Origin: Stegostoma tigrinum
Lineage: Eukaryota
Assembly: GCF_030684315.1 (NCBI RefSeq)
Contig: NC_081355.1
Location: 57,707,909-57,771,908 of the forward strand
Reading direction: 5' to 3'
Length of the DNA: 64,000 nt
In this document: positions 1-64,000 of the stretch, one piece after another
Layout: each line of letters begins with the position of its first letter
Numbering within the stretch: position 1 is the stretch's first letter
Position numbers and translations under genes: made by a program
Notes under the pieces: generated by a model
Told to the model about the DNA's origin: nothing
Seen by the model: only the letters and a program-made list of their open reading frames with translations
The model's database searches: none

Positions 1-593
1 ATGGGGAAGTACAGGATCAGTTGTGTATTAAAGCTGCTCCATTTAGAGGATATGAAATTATCATGAAATATTCATCACTGACAAAAGACGAAATCTACAA
101 TGCATCGATTACGCCGATGTGTAGATGAAATTGCAGTTATTTGCAGTAGTATTGTGCCGACCTGCATCAGTGTTTTAAAATAATCATTCAGCAGCGTATA
201 TACACTGCCAGGAAATCTGAAATTGATCATATTTAATTTAAACGTGAACTTGATCGTTCTTCGAGAAAAAGAAGCAAATCTAATGTATTACGTTACATTC
301 ATTAAATTCCAATTAACACAAGGTTAAGGAAGAATGATTCAATGTTTGCACGGCAGAGTATTAGAAGGCTGCTCTTCGCAAAATAATATACAAAGTTGTA
401 CCAGTTTGAAAACGGTCTCTCGGAAAAAAAACATTTGCTATTCATTTTTTTTTAAAAAACATCGTTATTGTTGACAGAAAACATGCCATTTCACTGTTCG
501 CCTTAGGAAATCAAAACATTTCACAACTACGTGATTATTAAATAACTGCGGTTTCTTTCCAAACCAGCGACAGAACTCACTGGCGAAGAGGAT

Positions 594-677
594 AACTGCA
601 GTAATTCAGGCAGTTTCGTGTTGTAGAGATAGACTTGAGCCCCAACAACATGAAACTACCTAAATCACACATCAGCT
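594..677 (-). ncRNA. mir-196: mir-196 precursor at the HoxA9-HoxA10 position (mir-196b locus)
   Basis: Minus strand 662..641 reads TAGGTAGTTTCATGTTGTTGGG (mature miR-196-5p). The complementary arm CTACAACACGAAACTGCCTGAA is at 626..605. Located just 3' of HoxA10, the known position of mir-196. Confidence 0.97.
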
Positions 678-1774
678 CTATCTCGGCTCTTTAGATTCCT
701 ATCATTGTACACACAGAGGACAGTCTAAATGTAAATTCAACAAGCTTACCAAACCAAAAAAAACAGTATGTCGTTTCTCGTCACAACCTCGCATGCAGTT
801 TACCAGTTACGAAATACGTTGCTTTAACCTGCAATGTTGTGGGTCCCTGAAATAATTTCCCAAGTAATTCAGTTCTTGCGTTCCAGGCAGGAATCGTATT
901 CAAATGAATGGATTTAATTGTAAATTCAGCACGAGAATAATTGTTGGTTCCCCACTAAAAATGGCGGGTTCTTTATTATCGCTGTGCAGGATTTCACGCG
1001 ATCTGAATGCATGTCATTCACTCTAGTGATGATAAGCCATAGCAACTTGTCTGCACTGCAATTATCACGAGTTCAAGGTTTGTCCGAATAAAAGAGCTAG
1101 TCAGATGACATAGCCTTTCGAGATAAATTTTCTTTCCCCCCACCAACCTTGTTCCCAACCCCTCTGCCAAAAAAAGACGACATGGTAACTTCAACTCTTA
1201 TCTATGAAAAACACTATTTTAATTTTAAAAGATAATAGATACAAAATAATGAGAAATAACCTCTTACCTATCAGCTTAAAATATAGGATAATAGGCCTAT
1301 GCATTCGTTCATTTTACAGATCTTACCTTCATCGTAAATGTGTCCAAAGGTCTTATCTGCTGCTTTTTTTCGATCCCTCACTCTGTTCTGATTTTAGCCG
1401 ATTAAAAGATCTGAAACTGTATTGTGCTCAGAGAAAGTCAATTTCCTACATCCGAGCCGTGCTCTGCTTCCTCTGTCTTCGTGGCTGTTCGCTCAACTGA
1501 AACCACTCGTCCAAGACAGCAACAACCCAGATATACTAGCAAGTCATAAAACTCAACAAAAGCCGACAAACGTTACAGCACCATTGCTATATAGCCCAGA
1601 CAAATTACGACCGTCTAGGTAATATTTAAATAGATTGTAACGGTAATTGCCAGTCTTTACACCCACCATTCCTGCTGTAAGCTTCCTCAACAGACAAGGT
1701 AAGAAAGAAATCGAACACGAAATGAGATAAAACAATATGCATGTACCTATCTCAAAGCACTCCGACCAAATACG

Positions 1775-1780
1775 TTTATT
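1775..1780 (-). terminator. candidate HoxA10 polyadenylation signal AATAAA
   Basis: AATAAA on the minus strand ~0.7 kb after the HoxA10 stop; position only, no transcript evidence. Confidence 0.45.
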
Positions 1781-2481
1781 CATCTTTCATGAAAACACAA
1801 GTTTTGAAAACGTACACAGTGCAGCAGCAATAGGATTGAGCAGTATTTGAGTCTTCAAGTGAAAGCATTTCATCTTTGCAAACCCAAATGAATCAATTCT
1901 TTTTTTTCTAAATGTGAAATAACGGCAGTGAATAAAAGGTCCGACGTTCAACTCTTCTGTCCTTGCAACAATGTTTCACATTTAAATGTGATCTGATGTC
2001 TCAGTTTATGGTATGTGATATCTTTACTTAACAACACACTTTACAGCATATTCACATTTAACTTCTATTAACATGTCAGTATACGGTAGGTACTTATTTT
2101 GGAATTATTTTAACAGCATGGGTCATCTGTATTCAGATATTACAAAGTTTGATTTACTTAGCTGATAATTGGTAATTAGCACAATTAAAAAGATTGTTGT
2201 CAGGTCCCGTCCCCCCCCCCCCCCCCCACGGTTGTTTGGAAAAATCATCATACAGGGCGATAACTTCTGTTCATGCCTTACTTATCAGTGGCAACACATT
2301 ATATTATAGTTACAGAAACAGACTACCGCCACAAATAAAACAAAACACGTAAATCGTAAATATCTACAACCAGCACAAGGCTGAGGAGTCAGAGGTAAGT
2401 GGAAAAGTTTTTAGTCTTTTAGTGACACTAGCACAGCTTCCCGATGTCCCTTTAAAATCTGTAAACCAGTGTTTGTGTTTA

Positions 2482-2756
2482 TCATGAAAAGCTGAAGTTA
2501 GCTGTAAGCTCCCGAATCCTGTTCTCACGGTTCATTTTCTTGAGTTTCATCCTGCGGTTTTGAAACCAGATTTTGACCTGTCTGTCAGTCAGGTGGACGC
2601 TGCGGCTAATCTCTAGGCGACGCTCTCGAGTCAGGTACATGTTGAAGAGAAACTCTTTCTCCAGCTCCAGGGTTTGATGTTTGGTGTAAGGGCAACGTTT
2701 TTTTCTGCCACTCTTTGCAGTCAGCCAGTTGGCCCCATTTTCAGCTTTCACCTCCC
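2482..2756 (-). CDS. HoxA10: HoxA10 exon 2 (homeodomain)
   Basis: Long pyrimidine tract, then tag|GG GAG GTG. Encodes [82 protein letters not shown]; TGA at 2484..2482. Confidence 0.97.
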
Positions 2757-4175
2757 CTATTAAGTAAAGGGGTGAGAAAGAGAGATAGAAAAAGGTAGAA
2801 AGTAGAGAGATAAGCAGAGAGAGGCGAGATAGATGGAAAGAGAGGAAGAGAAGAAAGTTTATCATGTTTCGTAATGTAATCTTCAATACTTGTGGTAGGT
2901 TGGTGATTTTAGTTGCAACCTTTATTCTACGGTGTCACTCGATCTACAAATGTTTAAGTTGCGTTATGAAATAGATAAAATGCTACGTCTTTGAATTAGC
3001 AATGTTAGTGGATTCCATGGCACTACTTTTTTTTTAGTTAGAATTGTACAATTTATCTTGTCAGCACCCACTGAGTACATACACATAGGGAGTAAACAAA
3101 TAAGATTTTCACTGAATTTGTGACTGAAACGGATCTGTGGAATACATTGTGCAAGAGCGAGCTGTAGGCCCATTTAAATCGAAAATAAAATTTGTTTGAA
3201 ATTCTGTTTGGATGCTGGTATATACGCGTGATTTTAAATTAATCCCTAACCTTGTTATGTACTTGGGATGACACTGTCTATTTTATTTGATTTTGCAAGA
3301 ATCTCGTTCATTATCCTATTTAATACTTGTGGATTCTGAATTAATCATTAGTTATCCACTTAAAGAACTATTTTCATGCAATTTTCAGTCAAAGTTCAAT
3401 ATTTTGCTTAACACTGGTAGGCGTGTCTTTCCCTCTTTCCTTCATTTCCAATTTATTTCAGCCGCGTGTCTCGCCATATTTAAAATCTGTGCTTCACTAC
3501 TGCTTTAGCCTGAGGAAATCATGCAAACTGTTTCGTGCACGTAAGCAACCCAAACTGAACAGACTGAAGTATTTTGCTGTTCGCTGGAATGTTTTCAGCT
3601 ATTTCAACGCCTCTTCGGTTTACTTCATTTGAAATAACTTTCCCTTTTTTTCCGAAAGTTCTATAAAGACAAAACTAACCATCTTCACAGTTTGATGGCG
3701 TTTCAGTTGCATTAGTATCGTTTATTTGATCACCTGGATTTCTGACACAGCAAAAACTAACGATTAAAAACATTTAGAGCTTCAAATGTGTTCCTAATTA
3801 TATACAATGTGCAGTAATAATGCACTGGTAACTAGCATCAAATATCTCGCAAAAGACTTCTATATCAGCCTTTCGTACTTTGGAAACTTTTTTCTAAATT
3901 TTTCAGGTTTTTTTCCTTGAAAAGATCTCTAGAACATAAAACATCCCTGGGTTCCTTCGAGTATTATTTATTGGCTGTGTTCTGTTTACTTTGGACCCTG
4001 TGTGCAAATATGTCCTTCTATGCGGTACGTTTAAATGACTGCAGAAAGGATTCGTGGTTTGTAACTTATCTGACAAGTTTAGACTGCGGCTACAATTGAC
4101 TCCGGAGCGTGGGCTCGTGCTATAAACTATAGTAGGCATTAATTTTTACAGCATAGCTCACGCCCAAAAATAAAA

Positions 4176-4189
4176 AGTTCACAAGGTCA
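4176..4189 (+). promoter_or_regulatory. DR2 nuclear-receptor (RAR/RXR-type) element in the HoxA10 intron
   Basis: AGTTCA-CA-AGGTCA, a perfect RGKTCA direct repeat with 2-nt spacer, ~100 bp from the exon 1 donor. Confidence 0.55.
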
Positions 4190-4291
4190 GAATAAAACCC
4201 TCTTTGTTATCCCTGTTGGCTGTACCTGCCACGTCTCCCCGCTTCTGAGTGCGAGCTGTATAAATTCCCCTCGGCCTTTTTATTTACCTAC

Positions 4292-5051
4292 CTTTTGTTT
4301 CTTTCTCAGGAGAGTGTTTACTGCTTTCTGAGGGGACAGGAGATGACTCCTCGTTCGCTGAAGAAGCCGGAGCTTCTGACTCTTCTCTTTCCGAACCGCA
4401 GGTTAAATGACCAGGGGATGTCCCTTCACTTCCTTTTCTCCCCAACTCAGTCGGGGTCGAAGCTGAAGAAGGGGGTGTTCCATATCGGATCTGGGATTGG
4501 GCTACAAATGGAGAGGTCCCAACCTGCCCCGTGTTGTTATAAAGTGTCTGTTTGGATGTCGGGTAGGCTTGGGACAGACGGAAATAGCCGGGGACAGGAA
4601 CCCCGCCGCTAGTAGTAGTGTCACTATTGGAGCACGATTCAGATGTTAGCCTTGGGAACGTGGAAAGATCTGTTGCTGCTGAGCTTTTAGGACATTTCTC
4701 TGAATCATACAAACAATATGCATTCTCCTCTTTGATATTCTGGGGGAAGGAACATGCTGCCACTTGCTGGGTTGCAGGTTGCTCCATACGACAGGACCTT
4801 GGGGGATCTGACCAGACCTCCATCCCGCTCATGTAAGGATGAGAAGTCAGGACCATACTCTGAGAGTTGTTCTCGCTGCGTTTGCTGAGGGATGGGAAAA
4901 GTCCACAGTTCTGCGTGCCGTAAGAGAGCTCAGAGGCAGACGGCAGGTATACACTGCTGTTGGGGTAATAGGCTCCTTCCCCGCCACGGCCCACGCTGAT
5001 CAGAGAATCTACTAAAAAGGAGTTTGCAGACGGACTGTCTGAGCATGACAT
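4292..5051 (-). CDS. HoxA10: HoxA10 exon 1
   Basis: MSCSDSPSANSFLVDSLIS N-terminus, IKEENAYCLYD and VPVPGYFRLSQAY motifs. Phase-1 donor AAA G|GTAGGT joins exon 2 in frame (344 aa total). Confidence 0.96.
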
Positions 5052-8000
5052 TGTTGTGGGGTAATTTGGCGAAAGCAGAAGCTATCCAGTTCAGGCTGAC
5101 ATTTCTTGTGCAAACACGCTGAATATGATTAGAGATACCTCCGCAGCACGACAGGCGGGATGGGCCAATCGACTGGCAGAGTTGGACAGAAGCCCCTCCT
5201 CCACGGAGGGCTGCGTCACTGGAACTGCAATAAGGTCACCATATGTAATCGGTAAACTGCAAAAGCGTCTAAATGCATCTTTATTTACTCGGTTCTACTT
5301 TATTAGAAATACTTCCTTCGAATAAAATAGGAAAAAAAACGGGAGCTCTAACATGTCGCACAAGATCAACGCAAGTTTCAGCAAATCCATAAAGCGGCCT
5401 TACTGAAACATAGCAACAATCATTTTCATATATTAAATTACTTGCGTATGAAGTTGACAGAGATGAAACTTTTAGCTATGCTATTATGCACTTTTCATCG
5501 TGATCTAAACTTGCCTGGCATTTACAGGCGAGAAACCAGTAGTAATCTTGACTTTCACGGTCTGCCTGTGATTAGCTATAATGGTTGCTGCTCCATTTTC
5601 ACAGTAAGCACTATCATGCGGATCAATATTGGGGCTTTATTTAATTTTTAAGTTTCAGTGCATTTCTTTCACGCGTCTGTTTCAGAATCACAACGAGACA
5701 GAAAGCCCTTAAGATTGCATTTGTGTTTTGCTGTTTGCAGTCTGAAGTTTAACAGCTTAATGCGATGCGCTGCAGCTCTGTGGTTTAAGTGTAGAAGGTC
5801 AGTGACAACAAACTAATAAAGCAACATAACCTATTTCTTTACTCCCCTCGTCTATTTCACCAGCGTGGCATCTCGAGCATTGACCACTTCTGATATTTCA
5901 TACTTACCATTTCAAGAAATCGAAAACATTTCTTTCACAATGCATTAAGCATTGCGGTCTTCGACTGTCCGAGCTACAGTAGAGAGCATTTACCACATCT
6001 ATAAAATCGATCCCATCATTTCGACTTAAAAAGGGAAAACAAGACTGTTAAACAGAACTTTACGAGGCCCTTAACTACAAACCGGTCAAGTTTAAAACAA
6101 GGCGCGGAAACAAAACCTTCGTTCACAGTTTTTCTCTCCACCCTATCAAAGGTAACTATTGGAGCTGAAGAGATCAGCAACAACAACAAAACTGCAACTG
6201 CACTGTGCCCTTTGCAGAAAGGGAGCCGGAGCTTCGGGTTGTGAACTTTTCTTTCCAAGTGAGGTGGCGTTCAAGGACAAATATAGACAAAGTGACGCTA
6301 AAATTCTTAATATCGGTGCCGGTAGAAGTTAAGTGAGATAAAAATTAAGAACTGTTCCCTCTCCACCAACCAACCCCCACACCCGGCCAAAGATTATCAC
6401 GGCCAAAAGAAACGTACGTGTTTATTAGAATGTGCGCTCCATTTCTCTCCGAATTGGTGAGTTTGTGGAATATCTGTACAATGTGACATATATCAACGCG
6501 ACTCCGAAAAGGAGACATGTTTTTTTCTGTTTTGTTCGGCCACCTCTGCAATCAAGTGCAGCCAGCAATGACGCTCGCAAATGTAGTCTTTGGGCTGGTA
6601 CCGGGAGTAAACAGTGTGATTTCACAGTGACAAAAGACTTAATCTCAGTCTCTGGCATTGCTGCTTTTTACTAAGAGTCAATTTGAAACCGCCCTCGAAT
6701 TCTGGCCTCACCGCGAGCAAAACCCGCTTCGGCACCATTATTTCCACTGTTGTTACTTTAACTCTAGCGCTGAATTAAAGTGCAAACAAAAGATGCTGTT
6801 AATCTAAAGCAGGTTATTCAAAATATCGTCTGTGGTAAAGTCAGTGGGATATGAAGGCAGGCTTTACACGCACGGTGTTTGCTAAGGGGCCGTCTCAGAG
6901 GATTCCTTAGTCTTGCTTTTTTTTAGCACAAACAACTGCTTAGAATTATCACGGTCGTCCAGAAGACCTATAAAAACTTAAATGTGCTGTATCAAAAAAT
7001 GAAAATATTCCATTTTGCAGTCCCACTGTGCCTATGACACGTATGATCATGGGAGCATACAAAGATTTAATGGGAGGGAAATAACAATTGTCATCTATAC
7101 CAGTCTCATATATAAAGACTCAAGCTACTGTACACCAGTGCTAACTAGCAGCACTGTAATATATTGAAGTCGGAATATTTATCTGGTTCTTGGGGTAAAT
7201 ATATCATTGCTTAATATATTGATTCCATATTTGGATAATTTTATTGGTCTACTTTTGGATCGGCAATGGGCTTGAAGGTTTATAACCCAGTTTCCCAGTA
7301 AAACTGTAATGTAGATAGTAGATTGGTCGCTGCAATTTCTAGGGGCACTGCAGTCCTTTCTGAAGTTTATTGGTAGGAATGGGGTGAGGACAGTGTGGCT
7401 GCTGTATACATTAAAAACACACGCACTGGAAAGTAATTGAAGCAGCGAGGATTTGCGGGGAAAAGTTTCTTTCTCAGTTTCTAAGATGTCGTAACTACAC
7501 ACTGCGATGTTGTTAACAGTCAAGAAATATGATTAACTCTGCCGAGAAGGAGACAGACAAGATGAAATGACTTGATCGTAACATGACAAGAAAAAGATTT
7601 AAGAAATAGCTGTAGAAAACGTCAAAACCTGTATGTTGTGCAATATTTCTGCGGTCGTAACACGTTCCCTTTGACATAAGAAAGAATAACGAAGACCATT
7701 TTCTTTTCGTCAAGCTGTATTGCTCCGATTATTACAAGAGTTCTCCATTTCTCCTCCAACGAGCCAGCAATAAACAAACGTCTCGAATGAGGTAAACAAT
7801 ACGTTCTCCAGCTACTGGCCAAAAAGCGAACGTGGAAGGCGGTAGAGCGAGTGGTCATTCTGTAGCAAAAAATGTGATTTCAAAGCCTGAACAGATCAGG
7901 ATGACCGCACTCAGAGCTTGGTCTCGTTCTTAGCCTAGATCGTGAACTTAAGACTGAAAGCCAGACAGAATAAGCCTTTCACTTTGTTTTGCTAAATAAA

Positions 8001-11000
8001 GATTCGAGAAGTCTCGTATACTCACGCTCGAGCTTACTTCCAATTACTTATGTCTAATTTCATCAACAAAATCTATGTAACACTTTGTGAAGTTTTAAAC
8101 GTAAAAAGAGCCTCACCCTTCAAGTGTACTGTAATTCGTCATTGTATGCGCGCGCTGTAAATTCCTTTCAGTCTACCAACTAGAACAAGGAGCTGCCATC
8201 GACAGACTCTCTTTCAACGCGTACCCTCTTGATTAGAAAAAAACAAATCCAGTTCTCTAAGATGGTTTTACGCTGCTGGAAGGTCGAAGAGAGATGAATG
8301 TTTTGAAACTAAGTCCAGAAACAATGGCGCCCTTTAACTTGCTTTGCATTAATCGGTTTTACAGTTAGACATCTGAGACCACTGTCCACTTTGTCCCTGA
8401 GAATATTTTTGCAAATAGATTTTTCAAAGTGTACTTTAGGAACATGTGCAAACTAAGTAAATGAGTAAACGCTGAAGACTGGAAAGGCTGCGGTATTTGT
8501 GTTTCCGTTCTCTATATACAATGTTAACAACACGAAATGTATTAAAACAAAACGCTACACTTTTTCAAAGTTAACTAAGAGAAATATATCCAGATTTTAC
8601 TCATGAAACACAAATTAATGAATACAGGCGGCAGTCAGGACGGTTAAAAGGAAAAAAAAAGAACTTGCTGTATTCACTTACCTCACCAAATCTGCAATCC
8701 TAATTATTTTAGTAAATTACTACCAAAGCATTCTAATTCAGAAAACCGCTAAATGAGGCTAACCGCTAACTTAACACTCGGTCTAAAAAGAAGAATAGCG
8801 TTAAAGCAGGGAGAAGCAAATAACGTCGTTTAAATAATCTTTTTACAAGTGCATTCCAATATAAAGCAAACAGAACAGAATCAGTAAACCCTAAAACCTG
8901 CTATGATAGACAGGAAGTTTGTATAAAATATACAGCAACAACAAAAATCAGTACAAAACTGCTTAACGCGTAGGTATGGCAAAATATTCATCCAGAATTT
9001 AACAAAACATAATTGCTTCGATAAATTAATGAAGGTGCGTTAAGTAAAATCCAAATATATTTTTTCTGTTTTATTTTAATATATGTCAGTTCAGTTATTT
9101 TACTTCTCTCACAATTATATATGAGGAGACACTTTAGAAATAAAGAAAAAAAACAAAGAAATAGGAATGGAACTAAATGAATTGAAATGAATAAACTGCG
9201 TTTAAAAGTGAACAGTAGACAACATTTCGCAAGGTAAGCTTCCTAAATGTGAAGTTAAGTACCTATGGTCATAATGAAAATTATTGTCGTTTATACATCA
9301 TTTTATACTTACACCAACAGTTTCTGGCGATCAAGGTTGTTCAATTAAAAACTCTTCTAACAATTGAAAGAAAACGTTGTGATGGAATTAGATTGGAGGA
9401 ACCTTGTTGTCAGTGTTTCAAATCTATTACCCAAACTGAATAGTGTGAATTATTTCCTGTGCTATATTCTGAATGGCATGTTGTTACCGGTTCCTTTAAA
9501 AAAAACGAGAAGTTTTGGGATAATTGAGATCTGAATTCCCCTTCAAGAATACAGGTGAAACGGTTCAGATTGCAGAAACTATGCATAGCTAACAGGAGCA
9601 GAAACATTGAAAAGCGTTTACACGCTCAGATATATTCTTGCTTGACACTTTATAATAAAAGAGCTTTCGACTGAATTTTGTTGAAACACGCAGACAGCTT
9701 TCGCTTATTTGAAAACATAAGCTGATGTTAATTTGTATAACTTACAATCGGAACCTGAAATTCTGATTTTACTTGATATATTCTGATGTAATTGAGTGCA
9801 CAGATTTTTCTCCCCGCTGACGGAATTGCTCACTGGCTTTCTTTCCCTCTCTAAAGCCTCAGCCTCCCATCCAACCACAACGACACCAACCCCCCCCCCC
9901 CCCCCACCTCCCCAAAAAAGCAGTACAATTTAGTCGTTTAGGCCACGGTGAAGGTGACGCAGCGGGGGTCAGGTCACAAGCCAAAAGAATGCCTATGCTG
10001 TGTATCACGTCGAAAATAAAGTCTCGGTGTAAAATATACAATTACAACAAATTTCTCACATTAGTCTCCTGTGTGGAACTGCACTGATTGCAACGCTATC
10101 ATTCAATAGTTTGATACCCCCCAACAAAGAGGTACTTGTGGTTTTGATACTCAATTTAAAGTCGTTCAAAACCATAACGGAACCACAAGACTTTTAGGGG
10201 AAAATGCAGGATGACTTCAACAAATATGAACTGCGCACATGATAGTTCTGTTTAATGTATAGCTTCAATGGTCCAGAATTAAGTAAACGTTAACTTCCAT
10301 TAACATCTTCGATTCCATCTCCCTCTTTCAAACAAAGAACATACTGTAACCAGTGCCCCCAAATGTTTCAGTTTATTGCCTTCGAAACAAAGTTATCCTT
10401 TACCGAAATGTTTTAAAGGTACATTATTGTCTTGCTTGCGTAATCCAAATTAAGTAGTTACATAGAGGAATTCTGTAGGGAAAGAACTGCTTGTGGGAGC
10501 TAATAACAAAATGCCTTCGAATCTGAATTATACTAAAACTTAGTAGCTCCAAAGATGAATAACTGTGACAATGAGCATTCACTGAAATAGCAAAAGAAGG
10601 AATTAACTAGCCTTTAAAAATTGACGAAAGTGCAATTAAACTTTGGGGTGTCTAGACAGTTCTATTTTCCGAAGAGTTAAGTGAAAGTTCATAGCGGCAG
10701 GTCGGGTTAATGTTTGTTCTATGGTTCCTCTTACGGTTTTTATTCATTCTTCACCGTTGCAAAATACTGCCGGTCTCATTTGCAAAATCTTTATTTATTC
10801 CATGGCTTATTAGCAGAATCATTTATTCATATATTAATGAGACCCTGAACTATATAACGAAGGTTTATTCCTTGTAAATGACTAAAATTGTTATTTCAGC
10901 AACTGCGAAAGATGCAACTCTTTTTCGAATATTTTCCTAACAAACCTAAAGAGGAGTTGCTGAAAATGTCTTTTTCTAAAACAAATGGCCTTTCAATAAC

Positions 11001-11183
11001 TAGGTTACCACTGACATTGAATGTCTATTGTAGGCAAAACATTGCCTTTAGCAATCGAGTCTTATTATATGTTGTCTTGATTAACTTTTGATCTACAAAA
11101 CCATTTGCTCTGAAATACAAACGTGTACATTTTCAAAGAGCGGAAATCCAGAATCACTGGTATGGTGTGCAAGTGTTGATTCA

Positions 11184-11202
11184 AGACCCAGAGGGCGCTG
11201 TA
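11184..11202 (+). promoter_or_regulatory. candidate CTCF site between HoxA10 and HoxA11
   Basis: GACCCAGAGGGCGCTG resembles the CTCF core CCASYAGRKGGCRS. Confidence 0.4.
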
Positions 11203-13157
11203 ACTTAAAGTGGGTTTAGCTTCCAACCCGCATGCAGAAAATATTGAGGCTCTGCAGTTTCTTGTTGGGAATCTACTTCATGCCATGTATCAAACGCCAG
11301 ATAGCATTCTAATAAAATAATTAACATGTAAAATTAGGAACTGCCATTTTTGTTCTATTGCCTAAAACAAAGGAAATATCGGAAAGGCAGAAAATCATAT
11401 TACAAATAAACACTGAACAGTATCAAGGTTTAAAAACTGAGTAACTTGGAATTTAACCAAACCAATGGATTAGATTAAAACCAGGCGACAATTCATGCTT
11501 AGTTTTTCTTTTTGCCATGTTTCTTACTAGATAAGCGCTGTGACGCAAACACACACATACGAAAGCATACTGTGAACAAAAATACATTTTTATATGAATT
11601 TCCTTTCAGCACATTGTTTTAAACAGTTCAGCCTAATAATACCTATTGGAAATAGTGTGTCTTAAGTAATTCTTATCACGGCCACTTATTCGAAATTATT
11701 TATGTCGAAAGCAATGTTGGATTGAACAAATCTGACCGGTTTCTCGGCAGATGCAATTTAAGATCAACAAGTAGAATGCTCACATGAAATCTGTTTCCAA
11801 AAGCCACGCAAATCGTGTTACTTTAGTTAATAAGTTCAGAATTATATTAGCGAGTGTTTTCAGTTCAATTTTTAAAAGGAAGCTGTTTCTTTAAGGCCTT
11901 TAGAGATTAGCTTTTTGTATATTTATTTCTTTAAATGAATTTCAAAAATATGCAGACAGATACATGCTGAATATATAACATTAATTTCTGCATTATGTGA
12001 CGCCTGAAGCGAAAAAAAACTGATGTTCTTTGAATTTAAAAAAGTGTGCAGCGAAGGAGAGTATTTCTTTATATCTAGAAGTCAACGTTTAACCGAAGAG
12101 AAACGGGACTTTGTCCGACTAAAGCATATAAATAACAAAATTCAAATTAGTCCAGGCAAGCTTCCCGACGCACTCTAAGCTTTAACATTCAATCAATATT
12201 TAAGAAACGAAAAAAACCCGCGGGAACGGGTCATATTTTTAAATAAGCGGATGCCTTTTGTGCAAACCAGAGGCTCACAATGAGAGACGACTGCCTGCAA
12301 TTTGCAGGAACGTGTTGTAAATTGAACTCAATCGTCAAGATTAACAGACAAATATTTTGTTTTTTTTTCCTGATATTTTAAATAAAACATCTGATTATTC
12401 GGGGATCCAAATCTCGGTTCTTTAGAAACAAGCGTAATTTAGATTTGCAAATCAAACTGAGAGAAAAACAGATCTATCGCTGTTTTGTGGCAGCATTGTG
12501 CTGAAATATAATACAATGGGGATCGGTCAATATAACGCAAAAACAGAAGTAAAATTAAAGGAAAGATAATGCAAAAGCTAAGTTCTTGAATTAAACATTA
12601 CATCAATGACGAACGAATATGGCAATTCATTTTACATGTTGTTGTTATAAAATGATTTCCTAGAAGTGTTTTATTTCTACAGTATTGTGAAAACGAAGAT
12701 TTCAAAGCTCAAGTCGAATAAAAACTGTGCGGCTCCCCTTTCCCGAAGGTTTTTGGGCGAAATAAACCGCATTTCGAAAGGAACTTTAATCCCTCCAATC
12801 TTTAATTGTTACACTAACGTAAAATCAGTGATGTTTCGTTGAGAGTTTAATTACATTTATCAAGCCGATTGAAAAGCCTGTAAAGTGTTAGATGAATTTT
12901 GGTCCAACAAAACGTCCATGTTGTATCTACATGGACTCTAATCACCTACCTTTGTTAGCAAAACGATTATTTTGAAGCTATTTTAGGACATTTCCAATGT
13001 ATTTGGATTTAATTTATCATTCGAAGTCCTTCAGCATTCAATTCGGATTTAAAAACGAACATACTTCTTTTGGAACTCGAGCTTTGGAAAAAAGATAGAC
13101 CAAATATTTCTCCTTACAGATTTTTGCTGTCCTACAGCGGCTTTGACATTGATCTGA

Positions 13158-13177
13158 CTGGCGCCACCATGTGGTCT
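13158..13177 (-). promoter_or_regulatory. candidate CTCF site between HoxA10 and HoxA11
   Basis: Minus strand CCACATGGTGGCGCCAG is a near match to CCACNAGGTGGCGC. Confidence 0.5.
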
Positions 13178-14335
13178 GAACGTCCTGTTGAAATAATTCA
13201 TTGTCACAGTTCTACGGTGTGGCAACACAAAAATCTACAACGAGCCCGGAAAGACATCTCGACCGGCAGGGCCCCTAAAATCGAATAGTTTGATTCCGTT
13301 AGCCGCATTTTGAATTTTGAACGTATCGCGGTACTTTGAACTGTGTAAAGAGCGAGTTTAAAAATTGGGTTTATGGCTTGTCCTACTAGTAACCACAGCA
13401 ACAGAGACCATCCCTTGTCATTTGCCTTGAATGCCACAGCCCCTTAATCCGGTACAACGTTAGCCTCAACTCCCTCCACCGTGTAGTTAAAATATACCCT
13501 CAAAGTTTTAATCGCAGATAGAACTATTCAAAATTAAAACAACCTCACACACAACAATAAACTTCTGTGATAGCAGATCATAATTCGCTAGGATCTCTGT
13601 TAGTCCTCTTGGTCAATCGCTTATAGTTTGTATCGGATTCCGGCCACATCCGGCGGGAGTCTAAGCAGTGGATGGAAGCTTCAGAGATGATTGTCCCTTC
13701 ACCCCCAAAGGTTAGAGGTGACGTCCATGGCGTATCAGAAGTTCAAAGCCAGGAAACAAGCACGAAAAGGGAATACAAACTGGCATTAAAATATCGTAGT
13801 ACAAATGAAAGGTATTACTGTACAATCATTGTTAAAGTAGGTCCGTACAAGTCCAATCAAACGCGATGGAGTGCTCACCCATTAGAAAGATTAGATTGGC
13901 GGTATTCTCTACAGAACCAATTTTTCTACCTGCAAATTAAACTACATTTAGATTAATGCAAATCTGGCAATGTCAACCGATTTCGTCAAGCTATGTGCCA
14001 CGACATGCAGTCAATTTAGTCATGTAGAAGCGAACTGAAGTTACGTGATCATATATTTGATTTGAATTTCTACGTCTTCCAAAAAATAAGCCAAAGACAA
14101 GCATACAAATGGATTTAGGATGAAGTGGAATGTTACCAGCTTTAATGATTGTTGACTACGTACATGAAACACACAATAATACAGTTCTTTGCAGGTATTT
14201 TACTTTACGTCATGAATACCCGGCAAAGTTGAAGAAGCCTACATGGATCGTTCTCAAGAAGAAAAACATGTTTGTTTCTCAACCTCGAAACTCACTGTGC
14301 GATCTCTGGACGCGTACATGCAGGTCTTACACCCT

Positions 14336-14341
14336 TTTATT
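14336..14341 (-). terminator. candidate HoxA11 polyadenylation signal AATAAA
   Basis: AATAAA on the minus strand preceded by TGTATATA (UGUA-type upstream element), ~1.9 kb after the stop. Other AATAAA hexamers exist closer to the stop. Confidence 0.4.
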
Positions 14342-16199
14342 CAAACCGATAAATATAAATTATATACAAGTGTTAAGGAAATTTTGGCACCACATTTAAT
14401 TAATCATAATTAAAAATATCCTTCTAAAGGGAGTTGTAGTTCGTTTTTTTTAATCTAAGCGTTTAATGCAAAACAATAACACCCCAGTGCATGGTGCATA
14501 GTCCAGCCATTTTAATATGTTTCAATGTCTTGCAAATGAAACCAACTTTGCCGGAAAAAAGGGATAAAGGCAAATACTCGACCGCTGTCATCTATCATTT
14601 CATGTGAGAGTACAAGGAAACCGCCTACTTTTAATGAGGGTTCTGACGGAGACCACACAAACATTTAGATTCGATTGATTTAATAAAAAGAGCTATTTTA
14701 AAAGGCTGGCATATGTTATCAGGTAACGAATACGCAATCTTTGTAAAATGAGGCCTATAGGCATATCGGCCTATAAAAGATTACACGATGATGTACAGGA
14801 AATGTTACCTTTGTGCAATAAAACACGTATGTGTTCAATGAAAATAATTTTCTGTCTTTGGTTCACACGGACAAAGATGGCTTCAATATTGTAAGTACTG
14901 CAGACTTGTCATCTTTTGAAGGAATCCGTGAAAATAATCGATGTATGAGCAGCAGTTTTTAAACTCTATTCCTATTTAAAACAGTCAATACACATTCATA
15001 TTGTACCAAAAGAGCAAGATATTTACAATAATTTGTGCTCAAGTATGCCATTATGGGTAGTATCCTTTCTCTTTGAAAAGTTAAACGTAAAAACTGCATT
15101 TGCAAATAACGACGCACAATATGTCAAGTACAAATAACCACTCACGGATTGCTTCAGCAAGCATAAAATAGCCCGTTTTCTATAACTCCAAGCTATGTTT
15201 TAAACGGTAAAGTGTTTATATAGAGAGTACCACGCCAAAAAAGGTACAAACTTTACATTCTAAACAGAATTTAATTACACTTGCTTATTTTAGAGGCGAA
15301 CATGAATTTGACACAAAAAACGCCTGTGATTCCCAGCAGCAGCCATCTTTTGAGAATGAATTCCAAGTTGCATATTTACATGCATACTCTCCGTTTGGGG
15401 TAAAGAGGGGTGGAAGGGGAACTACTCCTCATTATTTATAGAAAAAAATACACGGTTTTATTGTAGAGATCTAGGTTTTAATCTGTCTTTTATACAGATA
15501 AGTTTCAGTGTCCTAAGCAGTGATGAGCAGGCATTGTTTAGAGAACAGTCGCGCTAACACACCCCCCACCCAACCCCCACGCACCGCCCCCCCCCCCCCC
15601 ACCCTTACGGAAAGGTCAGTTACAAAAAGAATGAAGTTGGTTGCTACTCCTTGTAACTGAAGATAAAAAATATATATCCAATAGTTGTGATTGATAGTGA
15701 GCGCCACTGAAAGCTTCCTAATCTAAAGCATGCGCACATTTTATTACTTTGTTTTTATATTGCAGCTGGTCCACAACAGTCAACTGGTTCTCCTAGGGCT
15801 CCAATACACAGGTCTGTATTCAAAACGATGCTGCATTCTCCTTCGAATTAAGACAAATCTGTTTCGCTGAACTAAATCCAAGCATTCACATTGGCATCTC
15901 AACAATTATGTCTCGAGACACCCTTTGTACAAAGCATGTAGATCACACAAGTTAGAATATAATAATGTGTGCTATGTGAAACAAACGATGATCATTAATT
16001 CCAGTTACTTTTTAAAGTTGAAAGTTAGACGTCCCAGTTAGTTTTGCAAAGTTGTCGGGCCTGTCAAGACTGTACTAAAGTATCTGCTCTCAACTCGAAC
16101 TTGAGTTTATGTTTTACCTCTGCATTCGGCCCTGGCCGCTTTCTTCGTAGAAGGAGAACATAGGGCGGAGAAATTCACCTTTGTAATCGCAGTCTAATC

Positions 16200-16432
16200 T
16201 CAGAGCAATGGATTCGTGGTGTAATACTGAAGGCGGTCCCTGTTTAACTTCTTTTCCTTCATCCTCCTGTTCTGAAACCAAATTTTAACTTGCCGGTCGG
16301 TTAAGTTGAGCATCCGGGAAAGTTGCAGCCGCTTCTCTTTGTTGATGTAGACACTGAAAAAAAATTCTCTTTCCAGCTCCCGGATCTGGTACTTGGTATA
16401 GGGGCACCGCTTTTTGCGCGTACGCTGGCCAC
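16200..16432 (-). CDS. HoxA11: HoxA11 exon 2 (homeodomain)
   Basis: cag|GT GGC CAG. Encodes [76 protein letters not shown]-stop. Confidence 0.97.
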
Positions 16433-17650
16433 CTGTAACAGGTAAACAGTGAGTTAAACTTTGGTCGTTGTCAGTGAGACGAATACTCAGCTTCCCGGTC
16501 GTCAATATATGCTTTACTCTGAACACTTCCAAAAGGAAAGGGGAGGCAACTCTGCAAGATTTCCAATTTTCATACAGCAGTTTTATTTTCTCTCTCAGCT
16601 TTACCCGAAGTAAAGAATTGTCCACATAACGTAACAGCATGCTTTTTTTCATATTTTGCCCGGCCCTAGTGATAAAAGATGGCTGCCTCGATTTACATAG
16701 ATTCAAATGGATGTGGACTTTTCAAGTTTTAAGTGGGTTATAGTCTCATTCCAACCTTATCCTTGTAAGTTAAAAATGAGTCTCCCGGTGTTAAACGTTA
16801 ACTACAATTTTAAAAAGGGACTTTTATATTAAAGAGGGGGACAGTTCCACGATGCGTGCATTTAAGACAGAAAATGGGACATTGAAAAGTGCAAAAAGTT
16901 TTAATTTATCCGGAAGCGCGTCAACTAAAAAGGGCTAGAGAATGGGATACTTGAGGTGCCTTTTTAGAGGGACTGAGAAGCAGGAATTAATTTTCTGAGG
17001 GGAGGGAACTTAATTCCAGTCGTTCCGCATCGTAAGACTCAACATGAAGCAGTCTTCAGAGGTAACATTGTAGCCTTAAGACTCTGCCGATGAAATGCCC
17101 AACTATGAAATGTGATTATTAAATAAAATACTGTCACCCAGCCCTGAAATAAGTTTTTATGATGGAAGCTCCATGCTAAGGGTATTGCAGTATTTATATA
17201 GCTGTTAAAAATGTCATTTTGCCACATTACGTTTTAGAGCGGTTACTTATGGAACCGAATACAACCTATAAATAGAGTTTTTGTGTCAACACATGTGTTT
17301 TATGGAATCACTGAGTTGCATTAATACTTACAAAGATCACCGGTAGCCAAAAGCAATTTTTCATAAATTTACACTTAGTAATTTAATTGATCAGATTTTT
17401 TAACTCCAAACCCGCTTTTTGAGATGCTGGTGGAAGGATTTTAATGCAGCGATTGGCTGGAGTTATTTCACGGCCAATTTCAAAGCTGGACACGTGATCC
17501 TGTCATTTATATAAAAAAAAGTTTTGTTGGGAAATCTACAGGCCATCCATAAACCCCCTTATATGCTTATAAAACAGCACATAAAATTTTTAACAGCAGC
17601 GCGCGAGATCGCAAAACTTTCTCTCACAAGTGGGCACTGACTCTACCTAC

Positions 17651-18260
17651 TGGAGTTGCTGCCTTTCTCCTCATTGTTGCCGGAAGAAGACTCCGGGCTG
17701 CTACTCCCGGGGCTCGTCTCCTTCTCCACAGACACTCTCGAGGTCTCCGAACTTGAAGTTGCCGCAGACGGCGCTTTATCTGGGCTCTTCTCCCCGCAAT
17801 ATTCCGACTGCTGATTCTCACTAGAACCGTAGGCAGTCTCGAAAAACTGGTCAAATCCTTGCGGCAAAACCCCGTTCCTCCCCACCGGGTTGTAGAAGCT
17901 GGAGGACGCGTTGGAGCTGGGGTGGTAAACGTTGGCGCTATTTTTCATTAACATCTCGCCCATGGTACTGGCAGGCAGACATTCTCTGTGCATCAGCTCC
18001 TCTGCGGAGTAGCAGTGCGGGAGGTTCCCCCTGTGATGCCACTTATTGGAAGGATCGATGGCATAGTCTCTGAAGGTAACTTCTCGCACAGGTTGAACCT
18101 GGGGTATATTGGACGAGTAGGAGTATGTCATGGGGCGAGAAGCCGGCGTTTGGGGTAGAAAAGAAGGCAGACTGGAGAAATCCGGACCCGAGACATAATA
18201 GGTGCAGCTAGGCAAATAAAGATTAGAGCCACAAGAAACCCGCTCATCAAAATCCATCAT
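17651..18260 (-). CDS. HoxA11: HoxA11 exon 1
   Basis: [50 protein letters not shown] and [19 protein letters not shown] motifs. Phase-1 donor TCC A|GTAGGT; 280 aa after splicing. Confidence 0.96.
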
Positions 18261-20691
18261 CGCTTGCTTGGGGTCCCCTAGCGCAAGAATAGCTTGCATT
18301 CGCAGAGCTAAACATGGTCCTTAGATGCTGCTGCCTCTTTGAAGCTGATCCGCGGAGTAAAAATTTGGAAACGTAAGCTGACGTGGAAATGTATCTCCAT
18401 ACATCGCAGGGACAGGGCAGTCATGTGACCAGATGCCTGGAGAAATTGACATGCATCACTTTGGATTCCCCCCTCGCACCAGGAGTGCAAAGCTCTTTAC
18501 ATCCCAGCTCTGCACATTTCGAAAGAGGGAAAGGGAAGCTCGAATAATGCTGTGAAGGTGTTCAACCTTCACACCAGAGACGCATTTGGCACACTCACTT
18601 CACGGCGCTCCGACCAGCTGCGTTGCAGCCAGGGTAGACGCGAAATCACACTTAACAATTTCCACAGTGGAAATGTATCAGAACCTCTATTTTCTCCAAC
18701 AAAATGCTTTCGACCGATCTCTTCCATGTTGATTCTGCGGAATATTCGGCAATTATATTGACAAATAACCTCCCTTGTTTTATCGTTTATTTTAGCCTTT
18801 TAAAAATGAAAGGCTGTTATGTTTTGTGCTTATGTCGCCTGCACAGAATTTGTCAAATCACGAACAAATAAACACCAACGTTTTTATAAGAAATCTTACC
18901 GCCGTATATTACGGCGAGACTGAAATCTTTAAATAGGCAGATCCCGTTTTCAGTAAAATAGCCTCCAATCTTTTCTGAAAATCTCCTATAGACCACACAG
19001 ATGCGCGGAGAAGCAAAGTTAGACCGTATGAGACTTCGACGCGGATCTAGTTTGTATTTCTTTTTAGCTTATCTATCATCGTTAGATTATTCCTGCTGCA
19101 AACAAAAAAACCCAATCTGGACAAATCTGCCGAGTATGCGAGACGGACAGACTTTTATTTTCTTAACATAGTTGCTCTGCTACTGGTTTGTTATAAGCGG
19201 GCATGGTCACGTTCAACTCCATCACACACAAAACCCTGGCCCTGTCAGCAAATTATATAAAACCAGTCATCCACTTCGGTGGAAGATGCGAAATATTGGC
19301 GTAAAAATTCCCACGAGCAGATTAATTTTACATTCGGGCTTTTTTTTTTGCTTGTGTTGTATAAAAACGGATTCTGTCATTAAAACTAAATTAAGGATGC
19401 AACAGCGAGAAGTGGACAAAAGCGGATAAAATGGGTACTGTTTTATTTGACATTGGCCGTGGGTATATTTTTCCATATTTCTATAAAATGGCACTAAGGA
19501 CAACTGAGTAAGCATCAGACTCAGATTTAGTGCTGCCTGAGGTGTTTTTAATAGTTTTAGTTTTGTGCGGGTTACATTCATTGAAGAACGCCCAATAAAA
19601 AGTATTTTATTTCGGTGTACTATCTCCATGTAACAATATTTATGATTTAAATACACCCAAAGAGTTAGAATGCCATGCGGTGAATCCTGATGTCTTGGAA
19701 AGAATAGGACTCTACAAAAGAGTTGAAGTTAAACTTTGCCTTAGAATTTGTCACAAATTAGCTTTTTGCTGTTCCAAAAACAACTGCGCAATGCCAAAAC
19801 AAACAGGTTTCCTGGGAAGACGGACCTTTGCCATAAACATTTGCCAGAAAGACCTTCTATTTAAATTAAATTCCATGCAGTAAAAAGAAGTCTGTACTTG
19901 GAGCAGTGTTAATATCAAGTGGACAATTGAATCTTGCTTTTCTAACAGTTTCGTTATGATAATTAAGGACCAATGCAAAATCTTTGAAATGTCTGTTTCA
20001 ACATTCTAGCCGACTGTAACTGAGCAAATCCATCTCTATTAAAAAATAATGTCCGCGTAGGTAACAGAAATCTCGGTAATTGAAAATGCTGAAGATGTGA
20101 ATCGAACAGTGTACAATGTCCACGTTTTATCATAAAGCTCTGTAATATCCAATGTAACACTATATATTCAGCACTGCCATTGTATATTGCATATAGCTCA
20201 AGAATTTACTTTACAACACCTCTAAATTGTTACTTACGGTCCTGACAGAAATTAAATTCATTTGTGTTACACAGACCAGCAATGGAGACCCATAACACGC
20301 GAGAGGCTGCAAATCTGGCTTTTTTAAATAAAAAAAAATAGAAATGAAAGTGTCTTTAAAACCTAACTGGATTGATTTGTACTCAGACCTTTTTTTAACC
20401 AGCCTCGGTATTCGGGACTATTTGACTGCGATATAGAACTTGTTTGAGAGTTTAGGATCTTGTTTTGTCTGTGTAGTGAGGAAAGCCGAAAAACGTTAAC
20501 ACAACCTGTCCCTGTACGGATGGTCAAATTTCGACACATGTAAGGTTGTCTTAATAATATAATTAAATACAGAACGCCTATGACAACCGAAAGCGGACGA
20601 TTTAGATGGGCCTGCGGTTTTAACAGCAGTTTTGACAACCAGCTCCTCTAGATCCCCGGAGTAGACATTTTAGCTGATCAGGGGTGAGCTG

Positions 20692-20710
20692 AGACGCCAC
20701 CTACATGGGA
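20692..20710 (-). promoter_or_regulatory. weak candidate CTCF site upstream of HoxA11
   Basis: Minus strand CCATGTAGGTGGCGTCT matches the AGGTGGCG half of the core only. Confidence 0.3.
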
Positions 20711-23700
20711 TCTATGACGTTCCCAGCTAAAATGAGCAATCAGGCGTTTCCCCCAAAAAAACCAAGAAGCCTGCTTTGTCTGATCAAAAGTCGGGATGAG
20801 TGTTAGAGCTTAAAAAAATAAAACTGTACATTGGGCGTCATTCCTACATGTTGATCAAAATCTAGTTTCGTACCCCCTTTATTTATCTTGAAGAGGGGAA
20901 ATTTTCTCTATAAATATATTGCTGTGTCTTCGAACGCAGTTTGCCGATGCCGTTTCAAAGAGAAGAGGGGCGTCGTAGCTATTTCATAACCTCCCGAACG
21001 AAAAGGGAAGCTGGCGATTGCATTTCCGATTAAGTAAAAGGCGATAAATGAATGGAGAGCTATTCACTACCTTCTTCTCTTCGCCATTTTCTCTCCATCA
21101 GCTTTTCCCAATTCTCATCTATTGGGACATCGCTCTTTTACAGTTACTTTCAGTTACACATTCACTGATTCGAGCCGTCAGTTTAAGCCTTTTGCCTATA
21201 CTCATGTCCAAGACTGTGGTCGTATAAAGCTAAAGGAACTGTTCCAAAAATTAAACAGACCTACCTTTCCGGAATAAGATCAGGTAAACGCTGCAGAGAT
21301 TCCATTGCAATTAGATGGTGGATCAAATGTAATGTAAATGCTGAAGTTTAAGGGGATCAGTGAATTATTGCGGCGCAGTCTATTTTCCTGCTGGAGTCCA
21401 AGTCAACGGGAGGGCTGAGACCCGGATGAAGTTGAATTTCTTTACACTGACATGTACTTCGAAGCTCTGTCGCAGCTCTTATCAGCAACGAAATCGGATT
21501 TAAAACCCTATTGTTAATGTCTGAAAATAAAGTTAAAAACCTAGCGACAAAAATAAGACTGTGGTAAGACGAAGTCTTCACTCGAGTTATTTGACAGCTT
21601 TGCACTTTAAAGATGCAGCGTCTGCTTAACATTGAACTTCAACTTTGAAAAAAATGCTGCGCCAATGTAAGAAATGTACCTTTTCTATAAAAAAAGATGA
21701 AAATTCTATCGGGCGAAATGAAAGTTAAATGACAGTGACAATACCTTAAAGCAAGCTTACGGGAGAGAGAGGGATAGAAATAGATAAATATTTGGACGAG
21801 CCCGGTCAACATTTGTGAAGTCGGTCGTGTCTGTAATTGCAATGAAACCGCGAGTTAGATATAATTTGTCGCGCATGGATTCATTCATGTTTAAATATCA
21901 CGAATCACCGCGTAAAAGTTTGATAACTATATTTGTGACCAGTGCATTTTTATGGTTGCCCTAAAGCTAATCAATACAGCATGGAAACGGCCGGCCATTG
22001 TTGTCCTTTTACAATTTTTTTCAGGAACTTCTCTTTGCGTTAGTTTTCGGTCTTTCCCACGAGTTACAATGTCTGTTATTTCGCAAACGAAGTCACATAT
22101 GGCTTAATTGCTTAAGCCGCAAAAACAATTTATTATACCGCAAAGCAAGTCAATTTTCTAACTTGAAATGCTTTCATTCATTTCTGCACTATCATTTTCG
22201 TCCCCTAGATGGGATAAACGTTGCAAATGGGAAGAAAACCTTCATGAAAAGCTGAAAGTGGATATATCCTCATCCAGCCTCAACAAGTACAATGCAAAAT
22301 CCAACTGAAGCTAGTGTTAAGACAGCATCTGCTGCTTTTTGACGGAATTCTCCCACATTATTGTAAGACACGCTTATTCATTCATTAATAAAAAGTAGCT
22401 GGCTTTGAAATTGGCACGGTGAACTGGGAGCATCGACACGTTCAGGCATTTCGGAGAAAGCATGATTTTACATTTTAAATCAAAAATTGTACAAATAAAG
22501 CGCTGGTGGACGTTGAGTTGGGATATTGTTGCGGAGGTTCTCCAACTAGTTTGTATTTATCTAATTGGCAAAACAAAACTTATGAATCTCAAAGTCTAAA
22601 CTGAAAGTTATTGGCTTCGGCAGAATTAATCTCATAACGAAAGTCCGTGTTTTTGTTTTGTTGTTTGTGATTGTTTTACCGCCTCTTCAGTGGCAATGAC
22701 AACAGATAGTGTCGGCCATTTTTATGTCTAATGCCTCGGAAATTCCTCACAAAGTTCATTGAAGAGAAAGTACTTCGAGAAACGAGCATTTTATTGAGAG
22801 AAAATACTTACTATGTGCTAATAAACAACACCTCTTCGAGATTCAAAGGCATTCGAAGTTTTGATAGGCACAGCCTCCAAACGGATGATGCTTAAAGATG
22901 AAAACTAAGTCACAATTGTGTGGGATTGTTCCATTGTTAATTTTGTTGGCCCCAGTAGATTTCTTGAAATGGTCCCGAAATAAAAGATTGTATATAAAAC
23001 ATTGAGACCAAGAACACAGCAAAATTAATACGCTAAACGTATTCCCTAATATTATTTTTTGCGCCCAATCAAAAACAGGCAACATGACAATAACCTCGTT
23101 GAAGCAGGAGCATTTAGTAAGGATTGGCAATGAAATCTGCAAGTTATACACTTTGTACATAATAAATTAGCATTTTACACATTTTAAAAAGCTGCAAGGA
23201 CAATCATTTTAGTCTAAGATGATATACTGCTCTACGAGTATTTGAATGTATCGGTAGTGCAGGGTGGGAATCAAAATTGTTGCCGTAAACATTCAGGGCT
23301 TAAATCCGCGTTTATTTTTAGCTCCTGTATAATTTCCTAATAAAACTATTGAAACACTTTCGCATGTTTTGTTAGAGGTTTTTGCATAATTATTTCAACA
23401 AATTTCTCTTTCGGGAACGTCCCGGTATTAAATTGGCCAAAACGTCACATAGAAAACGCTGAGTCGGCCCGTTTTATTTTGGAAACACGCTACCCGGCAA
23501 AATAAAGAAGAGATTATTAAATCCCGAAATTTCCCCTTTGAAATAATTGGAGCAATAGAACATTATATATTCAATACACTTGCGTTTTGCTGGCAAGTTC
23601 ATAAAGATGAAGCTTCACTTAGCATTCTGAGTCCATTGCGATTTTGTTTTGATCCATTATCAGTTTTAGGCGAATTTGAACAGACATGGTGCGTTGATGT

Positions 23701-26700
23701 GATGCTTCTGAATTTGCATGCACGTTGTGAAATTTTCAAAAATGTAGTTATAACCGATGGTCCAACACGAACATTCCAGCAATGAGTTTTGGTAACAGGA
23801 TTTTAAAAAAGTTCAAATGCGAAGGTTGAACAAATCCAACAAAAGATTAATAATAATTTTCCACGTTGTTTCTTTTCATAAAAGAAATCAAGATTAAACC
23901 TTAGCAGACGCCACTGCTCTAAAACAATAGAGTAGCCAGGTCAAATAGCCACCAACATTGAAATTGCAGAAGGGAAGAGCAGTTTTACTTGAATTAGCTG
24001 GTTTTGAACTTGAAGGATCGTTACTTTGAACTTGGCTAGAGAAGCACAGCTCGGAACTTCCGAATTACCGACTTTAAAGGATCCGTACTCACCTCAAACG
24101 AGGGCAAAACTGGAACATGAGTAGGTGAACTACTCCCCCGTATATTTCCGATAGATTCCTCCCACTTTGAAATCCACAATCTTTCAAAAAAAAATAGCCG
24201 GTACTGCACAGGTGCGGTGGGATTGCAAACCTGTTTCTCTATCGAGAGCCTAGTTGGCGTACCCTTACAAACTCAAAGCGAAATTCTTCTAATTGCATCT
24301 AATCTTTGTCAAATTCGCATATTCCAAGCCTGTCGTGTGATTCTGTTGTCTCCCAGACGAACATTCAAGACCCGCACACGTAGCCTGTGTGACCACTAAA
24401 CCCACAATGTGACAAAATGACTGAATCCCTTTCAAATGAAAGAACATATGGGGTAACAATGAAATGCTGAACTTATACTCAATGTCAACAACAAAACTGT
24501 CCGCGCCTGTGTGTACCAGAGAAAAAGGAGTGAACTGCATTTTAATGAAAGCTGCAATTAATGAATTACATGCAGCCTCTTTGTTATATTTTATTAATGA
24601 GTTATGTAAATTACTTCAAATAACTGTGGTTCAGAATGCGATTTGTACTTTCCTGCGAGTAGGACTTAGTAAATATTTTGAGCTCAATGGACAACAGTCA
24701 CATCATAATATACTGTTTCAATTTGAAAACGTGTTTCCACACAGTTTTGCACGGATTTACCATTGACACTTTTGTTTGTTTATACATTTCCATGTAGAAA
24801 CAGCAAGCTAAAGTTTTACCGTTGATCATTAAGTATTTGAAATATTCACATTGTCAACGAGAATACCATGCTGTGACACCGCATTCGCATCTAAATATAA
24901 TCAGAAGAACTCATATTCTAAATAAAATTAGTAATGCACATCTTCGAAGTTGATGAGATAAAATCTTCTGGCCTGTATTATTTAGCAAACAAGTAAACAA
25001 GTCACTACCGGGAATCCTTAACTATAAGATCACGTGAAAAACACAGATCCAAACCACTGAAAAAATCACAATCAACATCAGAAATTAAATCTATTAAATC
25101 TAAGTATGAAACAAAAACCTTTAAAAATCTAATTTAGTTTGCTTTTCTTGACATGTAATCTCGTATCCGGAGATATAAAAACGACTGAATTGGAGGCAAT
25201 GATTTATTTTATATTCAATTCAGAATAAGCGGTGAGTGGAACAGTTGGACTTGTGATTTTAAGGAACTCTAGAGTTATATATCACATAAAATGTATCACC
25301 ACAATTTAAAGGATATTTTGACATGTGATATTAGAGTGTTAAGTGGAACTGTACTCGTGATCACACATCTGTGCATTCACCAAAGATATACTTAGCTTTT
25401 GTAAATACTCGAGTTTTGTATTATTTATCAATGGCAACATGTTATTTAAAAATTCCAAAAAATGAAATACATTTCACCGCTAAATATAGACAAATCTATT
25501 AGGTGATAGGTTAATTATGCCTTGTGTCAGTTTGAAAACCCAACACTCGTTACATAGATAGAAGTGAAACATGACGTACTCAGAATGATCTGCAACATAT
25601 CTGCCCCAAACATGATCGCAACTATTATTAGCTTGATATTGTATGCGTGTGTATGAGCACACACTCATACATGTATAAGTAGAAATATATATAGGTAGGA
25701 GTAATAAATAAATCACTTAATGCCATATTTGTAATATATACCATATACTATTCGTTTCGTATGTGAAATCTACACACATGGATTTCCCAGAATATTATAC
25801 ACTTGCCTTTAAATACTTACATTAATGTGCGGTCGCAACATTAATATGTGCATCTATACTTTAGCAGGTCGTATGTAAATATAATGACTGAGGCTGTACA
25901 ATGTTGTGGCATGTATATTATTTGTTTATTTTTAAAGAGAACCTTCACTTTTAAAAGTGCAGTTCCGTTTTTGTCTTATATAACAACTGAAGTAGCTCAC
26001 TGATTATATATTTCCTTGCTAAAGAATTCATTCTTTCCGTTCCGTATTGCGACCAATGTCTTAGGGCGTATGCACTAATATTGCACTGCGGTCATATTCT
26101 ACACTAAATGAGGGGGAAGCAACGGGACAATTACTCGTGTCCTTCACAAGTGTCTCTGATTTAGCTGGAAGCAGATAAACTAAAAAACAACACCAAAAAT
26201 ATCGAGTCTTCTTTTAAAGTCGCTGTGATTCTGGAGTCTTGTGTTTCAGGTGTTAAACTGAACAACTGCGCGGTCAGTCTGGCGAAATTTCACTTAAAAT
26301 TTATAGACAGCCTTCAAAAAAAAGGCACCCTTACTACTTCGTCGGAGTTGAGGCTGTGGACAGTATTGCGCATTCACTTTAATAAACCCTTCATTATTGG
26401 GTACAGGTCAGGCATTTTAGAATGAAGATTATTTTGGAATGATCTACACTATCGTGAAGTAGGCATTTCCTCAGTCTAATTATCAAATTTTAAGCTTTAG
26501 ATAAATTTATTGTGCGATACTAAGTTAGCAAGAGAGATAAAAACATAAACCGTTGTTTGTAGTATGTCCTACAATACAGGATGCATGGTCTCAAAATGAA
26601 AAGAGTAAAATAAATCCAATGAACAGTTTTTATCCATAAAAGTACACATAATGAAGGCAAAAAGAACAATTACTCCAGCGCAATTTAATATGGACAAAGA

Positions 26701-28493
26701 TACAGAGATGTGATTATTTCGATTATTTTATTTCAAAAATGAAAATAAGACTGGCGAATTTAAATTCAAAACTATATTAGGTATATCTTAACGGGCCTTG
26801 GATTCACGACAACGGCTTCAAATCTTAATGTTCTCTAATACATTATAAAATGATGTGATCTTGTAATTATGAATAATTCAAGGCAGAAGGCCCTTAAAAT
26901 TCGCTTGTCTATTGTTTCGTATATTTCTATAGAAGTGTTCAGTCTCTTATGGCATTCTAAAGTGGCATATTCGCTCGTCTCCGACTGCACGACACAGGAG
27001 ATCATTACTGAAGCTATTTCACAGTTCAAATTCAATGATGCAAATTCATTATTGTTTTTACAGTAAACTAGTTTGATCGCTCGTGATCGCCACTGTACTC
27101 ATAAAAGGCACTTTTATTTACTGTAAATAGAGATTCACGGTTCAAGATGAATCATTGACACTGAAGAATTTGAAGAATCGAAAGCTAAATGATTATTCTC
27201 TAGAATATTAGTTCCCATTGATTGCATCTCCTGCATGCTGTGCTTATATCAAGAGGGTAACATTGGCAATATCATTAATTTTAGCTAAGCCTTTATCTTG
27301 CAATATATTAATAACGAGCAATGCCTCGGGTAATCAGAAGCTTGCCATCGACTTCTCACTGCCTAAGTACAATGTTTACCTTTAGTTCATTTTACTTGAA
27401 TCTCAAGAACAACTAAAGAAGAAACAAAAATGCCGAAAAAGGTTTTTGCACATGATTAGTATTTTTGGAAGCTTAAAAAAAGGTCAATTTTAACGATAAA
27501 ATGAGCTGATTTAGTTGTACCAATCACAAATCGTTACTCTTAACTAATAAAACATTGATCAATTATTTCTTCATCTTCCAAGTAAATAGAAATCTTATGA
27601 TATACTCCAAATCTGTGCATCCAGAAAACAATGGTCTCGGATAATTTGTCCGGTCTTGATCGGCAAGAATGTGGGTGGTTCTCTTCAAGTAGTTTCCAAC
27701 AAACATTTCAAGGGATTTTACAAGCGGGTGGTGTGATTGGTTTGAATGCGTCATGTGATGAATGTACAAGTTTTTTATTCCCACAACATTTTGACAAACC
27801 ATGATTCATTGCTGCAATGGACAAGTCCTGAATTGTGGCATAAACTGCATTAAGAAAGGAGGCAAGCGAAAATTAAATGAATTGTTTTGTCTGGTCATTG
27901 CACATTTCAACTTAAACGTAACAACCTCTCTTACTTACAAAGGCCAACCTGGTTAGCATAACCACAATTAGTAAAAACTTATTTCTATGTTATACATGCA
28001 TGAATCAACGAGCTTCCGGTCTGTGCAATTTCTGAATTTTCCCAAAACATATCGGTACAATATTTGGTTGCTGTAGAGGCAGATGAAAATGTCTAATGTC
28101 ATACAAAAAAAACCCTCGGCTTCCATTATCCACATGGTATACTTGTACTGAACTCTGCCTGTAGGTTTATAAACAAGTACAATTCTTAAAATCTCGGGTT
28201 AATTGCAGCCATATTCCACAATACCACTGACGCAAAAATGCTTTAGCTTTCGTGATACTGTTTCTTTTTAAATGAAGTTTTTGATCAGTCGTGAATTATA
28301 TGAGAATAAAAGTGAATTGACAAACACTTTAGCAGATGCAGACAGATGGGACACAGAGATGACAGACAGCCGACAGGCAGATCAACTGCTCCTTCTAACT
28401 AAGAATTTTCCAAACGTGATCATGGTTAACGTTACTTGATTAGTTAATGTTTCCTTCGTTATTTTATTGAGGCTAAAATTAAAACCGAAAGGC

Positions 28494-28575
28494 CTAGGCC
28501 CGAAACGTCAGCTTTTGTGCTCCTGAGATGCTGCTTGGCCTGCTGTGTTCATCCAGCCCCACACTTTGTTATCTT
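28494..28575 (+). mobile_element. short terminal fragment of a Penelope-like element inside the cluster
   Basis: CTAGGCCCGAAACGTCAGCTTTTGTGCTCCTGAGATGCTGCTTGGCCTGCTGTGTTCATCCAGC is identical to the reverse complement of 61112..61175, the end of the GIY-YIG element. Confidence 0.9.
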
Positions 28576-28912
28576 GCAATGATCAATTTGCGAAATACAT
28601 TTCCATATTTCTTTCTATTGATTTCATACCTTTGCACTTGTGAATCCAGTACGACGCCTAAAATTGTTGATTAGTTTTAAAGGTTTTATTGTTGATACTA
28701 GTAAATGACTCCCTACTGGTCGTTCAAATTCGAGCATTTCAAGTAATTTTCTCTGAATATTTACACAAGTTGGATAATGCGTTATTAATTGTTAGAGTTA
28801 CTGACCTACATCTGACAGTTCCATTTCACCCTTTGCTCTTTGATTGTTCAAATAGTTATGTTTGCTTGTTCTGTCGCTCGGCCAATGTGTGAGTAAATGA
28901 ATATCTACGGAT

Positions 28913-28932
28913 TTAGCAGTAGATGGCGCACT
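28913..28932 (+). promoter_or_regulatory. candidate CTCF site between HoxA11 and HoxA13
   Basis: GCAGTAGATGGCGCAC is a strong match to the CTCF core. Mammalian HoxA clusters have a CTCF site in this interval. Confidence 0.6.
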
Positions 28933-29437
28933 TGTTCTACCAATACACTTCATGACTATTCATGAGTGGTTAATAGTCAAGGTCAAAGACTATCTGTTTT
29001 CGTCAAGGTCAAGGTTTAAGCCCCCCTCCTAATGCCCTGCCTCCATATTAAAACCCAGGAGGGGGGAGCTTATATTTCCAATCAGAATATGGAAACCAAT
29101 TTATTGCCTTTAAACTTTCAGCAAACGTTAATGCAAACTTGAGAATCCACTCCGAAAAGCGTTTTTACCGTCACAATCGTGATACTTTTCCTGGTAGTAA
29201 TGTTTTCGATTAAAAAGAACAGGGAACATTCTCGGATACCTTTTGTTCTCAGTCTTGATTAATTCTACGTACGAAAGCATGGTTCCGAGATACTTTAGAT
29301 CATTACAGCAATGACGGAGTTGACATGAAGAATAAATCTGGGTTGGACCATATTTATTTACATTTTAGTTTAAAGACTGTTAACTGGAGTCATGTTTCTC
29401 AACAAAAAAAAATCGACGCTTGCGTTTATGAAGATCT

Positions 29438-29443
29438 TTTATT
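29438..29443 (-). terminator. candidate HoxA13 polyadenylation signal AATAAA
   Basis: AATAAA on the minus strand ~1.1 kb after the stop, followed by a T-rich run. Confidence 0.4.
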
Positions 29444-30535
29444 CGTGAAATAATTTCTTGTAATGCAAGTAATTCACTAGATGAAAAAGACAACAGGGTA
29501 TACAAATTAAACAGCTGCAGCATAATGCAAGACATCTTAATTTCGAGATAATCATTTGTAATTTTTTTTACTATTATTGGTATATATTAACTAAGCAGGA
29601 GGGTGCATGCAGATATAACATTGCAGTATTTAAAAAAAATACAATTGCACGCAGATGTCATCATTTTTAGGAAGGAAGCTGAGCGCCTTAGGTCTGCGTG
29701 AAGCCTAATGCTATGTGAAGTGGGTAACATAACAAGCTGGCTGAAAAGATTTAATATTTAGTTAATTTACACGGGAGGGGGTGGCTCTATGTGTGCAGAC
29801 AGATATTTCTTCTGCTGTGTAGAAAATGGCAATCTGGACTGCTATTTAATTTCCGAAAGTGTGGATGCTCATAATATATACATAGGTCGAAATGTAGAGT
29901 GCTTGAATAGTACGTATTTACTTCCGCATATACATTGCTATTTAGAATATATTCTTCCTTCTACCTGTACATTAATATCTTTAAAGATAGCGCATCCCAT
30001 CCAAAGAAAATGTAATGCGTAAACATACATTTCATTTTATATTTCACGATATATCCCATAGGTTACCTGAGGAAAAACTCTCATGCACTCTGTGTTTTGT
30101 TAACCAGAACCTTTTCCAGCAAAACACATTTTCTTTAGGTGCTTTGATGAGGTTTGTGCGAAGGTACTGTATAAATCCAATTGGTGCAATTATTGTTTTG
30201 AAATGATCTGGTTCATATGCGGTCAATAACTAAGCCCGCAGGTTTGCTACATTTCAAAATAGTAACCCTTTTAGACTCTTGATTGGATGGGCTTGATTGC
30301 CTTTTGGCGAACATTAGCTTGTTTTCACAACATCATTATACAATGTCTCTCCGAGATATTTACTTGTGTGTTTTTGCTTTTTTTTTGTTAAGAAAAAGCA
30401 ACGAGCAGGCAGAAAGAAAGAAAACAAATGTAGCATCAAGAAAATGAGCGGTGGTGAGGGTTTTTTTTCTTCAGGCTGAGTTCAGAAATTTGTAATATGT
30501 TCAAATGAAGTCCGATTGGCTCTGGAATTGTCGCA

Positions 30536-30780
30536 CTAGCTGTTAGTTTTCAGTTTAGTGAGAACTTTCTTTTCTTTGACTCGTCTGTTTTGAAACCAAA
30601 TAGTGACTTGTCTCTCAGAGAGGTTTGTAGATGCTGATATCCTCCTTCGTTTGTCCTTGGTGATGAACTTATTCGTGGCATATTCCCGCTCAAGTTCTTT
30701 CAACTGCACTTTGGTGTATGGTACTCTTTTCTTCCTACCACGCCGAAAAGAGTTCGCATCCGAGGGATGCGAAACTACGT
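30536..30780 (-). CDS. HoxA13: HoxA13 exon 2 (homeodomain)
   Basis: cag|AC GTA. Encodes [81 protein letters not shown]-stop. Confidence 0.97.
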
Positions 30781-31174
30781 CTGTGAAGAGGAAAACACAC
30801 CTCACCATCCATAGCATTTAGCAGTCGTCACCAAAAACAAACATAAAAACGGTAACTGACACCGGAGTCAAGTTCAAGTGCCGTGGGGGATATTATCTCG
30901 ACTATACCCCGTGCAATAAAAATTTAGCAGCAAATATAGTTTTGAAAATGCATGGGGATTGAGAAGTGATAATGAAAAATCATGCACAATGATATTAATT
31001 GCATGATACTACAGCGGCGCTAGTACTGGGGCATCACGCATATGCCTTCTTAATCATAACCCATTGAAGACTTAAGGTCAGTTAGGCGTATGTATTTACA
31101 CCTGACAATGCTTCGTTCCCTCTTCTTTAACAGTTTGGAGTGACATTGCAAGACTCGTGTTTATCAATACTTAC

Positions 31175-31820
31175 CTGGCAAGCTTGATTTCCAGAGGTGG
31201 GTGGCTTGAGGTTGCTCTTTCGAGCAGCAGACTTGCCCGTTCCACCCATTTGTAATTGCCCAGGGCTGGTAGCTCTCCATGGATAGTAGTGTTTCATGCC
31301 TCGGTTCCCCCGGAGTGCTGATAGTGGGAACCACAGGTACGTCCAAATAGCTGGGCATCGGTTGGTATGGCCCCGCGTAGCCTTGGTAGAAAGCGAACTC
31401 CTTAGCTCTGGAGGTGAATTCCTCGCCGGCGGACGTGTCCATATACTTGTCGGCAGGATAGCCAGACAAGGTAGAGGGCTGAGCACAGGACTTGATGCTG
31501 CTATGGTGGCTCATGCGGCAGGGATAGTAACTGCTCCCAAAGTATCCATAAGGAAGGGCGGCACTGGACGAAGTTTGAGCAGGACAAGGACTACACTGTT
31601 TGACAGGTTCAGAGATGCCAGAGGCTGGCACTTCACTCGACGAGTAGGCAGAGCTGGGAGCCAGGGATGCTGGATGGGTCATCAAATTCCTGCATTGATT
31701 TGCTGTGAAGTTCCCTCCCGAAAATCCATCCATATTTTTATTCATTTCATCCAAACTGTTGTCGTAGACGAACATTACCGTGTCGATCCAGCGGGGATGA
31801 AGTATCACGGACGCTGTCAT
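31175..31820 (-). CDS. HoxA13: HoxA13 exon 1
   Basis: [21 protein letters not shown] start; [37 protein letters not shown] and HLWKS motifs. Donor CCA G|GTAAGT; 296 aa; no polyalanine tracts. Confidence 0.97.
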
Positions 31821-31937
31821 ATCACGTCCAACATTGAGACTAGTGGCCGTTTTAAAAGCCCCTAAGACTGAAAAGAGATACTGAATCTCTGAGACTTTGC
31901 AGCATTGACGAGCCAGTGTCGCTGAAGCCTGCTTCCT

Positions 31938-31961
31938 CATTGGCTGCGAGGTGACCACGTG
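31938..31961 (-). promoter_or_regulatory. HoxA13 proximal promoter motifs (E-box and CCAAT)
   Basis: CACGTG at 31956..31961 and CCAAT on the minus strand at ~31939..31943, 120-140 bp upstream of the ATG. Confidence 0.4.
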
Positions 31962-34135
31962 ATATGCAAAGTAGACGGTAAATATATGAAGAATTAAAAA
32001 GGTACATTCTCCATTAGTTCAACAAAGCAACATTGGGCTATTTACATAAATGAGCAATTGGAATAAATCACGCTTACTAATATATCTGGCTACTAACGGT
32101 GCACGAAATAAGCTAGTGATGTATGAACATCACATAAATGAATAGACAGAAAATAGGGCAATATTGCATGTACAGAAAACAAGACAATCCAAAACTGCTA
32201 GCATTTTTATTTGCATGTAACGGGATGAATAATGAACATAATTATAGACTAGATCACGTTAAATATTTTACAGTTTGGGGAAGGTATTTTTGTGTGGTTG
32301 ATTATTGTACCTGAGACTGTGGTTACTTTTATATAAATGTTCATACAATCCACTCTTTTGCAACCTATATTTCTGACCAACGAAAAGCGCTTTCTTCTAA
32401 AATACTTTGTCGCTTAAGCAAAATCTGACATTAGGATGGCCTAAAACCGCACTTTCCCAGCGCTTTTTTTTGCATTTCACTTCATAAATAATATCTTCAG
32501 GTACTTGAAACCAATAAGAAATTAACTTTTAAAGAACTAAGTAGCAGCAGAATTTTATAGTGTAAAGGAAACATCTGTATGACCTTTGTCTTGCTTCATG
32601 ACATAACTCGTTAAACCAAATGGCAATAATGCCATAGAACAGCCCGAAATTATTCCAGAGCTATGTTTCTTAAGCCGTGATAATTATTTGAGGGAATACA
32701 TCTCTTCATTCTGGATATACTGTTTGCCATTAAACTAAGTACCAGAGCAAAGTTTATTAAAATGAATCACTATGCAGGTTGGGATTAAACTTCTGCAGCA
32801 ATCAGTTAGTTTGAATTTCTACTTTTGCAGACCAAATAATGCTTTTACTTGCAATGATGACAGCAACATTTTTGGCCAGTCACAAGTATAGATACATTCG
32901 GATCAAAAGACATTTATAAGACAGATAAGGATATCCACTAATTCTTTGTTTGCCGTTTGCCATCCTTGATACAAAAGTACTTAAATAAATGTCAGCGTTC
33001 TTACTTCCCCCGCTAATGCAGCCGATTCGTGTCAATTTACTTGCTGCAAAATATGCATTCATCGACCAAGAACATAATTCACATAACTGGGCTTTATTTT
33101 GAAATATCAGTGCAAGGATTTTATGAGTACCTGGCGCAATTAAATACATGGAATAGGGATAAATGGTGAATTATTTAACAATTAGCTGGCACGTTGTTAA
33201 ATGAGCTAAAATGCATAAATATGATTTGTTTTATAATATGTAGCACATTGTTAAAAACGCTATTTAATCGATAAATATTAAGTTTTTTCAAAATGGATTT
33301 GAAATCAATTTGCAGTTATTAGCCGAAAAGTATAAGGATAAATATTCTTCTCACAGTCATATACTGCATGCTGTGAGGCAGTTGCTGCTGAAAATGCATA
33401 CAAAAAGCAAAAACATAGCCAGTATTGCCCGGTTGGTGTGGACATTGATTTTTGGTACAATTTCAGTCACTTATCTACTAAATGCAGTGGTGTATACAAT
33501 GATAATCAGGTTGTAACAAACGAACGTTTCAAGCTTGTTTCATTCAACTGTTTGGTCTAAGATTTTTTTTCTGTAACAGGATTCAGTGGCAGTGGTAATG
33601 CAGCTGTTTAGAACAATCACTTTACAATTAAAATGCTCTTATTATATTCTTTACAATTATTCCCTCCCTCGCTCTCACTAAGTTTTTAACTGTCCCTTTC
33701 CTGTTTGTCTCTCCCTTCTCTTCCTTTCTTGTACCTATTCGAAGTGTCTTGTCCCTATTTTAGTACAGAAATCATCCAATGGCATGAGAAACAGCCGCAC
33801 GCTGTTTCTCCAAACTTCTTTTAGAAATTGGAAGTGATACGAACCTCGATGATTTAGGAGCCCTGATTCCGAGCTGCTACTGACCATTGTTATTGGAGCG
33901 GAGACGTCGAATTCCAATGATGTGGAAGATAAACATTCTCCGACGCCTAACGTGCCACAGTATGGCGAAGTTAAGGCGTCTCTACAGCGAATCAGGAATT
34001 TTTTGTACAGTATCTCCCTTTCGAAACATCGGCTGCGAATTATCATCTTTTTTTCTCGATCATAGTTGTGTAAACATATTGAAGTATTTCACAATAGCAC
34101 ACGTAGGAGAGAAATTATGACAAATCAAATCGGAA

Positions 34136-34137
<2 letters not shown>

Positions 34138-34208
<71 letters not shown>
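34138..34208. repeat. (GT)n microsatellite
   Basis: ~35 GT units with one ATGC interruption. Confidence 0.98.
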
Positions 34209-34210
<2 letters not shown>

Positions 34211-36249
34211 TTAATGTGTCTCAAATTCCATGACCGATTTATTCAATGAGTGTTCATGCATTCTGTAATTGACTGATGATTGTGTGATAACATCACTCGT
34301 GTTGGAGTAGATCTGTCACCAATTAACAATACTTCGCTTCCCTGTGATAATTAGTAGCTGAAACCCCCTAATCTGAATCTAATATAGTGGCTACAGTTTG
34401 ATTTTCGCCGCATCTGTAACGTTAATCTCAGAATAAATACCGAACATAAATCAGATTTTAAAATACATATGTTTTTCCAGTGACCGGTTAAAATACGGTA
34501 AAACTGAGCCCGTTTGCGCCGTCCTGGATTACGCTTTAAATTAAAATGCATTGGGACAATCAGATTTGCATGTCGTCGCATTTAATCCTCCATTCTTGAA
34601 TTAAAAGAACATTGCCCCTCCCCCAAAAGGGCATATTACATTGAAACAAGCATTCAACTGCATATTTAACTGATAGATGAAACTTCCAATGCAATCCATT
34701 TTTTTAAACGGGCACATTGCGGATTATACTACAAAATGGCAGCAACCAAATGGGCAGCTCTTTTACATACGGGTTAGACACGGCTAAAGGCCAAGGTCAA
34801 GTTGAAAGTTACAGTCTAGCCAATGTGAGTGCTGTCATTCACGCGTTGACGACCCTGTCTGAATTCTTACAAAGGCAAGCCGTGAGAATTGACTTTTTCA
34901 TTGCCGTTTTGTTTGTTTTCTTTTGTTTTTTTCACTCACAGCTCTCCAAATGAAAAAAAAAGATTCTACTGACCACACCGTCTTCATTTCCAGGCTGTTT
35001 CTGCATGGCTGGTAAAAGGATGTGAAATGGTTGCAGTCATTTTCAGATACACTGCAAATTATGTAGCATTGCATCCGGTTTAAATGTACTGTTTACAAAA
35101 CCTCTTGTCTCGAGCTGCCAATTTGCATTGGAAGGCCGTCAATATTATTGGAAAAGGCAGGGGTATTCTGTAGAAGATCGTACTACGCCAAAGTACTGAT
35201 GATGGTACTATCGTATGAAGTGTTATCTCCAAGAATTGGTTTCAAACTATCTACAGATCAGGACATCACCAGTAAGGAGTATCTGTCCAAAGAGGTATTG
35301 TACGCTGTTATTTCAGACATTGAAATGAACTGTAATGATTCAATTTTAGCATGATAATTCAAATACATCTTTTTAATAATGATTGACTACGTTTCGTTTA
35401 ATAAAATCAACCTAAGCACTTAAAGCATATCACAGAATCTTTGTGTTTCATCTCTCGATGTACATCAGCTCTGGTGTTTTCAGCCTAGTCGTGATTTGTT
35501 CTGTGTGGCTACTGGTGTAGATTAACATCATATAGGTGTGCTTTATAAGTGAGTGCAGTCAAAACGGTCACTGTGGTAAGACTGTGGGGGATAGCTACCT
35601 AGTTGTACAGATTATTTCGTAATTTAGTGTCACCTAAAACGCGTTCAAGAATTATTCTTGAATCAGAAAGGGTTCACATAGTAATCATTTTATTGCATCA
35701 ACATAGGGTTAACACGTACCAGTTTTTGAGATTTCTGTGATCTTGATGTACCATTTCCACTGCATGAAAGTATTTTCACGATTCAGGAAGCCTGTATATG
35801 TTAATTCCTCAAATTCTTCATTATGAATGGGAATCTGCTTGTTTGATCTTCATGCCTGCGAATATTTAAACAATCGTGATTAATTTGAAAAGTATTGGCT
35901 TTAAAAAATTAACCGTTTAGCAATTGGAACGGGAACTTGTGTGCTTAAGCTTTCGTCTAAGGTAAAAATGGAACGATAAGATGATGTGTTTCCTTTTATG
36001 GGAAAATTATGCAATAAGTTTAGACGATCATCTGGAAATGTTTATCATATGAAACAGCAAAACGTTAATTGCATTCATTGTTCTTAGCTCAGAACGCTTC
36101 TAGAACCCTTTTGTGGAGATTTGTTTCTGCTTCTTCATTGTATTTGTTCCCAGATGGTTGTGCATGATTTCCAAACAAATATACTTGAAATGAAAATAAC
36201 ATCCATGAGCTCTAGACTATGCGATTAATTAGATAACACAATCTTGCAT

Positions 36250-36824
36250 TGTATATTTTCATTGTTTATTCCATTTATTTGTTAGTAATCATTCACCAGT
36301 AATTTATTAAAAAAAACTGATTAATTCAAATAAATAACTGAATGAGTGTAGTTTTGATTGCTGATTTTCTACAACGTAGGACATATGCCACATCAGTTAG
36401 ACTCCAGTATTATTTGTTCTTTACTCATGGTTACTACAAGTATCTCAAATTTTGGATAACACGGATTACTATTGTGAAACAATCATAAATAAAAACAACA
36501 AAGAAGGTTTTACTTTTATTCTTGTGTCGTTCTATTAGAGATGTATCCCTTATGTTAAAATGATTTCTAGGCTTTGACTAAACTAATCACAATAAGGTAT
36601 TACACTACTGCATTGATCATTACACCGAAACAATTGACCAAACAGTGTGTTAACCATATATCCTATCATCCATATTCGGAACTTATATGTAATATCTGCA
36701 AGTCTATATCTGAAATTCAAACTACACTCATTCAGTTATTTATTTGAATTAATCAGAGTTTTTTAAATAAATTATTGGTGAATGATTACTAACAAATAAA
36801 TGGAATAAACAATGAAAATATACA
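36250..36824. repeat. ~108-bp near-perfect inverted repeat pair with ~360-bp spacer
   Basis: 36250..36357 is the reverse complement of 36717..36824, with only a few differences. Confidence 0.92.
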
Positions 36825-37939
36825 CCCTATTTATCCTGCAAACATCCACCGTACTTACCTGAAATACTTTTAAATTATACTCTGGATCCCGAATAAGAGC
36901 CATCAAAATGCTTAATCAAAATCTTGCTGTCCATTGACTACCTAATTTACAATAAAATTGCTTGCGTCAAAATAAATATATTTCATTATGCACGGGTTGT
37001 TCTCCTCCTCCTTTTATCCTCTAATGCTAACACATCCGAATACACTCAATATTCATTGTGAGTGCTATCTCCTGACTCGTATCAACAACCAGCTACCTAT
37101 GATAGACTGTGTAGATGTATCATATTATTTTGGGGAATAGCTTGCAACTTATAAGAATTGCGTTTGGCATAATGGCCATAACCATATTTCATTGAGCTTG
37201 TTTCATTTTTATTATCGAGTCGTTTCGGATGCAGCGATTGTATGAATATTTTGCATATGTGCTTGCGTCGGTCTCAATGGTCAATGGAATACACCCAGAG
37301 GCACTATGTTAAAAAGCTCATAACTTTGTTGTTCACATTTACTGATGCCAGTCCACCATTCGAAACAAAATAATGTATTTTTGTCAAATATAATTAAAGG
37401 GCAACGTACTGTTCTTCAGTTATTGTCACTGATATATTTGACTTATTGGTACGCATTTGCCAAGGTGATTCTTATTGGTGTCACTGGCTAACGTTTTCGA
37501 CTGTACCACCTTCAATAAGCACGGTAGGTGTGCACATTTATGTTATTACAAAATAAAATTGTATGAACATTTCAGTAAGTCAGGTGCATTGCAACAACTG
37601 TTCATGAAACTGCAGCAACAGACTTATCGTCAGCTTAAAATGAACGTAGTAGTGAGAATGTTTTTGTGAAACAACAGAAAACGCAATCATTTTTAGTAGA
37701 ACTATTCTAATATATTCTGACAATGATCAACTAAAACTATTCAAACTACATGAAATCTTGATATAGACAATGACGGATTTAGAGCATGGCTTATCAGCCG
37801 TTCCATTCAAAATGTGCCTCTCATTTAAAATGATTCAAACAACGTTAATTTCCTTCAAAAGAAGACTTACCTCTTTCCTGCTTTAAATCTAAGCGCATTA
37901 TCACCTCCTCATTTTGACCTAATTAATTATCAAAAAAAA

Positions 37940-38074
37940 TCACACAACGAGATATTTTAATTGTAAGGGTCCAGCTTTAGTACTGCAGCCCACAACTAAA
38001 TTATTTATCCTAATTTGCTGGCTGCAAATGAGCCGTATAGGTTGGTGATGCTGATATCGAAACCAGATTTGTAC
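37940..38074 (-). pseudogene. HoxA14: HoxA14 pseudogene exon 3 (3' part of split homeobox)
   Basis: tag|GTA CAA ATC TGG TTT CGA TAT CAG CAT = VQIWFRYQH, versus PG14 VKIWFQNQR. The AG acceptor lies exactly before homeodomain residue 45. Confidence 0.85.
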
Positions 38075-38179
38075 CTATCAAGAGTAAATGCTGCCGAGTG
38101 AACGCTCAAGAAAACAAGCCTTTCATTTGATTTTAAGCCCGCCTGGAATACTTTTCATTTTGAATCTCCTAATATTTAT

Positions 38180-38334
38180 CTGTTGCTCTGCTTCCTCCAG
38201 TTTTCTTAAAGTAATTTTTTTCGCTGATGTTACATTGCAATCCGTTTGATAGCAGATTTCCTGGAAAGCGCTATTGAGTTGTTCAGTCTGGACTTTGCGG
38301 TGATGGATTCTTTTCTTCTCCTGGGTATATTGGG
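38180..38334 (-). pseudogene. HoxA14: HoxA14 pseudogene exon 2 (5' part of split homeobox)
   Basis: 38323..38180 translates QEKKRIHHRKVQTEQLNSAFQEICYQTDCNVTSAKKITLRKLEEAEQQ (K3, K4, R5, K10, Q12, L16, A19, F20 in register). It ends CAG|ATAAAT (GT donor mutated); a pyrimidine tract lies upstream. Confidence 0.82.
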
Positions 38335-40472
38335 CTCGTGGGTGGGCAGAAAAGGGTGAATGAACACTCTGGACTCCAAACGAATAATATCACCTTATTC
38401 GATTTAATTACTTCCATTATTATGTTTGTTATTTGTTATCTCCGATTTTAAAGTGTAGGTAAGAACCGTTCATCTTTTTAACTAAATAGATGTAACATTC
38501 CATACTGACTTTTTCCTGGATGACAAAAGCCCAATGCATACAGATAAAGATTTCCAGTCCACATATGTATGCGCAGATGTCAGCTCTGAAGTAACTAGAG
38601 TTTACGATCTCAAACCACCAACATTCCATAAACAACTGCTACCTCAAACTCTATATATGGTTTTAAATTCATGTAAGACGTGCATCTTTTCAAGTTGCAG
38701 TAATAAACGCACACAAGAAGATGCAATCATTATGCGAACCCATATAGGCATTCTGTTTTAAAATGACGAATGCCAACTTTCACAGTTTGAGTGTATAAAA
38801 ACTTCATTGATTTGATGACATACAAATCAAGGCCAACTAGAAAACAAGAAAAACGATATTATTTCACTGTGATCTAAATGGTGTCCGCACTGCGTGAGCA
38901 CAGCCTTTTCTTACATTTAGCAGGTAAAATGTCAAAACTAAAACATCGGTTAGTTCATGTTAACGCATTGTAAATGCTTGCATTTTTAAGATGTTACTTC
39001 AATTTTACAATCCTTAACAAGATATATTTTATACATTTTTATTTGTTTTGTTTTAACGGCATATCGTTTGCGTTGGCACTACCTTCAATCACAGTCTGAT
39101 CTCTATTACATAGCTCGCTTTGCGCCAAATACTAAGTCATATATTTCAAATTAAAATATGACCGCACACTTTATTGTTTTCTGACGCTGTTGTATACATA
39201 TATTTTGAGAATGTGGATGTTAGAACTCCAAACCAAAGTGTCTTGGCAGTAATCACTACGAACTATTTTGATTTTTCATTCCTTATGTTTGCTTGTTTGT
39301 TATTACCATACAGATAAGTAAAATACAATTTGCTCTAAGGTATTGCAATAAATACTGGTGCCATGTTCCCTCGATACCTTTCGATTTTGCATCACTAAAT
39401 AAATGTTAAATAAAATGTATCTTGTACCTTGTTAAATAATTAATCTTTGGAGAACAACGTCTTGTTTAGGTTTAATGAATGGTTCCATTGTATTATTTAA
39501 GATGTACTTCAACACGCAACTGCGAAATGTATTTCTGTACGAATATCATTCGGTTGAAGTCAATGCACTGGGTACTTAGGAACAATTTGCACCATGACAC
39601 TGGATATTTAAACAAACTAATTCTCTATGTCAGGCTTCGGCTCTCTGTATAAACATAACGAAATAAACATCTGCACATTTTCGTTGACAACCGCCTCTGA
39701 AAATCTTCAATGACTTTTATAAGTTTCAGGGATGTGAGTAGCATAAAAGGATAACCGGTTTAATTTCTCGTTTTCTAGGTTGCAAGTGAAATGTTTCCCG
39801 AACAGAAACAAACGTCTCGTCACCCACTCCAATGAACTGTTTAAAATTATGTCATATATTAAATCATAAAATGAAAATCTGTTAATATCGTTTTGGGCAC
39901 TTAGTGGAGGATAGCATCAACATAAAGTTTTACTGTCGCTGTTAGGCTGAGACGTTTCTTTTTGTCAATTTATAATACCCAAAATGAAAAACACTGACAA
40001 TATTACACCACACACGATCTTAGACATGAACCGGGTACCTCGTTGTTTCGGTGAATCAAGCAGAGACTGCAATATTCAGCAGATGATTAAAATGAAGTAT
40101 TACACACCGAAAATGGACTTAATATCAGGCAGGACAGAACAAAAAGTAATTTAATATGTATTTAATGTGACAAAAGATAAATGAGAACTGAAGCAATGAG
40201 AAGGCACAGACAAGTATAGTTTGTCCTAGCCTTTTTATTGATGGAGAGTTATTTAAGTACACAACCTGCTCTGTGAATATTTCTGCAAAATAGCATAGCA
40301 ATCATCTTATTTTGTCGTTTCAGTCAGATATCTATTCATCAAACATTTCTAAATCGAACTTAAAATGATAATACTCCGATTGCTGAATGTTATTGAACTG
40401 ATTAGAAATTGATGCCAGTCACGATAATTTGTTCTGTTTTTAGCCACTTAATGAGGGAGGGTTATGAATTAC

Positions 40473-40830
40473 TCAGTCGCTGGGAGTAAAGAATGAGTGA
40501 TGGTAACGGGTTATCCTCGGGCCTGGTTCATTAGTATTCGTCTTAGCTTGACCAGTGAGATTAGAGGGTCGTGGGAACCTAGAGCTTCTTGATAAACACG
40601 GGTGACCTTGCATATCAGCCCAGGCTTAGATCGGATAAGGAGCTTTCGGGAATAACTGGAAATCACAACCACTCAAATGGTGCGAGTAGCAGGAACTCCA
40701 CAATCACAAGACTATAGACAACGCAAGTATAACAGAAGTGGACCAGATCTAAATCTGAAACGCGCATTGGAAATGATAATGCCCGACACTCCGAATAGCA
40801 GGAGTGAAGTTCAAGTACGTGTATTCCAGA
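40473..40830 (-). pseudogene. HoxA14: probable HoxA14 pseudogene exon 1 remnant (5' limit unknown)
   Basis: Frameshifted posterior-Hox exon 1 motifs in the right order: LEYTYLNF/SCYSECR (40829..40783), APYPI/KPGLI (40643..40613), HDPLIS (40573..40556), then GTAATT at 40472. Compare HoxA13 [24 protein letters not shown] and HETLLS. Confidence 0.5.
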
Positions 40831-43800
40831 TTACCAAACAAGATCATTTCTGTTTTCCCTGTAGTAGCACAGCTTTCCCACTAGATGTCTGCAGAGATGC
40901 TTGAAGATTTTCAAGAATATCATTTTTCTCAGTCGTCTCCAAAAATTGCAGAGGATTTGGCTCTGATTTGGATTTATCTAGGTTAACAGCTTCTACGTAC
41001 AGAACGCAATCATGCAGCAAAAAAGACACAAACGTTCCTGTCACAAGACATATACTTACGCACTTAACGCAAATGGATCATTCTGTTACAATGAGTGTGT
41101 TTAAATAACAAGGTAAAGCATTAAAGACGCCTCCGGTTAATCTTCAAGCTGTTCGAGCCAAGGACACAGAGGCGGTAACCGCATTAATTTGCAAGATACA
41201 AAGGGTGATCCAAGATCAGAAGTGCTAACTTGCATTGAATTCCAGATGCACATTTGCCTTTGAACAGAATTGTGCAGTTCACCTAACGTGGGTATAACCG
41301 TCTATGTTGGAGCAGTGTAAATGAAATATGGTTGGACAAATAGATCTGATCCAGCTAATTCAGCACTGAGACATGGGAGGTTTGAGATTTATTGGTCGTT
41401 ACAATGGGCAGTGCACCTCGGCTTTCAACAGATACTTACATTAGACTTTTGAACAAATATTTAGTCTCTAAGTCATAAAGTGCTTCGTGCCGACTGAATG
41501 TGGTGTCCTTGGCTTCCAAAACTAGTTCACACTTGCTTAGTTATTCCCTCTCCTTGCTGTGCTTTTCATTAACATTGTCTGTTCGGCTGCCCCAGTGAGT
41601 CCGTCTCTTCAAACCAATCCCCAATCTTTCAGTAGCGCGTTTATGTGAGATTGTGGACCTGGCGCTAATTTCCATTCCGGCCTTCAGCTCTGTTTCCGTT
41701 GAACTGCGGTGAAAAAGCACAACCATCGCCCACTGTGTGTGACTACAGCGTGATTTAATTCAGCCTTCAGGCTTCGTTTTAATTAATCTTAGTAAAGCAA
41801 ATCATTGCCGAAGTTTTCAAGGAGAGGCATTGGGCTAATTAACAATTCCTGTCAGCAACAACTAGGGCTTGAATACATGCTTACAGAATTTATTCACGAT
41901 TAGTGCTGCTGCTTTGCAAGTTTTGGAAATTCGGAGACAATTTGAAAGATTATTTTGCCGTAATTTAGATAAGCGCCTTGAACTATTTATTTTTTTTTCT
42001 TGACGACATATTTTTGTTTGATCAAAACAGTGATGTCCTGTGTATATTATGTATTATTAAATGCATTGTACATTTGAAATTATGTGTAGCAGTGAGAAGG
42101 GGAAACAATCCACGCTGAATTGAAATAGGGATCAGTACCGGCGGGACAGATTGCAGTTTTTGCTACCGTTGGTTTCCGATTGCATCTGATCACGCTTTGC
42201 AAATTCAGATGCCGTCAACTTTTTGTGAGACGATGGGGAATGGCTCTGTCGAATAGAAATTCGAAACATATCGGCGAAAACATGGATGCACGGCCAAACA
42301 TCCTTGCAAATGATTGGCTGCAAAGCAATCGACCATGTCCGGAAGGTGTTTTACTGCCGCTCAGTGTGTCATGAACAATTAAGAGCAAGGTATCCAATGC
42401 TGCGATTATTGATCCGTTCATCATCGCTGATACCTCTTTACAGTCAGTAGTGAGGCACAACACTCCTACATTCTCGCCACATTTGACGTGTTGCTCCTTA
42501 CCAATTCTAATTCGTCAGTGTTTTCTCTGCTCACAAGTAAGTTGCAACAAGATGTGGGCTGGTCACTGAATGATCATTTCATGCATTTATTTGAATAGCT
42601 TATATGCGTTGCATTCACATTTCCGAGAACTTATTAATGCCATCATTTCAGGTTACGCTCGTAAAATCTTAAAACGAATGGAATTTTCAGTTCAAACGTG
42701 TGGTTACTTCCACATTGCCATGCACCCCAGGAAGTCAAAAATTTCTTGAGTGACTGTGTTACCATTACAGGCTATAAAAACAAAGCACTAAAAGCTATGA
42801 ATCATTGTGCAGATTAATGTCAGTATTAGAGTAAATGAAACAGGAGCATTTGAATTTTGTATTCAATCATTGTGGAAATATTAAAGTTATATATTAATTA
42901 GTGATACTTGTTAAATAGTCACACACCGCGGTGTCCTATTGACTTCGCTATATTCACTGTAAAAGAAATCCACTTATACCAAGTGGAAGCACATATTTCC
43001 ATTTGTTAGAAATCTCATTTATATCCTGAACTTTATGTCTTTATAAAAATGCCACTATGTGAAACACCGATCCTTAATAACAGTTTTCAGTTGACTGAAT
43101 AATGGTTATCATTAAAATTACCTTTTTGACAATTCAGCAGTCTACCTGGTAGATTTTGCGAGCCATGCAAATTTGAATACGCATACTTTAATTGATTTAG
43201 ACAGAGATGAAAGTCTGTTTTTAAAATAAAAATCATTTCCTTTAACAATGAAGAATTTTAGGCACTTAAATCATTTCCATGCGCATCTTGTCGGAGAATT
43301 ATAACAAATTATTTTATTTGGAACTTGCATTAATGCCTGGACACCTCTTAAATTGAACTGCAGCCCAAAAATGTCGTCGATCAATTCAGAACCGACCTTG
43401 GGACTGTTCGCAGTCCCCTGAAATTCTAATTTAGGATTTTAGAGGTGAAATTAAATAGCCTCAATTGAAGTTGGTTCCTTTAAGAGAACAGACAGCGCAT
43501 TACACACTTTGATCTTCATTTGCTGAATATGTTACCTGGATTATTGAAGGGATTCCACTTCAGAAAATAATAACAATTAGGAATGTGTCAATATGATGCT
43601 CATTTCCAATAACCTTACAGTGATAACTCGCAATTCCGCCAATATAAAAAGCCTTAAGTTTAACGTGTTCGTTTGTATTATAGCCTGTGCAATAACTCCA
43701 AAATATACATATGCAACTGACTGTGATGACGATAAAGGCAACTTCTCTGATGAAAACGGTTTAGGTGGCATAAGGAAACAGTGTAAAAACGGGGCAACTG

Positions 43801-44589
43801 GGGTTGGTTTTCCTGATTATTCAGTAACTCAGATTAACAGTAGAGGGAGCACAAAGACAGGGAGTGACACCGGAGCTCCGCGGGCGACCAACCGGTGCAT
43901 CAAGAACCGAAATGGAGAGAGAGCTACGTTATACTTCTAAAAAGATACAGTCAAGCGGTGGAGAATGTGTGCCTGTCTGTTTCTTAGTTCTGTGGTAGTA
44001 TGCTCTTATTTTAGCCTCCGAACTGTTTGAACTACTTTGTAAACGTTACTTTTTAAGCCTCTCTTTCAGAACTATTTCCATGTTGTACAGAGCACTATAA
44101 TTCAGTACGCAGGACATGATAATGGAAGCGTATGTTATAGTTTCATCATTACATGCTAAGCCTCTCTCCTGTAAAATGATTTATAGAAAGCATACTAACA
44201 GCAGTGGCAAAATCGGATTGAGAAAAGATGGCCATTTTCGATTGGTGGGGAATGATCTTTATGGTGTATATGTTTCTTTCAGTCACGAAGATCATTACAT
44301 TAGGATGAACTCTGAAGACACCAAGGCGTTTTAATCGCACTCATTTCACTGTTTATCTGTCAGCTGCTGATACGACAGGGAACTAATTAAGGGTGGACAA
44401 TTAGAATCCCCCAGAGGTAAGCAGCTCAAATCCATTCTGTGTCACATCAGAGTGTTAGGGAACCGGGAAATTGGTTCTCAGCCAATCTCAGAAACAGCTC
44501 TGGCAAGAGGGCCAGCTAAGGGGTACTCATTCAGCCAATCTTATACTCGGATATCCTTAACAGTTTGTTTTTCTATTCGACTTTTAACA

Positions 44590-45130
44590 CAGGAAAACAT
44601 CCCAAGTACTCCATTGTGAGCCATCAAATAGCAGAGCCGGGCGAAAAGTCGGAATCAAAGCCTCGGTGGAATGGGTCATTTTAAAGTAGCATCTCAAAAG
44701 AGGAGAGACGTGGAAGAGCGGAGAGGAGGCAAGGTTGAGCAATGACATTTCAGAGCTTCGGGTCCAGACTAGTGAAGGCACAGCCATTTGGGAGGGATAG
44801 CAATGTGAGGTAGCATGCAAAGTCAGAGTTGAAAAGACACAGGGTTCTCAAAGAGCGAAGGGCGAGAGGAGGTAGCAGAGAAGACAGATGAGGCCAGAGA
44901 GGAGTTTGAACATAAGGGCTGAAGATTTTAATTTGGAGACATGACATGAATAATCTGGACCAGTGAGCACAGGAATGACGAATGGACAAGACTTAGGGTG
45001 AGCAACATAGGGGCACAAAAGAATTTTAAATGAGCTCAAGATTTTGTCTTTTGGTGGGGGGCAGAGGAAGGTGGTATCAGTTGGAAGGCACTCCACCAGA
45101 AGTTGAAAGACATGTGAGGACCACATGACA
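44590..45130 (-). mobile_element. old L2-like LINE 3' fragment
   Basis: Decayed sequence resembling L2 3' ends (GGCTGTGCCTTCA ... TTGGGATGTT on minus); recognised by eye only. Confidence 0.45.
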
Positions 45131-45370
45131 GATGCAATGACAATTTGCTAAGCTTGTATTTCAAAGACTACAGCCCCAATGTAGTGATATCTTCAAACTG
45201 ATATGTTTGGCAATGTGATGATATCTGGCTAACACTGCCAATTGCTCTGAAGTTTGCATGCAATATATATACGATTTTATACAGGAGAGACTTTTGGTTC
45301 CTTCATCCACAAATAGCTTGGGTATCTTTAATACATCATGCTGAAAGTATATTTTGAAACTAAAGCAAAA

Positions 45371-45667
45371 CATAGAATAGAACCCCTATAGTGTGGGCAT
45401 GGGCCCTTCAGCCCAACAAGTCCACACTGACCGTCAGAGCATCTCACCCAGATCCATCCCTCTATAATCCACACTTCCCTGAACACTACAGGCGATTAAC
45501 ACAGCCAATCCACCTAGCCCACAGATCTTTGGACTGTGGGAGGAAGCTCATGCAGACCTGGAGAGAATGTGCAAACTCCACAGAGGTATTCACCACAGGT
45601 TGGAGTTGAACCTGGGTCTCTGGCACTGTGAGGCAGCAGCTCTAACCACTGAGCCATCATGCCACCA
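45371..45667 (-). mobile_element. tRNA-derived V-SINE (HE1-like)
   Basis: Head with A box TGGCTCAGTGG and B box GGTTCAACTCC; V-domain-like GTGGAGTTTGCACATTCTC...ACAGTCCAAAGAT; CR1-type TTCTATTCTATG tail. Confidence 0.8.
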
Positions 45668-45677
45668 TTTCTGCGAC

Positions 45678-45890
45678 AATCTCAGCAGGTCTGGTAGCAT
45701 CTGTGGAGAGAGAAACAAAGTTAACATTTCAGGTCTCGGGACCTGAAGAAGAGTCTTTTGAAGAAGTGTCTCTACACTTGAAAAATAAACTTTGTCTTCT
45801 TTCTCCTCAGATGATGCAAGACCTGCTGAGTTTTCCAGCAATTTTTGATTTTGTTTCAGATTTTCAACACCCACAGTTTTGTTTTGTTTT
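45678..45890. mobile_element. palindromic Penelope-terminus-derived repeat
   Basis: CTCAGCAGGTCTGGTAGCATCTG...AAAGTT arm is inverted to AACTTT...CAGATGATGCAAGACCTGCTGAG; same family as 58475..58697. Confidence 0.7.
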
Positions 45891-46959
45891 TCTTGAAAGC
45901 ATATTTTGCCTGGAACAAACATTCCAAGGGAGCCCAGTGCAGTCAAGTGCGAGACCAGAACCTGGTTACTGAACCCTGCTGGTATTTCTGCCTTCCTGTG
46001 CATACTAAAATTTTATCATATTCTTGTAACATAACTGTATAAATTCCACCTTTGGTATATGCAGACCACTTAACTGATGCTCAGCTAATCATATTCACGC
46101 GATCCAGGAACAGTACAATTGGACCAGATGCAGGTATACACAAACAATCTAATGGACAAAGTTTTGGAAGACCATTTGGGAGCCTTCCAACTCGATGCCC
46201 AAGTAATGTCCCGTAAAATAATACCAGGACTCTAGTTAATGGATCACTGGTGTGATTTCTTTCATGCAGCAGAAGAATATAGAAGCTCCAATTCTAATCC
46301 CTGGTTAATCTCATTTGTAAGATCCTGAAAGCAAATCTTGACAAATTGCATTCCATTATTTCAGACCTTTGATATTTTCAGATTGCATGGAACTAGAGAA
46401 CTAATTGCCACCCAATGTGTCAAGCACATAATGTTAAAGTATTGAAGGATGATGTAACTAGTACTCATTTAATGGCATCAATGCTGGTTTCAAACAGTCA
46501 GATACTTAAGACTTAATTAATCTTGTACAATACTAATTGGTTAAAAATTGGATGATCACATAGGTATTATCTAACAAATCAAATGCATTCTTTTAAAGGG
46601 GAAAGCAGCAGGTTCCAATTCCAACAAATTTCATCCACAGCATACAGAGAATGTTTTAGAAATCTAAGATCCATCCAATCTGACAAAATTAATACTAGGA
46701 AACTATTGTAGGTTCAGTGATCAGCCAGATGAGGGGACACAAGAGGTTTGGTTTTAAATAAATTTAGTGAATTGACTGAAGGAGGGCTTGGGGTAGGGTG
46801 GGACTGGTGATCATTACTTAGGAATCCAGGGCAAATCAAATAATGTCCCAGATCTTTGTGGTTCACCTCAAAAGATTTCAGTTTAATGACATATTCAAAA
46901 GATGATTACTTGCTCAAATTAATAGATTTTTTTAAAGGCACAGCCTTCTGACTCAAGGC

Positions 46960-48245
46960 TATCCAGCAGCACCTGCTCAGCAATAACCTGCTCAGTGATG
47001 CCCAGTTTGGGTTCCACCAGGGCCACTCAGCTCCTGACCTCATTACAGCTTTGGTTCAAACATGGACAAAAGAGCTGAATTCCAGAAGTGAGGTGAGCGT
47101 GACAACCCTTGGCATCAAGGCTGCGTTCGACCAGGTGCGGCATCAAGGAGCCCGATGAGTGTCTAGGGGCAAACTCTCCAGTGGTTGGGTTCATACCTGA
47201 CACTTAGGAAGATGGGTGTGGTTGTTGGAAGTCAATCATCTCAGCTCCAGGACATCTCTGCAAAAGCTCATAGGGTAGTGTCCTCTGCCCAAACATCTTC
47301 AGCTGCTTTATGATCTTCCCTCCATCATAAAGACAGAAGTGGCGATGTTTGCCAATGGTTGCATAATGTTCAGCACCATTTATGACTCCTCAGATAATGA
47401 AGCAGTCCATATTTAATTGCAACAAGATCTGGACAATATCTAGACTTGGGCTGACAACTGGCAAATGACATTCGTGCCACACAAATGCCAGGCTATGACT
47501 ATCATCAATAAGAGACAATCTAACCACCACCCCTTGACATTCAATGGTGCTACCTTCATTGAATCACACACTATCAACATCCTGGGTGTTATCATTGACC
47601 TGAAACTCAACTGGACTCATCACATAAACACAGTGGCTACAAGAGCAGGTCAGAAGCTAGGAATACTGCAGCGAGTAACTCAAGTCTGCACTCCTCAAAG
47701 CTTGCCTACCATCTACACAACACAAGACTGGAGTTTGATGGAATACTCCCCAATTGCCTGCATGAGTGCAGCCCCAACAACACTCAAGAAGCTTGACACC
47801 ATCAAGGACAAATCAGCCTGCTTGATTGGCGGAACATCTACAAGCATCAATTCTTTCCACCATCAATGTTCAGTAGAAGCAGTGTGTATTATCTACAAGC
47901 TGCACTGCAGAAATTCACCAAAAATCTCAGCTAACACCTTCCAAACCCACAATCACTTTCATCTAGAAGCACAAGGGCATCAAATATATGGGAACACCAC
48001 CACCTCCAATTTCTCCTCCAAGTCACTCACCATTCTGTCTTGGGAATACATCATTGTTCCTTCACTGTCACTGGGTTAAAATCCTGGAATTCCCTCCCTA
48101 ATGGCATTATGGGTCCACCTATAGCAGATGGACTGTGGTGGTTCAAGAAAGCAACTCACCAACGCCTTCTCAAGGGCAACTAGGGATGCGCAAGAATGCT
48201 GGCCAGCCAGTAATGGCCACATCCCACAAATGAATAGAAAAGAAA
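46960..48245 (+). mobile_element. 5'-truncated CR1/L2-group LINE (decayed RT ORF2 plus 3' tail)
   Basis: NNLLSDAQFGFHQGHSAPDL, AAFDQV, VAMFAN, LQQDLDNI*TWADNWQMTF, ILGVIIDLKLNWTHHI and MEYSPIA motifs with stops and frameshifts; ends ATGAATAGAAA. Confidence 0.9.
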
Positions 48246-49487
48246 AGGGACAAAATGCTAAAGAAAATAACTAATTCAACACTTGGCAGGTGAACAAAGG
48301 GATTTCAGAGTTGATTCCATGCTTGTGCACAATAACATCCACAGGGGTGTAATGCGGGAAATTTTGTGCACTGAGCCTGTGGTTTTTCATTCATTCATTT
48401 TAATAGATGGAAAATCACAGTCTGTGCACCTACAATTTCCTGCACTATGCTTTTTGTGACTGTTGTTTCCTACTGGGACTGCAAAGTCGGCCCTTTAGGG
48501 TCCAGAAGCCATTAAATATTAACTCTCAGATGGAAAAAGAGACATTTACATGTTCAAAGAATTTTGGACCTCACATAAAAAGTATGATACTTAAATGTAA
48601 GAGACAAGGAAAGTGCTACAGGGATTTGATTTGAAATATTGTGCTCAGTTTTGTGTGCTTTTGACAAATTTGGAACACTTTACACACACATTGTTTTCGC
48701 CATTGTTGTTCCTTTTGTGGTACCTGTTAATATTTCAACTGCTACCACTGTCATGTTCTGCTTTTTGAGGCAGAAATTTAATTGATTTTAATAAAGAAAA
48801 GTTTGGTCTGCTCAGCTTCAGAATTTGAGACCTTCTCTGCTTGAGGTGAGGGAAACTCTGATTGTAAGTTCCCTTTCTATTTTGTCATATCATTAATATT
48901 TTATACCTTCACTAATATGCAACTTATCAAGCTGGATTCACTCAAACTAAAACTGAGCAATGCTATCTTTTTCAGTTTTAAAAGATCTTAAGAGTTTTGC
49001 TTCCCAAGAATGGTTTATACTGTCAAGGAAGAGGATGAAATATTTGCAACAAAATAATACATTTGAACAATAGGGGGATTAAATCAATTTATGGTTCACA
49101 CATGTTTTTGTTTATATTGCGGCACTTAGTAGCAGGTTGTGTCATACTAACCAGCCCAGATTCATAAATTACATTTCTGAGGGGAAAAGGCTAATGCATA
49201 AAAATCTGTAGTCGATATAAGTGAAGACTAAGTGCAATATGTAATATTAATCGGACCAGCATATGAATGTGACTGATGTGCACAGTTATAATGGGGATCA
49301 GGTGTGAATGAAAATTAAACATTATAGTGCATCACAAAGTCAGCTTGAGTTATTGTGCTTTTATTGGTGAGCCTAGTCATGGGCAGTCTAAGGATAATTG
49401 TGGTCAGTAAGATATTTTAAATTTTGGAATGGGAGGGGTGTACATTGTGGAACAGGTTGCTTGCAAATGCTTTGTGGTATTGATTAG

Positions 49488-49735
49488 ATTACACAGTGTG
49501 CAAACAGACTATTCTCCTATGGTCCAAACTAGTATTTATACTCCATATGAGTTTTCTCCCAATCCTCTTCATGTAACCCCATTCGTAAGCACTTTTATTC
49601 TATGCTCCTTCCTGCGTCTATTTAGACTTTCCATTAATTGCATCTGTACTATTCATGTCAGTTATTTCTTGTGGTTGCGTGTTCTGCAATCTTTCTACTC
49701 TTTGGTAAAAAAAACTTCTCCTGAAATCCCACCTG
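49488..49735 (-). mobile_element. old CR1 LINE 3' fragment
   Basis: Resembles the CR1 ORF2 end (TQRVVELWN-type, here YQRVERLQN) and 3' UTR. Confidence 0.5.
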
Positions 49736-51799
49736 GAAACACATGGGCCAACAAATTTGTGTTGGTGTATCTTGGTATTTTCCTTCATTGTGTAATTTCC
49801 TCCAACATCTGTTCCCACATGCTGTAGACTTACAACGGAATAATTTGAACTTGGTTACCACTGTCTGCCAGATGATGTTTCATTTTTCTCACTTTGAGAA
49901 ATAATAATAAAATGGAAATGTCAGAAGCAATCCTCCTCGCACCCTCCTAATTCAACCATAATTATTAAACAAAGTACTCAAGAATCATGCCACTCCATCA
50001 CTAAGCCAAAGACTACCTTTCCTGCATGTACTGTTGATTTTTTGGGATATTGTCAGACCAGCTTATTCCTCACATAATACTTGGACGCAAGTATGTATTG
50101 AGAATTCTTGTTGCTTTTTTATAAGTTTATACAAGTTTTGCTTCCATACTGGCCTCCTACCTTTATGGGGATTTATTCCTTCAATGTCCTTTTTTTTAGC
50201 AGCCCTCTATTGTCAGCTGAGATACATAACCACCTTTCAGTGAAAAAGGCCACCATTAGGTCCAATGTCTGTCAGGAGGCCCATTAAACAGTGAACATTC
50301 AATTGGCCTCCAAGTTTTAATGGGGTCTTGCCACATGTTCAGGTAGTTGTGGAAATTATGACATATATTCCTGCTGGGTTCACACTCAGATTTGAAAATC
50401 TACATGAGTTCATATGTGGATGAGGAATGTATATCAGTGCAAAATTAACATAACACATTGCACCCTACATTTTGCAAATGTCAATGCCTTGAGCAGCAGG
50501 AATGTCAAGAAAAAATCAGGAAGATAATTTAGTGTGAGATTGTCCATGTGCCACTTTTCAAGCAGGTTAATTATAGGGAGCTGGGAGTTTTGACACCTTT
50601 GAAATGCATAGCTCCTGATTAAATGGCTAAAATATATAATTAGGATGTTATGTCAAGTTATGAGTTTAGGCCAGGCTTCACCCACAGTCATGTCTCCTAA
50701 AGTGAATATTCTGAGTATTAAACAGGCAAAGCATGTTTAGTACTTCAAAGTGCAAATACTTTTTATTAACTGGAAATGTTTTCCTTTTCTGTATTAACTA
50801 TTTAGTAAAGTTATACTGGTATCTTTGCTACCACTTTATTGCAATCTTTCAATTTTCTGTACTGTGCTTGTAGTTACTATTCGAATTTCCTATAGTGATA
50901 TATAACATTCAAATAGTAAGGGAAGATGGGAATTATTGTATCAAGTTTTATACTTTTCATGATTGAAGTAAGGAAAGATAAGGGAGAACACTTGCATTTA
51001 TATGCCTGCCATAACTGTGGAACCCATGATCATTGGTCATATTATTTATACTGGACACATTTTGAGAAGCCTCACTAATTTTGTTTCATTTCAGACTCAG
51101 AAACTTGTTGTGGCATTGGAGGTCTTGCCTGTGCACGGCATTTTCCAGAGAAGGCCCACACGCAGTCAGGCAGTGGTATGGCCATCGGCAACACTTCTCC
51201 TTGTAATCAAGGCCTTGCAGAAATGGTGTCCAACAAGAGTTCCCAGTCAATCACAGGCTATCCTTGCACCCACTATTACCATAGAGGAAGCCATCACTGC
51301 TGGAGATAAACCCAGCCTCCCAGTCCACAAAGTTCCAGAACATATATAAGTGATTCAGGGGGAAAGTGCAGGTCAAAGGTCATCACAGACCTGCCTGCAG
51401 CTGGGTTACTCCTCGTGGCAGGAAGGGCTGAAGGGGTAAGTGGGAGCTGAGGCCCTTGAGTGGCTTTTCATCGGTCACCACAGGACTTCAATTGGAGACA
51501 GGGCTGACACGTTAAATATGAACTTTCCCACCAGGATTTAATACTTGGGGAAGCAGGAGAGCAATGGGGTTTAGGTCCACCATCTACCTACTGAATTAAA
51601 TGCTCTACTTACCTCCAAACTCACCATCTCCAAGAACAAATGTTTCCAATATCTGCCTGAACAATTCTATCTTCTACAGTTTGACTTATAAATGGCTCTA
51701 TGTGTTAGGATTGCTCTTACAATTGCTGTCAGGAGCATCATGGAATTAGGTTCACGGCTCCAAAATGAGGCATCTTCCCTGTTAAGTCACTCCCCACAA

Positions 51800-52190
51800 G
51801 GGGATGCAGTAAATACTGGTTATGTTACTGAAGTAGCAACCCAGAGGCTTAGAAAATGATTCAGAGTTATAAGTTAAAATCCTTCAACAAATAGAGACTT
51901 TAAGTTCAGTTAAGTAAATAAATCTGAGATAAAATGCTGGCGTCAGTAATAGTGACTAATTCATTATTGGTTAATTGTAAAATCTCGTCTGGTTAACTAA
52001 TATTCTTTAGGGAAGTAAATCTATTTTCCCAACTTGATCTGTCCTCTCAGTGAGTCCAGATCTACAGAATCTGAATGTTTTTTTTATTGCCCCCTTTAAC
52101 AGATCAGTAAACCAATCAGATGTCTGAATGACAAATAAGGATCAGCAATAATTAATGCCTGGCCAATGATAATTTCAACCTGTGGAAGTT
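51800..52190 (+). mobile_element. decayed tRNA-derived SINE related to 54153..54487
   Basis: Shares AATCTGGAAT, CTAATRYCCTTYAGGGAAG and GACTCCAGA-like blocks with the 54 kb copy. Confidence 0.55.
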
Positions 52191-52259
52191 TTTTTTAAAA
52201 TTGCAAATGATCTCTTTCGCAATCTAAACATCAATAAATAGAAAAGACGAAATGCTTTG

Positions 52260-52560
52260 AAAAGAAAAAGACTTGATTTGCATGGTACCTCTCAGGTAGG
52301 ATGCGCCAAAGCACTTTCCAGCAAATTAAGTGCTTCTGAGTGGAGTCATTAACATAATGTGGGAAACAATATTATTTGATTTGTATTCAGTATGGTTCAC
52401 TACAGCCATGAAATAATAACCAGGAAAACTGCTTCAGCAATAGCCAAGGGATAAATGTTGGCCAGACTAAAGGAGAAAACTCTCCCACTCTTCAAAGAAA
52501 CAGGCCAAGGGACCATTATTACCCACCTGACAAGATCTAGAATTTCTCCTCCGAACAAGC
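52260..52560 (-). mobile_element. decayed Deu-type SINE with L2-like tail
   Basis: GGGATAAATGTTGGCCAG...AACTCTCC...CTCTTC...GCCAAGGGA...ACCCACCTGA block resembles DeuSINE bodies; by-eye call. Confidence 0.45.
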
Positions 52561-54152
52561 TTGAAAATGTTCAAGACGTTAAAATTAGCTATCACAACCC
52601 CTCATAATAACTCTATGTACAACAGGAGCACATTGTATCATTTACTGGCATTTATATAAAAAGCACATTCTGCACATCAGAGACTATTGTCCAGGAAACA
52701 AAATGACACTTCTCATATGTGACAGAGCATTGTTCCAGTAGTTTTGAAAGAAGGAGGTGCACATGGTGGATGACTGTGAGGAAATCAGGGCGAGCCTGAA
52801 TATCAGTAGTACTGCTTCATTGACAAGCTGTCTAAGAGAACAGGAATGGAAGTCTAAACATCTATATCTCTCCCACAGCTGACAATTTTACCAACAAGAT
52901 AAGTGTTTTGTCCTACGTACAAAATGATTTGCACTTACAATGCAGGAAATGATGCTTTCATGAAAATTTGGGTAATCTTAACTATGGTTAATGTCACACT
53001 AGATGGATCAAATAAAAGAATGCGTCCTCCAGTGAAGTGTATACTTATTCACTCTTTTATCAACAGATCTATTGTTAATTTTCAGCCAGGTAGGAAGGAC
53101 CTGGATTGCTGCCTTCACTCAGTCTGTGATTTCTCAACATGTAGCTTTCACTTTTGCTTTTACTGGAGCATGGCTTCAGTTCTAAGTCTGAGCCCTTTGA
53201 TGCATTTTCAGCCAAACAAGCTGCAACCCTGCCACATCAAAGGGAACAATCCTGTCCAGATGTCTCCACTATGCCATTGTGAGCAATTAGCTCACTTTTC
53301 TGCCATTTCTACAAGCTAGCTTTTAATGGTAATTTGGAACTCTTTAAAAGCTGTTACCTGGGTAGATTTTACACTTTTAAGCCACATCTATCAGCAGACA
53401 GATTCTCTTTACACGTGTCTTTGCCTATTCAAATTAGGAGAAGGGAATCCCAGCGTAAAATTCTGGCGACCATGGATCTGCACAACTCTTTTGCTTCAGA
53501 AAATCATCTTTTTTAAATTAAAAATATTTTTAAAGTTAATTTGTAACTTTTGACACCAAAAATTTAAAGTAGGCACATGCAGGAACCTTAAGCATTCTCT
53601 AAACTACAAACAGTTAATTATTCTGTGCACATTCACCTCCACAAATGTAATTTGTTCAGTTTTTCTCACTACATGTATCATTATATCTCTACAGTCAATC
53701 ACATAATGGATAATTTTAACATTTCATTATTAAAGTATGCCTTCAGTCACCTGCTACCTATTCTTTCAATCAACAAAGGAAAAGAGCACATTTCCTTTTT
53801 GTTGCAAAGGTTGAGACCATTTGTTCAAATGCCCATGCTACTTTCTATATTTCTTCAACTATCAAGCCAAACTTCACCTAAATTCTCCCTTCATCAGCCG
53901 TGAACCTGCAAATTCTCTGAGTTATCCCCTATCTTCTCTCTTGCCATCCCTGAGCATACACAAACTGTCTTCAGTCTTTGACTTGTTTGACAACCTTCAA
54001 TATCCAACTTCAAATCTTCTAATGGACTGTCATTGCCTTGATTACCTTTCTAGCTCTTGAGTCGATTCAAGAGAATTACCTGCAACGGGTTTCGTCCCTA
54101 TTCCTGCATTGGTACCGGGAGTCCACATTTAACCGTTTTCTATTTCTGATAT

Positions 54153-54487
54153 TGGGAGGTGATGCTCTAGTGGTATTATTGTGACATTGCTAATCCAGAG
54201 ATCCAGGTAATGTTCTGGGGAAGGAGCCTCAAATCCTGCCATGTCAGATAGTGAAATTTGAATTCAATAAAAATCTGGAATTAGAAGACTAATAATGACC
54301 AATTATTGATTGTCAGGAACAATTCATGTGGGTCACTAATGCCCTCGAGGGAAGAAGACTGCTATCCTTACCTAGTCTGGCTTACATATGACTCCAGAAC
54401 TACAGCTATGTGGTTCACTCTGTCCTTGGGGCAATAAATGCTGATCTAACCAGTAATACCCATATTCCATGAATGAATATAAAGAAA
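54153..54487 (+). mobile_element. tRNA-derived SINE with a 3' tail shared with the 47-48 kb LINE
   Basis: Degenerate A/B-box head. Tail GGGCAATAAATGCTG...CCAGTAAT...CCATATTCCATGAATGAATA matches the LINE tail at 48181..48240. Confidence 0.7.
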
Positions 54488-54974
54488 AGTCCACCCACTG
54501 CCCTCCGGTGATGTCATCTGAAAACACAATGTTTTATGACACTCAACTGTACTTCTCCATCAGTGCTTTCAATTGCTCTACGGTCTTTGACTTTTTGCAC
54601 TAGTTGATTGATATCCAGTATTGGGTGAGCAGAAATTCCCTCTAATTTAGTTTGTAGAAGATCAAAACTATTGACTTTGGTCCCTCTCACAAATTCTGTG
54701 GCATCATTGATGACTCCATCCATCTACTTAGAAAGTGGCTAATCGGTACCAGACTCCTCATAATCATGGTGTCCTTTTTTACATCAAGTTGAGATTCTTA
54801 TCTGATATCTTCCCCATTACCATCTGTAACCATGCCTATTGCTGACATGATTCAGTTAATTCTCTCCATTTCTTTCTTATAACCTCCAGATTAGTCCATT
54901 AAAATGTTATCCTGTGTAGCTCTTAACTTACACTTTCATTTAAATTGATCCCATTCACAACTGCTGTCCATATC

Positions 54975-55540
54975 TTTGCATGCCCACAAACCAACAACCA
55001 ACCTGTGACAGCTACTGACAATTGTAAAGGATCCCATACTCACTACCAATAAAACTAACATAACATACAAAATACCATGCAAAGATTGTGAGAAACATTA
55101 TATAGGCCAAATGGAAGAAAACTGACAACAAATGCCAACTAGCCACCAAGAGACACAACAAGATCTCACTGGTCTCAGTTCACATGGACAAAGAAGGACA
55201 CAAATTGAACTGGGGCAACACGTCCATAATAGCCCAAAACAAAACAGACAGGCCAGGGAATTCCTGGAGGCTGTCATTCCAATTGGAACTCTATCAACGA
55301 GCACATTGAATTGGACCCGAAATACAAACCACTGAAAAACAGAACCAGAAGTGATGCCAACCATCCCAGCAAACCGAGGCAAACTAATAACAAACGGGAG
55401 AGATCACTAATGCTTCACTGGAGGTGCACTGATGATATTACTTATCAGGGTGATGAAATGTCTGCAACCAAACACACTGGCTCAGCGAGCAAGTCTACAA
55501 CCTCATTCACAACCAGAGCTACAAATATTCTCAAAATATT
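54975..55540 (+). mobile_element. Penelope-like element 3' fragment (Poseidon-type GIY-YIG endonuclease, decayed)
   Basis: AHKPTTNL*QLL..KDPI..NKTNITYKIPCKDCEKHYIGQ and QAREFLEA motifs, followed by a CTGATGA...GAAA hammerhead motif. Confidence 0.8.
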
Positions 55541-55549
55541 TAATTAAAA

Positions 55550-56725
55550 GTCTGTCTATCTCAGCCTTGAATGTACTTAATGCCCAAACCTCAGCAGCCC
55601 TCTATGGTAAAGAAATCCATGGATTAACTACCCACTGAGAGAAGAAATTCCTCCTCATCTCTGTCTTAAACATGGGACTCCTAATTCTGAAATTATGCCC
55701 TCTGGTCCTAGAATCTCCCAAGAGAGAAAAGGCCTTTCCACAGCTACCCTTTCATGTCTACTAAGAATACTGCATTGTTTCATGCCAATTTCCAGTCCCT
55801 CATTATTATTTCTCCAGTCTAATTCTCAAAAGGACCATGTGCACTTGGCTATTGTCTTCCGTTTTATATCTATTGCTGACTATCTTGATGTTACTTGCAA
55901 ATTTGCTTGCAAAGTTTATTTTCTCTTCTGGAGGTTTATGAAATCACAAGGGGCATGGATAGGGTGAATAGCCAAAATCTTTTTCCCAGGGTGGGGGAGT
56001 CCAAAACTGGAAGGCATAGATTTAAGGTGAGAGGGGACAGATTTAAAAGGGATCTGAGTGACAACATTTCCATGCAGAGAGTGTTGCGTATGACTACGAC
56101 TAAATAAGGTTGCCTGTTATTCTTCCATATTCCGATAAATTCTGGCTTTATTAATGCTACTACTCCTCATAAGACAGTCCCTCTAATGCTGGTATCAGAG
56201 TAGTGATACTCCTCTAGACTGCTTGCAATGCTAATATATTTTTACTTAAACAAGGGGCCCTAAGCTGTTTACAGTGTTCCAGCTGTAGCCTGACTAGTGT
56301 CTTGCATAGATTTAGCAAAACCTCCCCACTTTCACACTCCATCAACTTTAAAAAATGGTCAAAATTCCATTTGTCTTCCCTATTATCTGCTGAATTCGGA
56401 TGTTAACTTTTTATGATTCTTGGCAAAAACTTCCATAACCCTCAGTTCTGTAGCTCTCTGCAGTCGTTCTCCATTTAAATAATGCTCAGCTCCTCTATTT
56501 GTCCTACTAAAGTGCATAACCTCATATTTTCCCACGTTATATTCCCTCTACTAAGTTATTGCCCACTTACTTAACCTGTCTAGATCCATTTTTAAACTCT
56601 TTGTGTCTTCCTTGTCACTTGCCACCTTGCTTATTTTGTGTCACCTGCAAACCTGGCTATAGGACATTCACTTCCCTCATCCAAGACATTAATGTGTGAT
56701 GTGAATAGTTTTGTTGGTCAGCACA
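55550..56725 (-). mobile_element. decayed CR1 LINE fragment interrupted by other insertions
   Basis: Minus-strand CR1 ORF2 3' half (RRNFFSQWVVNPW-like at ~55650; WQMEF-like at ~56370). Confidence 0.7.
55925..56092 (+). mobile_element. CR1 ORF2 fragment nested in opposite orientation
   Basis: LEVYEITRGMDRVNSQNLFPRVGESKTGRHRFKVRG, a typical CR1 ORF2 C-terminus. Confidence 0.85.
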
Positions 56726-58474
56726 TACCTGGATAATTTTTCACCTTAGATGGAGGGCATAACTGGAATGCTATGCTGGAGATGAGAAGTATGGGAGGAA
56801 TAAAGCTAAAGATTTATATTTATATATATATTAATATATTGCAGCCATATCAAGGTGTGGGTTATGGCCACAATTGAGGTTGCAGAAGCTGCAATTGAAA
56901 TCATGACAGTACCATCTTCTGAGACTGTGTCTCACACTGAGGCCCAGCCAGCAGCTGGCCCTACTCTTGTTCTGTTTATCTCTTGGTCTCAGGATTTTCT
57001 CCTTCTCAAGATCAGTTAAAAATGTCACCAGCAGGGCTGCAGAAACACATTGGCTGTGGTTTTCTGAACTCCTACATCTCATTACCAGCTGGCTGAATAT
57101 TTTCGGTTGGCAGTGGAGGGTGCAGGAGGAGACATGATCTGATTACAATGGGCCATGACCAAAGATCATCAACCTAAATCACACAAAGATATATCAAAAT
57201 TTTAATTACAGCATGCATTCTTTCCAAAAGAATGCTGCCATTACTACAATGATGGTAGATAAAAATTTAGTAGCTGAAGAAGAATTCTGGGATTTCACAC
57301 CTGTACAGAGTCAAGGAAACTTCAAACAGAAAAGAAGAGACAATGAGAGGCTGGCTATTCAACCCTGTCTCAGCAGAAGGCCATCTCTTGTAGATATATT
57401 TCTGTTTTATCTTTCAGTGACACACACAAAATTTGGGGAAAGAAGTGGGGTTCATATCTGGTCTATGTGTGCTAATAGCCTGACACCCTAGTGTGTGGAC
57501 CAGTGTGCTGGGAAAGTCACAACTTAAAGAACTCTGTACTGCAGATAAAGAAAGAGCAAAGATTCTCTCTTATTTTATATGCCTCTTTTCAGTTACCGTC
57601 AAAAGTAACCAGGTCAACCAGGAATTTCAATCGACTTGCAAAGTCAAGAATATTGAAATTGAAAACTTAGCTATTAAAGTCAAAACGACTGCTGCTATTC
57701 ACTGCAACAGCTGCAATATTTGCACATCCACTCTTTGTGAAAAACTTTGAGACCTTTCTGTATTTTATTTAACTTTGAGGTCTCTTTGGGCTCATTTCTT
57801 ATTTGCAATCTGTGTGAATGCATGTTGTGTTAGTATTTTGTCTCATATTTAGTAACCAATAAACTTACTCTTTTATTAACTTAAAAAGACCTGATTAAAT
57901 TAGCTCATTTTAAACCATAAATTAATTTGATCTTGAAAAAGACATCCACGTGAGGAAGGGACTCTTTTCAAATGTTGTGGCCAACTCAGGGGACAGATGG
58001 ATACAGAAAGGGGGCCAATTCTTCTCACCTCACCCAGGTACTTTATGATTAAGGGTATCCTATCAGAAATCATAATAAATTAGGGCCATCGTCCTAGGAC
58101 AGACTGTAACAAATTGAGGATTTGTGTTCGGCCAGAGACAAAGTGAAGTGAATAAATTCTCACTTTGAATCCAATTTTGTTTTTAAAAAACCCACAAAAA
58201 GACTTTATTGATTTATTATGGGAGTGAGGTAAATGCTGGGAGGTTGGTTCCAAAATGAAACATTAGGCGAGAAACTTCTGTATTTTAACTGATGGAAGAT
58301 AGGGCATGTCCAATTTAACTGCTGCAGGTACAGCCAAAAAGCAATGGATTTAATGGGACACATACCCCCAATGAAGAGAATGGGAGCCATTCAAAAAGCG
58401 GAGAAGGCTAGAGTATGAATCCCTGTAAAGGCACGTGCAAGTTTGGGAATGACTTTAAACAAACTACTGAGAAT

Positions 58475-58697
58475 TAAAAACTGAAAGAAATGTGGATGCT
58501 GTAAATCAGGAACAAAAACAGAAGTCGCCAGAAAACTCAGCAGGTCTGGCAGCATCTGAGAAGACGAAAATCAGAGTTAATGTTTCGGATATGGTGACCC
58601 TTCTTCAGAACAGTCACTGGAACCGAAACGTTAACTCTGACTTTTTCTTCACAGATGCTGCCAGATCTGCTGAGCTTTTCCAGCAACTTTTGTTTAC
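58475..58697. mobile_element. palindromic Penelope-terminus-derived repeat
   Basis: CTCAGCAGGTCTGGCAGCATCTG..AAAATCAGAGTTAATGTTTCGG is inverted to CCGAAACGTTAACTCTGACTTTT..CAGATGCTGCCAGATCTGCTGAG. Confidence 0.8.
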
Positions 58698-60059
58698 ATT
58701 GCTGAGAATTAACTTGGATTTTTTAGCCAAAGGAAGGGTTTTAATGTTTCGCCAGTGTGAGGCAAGAAACTCTGAGGTGTTATTGAGGGATACCAGGGTC
58801 ATAGAAACTCTGGAACTGGGAAAAGGAATGACCTGGCCAGCAGAGAGTGCAGAGTGCATGCCAGGGTGTGTTCAATGGGATTGTAGGAAGGTTCATGCCC
58901 ATTTCCCAGTGTGGGCTGCAACTGGAGAGTGACCTTTTGTTGGGACGAGTGACCATCAGAATTGCCCCTAGTTTGCTTGTGGACTGGGTTGACCAGTTCT
59001 TCAGCAGTCACCCGACAGGATAAAGTCTGATCCAAGCCCAGTCAGATCAGGGAAACTGAACAGCTGTAGGAGAAAGAGCCAGGCATTCTTGCTGACTACG
59101 TGGCTGCGTGATCGATAGCCAGACAAACACAGCCATTGAAGGATGTAGTGAGCATTGCAAACAAAAGACTCTCTGATACGGTTATTGAAAACCTTTTTCA
59201 AAAGTCTAGAACACACCGTGGATCTAATGAATAGAACCAACCCCTAAGTAGTAGCCAAACAAGATAATTCACGGTTAAAAACACGAGCTCAGACTGATTA
59301 GACTGAAGCTGAAGCAGTCCCTGAATGTTATTATGGTAAAAATGAAGGGCTGATGATGAATGGAGATCCCTCACCGACCTACAAATGAGAAGTGAAGAAT
59401 GATCCTCTAGGTAGTGGCGTTGTCGTGGTACTTTAGGAAATTAGTGTGTCAATGGCTATGTACACATCAATCACAGCTCCCTAAGGATGTGGTAAGGTTT
59501 TGTTGAATCTGCCCTGAAATTGGGGGAAAACCCCAAGCTGCAATAGACCAATCCCTTTGATTCCTGCACTGGCTATTGAGGAACCATTCAGTAGGGTGTT
59601 AATGGACTGTCTGAGGCCCCTGCCCCAAACAAAAGCAGGATGTCTTTCCCTTCATAGATGTGTCTAACTCTTTCCCAGGGCCTGTTTGCTTGAGGTCCAT
59701 ATCTGTCAAAGCAATGATATGGACTTTGTCCCAATTCTTCAGTATATTATTGACCACTGAGATCTCACCAGACAGGGCTCAAACTTCATGTCCAAATTAT
59801 TCCAGGATGAAATCAGTAACTTGGTTGCAATTCAGTGAAGTTCTTCACCATATCCCATGCAGCCACAACTGGTGCTAGATCAGTACAAGTACTCTCTAAG
59901 AATGATAGTCAGGCCACACATTATCAGTACCTCAATGATGAGGATAAAGAATAGATTTCCTCCTGTTCACTATCAGGGAATCACCCAAGGAGTCCTTCAG
60001 TTTTGCTCCATTTGAATGAGTTGCAAGTTACAAGTAGATGTCTTTAGAACAGAACAAGG

Positions 60060-60175
60060 TGGGCGCTTGTGGCTTGGTGGGAGTGAACCCACCTCTGATC
60101 CAGGAGGCCCTGGTTCAAGTCCCACCTGCTCCAGTGGTGCATCATAACATCTCTGAACAGGCTGATAAGAAATAA
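60060..60175 (+). mobile_element. short tRNA-derived SINE
   Basis: A-box-like TGGCTTGGTGG and B box GGTTCAAGTCC, inserted in the Gypsy remnant. Confidence 0.55.
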
Positions 60176-61094
60176 CTCACAACAGGACGAGCAAGTCTCC
60201 ATGTTAAACTACAAAATGAAATTCTAAGTGATCCTAGCAAGCCTGAGAGCACTTGAAAATCTCTCAGGTAATGATGCGAAAACAGACTTGGGCATGAGCT
60301 TTTCAGTGAGGAGAAAATTATCAGTCCTCCTACTAATATTAGATCAGCCCATGAATATATGTTTCAGGGGTCTGTATAGAATATCCAAGAAATTTGGAGA
60401 AGTGAAATATCTGATCATTTAATAAAACAATACCGTCACCGAGAATGGGAAAGGCAGTTAACAGTTGACCCATTGCCATTGAGATAGAGGACAAGGGTAA
60501 AAGTGGGGATGAATTGGAGGGAGATATGGATGAGGCCCACATTGAAACTGCAATCACCTGGAAAATGAATAAAACTACTAAAAACCATTAATCCTTACTC
60601 ACTCTATTCATGTAGAACAGCGAATAGTCTTAACAAGGTTAGTCGCTGAATTTATGGATTTATGCAGACAAAGCAGGCTATGCCATTCTGTCTCAACATG
60701 ATGTGAATGTGGGCATTATTCCTTTCAGCTAGGTCCAGGTTCAGGATGAATTAACGACATGTTGGAGCTCCCACAAATAGAACCTCATAGCAGCAGTTAG
60801 AGGTCCACAGTTGTATGCATGTTTAAAGCAGGTGGCTCAGTATTGTTGACTAGCCTGGTAATATAGTGACCAAAGATGACTCCTACCTAATACCCTGGCT
60901 GGAAGATTGCATAGAATTGTCCCCAGTGTAAAGCTGCCTAAATTGCCAAGGTGGATTTCTGAAGGAATACTGGCAAGTTTCCTTGACAGCCCATGCAAAG
61001 GAAGTCTCCAAGTCAGATTATAACAGCTTTGAGCCATGCTATTTGAGCTCTAAGGTGTGCCAGTCACCTTTCAAAGGCAGATGATCGAGATAGT

Positions 61095-62255
61095 AGATAA
61101 AAAAGTGTGAAGCTGGATGAACACAGCAGGCCAAGCAGCATCTCAGGAGCACAAAAGCTGACGTTTCGGGCCTAGACCCTTCATCAGAGAGGGGTATGGG
61201 GAGAGGGTTCTGGAATAAATAGGGAGAGAGGGGGAGGCGGACCGAAGATGGAGAGAAAAGAGGATAGGTGGAGAGGAGAGGATAGGTGGAGAGGAGAGTA
61301 TAGGTGGGGAGGTAAGCAGGGGATTGGTCAGTCCAGGGAAGACGGACAGGTCAAGGAGGCGGGATGAGGTAGTAGGTAGGAATTGGAGGTGTGGCTTGAG
61401 GTGGGAGGAAGGGATGGGTGAGAGGAAGAACAGGTTAGGGAAGCGGAGACAGGCTGGGCTGGTTTTGGGATGCAGTGGGGGGAGGAGACAAGCTGGGCTG
61501 GTTTTGTGATGCAGTGGGGGGAGGGGAAGAACTGGGCTGGTTTTGGGATGCAGTGGGGGAAGGGGAGATTTTGAAGCTTGTGAAGTCCACATTGATACCA
61601 TTGGGCTGCAGGGTTCCCAAGTGAAATATGAGTTGCTGTTCCTGCAACCTTCGGGTGGCATCATTGTGGCACTGCAGGTGGCCCAGGATGGACATGTCAT
61701 CTGAGAAATGGGAGGGGGAGTTAAAATGGTTCGCGACTGGGAGGTGCAGTTGTTTATTGCGAACTGAGCAGGGGTGTTCTGCAAAGCGGTCCCCAAGCCT
61801 CCACTTGGTTTCCCCAATGTAGAGGAAGCCACACCGGGTACAATGGATACAGTATACCACATTTGCAGATGTGTAGGTGAACATCTGCTTAATATGGAAA
61901 GTCATCTTGGGTCCTGGGATGGGGGTGAGGGATGAAATGTGGGGGCAAGTGTAGCACTTCCTGTGGTTGCAGGGGAAGGTGCCAGGTGTGGTGGGGGTGG
62001 AGGGTAGTGTGGAGCCGACGAGGGAGTTACGGAGAGAGTGGTCTCTCCGGAAGGCAGACAAGGGTGGGGATGGAAAAATGTCTTGGGTGGTGGGGTCGGA
62101 TTGTAGATGGCGGAAGCGTCGGAGGATGATGTGTTATATCCGGAGGTTGGTGGGGTGCTATGTGAGAATGAGGGGGATCCTCTTGGGGCGGTTGTGGCGT
62201 GGGCAGGGTGTGAGGGATGTGTTGCGGGAAATGCAGGAGAGGCAGTCAAGGGCAG
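61095..62255 (-). mobile_element. young 5'-truncated Penelope-like element (Neptune-type, GIY-YIG endonuclease)
   Basis: ORF 62061..61435 has a Cys linker (FPCNHRKCYTCPHI) and VVYCIHCTRCGFLYIGETKWRLGDRFAEH..HFN..EQQLIFHLGTLQPNGIN. Terminal hammerhead motif; internal 18-bp and 39-bp tandem repeats. Confidence 0.92.
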
Positions 62256-62654
62256 AACACCCAATTCAAGACTGGATAAATTTATGTTAAGTGGTGGTGG
62301 CCGAAAAATAAAAATTACAATTGAATAGATAATAACAAATTTTATTCCTTCTAGACCACAGAAGACAAATGATTCAATTGCAATAGTTAACCACTCACCA
62401 GTGCTTCTAACCTAGGACAATGAATGGACAACTGAATCAACGTGTTGTCTGTTATCTGTTGGAAGAGAGAGGAGAATAGTTATTAAACCTACCAAAATGA
62501 GAATAAAATAGAGAACAGTCTTCTGGCAACCCATTTACATGTATTAATTGCTCCTCCATGCAACAACATATTGGAACAATAGAATATTCATTTTTCAGCA
62601 GAGGGGTTCATCAATAGCATCAATTTCTCTTTTTATTAATACAACTGGAAAATT

Positions 62655-62862
62655 TATAGAATCATGCAGGATGGAAACGGACCCTTCAGTCTGACTCCTT
62701 TACGCTGACCAAACTAAACTAGTCCCATTTGTCTGCATTTGGCCCATATCCCTCTAAACCTTTCATATTCATATACCTGTCCAAGTATCTTTTGGATATT
62801 GTAACCGTTCCGGAATCTACTACTTCCTCTCGCAGCTCATTCTATATATGATCCACCCTCTA
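62655..62862 (-). mobile_element. CR1 LINE 3' end
   Basis: RVDHI*NELREEVVDSGT...LDRYMN...EGYGPNADKWD followed by a GATTCTAT tail. Confidence 0.75.
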
Positions 62863-63439
62863 TAAATTTAGAGGCACTAGAACTGGGTTGAATGAAAATT
62901 AGGAAGATGCATCTTCTGGCAGGCTACAATCTCAAAACATTTTAGAAAGGAGATTTCAGTCTAACTTGAAGAATTTTCTTTAATACAGTTTGAAAATATC
63001 CAACTCATGAATTGAAGAAATAAGTATGATCACCTACGAAAATTATTTTTTAAAAAGTGCAAACAAGAAACTACTTTGAGCTATAAAAATACACAGAATT
63101 GTGTTCGGGAAAGAACTCTTGCATTGTACGGATGAGTTCTGAAAAGTTCAACTGTTTCTGGAACATGGGAGTCGGTCATTCAGCCCTCAAGGCTTGCTCA
63201 CGGTTCATTAATTCATGAATCACCAGTACTCCAATTCCAAATCATGTGATGACCTTGAAAACGCAGTTTTTTAACACTTCAAATTGGCTTAGCGTGTAAC
63301 CTTTTCATGGATAATTCTTGATTTCTACTGTTTTCTGATTTCAAACTGCCTGCCTCTAATATCAAGGTCACATCTCCTTGGGATCCTCGATAGATAGAGT
63401 TTCTCTGCATCTCCCTTTCATCCTGTAAAACACCAGTTA

Positions 63440-63753
63440 TTTTTAATTCACTCGTGGAATGTTGGCATTGCTGACTTTGTCCCTAGTTGTCCTTTAAAAG
63501 ATGATGGTGAGCTGCCTTCTTGAACTGCTACAGTCGATGTGCTGCAGGTAGATCCACAATGCAATGAAGATTTTCATCCAGCAATACACAAGGAACAGTG
63601 ATATATTTCAAGTCAGGATGGTGAGTGGGCTTGAAGGGGAACTTGCAGGTGGTGGTGTTTCCAACTATCTACTGTCTTTATCCTTCTAGATGGCAGTGGT
63701 CCTCATTTGAAAGGTGTTGTCTAAGGAGTCTTGGTGAATTTCTGAAGTGTATC
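63440..63753 (-). mobile_element. LINE 3' fragment, same family as 46960..48245
   Basis: Reverse complement aligns by eye to 47890..48240 (AGAAATTCACCAA, AACACCACCACC, GTTCAAGAA, CAACTAGGGA). Confidence 0.8.
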
Positions 63754-63755
63754 TA

Positions 63756-64000
63756 GTTTTTTGAGAAGGTGACCAAACAGGTAGATGAGAGTAAACCGGT
63801 TGATGTGGTGTATATGGATTTCAGCAAGGCGTTCGATAAGGTTCCCCACAGTAGGCTATTGTACAAAATGCGGAGGAATGGGATTGTGGGAGATATAGCA
63901 GTTTGGATCAGAAATTGGCTTGCTGAAAGAAGACAGAGGGTGGTAGTTGATGGGAAATGTTCATCCTGGAGACCAGTTACTAGTGGTGTACCGCAAGGGT
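63756..64000 (+). mobile_element. young CR1 LINE reverse transcriptase fragment, runs off window
   Basis: Open frame FFEKVTKQVDESKPVDVVYMDFSKAFDKVPHSRLLYKM...RRQRVVVDGKCSSWRPVTSGVPQG. Confidence 0.93.

Follow-up and report, generated by a model that had tools for sequence, protein, structure and literature searches.

A decayed, intron-split homeobox upstream of HoxA13 in Stegostoma tigrinum, probably an in-place remnant of HoxA14

The 5′ region of the HoxA cluster in Stegostoma tigrinum

The stretch of DNA analyzed here, hereafter the window, comprises 64,000 nucleotides of contig NC_081355.1 from the shark Stegostoma tigrinum and contains HoxA10, HoxA11, and HoxA13, all on the minus strand. 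The homeoboxes of these three genes are uninterrupted and encode R at residue 52. A mir-196 precursor (598-671, minus strand, 78.6 bits) is located 3′ of HoxA10. HoxA13 (30536..31820, minus strand) is intact and composed of two exons. It is closest to that of the whale shark (214/215 and 79/80 identical) among the 15 of 23 chondrichthyan cluster members listed, and, among the orthologues listed, it has a one-residue gap pattern in common with the whale, bamboo, and epaulette sharks, as would be expected of a carpet shark. In exon 1 (31820-31176, minus strand), it carries M26, where all 15 chondrichthyan orthologues listed have I, and in exon 2 it carries N9, where all 15 have S.

Directly 5′ of HoxA13, and on the same strand, lies a decayed homeobox in two exons, 6.1 kb upstream of the HoxA13 start codon. 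With HoxA10, HoxA11, HoxA13, mir-196, and a HOTTIP_2 element found in order, this is the location at which a HoxA14 gene would be sought. The HOTTIP_2 element is a partial match to the Rfam model (34757..34896, plus strand, model positions 240-374), which scores 66.8 bits, less than the gathering threshold of 80, with an E-value of 3.6e-15, and it marks the 5′ end of the HoxA cluster. Situated between HoxA13 and the remnant, it is a conserved element, known from the HOTTIP lncRNA region of mammals, that is present in a shark. Transposon-type open reading frames are found only well upstream of the remnant: one (61435-62133, minus strand) has a weak GIY-YIG match under the cut-off (E 0.0017) and probably belongs to a Penelope-like element, and the other (47444-48079, plus strand), without a Pfam match, is presumably LINE-like.

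A decayed homeobox in two exons

In an initial annotation of this DNA, two minus-strand segments separated by 105 nt were described as the homeobox exons of a fossil HoxA14 gene, and both are matched base for base in the sequence. The upstream one (38180..38323), referred to as exon 2, corresponds to homeodomain residues 1-44 and translates, from 38323 to 38180, as QEKKRIHHRKVQTEQLNSAFQEICYQTDCNVTSAKKITLRKLEEAEQQ, which begins with QEKKR and ends with EAEQQ. Its 48 codons exceed the 44 of a homeodomain by a net four, and it keeps K3, K4, R5, K10, Q12, L16, and Q44. Upstream of the homeodomain, a stop-free extension (38324..38389, minus strand), in which candidate acceptor AGs are present at 38370-38367, takes the open frame of exon 2 back to 38389, so that it spans 70 codons.

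The exons are separated by the remnant of a phase-0 intron (38075..38179, minus strand), whose first bases are ATAAAT, the GT of the donor being lost, and whose last bases are TGATAG, with the acceptor AG kept. An in-frame TGA (38125-38123) ends unspliced read-through. The last exon (37940..38074, minus strand) carries the helix 3 sequence VQIWFRYQH and translates, from 38074 to 37943, as VQIWFRYQHHQP... over 44 codons, which are followed by a TGA at 37942-37940. In helix 3, residues 50, 51, and 53 are R, Y, and H, and residue 52 is Q (CAG); N51 and R53 are the DNA-contact residues of this helix in homeodomains. Instead of the WFQNQR motif of intact Hox14 proteins, the window and a related shark, treated below, both have WFRYQH, in which only W, F, and Q52 are retained, and instead of the spliceable homeobox intron of an intact PG14 gene, both have the ATAAAT donor, to which the TGA at 38125 is added. 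The length of the gap, its donor and terminal AG, the read-through stop, the net gain of four codons, and the replacement of residues 50, 51, and 53 next to the retained Q52 all agree with the initial annotation. An open frame of 89 codons has its sole ATG inside the intron. A contig from the same organism (X1), which is possibly the source of the window, shows 0 differences over 37500-38900.

Two other explanations of this structure were rejected. The remnant is not a retrocopy, because it bears an intron, and the intron is not of the U12 type, as its donor lacks the ATATCC consensus of such introns.

The locus was also scored with a position-specific BLOSUM profile built from six posterior Hox (Hox10-13) homeodomains, with Hox14 and the candidate itself left out. 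Across 32100-64000, the 32 kb upstream of HoxA13, the model scored had two exons and a split at 44|45. In this blind scan, the top score of 49.3 falls at exactly 38180|38074, which are the boundaries initially annotated, while the next best matches that are independent of the 38180 exon reach 36.3 on the minus strand and 39.5 on the plus strand. Out of 16 split points, 44|45 is the best, with 49.3 versus 41.7 for the runner-up. Under loose rules, the score of 49.3 is attained by 2 of 150 Markov-simulated 10-kb sequences, whereas none of 600 simulations attains it under stricter rules (near-GT donor and intron of at most 1 kb), which were set after the site had been seen. In gapped comparison, the remnant is identical to the homeodomains encoded in the window at 16-19 of 60 residues, and its DNA-level scores against the three window homeoboxes beat 500/500, 492/500, and 500/500 unoptimized random segments, a weak control.

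Generic searches returned little. Pfam reported only DUF3426 (E 0.058-0.18), under its cut-off; a PDB search of the remnant gave 0 matches, and an ESM Atlas search gave no usable match. A word-indexed protein search yielded two candidates, 0 of them at E≤10, a profile search of 1.84 billion representatives had 0 hits at E≤0.001, and tblastn did not flag the remnant. As for exon 1, tblastn with mostly Hox13 queries found nothing below E 0.048 upstream of 32100. The homeobox origin of the remnant is well supported, though not overwhelmingly so.

Assignment to a homeobox class

Among the classes compared, which were Hox10-13 and non-Hox domains, with Hox14 considered by description only, the remnant is most likely psi-HoxA14, as initially annotated, because it is positioned 5′ of HoxA13, has an intron that is absent from the Hox10-13 homeoboxes of the window, and carries Q52 where those have R. 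Its orientation and the 44|45 split also support this identity. The intron of PG14 homeoboxes sits at residues 44/45, and the remnant has its phase-0 split at this position, a site that is used outside PG14 too: an acceptor there is also present in non-Hox homeoboxes at 4 of 26 metagenome loci (L005, L007, L023, and L026). The Q at residue 52, encoded by CAG in the window and without a listed change in the related shark, is one residue only. In addition, the remnant combines disabling lesions with neutral divergence, as a HoxA14 pseudogene would.

Single homeodomains scored at the locus range from 47 to 61 for posterior Hox and from 49 to 59 for non-Hox, and the class profiles score 49.3 and 43.5, respectively. 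As the posterior Hox and non-Hox scores overlap, sequence alone leaves the class unfixed. The WFQNQR motif occurs in none of the 120 proteins listed, of 630, for a HoxA13 query, and a metagenome scan for the WFQNQR pattern gave 26 loci, none of them Hox14-like by inspection, which we take to be engrailed-, Dbx-, and Dlx-like. A mixed-profile protein search returned 14 proteins, none of which is a Hox14 by name or motif. The motif is not confined to Hox14, as it is also found in intronless invertebrate homeoboxes (L002-L004, L008-L022, L024, and L025), presumably engrailed-like.

Comparison with a related shark

Contigs of a related shark (organism B), taken from three of the nine runs listed for it (X5, X8, and X13, from three studies), are about 95% identical to the window, with 68 differences in 1401 bp. 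The counts that follow come from the 40 of these 68 differences that were listed, which seem to extend as far as 38324; for exon 3, the count agrees with the total for the contig (15/15 in record 3 of X13), and those for exon 2 are to be taken as “at least.” Matches of 35 bp to 38150-38184 on other contigs of this organism were set aside as off-target.

No difference between the two sharks is listed at the AT donor or in WFRYQH, and therefore these lesions predate their split. Other lesions belong to one of them. Organism B lacks one base at 38242 (3/3 runs) and has one extra base in the A-run at 38221-38215 (indel at 38214; X5 and X8, the X13 contig ending there), so that its two 1-nt indels, a deletion and an insertion, are 28 bp apart in exon 2. 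At homeodomain codon 56 (38041-38039), it has TAA where the window has CCT (3/3 runs). A cluster of nine differences within 23 bp (38022-38044), compared with about 5% elsewhere, includes the triple change that gives this TAA.

The indels bear on the reading frame of exon 2. In the shifted frame, the window translates there as IAM*HQRKK, with a TAA at 38232-38230 (38230..38232, minus strand) and R31 encoded by CGA at 38223-38221. All 38 posterior Hox homeodomains compared have R31, as do 47/48 of the homeodomains of every kind, and in the remnant it occurs only in the frame that contains the TAA. The missing base at 38242 and the additional one in the A-run bring this frame into register in organism B.

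Over the homeodomain, 8-9 nonsynonymous and 2-3 synonymous changes fall on 155 N and 37 S sites among the differences listed, the range arising from alternative routes across one codon hit three times, and pN/pS amounts to 0.64-1.07. Replacements exceed silent changes here, which is the outcome predicted if selection is absent. These counts have a probability of 0.0005-0.004 for an omega of 0.1, 0.016-0.066 for 0.2, and 0.64-0.85 for 1; with only 11 homeodomain changes, an omega of about 0.2-0.5 is still compatible. The exons differ at 15 of 276 sites and the intron plus 3′ flank at 24 of 498 (Fisher p = 0.73; differences listed). Together with the two stops and two indels of organism B, this pN/pS is not the pattern of purifying selection on a homeodomain.

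Origin and decay of the remnant

The decayed and intron-split homeobox situated 6 kb 5′ of HoxA13 is, with good probability, an in-place remnant of HoxA14 that was dead before the two sharks split and has drifted since without selection on its protein. HoxA14 would likely have lost its function before this split, and the remnant would then have decayed where it stood, each shark adding private lesions afterward, while the shared ones would be older. The frame that bears R31 and contains the TAA may be the older one. The frame of the window would depart from it over some nine codons, owing to compensating 1-base slips, one of them in the A-run, and thereby skirt the TAA, although two species cannot polarize compensating indels. 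No homeodomain protein would be made from the remnant, because read-through ends at the TGA at 38125 and, even if the intron were spliced, N51 and R53 are missing. That the remnant can still be recognized would be due to the slow change of chondrichthyan HoxA clusters, as the available text of PMC2746220 has it.

The open frame over the remnant is somewhat unexpected, as was held in the initial annotation: when a 60-codon homeobox was simulated to decay neutrally, by substitutions alone, until 31-53% amino-acid identity was left, only 2-8% of runs remained free of stops. The exons were initially described as stop-free, which is true of the present frame of the window and fails in organism B, where two in-frame stops are present. 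Chance, which was one of the readings offered for the open frame, fits, with the exons diverging as fast as their flanks. Late or residual constraint, the other one, is contradicted by the frameshifting indels, the two in-frame stops, and the pN/pS of about 0.6-1.1 in organism B, and the dN/dS and shared-lesion check that had been proposed, run with one relative, gave a near-neutral ratio and shared lesions, which goes against constraint as well. The lack of stop codons in the frame of the window is likely an accident, because two stops interrupt this stretch in the related shark. That two compensating indels lie within 28 bp of each other is slightly odd.

A divergent protein that is encoded by the remnant under residual constraint, or a frame that was reopened under selection in this species, is hardly credible. 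No stop interrupts the 70 + 44 codons of the present frame, against the 2-8% of the neutral model for 60 codons, and the two indels do compensate, but there is no GT donor, read-through halts at 38125, and the sole ATG of the 89-codon frame is intronic. Moreover, organism B has two in-frame stops and a pN/pS of about 1, neither species retains N51 or R53, and no predicted protein from the orthologous locus was found in two large protein searches; the sequence of organism B largely refutes this reading. That the resemblance arose by chance in AT-rich intergenic DNA is very improbable. The blank results from Pfam, PDB, Atlas, tblastn, and the two large searches would be expected from it, as would the 2/150 loose simulations that attain 49.3. 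It is opposed by the 0/600 stricter simulations, by a best split at exactly 44|45, by the DNA-level scores, weak as that control is, and by the independent frame of organism B, which restores R31, an outcome not expected by chance.

It is improbable, too, that the fossil derives from another homeobox gene, for instance a tandemly duplicated Hox13 or a non-Hox homeobox inserted here. Of the single homeodomains, those of Hox13 score highest at the locus (58-61), with non-Hox ones near, and the 44|45 acceptor also occurs outside PG14. On the other hand, the remnant has an intron and Q52, whereas HoxA10, HoxA11, and HoxA13 of the window are uninterrupted with R52; it occupies the PG14 location, in cartilaginous fishes for which A14 pseudogenes have been reported, and, bearing an intron, it is not a retrocopy. 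A psi-HoxA14 that retains a role at the 5′ end of the cluster, whether as a non-coding pseudogene that is transcribed or as regulatory DNA, would have a precedent in the bowfin hoxd14 pseudogene, which is transcribed, spliced, and found in ancestral expression domains according to the available text of PMC8423624. The acceptor AG and VQIWFRYQHH (38045-38077) have no listed difference between the two sharks, 1.4 kb is about 95% identical, and the HOTTIP-like conserved element is 3 kb away; yet the AT donor, without the U12-type ATATCC, is present in both species, the exons are no more conserved than their flanks, and difference-free runs of 33-74 bp are ordinary at 5% divergence. Such a role may be considered, but it is unlikely. 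A combined version, in which the dead HoxA14 would be transcribed as non-coding RNA or regulate HoxA13 in the manner suggested for bowfin hoxd14, and in which compensating frameshifts around the old stop would have reopened the frame of exon 2, is slightly more doubtful still.

Relation to known Hox14 genes and pseudogenes

The probable psi-HoxA14 of S. tigrinum adds a species to a kind of fossil already known, because HoxA14 pseudogenes have been reported from the elephant shark, turtles, and crocodilians. The gain is modest, the psi-HoxA14 record being extended to carpet sharks. Its value lies in alignable lesions (the AT donor, WFRYQH, and the four extra codons), which could be mapped over sharks, rays, and chimaeras to distinguish one death of HoxA14 from several. 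It is also a caution that a stop-free frame in one genome may be an accident, which a single relative can expose. The finding would be weightier only if the locus were transcribed or regulatory.

A psi-HoxA14 of the horn shark was reportedly described by Powers and Amemiya in 2004. Mulley et al. (2009), as far as the available text goes, considered Hoxa14 to be absent from skate and horn shark, a statement made of the gene (PMC2746220). In the elephant shark, Callorhinchus milii, A14 and B14 are pseudogenes (available text of PMC3707753, citing Ravi et al., 2009). From the accessible part of PMC3509897, PG14 genes have three exons and the WFQNQR motif, pseudogenes are present in cartilaginous fishes, and the losses of HoxA14 in this group are left as “likely independent.” No published account of a HoxA14 remnant in a carpet shark was found in a literature search that is thin on subscription papers. 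The locus is undescribed in the available portions of PMC3038165, PMC5054437, PMC1845163, PMC7875771, PMC3692103, PMC3534614, PMC10620051, PMC4184313, PMC7269910, and bioRxiv 2026.08.13.744671, and the 10 bowfin supplementary files searched (PMC8423624) contain no hox14 text.

The psi-HoxA14 reported from the elephant shark, and reportedly from the horn shark, resembles the present remnant, both being decayed homeoboxes of the PG14 type that immediately precede HoxA13, and the latter differs in belonging to an orectolobiform shark. Intact HoxA14 genes are known from coelacanth, lungfish, and caecilians, and intact HoxD14 genes from sharks and paddlefish (PMC3509897, PMC3038165, and PMC11600591, in their available text); split PG14 homeoboxes are likewise described in the accessible parts of PMC3707753 and PMC8423624. 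These genes share with the remnant the position 5′ of Hox13, the intron within the homeobox, and Q at residue 52, whereas the remnant has WFRYQH for WFQNQR, a lost donor, four additional codons, and an exon 1 that was not found. Hoxa14 is intact in caecilians, and pseudogenes with stops and frameshifts persist in turtles and crocodilians (PMC11600591, available text); as in S. tigrinum, these are recognizable exon remnants in slowly evolving genomes, but the shark remnant represents a separate lineage and an independent loss. The bowfin hoxd14 is, like the remnant, a PG14 pseudogene that stays in place in its cluster, and, in contrast to the remnant, which has lost both motif and junction, it keeps WFQNQR and a splice junction and is transcribed (PMC8423624, available text).
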